From positions 1-13,540 of the forward strand of contig JANOQV010000267.1 in NCBI GenBank assembly GCA_031414955.1: DNA of 13,540 nt, in the 5' to 3' direction. The DNA comes from Pedosphaera sp. Its GTDB lineage: Bacteria; Verrucomicrobiota; Verrucomicrobiia; Limisphaerales; SIBH01. Every line of letters starts with the position of its first letter. Position 1 is the first letter of the stretch. The notes beneath the pieces are model-generated. The model was not told the DNA's origin and ran no database searches. It was given only the letters and a program-made list of their open reading frames with translations. Both the position numbers and the translations under genes were made by a program. Below are positions 1-13,540 of this stretch, piece after piece.

Positions 1-139
1 GCCAAATCCACGAACTGGGCCACCACGCCACCGCCGCCCTGCGCCGGCTGCGCCGCCGTCCGAAAATCATCGCCGCCTGTTGGAAACAATCCCAACTCCC
101 TTTGTGACTCGGTGTCACTCTATTGTACAAGTCTCAATA
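1..139 (+). mobile_element. Right end of an IS630-family insertion sequence (transposase C-terminus 3..107, partial; terminal sequence ending ...TCAATA)
   Basis: Frame starting at 3 reads QIHELGHHATAALRRLRRRPKIIAACWKQSQLPL* (TGA 105-107), which resembles C-termini of IS630 DDE transposases (recognition from memory). It is followed by GTCACTCTATTGTACAAGTCTCAA-TA; IS630 elements insert at and duplicate TA. The left end is outside the window. Confidence 0.7.
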
Positions 140-573
140 AGCGTTGCGCCGGCACGTCTCCCGCCGGGAGGATCGAATGGTCGCGCGCCGCCGGTGGAGG
201 ATTTGGGGACGCGAAAACCAACGCTCTCGTCGAAAAGGCGGCCGTCAGAAAAGTGACGGCGCTTCTCAAACGGCGCGGTTTCAGCGTCAGGTCACGGGAG
301 AACGATCGAATCGGCTATGACTTGGACGCCACCAAAGGCAGGACGGAATTGCATGTGGAGATCAAAGGAGTGTCTGGTGAGGGGACGCAGTTCCTCATCA
401 CGAAAGCCGAACTGGCCAGGGCAACTTCAGATTCTGCATTTCGGCTGATGGTGGTGACGCAAGCCCGGACGCAGAATGCACAAGTGCATGAATTCCACGG
501 CCGGGACTTGAAGCGCCGCTTTGCTCTGACGCCGGTGAGTTATTTTGCAAAGAGCAAGCGAGAGTTTCCCTGA
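112..573 (+). CDS. DUF3883 / NO VEIN C-terminal-like PD-(D/E)XK nuclease domain protein, probably a 5'-truncated remnant
   Basis: Motifs GFGDAKTNALVEKAAV, GYDL, HVEIKG, FLITKAE fit the DUF3883 pattern. The ORF start at 112 lies inside the putative IS630 end, so native coding sequence probably begins after ~139. Confidence 0.7.
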   Translation: MSLYCTSLNKRCAGTSPAGRIEWSRAAGGGFGDAKTNALVEKAAVRKVTALLKRRGFSVRSRENDRIGYDLDATKGRTELHVEIKGVSGEGTQFLITKAELARATSDSAFRLMVVTQARTQNAQVHEFHGRDLKRRFALTPVSYFAKSKREFP

Positions 574-685
574 AATGCGAAAGGCCTCCGGGAAACCCAG
601 AAGCCCAACGCCGACCGGAGATTTCCAGTCCGACTTGAGAACAATATGATTGAGCGAAGCCAGAGCATCAACAGAGCATAAATTC

Positions 686-3600
686 ATGAAGCATTGCCTC
701 ACTGGAAAATTGATCCTCCTCATCGCTGCATTGCTCGCGGCGGTCATCGGCGCGGAGGTTCCGCTAGCGCCCGGCATTCCCAAACCCGATGACGCGCCGA
801 AGCCGCGGACGCCGGAGGAGAGCGCGGCGGCCTTCAAGCTGCCCGAGGGCTTTCGCATGGAAGTGGTCGCGAGCGAGCCGCTCATCGCGTCGCCCTCAGC
901 GGTGTGCTGGGACGAGCGTGGGCGGATGTTCGTGAGCGAACTGCACGGCTACAATCTCGAAGGCCAGCTCGACATCGAGGAGTTGAACAAGTCCGGGAAG
1001 CTCGACACGCAAGTGCGCCGTGTGCAGGCGGACGAGAAGTTCAAGCAGGCCGCGCAGCGCGGAACCTACGGCGTGGTGAAGATGCTGCTCGATACGAACG
1101 GCGACGGACGCATGGACAAAGCCGTCGTGTGGGCGACGAATCTGCCGGCGGCCTATGGGCTGGTCGCGGCGCGTGGCGGCGTCATCGTGGCCTGCGCGCC
1201 GGACATCGTGTTCCTCGCGGATCGGGATGGCGACGGCGTGGCGGAGGTGCGCGAAGTGTTGTTCACGGGCTTTCGCACGGGCGCGCTGGAGCGTGGCATC
1301 AATGCGCCGCTCTGGAATGTGGACGGCTGGATTTATCTCGGACGCGGCCACGGCGGCGGAACGATCAGCGGCCCGCATCTCGCTGCGCCGGTCCGGCTGA
1401 CGGACTCGGACTTTCGCATTCGCGCGGATGGCAGCGCGATTGAACCGGTGACCGGCGGCACGCACACGCTGGGCTTCGCGTTCACCGAGGCGGGCGAACG
1501 GTTCGTCTCCACGACTTCGGTGCCGGGCGTCTTCATCGCGCCGCTGCCGTCGCATTACCTCGCGCGGAATCCCGACGCGGCGACGCCCTCGGTGAGTGTC
1601 CCCACGGGGGACAAACGGGCCTACCAGATTTCGAAGCCGCATCCGTGGCGGCAGAAGCGCGCCGATGACGCGGCCTACGCGAAGTTTTATCGCGACCGCT
1701 ACGGCGCGGGGGACAGCGAGGCGGGTGGATGGTTCACGTCGGCGTGCGGGCCGCTTGTGTATCAGGACAACGTGCTGCCGGGATTGCGCGGGCAATACTT
1801 CGTATGCGAGCCGTCGGGCAACATCATCCATCGCTCCGTGATCGAAGCCGATGGTTCCGCGTTGAAACTCCGCCGCGCGCCGGGCGAGGAACATTCGGAG
1901 TTCGCCGCCAGCCGCGACGGCTGGAGTCATCCCATCCGCCTGCAACACGGGCCGGACGGCTGCATCTGGGTCGTGGATTTCTACCGCGAAATCATCGAGG
2001 ACTACTCGGCCATTCCCCGGCACCTGCAACAGCAATACGGACTTTACGCTGGCCATGATCGCGGACGGATTTATCGCCTCACTCACCGCGATGCGCGGCA
2101 CGCGCCTCCGTCCGACTTGAACACGCTCGACGCAAAGTCGCTCGCGCGCGAAGTGGGCAGTCCGCTGTTCTGGCGGCGCGAGACCGCGCAACGGCTGCTG
2201 GTCGAACGCAACCTGGAGCGCCGAGCATCGCTCGGCCTGAAGGAATCATCGGGTTCCGTGCCGAGCAATGCTCGGCACTCCGAAGATGTCGCCACACCCG
2301 AGCTGCGTGCGGCGCTCAAGGACGCCGAACCCTTCGCTGTCATCAGCACGCTGCGGACACTGGATGGTCTTGGCGCGCTCGCGCCGTCGGATGTTCGCCC
2401 GTTCATGAGCCACAGCGAGGCCGCTGTCCGTGTCCACGCGCTGCAACTGGCCGACCGTTGGCTGGCCGCCGACTCCGCGACGCTGGAGGCAACGCTCGCC
2501 GCCGCTGCATCGGAGAAGAACCCGCGCGTGGCGCTGCAATTCGCCTTGAGCCTCGGCGAAGCCCGCGACCCGCGCGCCTTCGCCCTGCTGGCCCGCTACG
2601 CCCGCGAGCGGCTGGACATTCGCTGGATGGACGCCGCGCTGCTTTCCTCGTTGCACAGGCGCGGCGGCGAGATGCTTGTGGAACTCCTGCGCGAGCCCGT
2701 CGCCTCCGTGTCCTTCCTCGACAAGCTCGCCGGCACCATCGCCGCCCGGCGCGATGCCACCGAATTCGCACAAGTCCTCAAAGCCATCAGCCCATCCGCG
2801 CCGGAAGGACAGGCCGCAATCCTGAACAGTCTCGCCAAAGGCCGCGCCAATGCCCAACGGCTTCCGCTCGATGATGCCGCCGCCGATCGCGCGCTCGCCA
2901 CGCTGTCGGCCAGCACAGCGCCTGAAGTCCGCCGCGCCGCGCGAATGCTTGAGGAGACTTTCGTTTCATCGCCGCCGGATGAGGAAGCCATCGCCGGCCT
3001 TCCGCCGCTCGCGCCGGCGGTCAGCGAGGAAACATTCCGCCGCTACGTGGCCGTGTTGTCCGCTCCGCGCGACCCGAAGCGTGGCCACGAGCTATTCCTC
3101 TCCGCGTGCGCGACCTGCCATCGCGTCGGCGACGAGGGCACGCACTTTGGTCCCGACTTGATGGGCGAGCTGGGCATGGCCGAGGAAACACTCGTCCGAC
3201 ATCTGCTGCTGCCCTCGGAGCGGATTCGTCCGGGCTTTGAAACGATTTTGGTCGAGACTCTGGCCGGGACTTCGTTTGCCGGATTGTTGCACGAAGACGA
3301 AACCACCAGCCTGACGCTGCGCCAGCCCGGCGGCGTGGAAATAATTGTCCTGCGCAAAGACGTGAAGGGCGTGCGCCGCTCCGGCGTGTCGCTCATGCCG
3401 TCGTTCGCCGAGACGCTGCCACCAGCGGATGTGGCGAACGTCCTCGCGTGGCTGCGCGGCCAGCTCAAAGCCCCGCCGCCCGGCCGCGTCGTGCTCTTCG
3501 ACGAGGAACCCGGCTTTGCCGCGCTGCTCAACGAAGGCGGTGGCCGGGCCGAGGTGCTCTCCGCCAAACCGTTTTCCGGAGCGCTCTGCCTCAGCATCGC

Positions 3601-3970
3601 ACCACCACAGCGATTCAGCGCGCGCATCGCCGGATGGAATTACCGGATTGTCGAAAAGCCAGCGGCGACGAATGAGTTTCGTTTCCTGCGCCTCGCCTGG
3701 CGCGCGAGCGGCGACGGCGTGATGATCGAACTCGCCGCCAACGGCCAATGGCCCAAAGCGGAGGATCTGCGTCGCCGCTACTTCGCCGGCAAGAACACCA
3801 CCGCCTGGCAGGCGCGTGAAGTGCGAGCCGCAGCCCCGGCCGAGTGGCGCGCAGAGGTTTTCGATCTCTGGAAGGACTGCGGCACCTTCACCCTCACCGG
3901 CCTGGCACCGACCGCGCTGGGCGGGGCGGCGTTCTTCGACCATATCGAGCTAATGCAAATGAACCCTTGA
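686..3970 (+). CDS. PVC-type heme-binding CxxCH protein (putative membrane-bound dehydrogenase: beta-propeller, HEAT-like repeats, cytochrome c, extra C-terminal domain)
   Basis: Signal peptide from ATG 686 (MKHCLTGKLILLIAALLAAVIGA). N-terminal FKLPEGFRMEVVASEPLIASPSAVCWDERGRMFVSE is typical of the Planctomycete/Verrucomicrobia dehydrogenase domain. Helical Ala/Leu-rich middle. CATCH heme motif at 3107-3121 with downstream SLMP (candidate axial Met). Confidence 0.88.
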   Translation: MKHCLTGKLILLIAALLAAVIGAEVPLAPGIPKPDDAPKPRTPEESAAAFKLPEGFRMEVVASEPLIASPSAVCWDERGRMFVSELHGYNLEGQLDIEELNKSGKLDTQVRRVQADEKFKQAAQRGTYGVVKMLLDTNGDGRMDKAVVWATNLPAAYGLVAARGGVIVACAPDIVFLADRDGDGVAEVREVLFTGFRTGALERGINAPLWNVDGWIYLGRGHGGGTISGPHLAAPVRLTDSDFRIRADGSAIEPVTGGTHTLGFAFTEAGERFVSTTSVPGVFIAPLPSHYLARNPDAATPSVSVPTGDKRAYQISKPHPWRQKRADDAAYAKFYRDRYGAGDSEAGGWFTSACGPLVYQDNVLPGLRGQYFVCEPSGNIIHRSVIEADGSALKLRRAPGEEHSEFAASRDGWSHPIRLQHGPDGCIWVVDFYREIIEDYSAIPRHLQQQYGLYAGHDRGRIYRLTHRDARHAPPSDLNTLDAKSLAREVGSPLFWRRETAQRLLVERNLERRASLGLKESSGSVPSNARHSEDVATPELRAALKDAEPFAVISTLRTLDGLGALAPSDVRPFMSHSEAAVRVHALQLADRWLAADSATLEATLAAAASEKNPRVALQFALSLGEARDPRAFALLARYARERLDIRWMDAALLSSLHRRGGEMLVELLREPVASVSFLDKLAGTIAARRDATEFAQVLKAISPSAPEGQAAILNSLAKGRANAQRLPLDDAAADRALATLSASTAPEVRRAARMLEETFVSSPPDEEAIAGLPPLAPAVSEETFRRYVAVLSAPRDPKRGHELFLSACATCHRVGDEGTHFGPDLMGELGMAEETLVRHLLLPSERIRPGFETILVETLAGTSFAGLLHEDETTSLTLRQPGGVEIIVLRKDVKGVRRSGVSLMPSFAETLPPADVANVLAWLRGQLKAPPPGRVVLFDEEPGFAALLNEGGGRAEVLSAKPFSGALCLSIAPPQRFSARIAGWNYRIVEKPAATNEFRFLRLAWRASGDGVMIELAANGQWPKAEDLRRRYFAGKNTTAWQAREVRAAAPAEWRAEVFDLWKDCGTFTLTGLAPTALGGAAFFDHIELMQMNP
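2215..2281. repeat. REP-like inverted doublet inside the heme-protein CDS
   Basis: Arm 2215-2236 GGAGCGCCGAGCATCGCTCGGC matches the reverse complement of 2260-2281 GCCGAGCAATGCTCGGCACTCC at 20/22. Each arm is itself palindromic (GCCGAGC...GCTCGGC). The reading frame is preserved. Confidence 0.8.
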
Positions 3971-3977
3971 GATGAAA

Positions 3978-5696
3978 TCAACGACCGGGATCGGTGAGGC
4001 GGGTGAGTTTCAACGACGAGGAATCGAACCAGACTTCGCCGGGGCCGGTGGCTTCGCAGAAAATTTCCAGATCGGCGGCGGGTTGTCGCAGATCGATCTC
4101 GCACGCGAGTCCGGTCCAGTTCGTGCCGGCGGCGGGAGACAGTGGCGCGTAGGCGAGGTTGCCGCTTTCGCCGCCGGGGCGGTAGTCAGCCCGGCGACGT
4201 CCGTCCCAGCCCCAGTCGGGACTCAGGGAGCGTTTGCGGGAGCTGCGGACGCGCAGGCCGGCAGTGATTTGATTCGTTGGACCCGGCGTTGCGGGAACGG
4301 AACGAACGCGACCTTCCAGCCGGTATCGTCCTTCTTCGAGCCATACCAGAGTGACCCAGGCGCCGCTGGCCGCGGTCTCCGCGCGGACAACGAGCGACGC
4401 GGAGTTGGTCGGTTGGAGAAGGACGGGAGCACCGGCGTTCGTCCGGCTGGCCCAGCCGTTCAACACGCGTGATTGACCGGCGAGAAGCGGGACGAGATTC
4501 GTGATGCCCGCGAGTTGCTGATCAATGGAGGCGAGGCGTTCAGTCATTCGTTGCACCAGTTCGTGGACGCTCTGCGCGTGAACCGACACCGGGGTGACTT
4601 CGGAAGCATTCGTCGTGCGCGCGAACGCGGCGGCGAGCGGAGCCGTGAGTTCCGTGAAGCGGTTGCTGAGGGCGGCGGGTTGGAAGAAGGAACCCCGAAA
4701 ATCCCGGATGCGATCAAGCACCTGCCGCCGGCCTTCGGGCAGCGAGAGCACGGCGGTCGCGACGAGACCATCGCCACTGGCGAGCACGGGTGCGTCGGGG
4801 AGGATGTAGGTCTGGTCCAGTCCGTGCGGCAGGAAGACGAGCCGCTGCTGGCTGCGGTCGAAGAAGACGCGATAGTTGTTCGCGTGAAAGGCGTAGCCGT
4901 CGCCGTTCCAGGCCAGAATATCGAGCGCGAGCAGGCGCGTGAACCGGTCCAGATCGAGCACCGCCCCGAGGCGCTCCCAACGCTGCGCGGCCTTCGGCTC
5001 GCGGGCGGCGGCGAGCAGCGCGGCGGGGCCGAAGCGGTTTTCCAACGGTTCGCCAAAGGCCAGTTCGAGCGGTTGATCAAGGTCGGTCAGCAGCGGCCCT
5101 TCGTAGAGCGGTCCTTTCGCGTCGGGAAAATGGCGGCGGATGAAGCGGCGATCCCAGCCTTCGAGAAACACGTAAACGCCCAGCGCCCGGCCATTCAGTT
5201 CCGCCGTGATGTGGCCGGCGCGCGGCACGGGCACGCCGCCGCGCACGTAAAGTTCGCGCGCCACTTTCTCGCTCAGGCGCGTGGGGTCTTGCGCGGAGTT
5301 GTTGAGGGAAATTTTTTCGAGACCGTGAAAGAGTTGCTTCGAGCCGTGCTTGGAAAAATTGAGCGTGAAGGACGGCTTGGAATCCACCGGACGAAAACTG
5401 CCGAGGCTGCCCTTGAGATGAATCGCGACGTTGGTCCAGACGTTCGTTCCTTCGCGCACCGTGCAGAGGACTTCGGGCCGGTCGCTCCGAGGCGTCTCTC
5501 GTTGAAAGCTGTAACTGCGCAGAGCCTCCATCGCCGCCGGTGTGGCGTCGATTCGCAGGTGCCGGATGGTCGGGTTGGTGAAGAGGTCGTCGCTGGGGCT
5601 GGGAACTTCCGCCCAGGCTGGGACCAACGCGAACAGCACGGCGAATAAGCCGGAGTTCTTCCACCGTTGGCGGAAGGCGATGAGCAGTAAGTTCAT
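3978..5696 (-). CDS. CotH kinase family protein, probably secreted, with C-terminal beta-rich domain
   Basis: Motifs VAIHLKGSLGSF, KPSFTLNF, KISLNNSAQDP, LNGRALGVYV, WNGDGY..ANNYRVF and FLPHGLDQT match the CotH atypical kinase family. Hydrophobic N-terminus from ATG 5696 (the ORF track begins at 5711). Confidence 0.85.
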   Translation of the reverse strand: MNLLLIAFRQRWKNSGLFAVLFALVPAWAEVPSPSDDLFTNPTIRHLRIDATPAAMEALRSYSFQRETPRSDRPEVLCTVREGTNVWTNVAIHLKGSLGSFRPVDSKPSFTLNFSKHGSKQLFHGLEKISLNNSAQDPTRLSEKVARELYVRGGVPVPRAGHITAELNGRALGVYVFLEGWDRRFIRRHFPDAKGPLYEGPLLTDLDQPLELAFGEPLENRFGPAALLAAAREPKAAQRWERLGAVLDLDRFTRLLALDILAWNGDGYAFHANNYRVFFDRSQQRLVFLPHGLDQTYILPDAPVLASGDGLVATAVLSLPEGRRQVLDRIRDFRGSFFQPAALSNRFTELTAPLAAAFARTTNASEVTPVSVHAQSVHELVQRMTERLASIDQQLAGITNLVPLLAGQSRVLNGWASRTNAGAPVLLQPTNSASLVVRAETAASGAWVTLVWLEEGRYRLEGRVRSVPATPGPTNQITAGLRVRSSRKRSLSPDWGWDGRRRADYRPGGESGNLAYAPLSPAAGTNWTGLACEIDLRQPAADLEIFCEATGPGEVWFDSSSLKLTRLTDPGR

Positions 5697-5738
5697 GGCG
5701 AGTGCAGGCACGAACGCCCGGAGTGACGGCGCGCATTG

Positions 5739-5917
5739 AGAGCCAGTCTGAAAATACGGAGGCGGAGTGTGCCCGTCCTCGGGCGCAGCAAGGTGATGAC
5801 TTGGAGCGCGTCGGAAAAACCCATACCCGCTGAGGTTCGCACGTTGCTGCGCCCGAGGACGGGCGCACTCCGGGGTTGGCCGCTGTCGCTGCCCCAGTGA
5901 CTTTGCAGACAGGCTCT
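5739..5917. mobile_element. MITE-like element (~180 bp) with terminal inverted repeats enclosing a REP-like inverted pair
   Basis: Outer IR 5739-5754 AGAGCCAGTCTGAAAA vs 5902-5917 TTTGCAGACAGGCTCT (14/16). Inner IR 5763-5791 vs 5844-5872 (28/29). Lies between the divergent cotH-like and MBL genes. Confidence 0.65.
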
Positions 5918-6007
5918 AAGGTTCGACTTCGGAATGCGGGCTAATGTGAGTGCTCAGGATTCAACCAGGGCTTGCGCCGAACCCCGTGCTCGCGTTCTGC
6001 TGGCGCC

Positions 6008-7402
6008 ATGCGAATCCAATTCTGCGGCGCCACGCGCACCACCACCGGCTCCATGTTTCTGCTCGAAGTGAACGGGCGGCGCTTGTTGCTGGAGTGCGGT
6101 CTGTTTCAAGGCTCGCGCGGCGAATCCATCGAGCGCAACCGCCACTTTCCCTTTGATCCTTCCAAGCTGGACGCCGCCATTCTCAGCCACGCGCATATCG
6201 ATCACGTCGGCAACTTCCCCAACCTTTGCCGCCAGGGTTTCACCGGGAACATCTACTGCACTTTCGCCACCCGCGACCTCGCGGCCATCATGCTCGAGGA
6301 CTCGGCGCAAATTCAGCGCGACGACGCCATGTTCCTCTCGAAGCAGCGGGCCAAGAAGGGGCTGCCGCCGGTCGATCCGCTCTACAGTGGCGAGGACGCG
6401 CAGCGCGCCATCCAGCAGTTTGTCACCTTCAACTACGACCGGCCCATGCCCATCGCCCCCGGTGTCACGCTCACCTTCCGTGACGCCGGCCACATCCTCG
6501 GCTCCGCCCAGGTGGTGCTCGACCTCGAGGAGCAGGGCCGCAAGTTCCGCTATCTTTTCAGCGGCGACGTGGGCCGGGGCGACGATGAAATTCTGCGCGA
6601 TCCGGAGCCGGTCGAGAACGTGGACTTCCTGCAAGTCGAATCGACGTATGGGGGACGCGACCACGCGTTGAAGTCTGATTCCATGGTCGAGTTGACCCGC
6701 CTCATCAACGAAGCCTTCGCGCGCCGGGGTAAAATCATCATTCCCGCTTTCTCCGTCGGCCGCACGCAGCAGATCGTGTTCACCCTGCACCAGCTCACGC
6801 TGGAAGGAAAAATTCCACGGCTGCCCATCTTCGTGGACAGCCCGTTGAGCGTGAACGCCACGGAAGTTTTCCGCCTGCACCCGGAGTGTTTCAACGAGGC
6901 GACCTATCGTTTTCTGCGCGAGAAGGCCAACCCCTTCGGCATGGAGAACCTGACTTACATTCGCGAGCTGGCCCAGTCGATGAAGCTCAACGAGTTGAAG
7001 GATCCGGCCATCATCATCAGCGCGTCCGGCATGGCCGAGGCGGGTCGCGTGCGGCATCACTTGAAGAACAACCTCGGCCATCCGAAGAATCTCGTGCTCT
7101 TCGTGGGCTACTGCGCCGAGCACACGTTGGGCAGCCAGATTCGCGCTGGGGTTTCGCCGGTGAACATCTTTGGCGAGCCGAACGTGGTGCGTGCCCAGGT
7201 CGCGGCCATCGACGCCTTCTCCGGTCACGCCGACCGCGGCGAACTCAAGCGCTATGTCGCGGCCCTCACCGGCGAGATCAAGAAGATCGCCGTCGTGCAT
7301 GGCGAGGAGTCGCAGGCGCTGGCTTTTGTGGAGACGCTCAAGGAGATGAAGCCGAAGGCCGAGGTGTTCGCACCCGTTTACAAGCAGGCGGTGGAGTTTT
7401 AG
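6008..7402 (+). CDS. MBL-fold beta-CASP ribonuclease (YSH1/CPSF-73-like bacterial family)
   Basis: Starts MRIQFCGATRTTTGS. Motifs SHAHIDHVG (HxHxDH), AGHILGS, FSGDVG, ESTYG, FSVGRTQ, SASGM, FSGHAD, VHGE. Confidence 0.93.
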   Translation: MRIQFCGATRTTTGSMFLLEVNGRRLLLECGLFQGSRGESIERNRHFPFDPSKLDAAILSHAHIDHVGNFPNLCRQGFTGNIYCTFATRDLAAIMLEDSAQIQRDDAMFLSKQRAKKGLPPVDPLYSGEDAQRAIQQFVTFNYDRPMPIAPGVTLTFRDAGHILGSAQVVLDLEEQGRKFRYLFSGDVGRGDDEILRDPEPVENVDFLQVESTYGGRDHALKSDSMVELTRLINEAFARRGKIIIPAFSVGRTQQIVFTLHQLTLEGKIPRLPIFVDSPLSVNATEVFRLHPECFNEATYRFLREKANPFGMENLTYIRELAQSMKLNELKDPAIIISASGMAEAGRVRHHLKNNLGHPKNLVLFVGYCAEHTLGSQIRAGVSPVNIFGEPNVVRAQVAAIDAFSGHADRGELKRYVAALTGEIKKIAVVHGEESQALAFVETLKEMKPKAEVFAPVYKQAVEF

Positions 7403-7587
7403 GGCGGCGTTCCAAATTCCGCCGCCGCGCTCGCCCTCAATTACGTAGTCGCCTAGCCTCGCCCCTGCCGCCCAACCACGAACCCATCTCGCGCCGAAGG
7501 AAACACCCAGCGGCACCGCCGAGACGGGAAGGGCATCGAGATCGCCGGTCAGAAAACCTCTGCGCCTTTCCCGCCTCTGCAGTGAAG

Positions 7588-7658
7588 CAAAAGACGGGCG
7601 CGCTCCACGACCTGGCGGACTTCCCGGCGGCCCCGTGACTCGCGAAGTGCCTTGGAGT
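7588..7658. repeat. Truncated REP-like element abutting the ureC breakpoint
   Basis: 7593-7606 GACGGGCGCGCTCC matches 5858-5871 GACGGGCGCACTCC (13/14). The opposite arm appears to start at TGGAGT (7653-7658) and is cut off where ureC homology begins. Confidence 0.5.
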
Positions 7659-8324
7659 ATCCTGCACGACCTCGGCGCCATCAGCATGATGAGTTCGGAT
7701 TCGCAGGCGATGGGCCGCATTGGCGAAGTCATCACGCGCACCTGGCAGACGGCCGACAAGATGAAGCAACAGCGCGGGCGATTGCCGGGCGAGAGGGGCG
7801 ACAACGACAATCTCCGCATCAAGCGTTACATCTCGAAATACACCATCAACCCCGCGCTCGCCCACGGCATGAGCCACATCATCGGCTCCATCGAAGTCGG
7901 CAAGCTCGCCGACCTCGTGCTCTGGAAGCCTGCGTTCTTCGGTGCCAAACCGGAGATGGTGATCAAGGGTGGCGTTATCGCGTGGGCGCAAATGGGCGAT
8001 CCCAACGCCAGCATCCCGACGCCGCAGCCGGTTTTCATGCGCCCGATGTTCGGCGCGTTCGGCCGCGCGGTCGGCGGCACGTCGATCGCGTTTGTCAGCC
8101 AGCTCTGCAAGGCGAAGGGCGTGGCGAAGGGCTACGGAATCACCAAGCGCATCGAAGCCGTAAAAGGCTGCCGCGAAGTCACCAAGCGCGATCTGAAGTG
8201 GAACGACGCGCTGCCCAAGATCAGCGTGGACCCGGAGACCTACGAAGTCCGCGCTGATGGAGAATTGCTGAAGTGCGAGCCAGCGAAAATCCTGCCGCTG
8301 GCGCAGCGGTATCAACTGTTTTGA
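7659..8324 (+). pseudogene. ureC: Urease subunit alpha, C-terminal fragment only (~220 aa)
   Basis: [62 protein letters not shown] and [10 protein letters not shown] are unmistakable UreC. Homology starts abruptly at 7659. The N-terminal ~60% of the subunit and ureA/ureB are absent upstream. Confidence 0.9.
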
Positions 8325-8339
8325 CCTTTCGTCGCTGCC

Positions 8340-9197
8340 ATGCCACCGCGCAAAGTCACCCCTCTCATTAGCACCGGGCTTCAGCCCGGTGTGGGGACGG
8401 CGAACGGATGCCCAACCGTTTTAACGGTTTTTCGCGACGACATGAAAACCGCTGAAGCGGTTGAAGACTTCGCGGGCGTGGAAATCACCCGGCTGAAGTC
8501 GGGTGCTAATGAGAAGGGAAACGTCCGAGCTTCGAGCAGCGACTGGCTCATCTGGCAGCTCGCCGACTCGGCTTTTCCCACTGGCGGCTTCGCGCATTCG
8601 GGCGGACTGGAAGCGGCAAGGCAGCATGGCGAAGTGCGCGGTGGTGAAACTCTGGAGGAATATCTTCGAGTGTCGCTAAACCAACTGACTCACGCGGCGA
8701 TGCCGTTCGTCCACGCCACCTTTTCCGGCGCGCATTCTTTCAAGGAAACGGATCAGCGTTGCGATGCCTTCTTCTCCAATCACGTTGCGAACCGGGCGAG
8801 CCGTGCGCAAGGGCAGGCCTTTCTGGCCTCGGCGGAACGAATCTTTGGCGGCGAGGACTTGAAGTCCTGGCGCGAGCAATTGCTGACCAGCGATGCGCCC
8901 GCTCATTTTGCGCCGGTGTTCGGAGTGGTCACGCGACTGCTTTCCATCGAGGCCTCGATGGCCGCGAGGCTGTTTGTTTTCACCCAACTGCGCGGCAGCA
9001 TCAGCGCCGCAGTGCGGTTGAACATCATCGGTCCGGGCGAGGGGCAGGCGATTCAACGCCGGCTGACCGATGCAGCAGAAAGCGCGGCCCGCCGCTTCGG
9101 CCTGGTGGCACTCGAAGACGTTGCACAAACCGCGCCGTTGTTCGATCTCTGGCAGGGCACGCAGGATCGCCTCTACTCGCGCCTCTTCCAGAGCTGA
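8340..9197 (+). CDS. ureF: Urease accessory protein UreF, with a repeat-derived N-terminal insertion
   Basis: WQLADSAFPTGGFAHSGGLEAA, ASRAQG, SAAVRLNIIGP..GQ and C-terminal LYSRLFQS. Directly follows ureC. Confidence 0.9.
   Translation: MPPRKVTPLISTGLQPGVGTANGCPTVLTVFRDDMKTAEAVEDFAGVEITRLKSGANEKGNVRASSSDWLIWQLADSAFPTGGFAHSGGLEAARQHGEVRGGETLEEYLRVSLNQLTHAAMPFVHATFSGAHSFKETDQRCDAFFSNHVANRASRAQGQAFLASAERIFGGEDLKSWREQLLTSDAPAHFAPVFGVVTRLLSIEASMAARLFVFTQLRGSISAAVRLNIIGPGEGQAIQRRLTDAAESAARRFGLVALEDVAQTAPLFDLWQGTQDRLYSRLFQS
8364..8513. repeat. 150-bp REP/BIME-like palindromic element in frame within ureF
   Basis: IR 8364-8391 vs 8486-8513 (25/28). Two internal palindromes AACCGTTTTAACGGTT and AACCGCTGAAGCGGTT. 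Spans codons 9-58 of the ORF. Confidence 0.85.
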
Positions 9198-9210
9198 GCT
9201 TTTCCCGAGC

Positions 9211-9276
9211 GCGGCGCAGCGGGCGGGCACGGCGACGGTGGATGTTCATTACGACCTGGCCGACGCGGACAGCAGC
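9211..9276 (+). pseudogene. 66-bp relic of a paralog of the DGR target gene N-terminus (direct repeat of 10386-10451)
   Basis: 59/66 nt identical. AAQRAGTATVDVHYDLADADSS vs AVQRAGTASVDIYYDLADADSS (18/22 aa). Confidence 0.85.
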
Positions 9277-9300
9277 ACTCGACCACCTCAATAACGTGCC

Positions 9301-9329
9301 TCGACTCCCCGGCCCACGTCGCCTAACCT
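9301..9329 (+). promoter_or_regulatory. Candidate sigma70 promoter for a leaderless TA transcript
   Basis: TCGACT (9301-9306), 17-nt spacer, TAACCT (9324-9329). The ATG at 9336 follows after 6 nt and has no Shine-Dalgarno sequence. Confidence 0.45.
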
Positions 9330-9335
9330 CTGACC

Positions 9336-9581
9336 ATGACAACGACTGCGGAAGTCAATGGACTCACCGGGCAACTGGCCGAGTTGGTGAAGCAAGTTCA
9401 GGCCGGCCACGAGGTGCTGTTGACGCAAGGCCACAAGCCCGTGGCCCGGCTCGTGTCGGCGGCGGAAAAAGAGATTGCCCCCGGAGCACCTCTCCCGATT
9501 CGTTCTTTCAAGGGCCGCCGAGTTTTGACCCCTTCCATTTCCCAGGCGGAACTGGCCGGAGAAATGTTTGACCGCCCATGA
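9336..9581 (+). CDS. Type II antitoxin, Phd/YefM family
   Basis: 81 aa. LAELVKQVQAGHEVLLTQGHKPVARLV matches the Phd/YefM pattern. ATGA overlap with the downstream PIN gene. Confidence 0.85.
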   Translation: MTTTAEVNGLTGQLAELVKQVQAGHEVLLTQGHKPVARLVSAAEKEIAPGAPLPIRSFKGRRVLTPSISQAELAGEMFDRP

Positions 9582-10006
9582 CCGGGTTGGACTGCAACAT
9601 CCTCGTTCAACTTGCCCTGGCTGATCATCCCGCCAACGCGGCCACGGCCGCCGCCGTTCAAGCCGAAGCCCAGCGTGGTGAGCCGTTGGTCTTTCCCTCG
9701 CTGGTCGTGACTGAATTCCTGCATGTCGTCACGGATGCGCGGCGGTTCGATCCGCCTCTGACCATGATCGAGGCCTTGGACTGGATGGAGGAACTTCTGG
9801 CGAACCCTGCCTTCAAACTGCTGGAACCGACGCCGGAAAGCCTGCGACAAACTTTTCTTTGGATGCGGCAGTTCAACCTGGGCCGCAAACGCATCCTCGA
9901 CACTCATCTCGCCGCTGTTCTTCACACCGCCGGAGTGCGCCGCCTGCTCACGTCCAATCCCGGCGACTTCACGGTCTTTGGCGTCCTCGAAACAGTCGTG
10001 CCGTGA
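9578..10006 (+). CDS. vapC: PIN-domain VapC-family toxin
   Basis: 142 aa. LDCNILV, VVTEF, ILDTHLAA and LLTSNPGDF supply the PIN acidic residues. Coupled to the antitoxin. Confidence 0.88.
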   Translation: MTGLDCNILVQLALADHPANAATAAAVQAEAQRGEPLVFPSLVVTEFLHVVTDARRFDPPLTMIEALDWMEELLANPAFKLLEPTPESLRQTFLWMRQFNLGRKRILDTHLAAVLHTAGVRRLLTSNPGDFTVFGVLETVVP

Positions 10007-10028
10007 GTGAGCGTGCCGCTTGAACAGT

Positions 10029-10182
10029 GGTGGCACGGGCAACCTGCCCGTCCCGCCGGGCCACTGGCCCGGCGGAATGGGAGAGCGGATTGAATTGGAG
10101 CGGCGGTCGGAAAATGTTGGAGCCGTCCTCCCATTTCGCTCGGCAGGTTGCCGCGCGACACAGGCAGGTTGCCTGTGCTACC
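10029..10182. repeat. GTRG-type REP doublet (REPIN-like)
   Basis: 10029-10051 GGTGGCACGGGCAACCTGCCCGT vs the reverse complement of 10160-10182, GGTAGCACAGGCAACCTGCCTGT (20/23). Further nested palindromes and an inner IR (10076-10083 / 10128-10135). Confidence 0.8.
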
Positions 10183-10283
10183 CGGCGCATCTTCATTCCG
10201 CCCCTCTTTGCGCTCTCTGCGTTCTTTCGCGGCCAAGATTTCCCGCCTTGTTTTTCGGCGGGATTTGGCGCTCACTCCGCCGC

Positions 10284-11513
10284 GTGAACCTCCGCCCGGC
10301 TCTGATCACCCTGCTGGCACTCGCAATGTTTGCCCACGGACTGGGCCGGGCGCTGGCGGCGGCGCCGGTGGTTTCCAATGTGCGGGCGGTGCAGCGGGCG
10401 GGGACGGCCTCGGTGGATATTTATTACGACCTGGCGGACGCGGACAGCAGCGTGCTGACGGTGAGCGTGGCCGTGTCCACCAATGGTGGAGCGAATTACA
10501 CGGCAGGAGCGGCGAGTTTTTCGGGGGCGCTGGGCGCCGGTCTGGCGCCGGGGAACAACCAGCGGATTATCTGGAACGCCGGGGTGGACCTGCCCGCCAG
10601 GTTGTTCTCGAATGTGCGGGTGAGCGTGACCGCTTCGGATGACCCGGCCCCCTCCGGCATGGCGCTCATTCCCGCTGGGAGCTTCACGATGGGCACGTTC
10701 ACAAATGATGGAGGCGGCAGCGATGAACTGCCGCTGCACTCCGTCTATGTCTCGGCCTTTTACATGGACCGGACGGAAGTGACGAAGGCGTTATGGGATG
10801 AGGTGTACAACTGGGCCACGAACCACGGCTACAGTTTTGCTTACGCGGACAGCGGTCAGGGGAAGGCGGCGAATCACCCGGCGCAGCGCATGACTTGGCA
10901 TGACGCGGTGAAGTGGTGCAATGCGCGGAGCGAGAAGGAGGGGCGGGTGCCGGCGTATTACACAAACGCGGGGCAGACGGCGGTGTATCGCAGCGGGCAG
11001 CTCAGCGTGAGCAATTCCTGGGTGAAGTGGGATCGGGGCTATCGTTTGCCGACGGAGGCGGAGTGGGAAAAGGCGGCGCGGGGCGGAACCGGCGGGCATC
11101 GGTTTCCCTGGGGCGACACGGACACGATCACGCACGGCCGGGCGAACTACAACAGCAGTGCCAGCTATGCCTACGATGTCAGTTCCACGCGGGGCTATCA
11201 TCCGACGTTTAACGATGCGGTGACTCCTTACACCAGTCCGGTGGGGTATTTTGCGCCGAATGGTTACGGGCTTTACGACATGGCGGGGAATGTGTGGGAG
11301 TGGAACTGGGATTGGTATTCGAGCACGTATTACAGTTCCTCGCCGGGAAGCGATCCGCGTGGTCCCACAACAGGCTCGCACCGCGTGCTTCGGGGCGGCT
11401 GTTGGTACATCAACGCGATCTACTGCCGGTCGGCGTTCCGCATCTACCGCACTCCGACGTCCCGGTACAACGGCTTTGGGTTCCGTTCCGTTCTCCCCCC
11501 AGGTCAGCTATGA
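10284..11513 (+). CDS. DGR target protein: signal peptide, beta-rich (Ig-like?) domain, FGE-sulfatase/SUMF1 (CLec-fold) domain with C-terminal VR
   Basis: Likely start GTG 10284 (MNLRPALITLLALAMFAHGLGRALA/AAP). Motifs MALIPAGSFTMG, FYMDRTEVT, YRLPTEAEWEKAARGG, NGYGLYDMAGNVWEW, RVLRGG..GFRSV. The longer ORF from 10020 runs through a REP element. Confidence 0.92.
   Translation: MNLRPALITLLALAMFAHGLGRALAAAPVVSNVRAVQRAGTASVDIYYDLADADSSVLTVSVAVSTNGGANYTAGAASFSGALGAGLAPGNNQRIIWNAGVDLPARLFSNVRVSVTASDDPAPSGMALIPAGSFTMGTFTNDGGGSDELPLHSVYVSAFYMDRTEVTKALWDEVYNWATNHGYSFAYADSGQGKAANHPAQRMTWHDAVKWCNARSEKEGRVPAYYTNAGQTAVYRSGQLSVSNSWVKWDRGYRLPTEAEWEKAARGGTGGHRFPWGDTDTITHGRANYNSSASYAYDVSSTRGYHPTFNDAVTPYTSPVGYFAPNGYGLYDMAGNVWEWNWDWYSSTYYSSSPGSDPRGPTTGSHRVLRGGCWYINAIYCRSAFRIYRTPTSRYNGFGFRSVLPPGQL
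11372..11502 (+). repeat. DGR variable repeat (VR)
   Basis: Ungapped match to 13144-13274 at offset 1772, with 20 mismatches all opposite TR adenines. Encodes [43 protein letters not shown]. Confidence 0.97.
11476..11513 (+). promoter_or_regulatory. Candidate IMH (initiation of mutagenic homing) region
   Basis: 27-nt invariant tail 11476-11502 shared with TR, then divergence (VR GTCAGCTATGA vs TR CTCAACCCGGC), as expected for IMH vs IMH*. Confidence 0.6.
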
Positions 11514-11677
11514 GCATAAACAGAAAAAGTGGAGCGGAGCAGGCGAGGCGGAGCGAGGGACGAGCACAGCCTGACTGCGGAGCGACTGGGAGAAGGCAAG
11601 CGAGTGAAAATTGAGAAAGAAAAGCCCGCGCAGCGGTCGCGAATTTTTGAAAGTCCTGCTTTGTCTGTGAAGCAAAC

Positions 11678-12139
11678 GTGCAACTGAAACTGTTTATTCT
11701 GCCGGTGAAGAACCTGTCCGCCCCCGAGGCGGAGATGAATGTCTTTCTGCGCTCGCACCGGGTGCTGGCGGTGAAGAAGGAGTTCGTGTGCGACGGCGAA
11801 AACTCGTTCTGGACGTTTTGCGTGGAATATCTGGAGTCCGCGCCCACCGCCACGGGCGCGAGCAGTCAGAGCAACCGGCCGAAGGTGGATTACAAAGAGG
11901 TGCTCAAGCCGGAGGAGTTTGAAGTATTCAGCCGGCTGCGGGAGTGGCGCAAGGGCGTGGCGGAGAAGGAAGGCGTGCCGGTGTATGTGGTGTTCACCAA
12001 CGAACAACTGGCGGAGATGGTGAAGAAGAAGGTGAGCAGCCAGGCGCAACTGAATCAGATCGAAGGCGTGGGCGACGCTCGCGTGGAGAAATACAGCGCG
12101 GCCGTGCTGGAGCGGCTGGTTTTCAACCCGGTGCCCTGA
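11678..12139 (+). CDS. HRDC-domain DGR accessory protein
   Basis: C-terminal FSRLREWRKGVAEKEGVPVYVVFTNEQLAEMV...LNQIEGVGDARVEKY is a typical HRDC domain. Its stop overlaps the RT start (TGATG at 12137-12141). Confidence 0.9.
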   Translation: MQLKLFILPVKNLSAPEAEMNVFLRSHRVLAVKKEFVCDGENSFWTFCVEYLESAPTATGASSQSNRPKVDYKEVLKPEEFEVFSRLREWRKGVAEKEGVPVYVVFTNEQLAEMVKKKVSSQAQLNQIEGVGDARVEKYSAAVLERLVFNPVP

Positions 12140-13428
12140 TGAAACGCCACGGACAACTGATGCCAAAGATCGCGGACGCGGAGAACCTGCGGCTGGCGTT
12201 CTGGAAAGCGGCCAAGGGCAAGCGCGGCCAGGCCGATTGCGTGGCGTTCGGGGAGCGGCTGGATGACAACCTCGACGCCTTGAGGGTGGAATTGCTGGCC
12301 GGCGACGTGCCAGTGGGCGACTACCACTATTTCAGGGTGCATGACCCCAAGGAGCGGCTGATTTGCGCGGCGACGTTCCGCGAGCGGGTATTGCACCACG
12401 CGCTGATGAACGTGTGCGAGCCAGTGCTGGAGCGCGCGGCGGTGTTTGACAGCTACGCCTGCCGCAAGGGCAAGGGACGGCTGCTCGCAGTAGAGCGGGC
12501 GCAGGGTTACGCGCGGACGCACCGGTGGTTTCTGAAGATGGACATCCGCAAGTATTTCGATTCGGTTCATCAGACGACGCTGCGGGAGTTGCTGGAGCGG
12601 AAGTTCAAAGACCCGGTGTTACTGGGCGTATTTGACCGCATCCTCGGCAGCTATCACACCGCGCCCGGACGCGGCCTGCCGATTGGGAACTTGACCTCGC
12701 AGCATTTTGCGAATTTTTACCTCGACCCGCTAGACCGGTTCCTCAAGGAGACGCTCGGGCGCGGGGCGTACGTACGCTACATGGATGACTTCGTGGTGTG
12801 GGGCGGGAGCGGGTGCGAACTGCGCGGCGTGTGCGAACAGGCGCGCGCATTTCTGGCGGCGGAATTGAAGCTGGAATTGAAGGCCAACACCGCCATCAAC
12901 CGGACGGCTTTCGGGATGGATTTTCTGGGCTACCGCCTGTTCCCCGGCACGGTGCGGCTGGCGCGGCGGAGCAAGGTGCGATTGGCGCGAAAGTTTCAGC
13001 GGTATGAAGCGGCGCATCTGCGAGGGGAATGGAGCGAACTGGTTTTGCAGCAGCGGATGCAGGCGCTGCTGGCCTTCGTGATGCCGGTGGAGAGCGGAGC
13101 CTTTCGGCGGCATGTCCTGCAACGCTTTGGGGTGGCGGCCAAAAGGCTCGAACCGCGTGAATCGGGGCGGCAGTTGGAACAACAACGCGATCAACTGCCG
13201 GACGGCGAACCGCAACAACAACACTCCGACGAACCGGAACAACAACATTGGGTTCCGTTCCGTTCTCCCCCCAGCTCAACCCGGCTGCCGGAGGGCAGCG
13301 GGGCTGACCCGGCGGCCATCCTGTCCCCGGCGGGAGTTCCGCCGGGGCAAATACGCAACATCAAGCCGCCCGGTGCCAGTAGGCTGGCAGAGCCGGTCAA
13401 AAACTCCGGGCGGTTTCTTTCTATTTGA
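12139..13428 (+). CDS. DGR reverse transcriptase (429 aa, including a ~100-aa tail read through TR)
   Basis: [55 protein letters not shown] (DGR IGxxxSQ signature), [16 protein letters not shown] 12139 is coupled to the HRDC stop. Confidence 0.96.
13144..13274 (+). repeat. DGR template repeat (TR)
   Basis: AAC-rich copy of VR (13 AAC and 1 AAT codons in the VR frame; 36 adenines), located within the RT ORF. Confidence 0.97.
13281..13426 (+). ncRNA. Structured 3' spacer of the putative TR-RNA, ending in a terminator-like stem and T-rich tract
   Basis: Stems GCTGCC-GGAG-GGCAGC (13284-13299) and CCCCGGCGG/CCGCCGGGG (13325-13347). AAGCCGCCCGG/CCGGGCGGTTT (13363-13416) encloses TGCCAG-TAGG-CTGGCA and is followed by CTTTCTATTT. 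Confidence 0.5.
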
Positions 13429-13432
13429 TTTT

Positions 13433-13540
13433 ATGAAGCGACCGCTGGAGCAACTGCGGAATTGGGGAGCCGTGCTGCTCCTCGGCTTCACAGCAGCGCT
13501 GTCCACGGAGGCCGCGACCAGCACCGGCGTTTCACCGATC
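13433..13540 (+). CDS. 5' end of a probable secreted protein (partial, runs off the window)
   Basis: [36 protein letters not shown] has a basic N-region, hydrophobic core and TEA/A cleavage-like site. ATG lies 4 nt after the RT stop. Confidence 0.6.

Follow-up and report, generated by a model that had tools for sequence, protein, structure and literature searches.

The mechanistic literature found on DGRs concerns Bordetella phage BPP-1, whose reverse transcriptase (RT) shows no activity unless Avd is present; the survey published on DGR RNA elements is confined to the 278 DGRs with Avd. Complementarity between the RNA primer and the IMH has been proposed for BPP-1 (PMC5703328), and a stem-loop of the GRNA type following the VR has been described (PMC3240598), although such a stem-loop is not universal in DGRs. 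In PMC5758913, HRDC and avd occur together in about half of 14 DGRs, and the sole Verrucomicrobia row of its table is of the Avd type. PVC and Verrucomicrobiota hosts are mentioned for the cellular DGRs of clade 5 (PMC8144416, PMC10907252). The literature searched offered no mechanism for Avd-independent DGRs.

The window, by which we mean the whole stretch of 13,540 nucleotides that was analysed, very probably carries an intact chromosomal DGR of the HRDC class, with the order target-HRDC-RT-TR, belonging to a probable Verrucomicrobiota bacterium of freshwater sediment and working as proposed below. The repeats, their adenine-only bias, the placement of the RT, the gene order and the covarying cis elements are direct observations. 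The locus joins a catalogued kind, Architecture C, and its gene order, its target class and cellular targets with signal peptides are all already in print. Its features are as follows.

9211..9276, plus strand: 66-nt remnant of the target 5' region (89% identity to 10386-10451), lying at the insert's left edge
9336..10006, plus strand: pair of Phd/YefM-like antitoxin and PIN toxin, in the same insert and outside the DGR core; PIN over the cut-off, Phd (E 4.1e-6) below it
10284..11513, plus strand: target gene, 409 aa, GTG start; predicted signal peptide at about aa 1-25, FnIII-like domain at aa 26-121, FGE-type CLec domain at aa 125-403, VR C-terminal
11368..11502, plus strand: VR, 20 variable codons, aa 366 to 398 of the target
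11502..11508, plus strand: IMH, fully complementary to the primer segment of the spacer (13303-13309)
11539..11578, plus strand: hairpin downstream of the VR, with a 10-bp outer stem and a conserved tandem-GA mini-hairpin (11553-11565); putative target-recognition structure
11678..12139, plus strand: HRDC accessory gene, 153 aa, pI 6.8; N-terminal domain of about 55 aa and HRDC at aa 81-145 (PF00570, E 5.8e-19)
12139..13428, plus strand: DGR reverse transcriptase, 429-aa ORF; core about aa 1-330, beyond which the ORF runs across TR and spacer in a different frame
13129..13140, plus strand: upstream strand of the stop duplex, putative cPRT-stop, pairing with 13311-13322; from the RT 3' end, not avd
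13140..13274, plus strand: TR; IMH* follows from 13274
13275..13416, plus strand: structured spacer RNA, with 5' stem-loop 13280-13303, primer 13303-13309, stop strand 13311-13322, a second stem-loop (13323-13348) with AAA after it, a single-stranded stretch and a long stem (13363-13416)
13434..13540, plus strand: beginning of an exported multi-domain protein of 1348 aa, whose continuation lies on contig C252 (34-4080); no VR

VR (11372-11502) and TR (13144-13274) align without gaps over 131 nt, at an offset of 1772. All 20 mismatches occur at TR adenines (20 of 36 adenines vs 0 of 95 other positions; Fisher p 3.7e-14), which have become T in 13 cases, C in four and G in three, and they alter 15 codons. 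Prolonging the match to 11368/13140 adds one more adenine difference, for 21 of 39. The TR holds 14 AAY codons and six other A-initial codons, whose product is 1.196e20 variants, a theoretical ceiling; the figure given for Treponema TvpA in PMC5758913 is likewise 10^20. Recomputation thus returned both the adenine-only differences and the figure of about 10^20 variants claimed in a preliminary description of this DNA. An adenine-masked scan of the whole genome with the TR matched 95 of 95 positions at the VR (11372-11502) only, followed by 81 of 95 on contig C12 and 55 of 95, so that it found no further remote target at full non-A identity. The paralogue on C12, with 14 of 95 non-A mismatches and lacking the hairpin motif, was rejected as a current target of the TR.

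DGR-type RTs are characterized by YxDD together with an (L/I/V)GxxxSQ-type motif, and the RT ORF contains IGNLTSQ and YMDD. Its best PDB match, 8ub7_A, has an E of 1.3e-45, whereas the best group II RT reaches 2e-15; 8ub7_A is labelled only "Reverse transcriptase", but shares its GIPIGSLTSQL motif with the Bordetella phage RT at locus L053. A tree of 41 RTs separates 30 DGR-type rows from 11 group II-like rows with support of 100/100, a phylogenetic check that bears out the earlier assignment to the DGR type, and places the window RT inside a 25-row clade supported at 99/99. The tree carries no retron reference; retron and Drt3a families score far lower by profile and in PDB searches. Nor does the protein show the GxPQG and YADD motifs or the maturase placement of a group II intron RT, as which it earns 102 bits against a cut-off of 300. 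The RT clade is mostly Verrucomicrobiota, in line with the PVC-like affinity previously claimed, and a search by HRDC similarity gave 33 loci, 24 of them labelled Verrucomicrobiota, 26 with an RT match and 17 with an A-biased TR/VR pair. TIGR02600, considered as a Verrucomicrobia marker, scores below cut-off in this genome and was set aside.

Set beside the BPP-1 layout of 10.1101/2023.10.23.563531, the Avd-less clade keeps the same RNA arrangement, including an IMH-complementary spacer primer and a covarying stop duplex. The primer of the window pairs in a 7-nt run with the VR end vs 1 nt with the TR end. Complementarity between spacer and IMH reaches at least 6 nt in 20 of 23 VRs and is 1 nt in 23 of 23 TRs, and the primer and IMH sequences change together between lineages. 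The stop duplex is paired in 87% of 264 cells, with five pairs showing two-sided change, compared with 0 of 500 shuffles and 29-65% for slid controls; these covariation controls take no account of kinship, and the structures are drawn from the window sequence. Its energy does not discriminate, being equalled by 10% of random 32-mers in the window and by 1-76% across 25 loci. Two-sided change occurs in 18 of 33 predicted pairs of the spacer RNA (15 sequences), whose stem-loop 13280-13303 sits at the position of the Avd-binding hairpin of BPP-1. Rfam returned three snoRNA matches, all sub-threshold and taken as chance, and no family at threshold. The hairpin after the VR is paired in 96% of cells, five pairs showing two-sided change (12 selected sequences), and its tandem-GA form is unusual. 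A general tie between this hairpin and HRDC is not supported, since 9 of 31 VRs in the clade lack the motif, as do the two Prosthecochloris targets. A promoter scan of the plus strand, itself uninformative, found no promoter-like site.

By analogy with BPP-1, from which we infer priming, termination and homing, a transcript across the RT 3' end, TR and spacer would fold round the RT, and the spacer segment ending near 13309 would act in cis as the primer for cDNA at the 3' end of the TR. The RT would misincorporate opposite adenines, at about 55%, and synthesis would halt at the duplex 13129-13140/13311-13322. The RNA primer could then pair with the IMH, a better match than IMH*, aided by the hairpin after the VR, and the cDNA would replace the VR. 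The protein made is predicted to be exported and to combine FnIII-like and CLec parts, and its variable, putative binding site is rich in Tyr, Phe, Ser and Gly; candidate extracellular partners are a particle, a polysaccharide, another cell or a phage.

Pooled over 21 alignments, TR adenines in the VRs are kept as A in 309 cases and read T in 185, G in 157 and C in 39; a mutation bias specific to HRDC was rejected, since the spectrum follows the in vitro order of BPP-1. In 11 relatives, 225 of 231 diagnostic non-A sites of the VR agree with the TR of the same locus; at L007, the figure is 1 of 5. This agreement supports homing since divergence from the relatives, and in the window 0 of 26 fourfold-degenerate non-A sites differ between VR and TR. 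To that extent the recent activity read from the sequence earlier stands; of present-day variation, the assembled contigs gave no sign. Contigs of run X1, possibly the source sample, carry a VR allele identical to the window. Those of run X2, where the organism is present, include among the pieces listed none with zero differences over the VR and one with 49 differences that is unassignable, and the contigs of runs X3 and X5 hold relatives only. The DGR could instead be silent at present or recently dead, its VR frozen at the last homing event. Beyond the single allele seen, this is favoured by the decay of the host urease operon (a ureC fragment) and by broken RTs, both in the second DGR of the genome and in many relatives; several of the latter (L010, L014, L020, L022 and L037 among them) are partial or broken, so decay is common in the clade. 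The intact RT, HRDC and target ORFs with their catalytic motifs, the intact stop duplex, primer/IMH and hairpin, and the unchanged fourfold-degenerate sites make silence somewhat unlikely.

The preliminary description called the DGR complete, and RT, TR, VR and target are indeed intact, but it overlooked the HRDC accessory gene (11678-12139), the very gene that defines the class. The stop codon of this gene overlaps the RT start. A model of its HRDC domain fits the RecQ HRDC domain 1wud at an rmsd of 0.8 over 66 columns; the N-terminal domain has neither a Pfam nor an Atlas match, and its model has a pLDDT of 44-57. With an HRDC accessory gene inside the cassette and avd absent from it, the locus falls in Architecture C and outside Architecture B (Avd). 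The genome contains a single Avd match (PF22296), on contig C8 and none in the cassette, and contig C8 bears a second DGR of the Avd type with a frameshifted RT. Searches by tblastn with four Avd queries gave no match at the window locus, nor in any of 60 HRDC loci, some of them duplicated.

Co-folding of RT and HRDC scored 0.59 vs 0.02 for the best of three controls, with contact agreement of at least 74% and partner pLDDT of at least 77. The mark applied was reached by 116 of 157 solved pairs and 2 of 215 mismatched ones, and scores of 0.60 or less held only 18 of the solved pairs and both mismatches, so the model weakly favours pairing. The HRDC protein may be the working partner of the RT instead of Avd. 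More specifically, and tentatively, with chances somewhat short of even, the HRDC protein of this clade may have taken over the Avd job, binding both the RT and the stem-loop that comes first in the spacer; RT, HRDC and RNA would then form a complete Avd-independent mutagenic machine with the tandem-GA hairpin after the VR as its target signal. HRDC is not simply a substitute for Avd, since the two coexist in some DGRs, locus L054 and those counted in PMC5758913 among them. That coexistence, the Avd on C8, Avd above cut-off in 10 of 25 genomes with HRDC cassettes and the stem-loop kept at the Avd-binding position would all suit a cassette supplied with Avd in trans by the DGR on C8, leaving HRDC a side role such as recognition of a DNA hairpin or help in strand invasion. 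We consider such borrowing unlikely, given the co-fold, the HRDC loci devoid of Avd matches and the 11 of 25 genomes with no Avd match at E<=0.001, six of which carry A-biased TR/VR pairs (these are MAGs, completeness not given).

The target matches Pfam FGE-sulfatase over residues 125-403 (E 4.8e-54), and its top Foldseek match is TvpA 2y3c, to which it aligns with Z 12.5 and rmsd 4.1 (196 aligned). Its N-terminus is hydrophobic, the best 17-residue hydropathy being 1.71 at residue 5 and at most 1.07 beyond residue 30, and the AF2 model has a helix at residues 4-23. Because of this hydropathy and an Ala-x-Ala pattern, a signal peptide is predicted and the target is probably exported, in agreement with the exported CLec/FGE-fold protein first described; the first Cys comes not before residue 212, so there is no lipobox. 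Residues 26-121 form a beta-sandwich resembling FnIII-type domains with a middling score (Z 6-7.2); this domain has no Pfam match, and its Atlas matches, at most 0.83, are leads only. The VR region (aa 341-400) has a pLDDT of 30-39 in the AF2 model. Solved homologues carry their variable residues on one exposed binding surface, and the analogy with BPP-1 suggests that those of this target are surface-exposed. Of 115 AAY-templated codons, 34 encode Tyr.

Targets of clade 5 DGRs in multicellular bacteria have been proposed to sense antigens for conflict or cell-death systems; such a role is improbable for this protein, which has a signal-peptide-like N-terminus, lacks any NTPase, vWA or TIR domain, and has no MoxR or TIR family among the neighbouring ORFs in Pfam and NCBIfam scans. 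In its favour, PMC10907252 assigns loci of the order TG-HRDC-RT-TR-TG, such as that of Thiorhodococcus drewsii, to clade 5A, together with MoxR systems, L024 and L032 have this order within the same 99/99 RT clade, and a toxin-antitoxin pair is adjacent. It is very unlikely that the target is an FGE-like enzyme with its active-site loop under diversification. Its best PDB sequence matches are indeed FGEs (E 2.7e-33), and the VR overlaps the FGE catalytic segment, but alignment with FGEs does not show two fixed active-site cysteines in the C-terminal loop. The cysteine loop (SFLCHESYCNRY in the FGE matches) is three residues shorter in the target, with its first cysteine not fixed, every NCBIfam enzyme family falls below cut-off, and FGE activity has been argued to be unlikely in DGR proteins (PMC6328139).

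The preferred reading, a cellular binding protein diversified by a chromosomal DGR, fits the surroundings of the cassette. The window contig and C252 are joined by a 141-nt contig overlap, and ureF and ureG, close together in 16 of 19 relatives, are separated here by an insert of about 8.4 kb that includes the cassette. An origin of the DGR in a prophage or prophage remnant, to which this insertion and the patchy occurrence of the element, in 23 of the 301 genomes from its order, might point, is largely refuted and hardly credible, for the 21 ORFs spread over the window and some 14 kb of C252 include no structural PHROG (capsid, tail, terminase) or integrase, neither flanking virion genes nor an Mtd-like tail-fibre target was found, and the RT is 83-90% identical to cellular relatives vs 39% for the best phage RT among 30 rows listed; the non-phage context claimed at the outset holds.

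A DGR specialist would find nothing surprising in the locus itself, whose class, gene order and target type are familiar; it is valuable as a clean test case in the little-studied Avd-less HRDC branch. Because this clade retains the same RNA layout, the question becomes what replaces Avd, and with all cis elements given by coordinates it is directly testable. Answering it would account for retrohoming without Avd and might yield a compact diversification tool. The locus also documents a family of modular, hypervariable binding proteins, predicted to be exported, in Verrucomicrobiota.

Compared with the DGR of BPP-1 (bRT-Avd), the cassette has the same RT family, A-specific T>G>C spectrum, spacer layout, primer-IMH complementarity and hairpin after the VR. 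The BPP-1 element, however, belongs to a phage, requires an Avd pentamer and has a TR upstream of the RT, a stop-duplex strand from avd and a stem of 7-10 bp with a GRNA loop, whereas the cassette has no avd, a TR downstream of the RT core and inside the RT ORF, and a longer hairpin with a tandem-GA core. Clade 5 DGRs (PMC8144416, PMC10907252) are likewise cellular and aquatic, with CLec targets that often have a signal peptide or transmembrane helix; the conflict-system neighbours of clades 5A-5E are not seen beside the cassette, which is linked to clade 5 via gene order alone. The Treponema denticola DGR (TvpA) shares an HRDC accessory, a cellular setting, the FGE-type CLec fold and about 10^20 variants, but has the order TG-TR-HRDC-RT and up to nine targets, mostly lipoproteins, unlike the target here without a lipobox. 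The HRDC-plus-Avd DGR of Prosthecochloris aestuarii pPAES01 is sister to the cassette clade in the RT tree (91/86), with FGE targets in both, and its HRDC protein is 28% identical to that of the cassette over 131 aa, N-terminal part included; it differs in having avd, a plasmid location, two targets and no tandem-GA motif after the VR. Pelodictyon phaeoclathratiforme BU-1 (Architecture C, CLec1/FGE-sulfatase; Wu et al. PMC5758913) shares with the cassette the TG-HRDC-RT-TR order, HRDC without avd, a C-terminal CLec1 VR in an FGE-sulfatase domain and a chromosomal location. It has an MPP/NTPase-fused target and five non-adjacent targets, whereas the cassette joins a signal peptide, an FnIII-like domain and an FGE domain in one current target.

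The diversity-generating retroelement (DGR) of the window has its components in the order target, HRDC, RT, TR, spacer.

Components of the DGR cassette
10284-11513, + strand: target gene, first in the order, with the variable repeat (VR) at 11372-11502
11678-12139, + strand: gene for an accessory HRDC protein (pI 6.8), between target and RT
12139-13428, + strand: reverse transcriptase (RT), with an ORF that runs on through the template repeat (TR, 13144-13274) and the spacer

The preliminary description, made from sequence alone, had reported a complete DGR, presumably of recent activity, diversifying a secreted protein of FGE/CLec fold, and all its figures were correct on recount. TR and VR align without gaps; 20 of 36 TR adenines are changed (13 to T, 4 to C, 3 to G), while none of the 95 bases of other kinds is (p 3.7e-14); 15 codons are altered, and 14 AAY plus 6 other A-initial codons allow a theoretical 1.2e20 protein variants. 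When the 313 contigs of the genome were scanned with adenines masked, no second full match to this TR appeared. The window is the entire contig C267, and runs on into C252 through a 141-nt overlap. Pooled across 21 TR/VR alignments, adenines were kept 309 times and replaced by T 185, G 157 and C 39 times, the same order (T>G>C) as measured for the Bordetella phage DGR, BPP-1 (10.1101/2020.04.29.068544). Other TR adenines are altered about 55% of the time, whereas the last (window 13273, a synonymous site there) is unaltered in 23 of 23 VRs; cDNA synthesis may begin there, or the site may be a boundary of integration. The TR/VR pair of one relative, L015 (5676-5809 and 7472-7606), aligns as two segments with a few-base offset between them, a pattern consistent with an indel at the AAC run.

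In a maximum likelihood tree of 41 RTs, made up of DGR-type and group II-like rows with no retron reference, the window RT falls among 30 DGR-type rows, split from 11 group II-like rows with support of 100/100. Nine loci were omitted: two duplicates, two copies of a broken RT from contig C8, and five short fragments. The window RT lies within a 25-row clade (99/99), with an HRDC+Avd DGR of Prosthecochloris as sister; the clade is a biased sample, because most members were collected by HRDC similarity. The nearest RTs are mostly titled Verrucomicrobiota. The top PDB match is 8ub7_A, at E 1.3e-45; the highest-ranking group II RT reaches 2e-15. Although the 8ub7_A entry bears no more specific label than 'Reverse transcriptase', its motif matches that of the Bordetella phage RT (L053). 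The RT ORF continues through TR and spacer for about 100 codons (window 13129-13428), as in most close relatives. This C-terminal tail is probably dispensable, judging from the frames of L021, L024, L032 and L035, which end before the TR.

The target begins with a hydrophobic stretch without a cysteine close by, followed at residues 26-121 by a beta-sandwich akin to FnIII domains (Z 6-7.2, middling). Its FGE-type CLec domain, in which the cysteine loop of FGEs is not conserved, has Treponema TvpA as top Foldseek match. The 20 variable residues lie between residues 366 and 398. Because the structure model is poor across the VR, their arrangement was taken from solved homologues (PMC6328139), by analogy with which they would cluster on the surface. 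Many Verrucomicrobiota targets start with a signal-peptide-like stretch and vary in their N-terminal modules, and proteobacterial targets in L024 and L032 lack such a start, in a comparison that includes uncertain starts and broken frames.

Among 33 HRDC loci, several of them broken or truncated at contig ends, 26 have an RT match, and A-biased TR/VR pairs are present at 17. Between the TRs of relatives and that of the window there are 231 non-A differences, and at 225 of these the relative's VR follows its own TR (L007 is the exception, at 1 of 5); this tracking supports homing after these lineages diverged. Both runs containing the stretch are freshwater sediment metagenomes from one study, compared as contigs. 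One has a VR allele identical to the window's; in the other, exact pieces flank the VR on both sides, and none is assignable to the VR among the matches listed.

A PHROG screen of 21 ORFs, drawn from the window together with about 14 kb of C252, found no virion or integrase family, in agreement with the proposed non-phage setting, and the proposed PVC-like setting is supported by a PVC-type CxxCH protein encoded in the window and scoring over the cut-off (TIGR02604, TIGR02603). Related HRDC genes are titled Verrucomicrobiota at 24 of 33 loci; the HRDC gene is patchily distributed, being present in 23 of the order's 301 genomes. Going by the PVC-type protein, these titles and those of the nearest RTs, Verrucomicrobiota is the probable host phylum. 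The cassette lies within an insert of about 8.4 kb separating ureF from ureG, which are near each other in 16 of 19 relatives. Also within the insert are a remnant of the target (66 nt), a Phd/PIN pair, an inverted repeat and an exported protein of 1348 aa.

The remnant, a copy of the target 5' region at window 9211-9276 directly after ureF, suggests either a previous target gene or rearrangement of the insert edge. The urease remnant spans window 7635-9197 and about 4190-4886 of the C252 stretch, with ureC reduced to its C-terminal 229 aa; no further ureC was found elsewhere in the assembly. The exported protein (window 13434-13540 and C252 stretch 34-4080) has Fn3, carboxypeptidase-regulatory-like and TSP3-like pieces, and its last part consists of repeated modules, each about 70 aa long with an 'FYR' end. 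Modules that look similar by eye occur at the N-terminus of DGR targets on C12 and in L020, L025 and L037, and may be a surface-sorting unit. An ORF at window 1-573, open at the contig start, has a NOV_C domain (PF13020), which we take to be a restriction-endonuclease-like family.

Long inverted repeats of the window
5763-5872: genome-wide REP-like repeat, 189 matches on 80 contigs
8359-8518: unique in the genome
10029-10182: 10 matches in the genome

Over the 140 nt 3' of the TR, the elements follow one another as in the spacer RNA structure of BPP-1 (10.1101/2023.10.23.563531): first a 5' stem-loop and primer segment, then a duplex with sequence upstream of the TR, a stem-loop followed by adenines, an unpaired single strand, and last a long terminal stem. 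Across 22 sequences, pairing in the upstream duplex reaches 87%, and 5 two-sided changes were counted (0/500 shuffles; slid controls 29-65%); single-locus energies are unremarkable. Because the sequences are related, this count, those that follow and the one for 13273 overstate independence. In 20 of 23 targets at least 6 nt of the primer segment (maximum 13 nt) are complementary to the VR end, against 1 nt only for the TR end, an asymmetry already proposed for BPP-1 (PMC5703328); in each spacer the segment was chosen among 60 positions as the best one, and this choice coincided with the conserved motif in 22 of 23. For the hairpin after the VR, 12 sequences selected for carrying it show 96% pairing and 5 two-sided changes. 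Its tandem-GA core follows 22 of 31 VRs, compared with 105 among 6200 random windows, and the hairpin is unlike those of phage DGRs, which are of GRNA type and 7-10 bp long (PMC3240598).

The gene at 11678-12139 is excluded as Avd, the usual DGR accessory protein, as it encodes an HRDC protein. Sixty HRDC loci, among them duplicates and 27 loci covered for only about 1.5 kb per side, gave no Avd match. Genome-wide, Avd scored over the cut-off in 10 of 25 draft genomes and gave no match in 11, of which 6 have A-biased pairs. A co-fold of RT residues 1-330 with HRDC scored 0.59 against 0.02 for the best control (contact agreement at least 74%, partner pLDDT at least 77) and was rated weak; of 157 solved pairs 116 reached the mark, as did 2 of 215 mismatched ones, and those reaching it at or below 0.60 were only 18 solved pairs and both mismatches. 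HRDC need not substitute for Avd, because both are found together in other DGRs, and the reading that it would take the place of Avd in an otherwise BPP-1-like ribonucleoprotein is somewhat less likely than not.

The single Avd of the genome belongs to a second, Avd-type DGR.

Second DGR
C8 11898-10365, - strand: avd, RT and TR, with an RT frame change near 11150-11216

Its VR is on C91 (17794-17909) and agrees with the TR at all 87 non-A sites, while 11 of the 29 adenines differ. The target there (L004 11743-12924) has a putative signal peptide, beta-sandwich and FGE domain, as in the window's target. The C8 RT has toxin-antitoxin-like pairs and an exported protein of 1295 aa on its flanks, resembling the window's neighbourhood. 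On C12 (L003 7491-10451, - strand), a 986-aa exported FGE paralogue lacks the hairpin motif; its end mismatches the window TR opposite 26 of the 36 adenines and 14 of the 95 other bases, and it is probably a former or orphan target.

A mechanism for HRDC-type or Avd-independent DGRs was not found in the openly accessible surveys, reviews and BPP-1 work covered; the terms HRDC, Avd and Verrucomicrob- are absent from the accessible part of PMC11661182. Verrucomicrobiota DGRs are mentioned, and clade 5 tied to conflict systems, in PMC10907252. Cellular DGR targets mostly have signal peptides or transmembrane helices (PMC8144416), and HRDC has been described in Treponema (PMC4891356). Of 372 DGRs in PMC5758913, which defines Architecture C, 14 have HRDC, and roughly half of these 14 lack avd; the single Verrucomicrobia row seen there is of Avd type, and Pelodictyon phaeoclathratiforme is listed as TG-HRDC-RT-TR, TG being the target gene. 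The window element is a real, intact, cellular DGR of this already known HRDC class.
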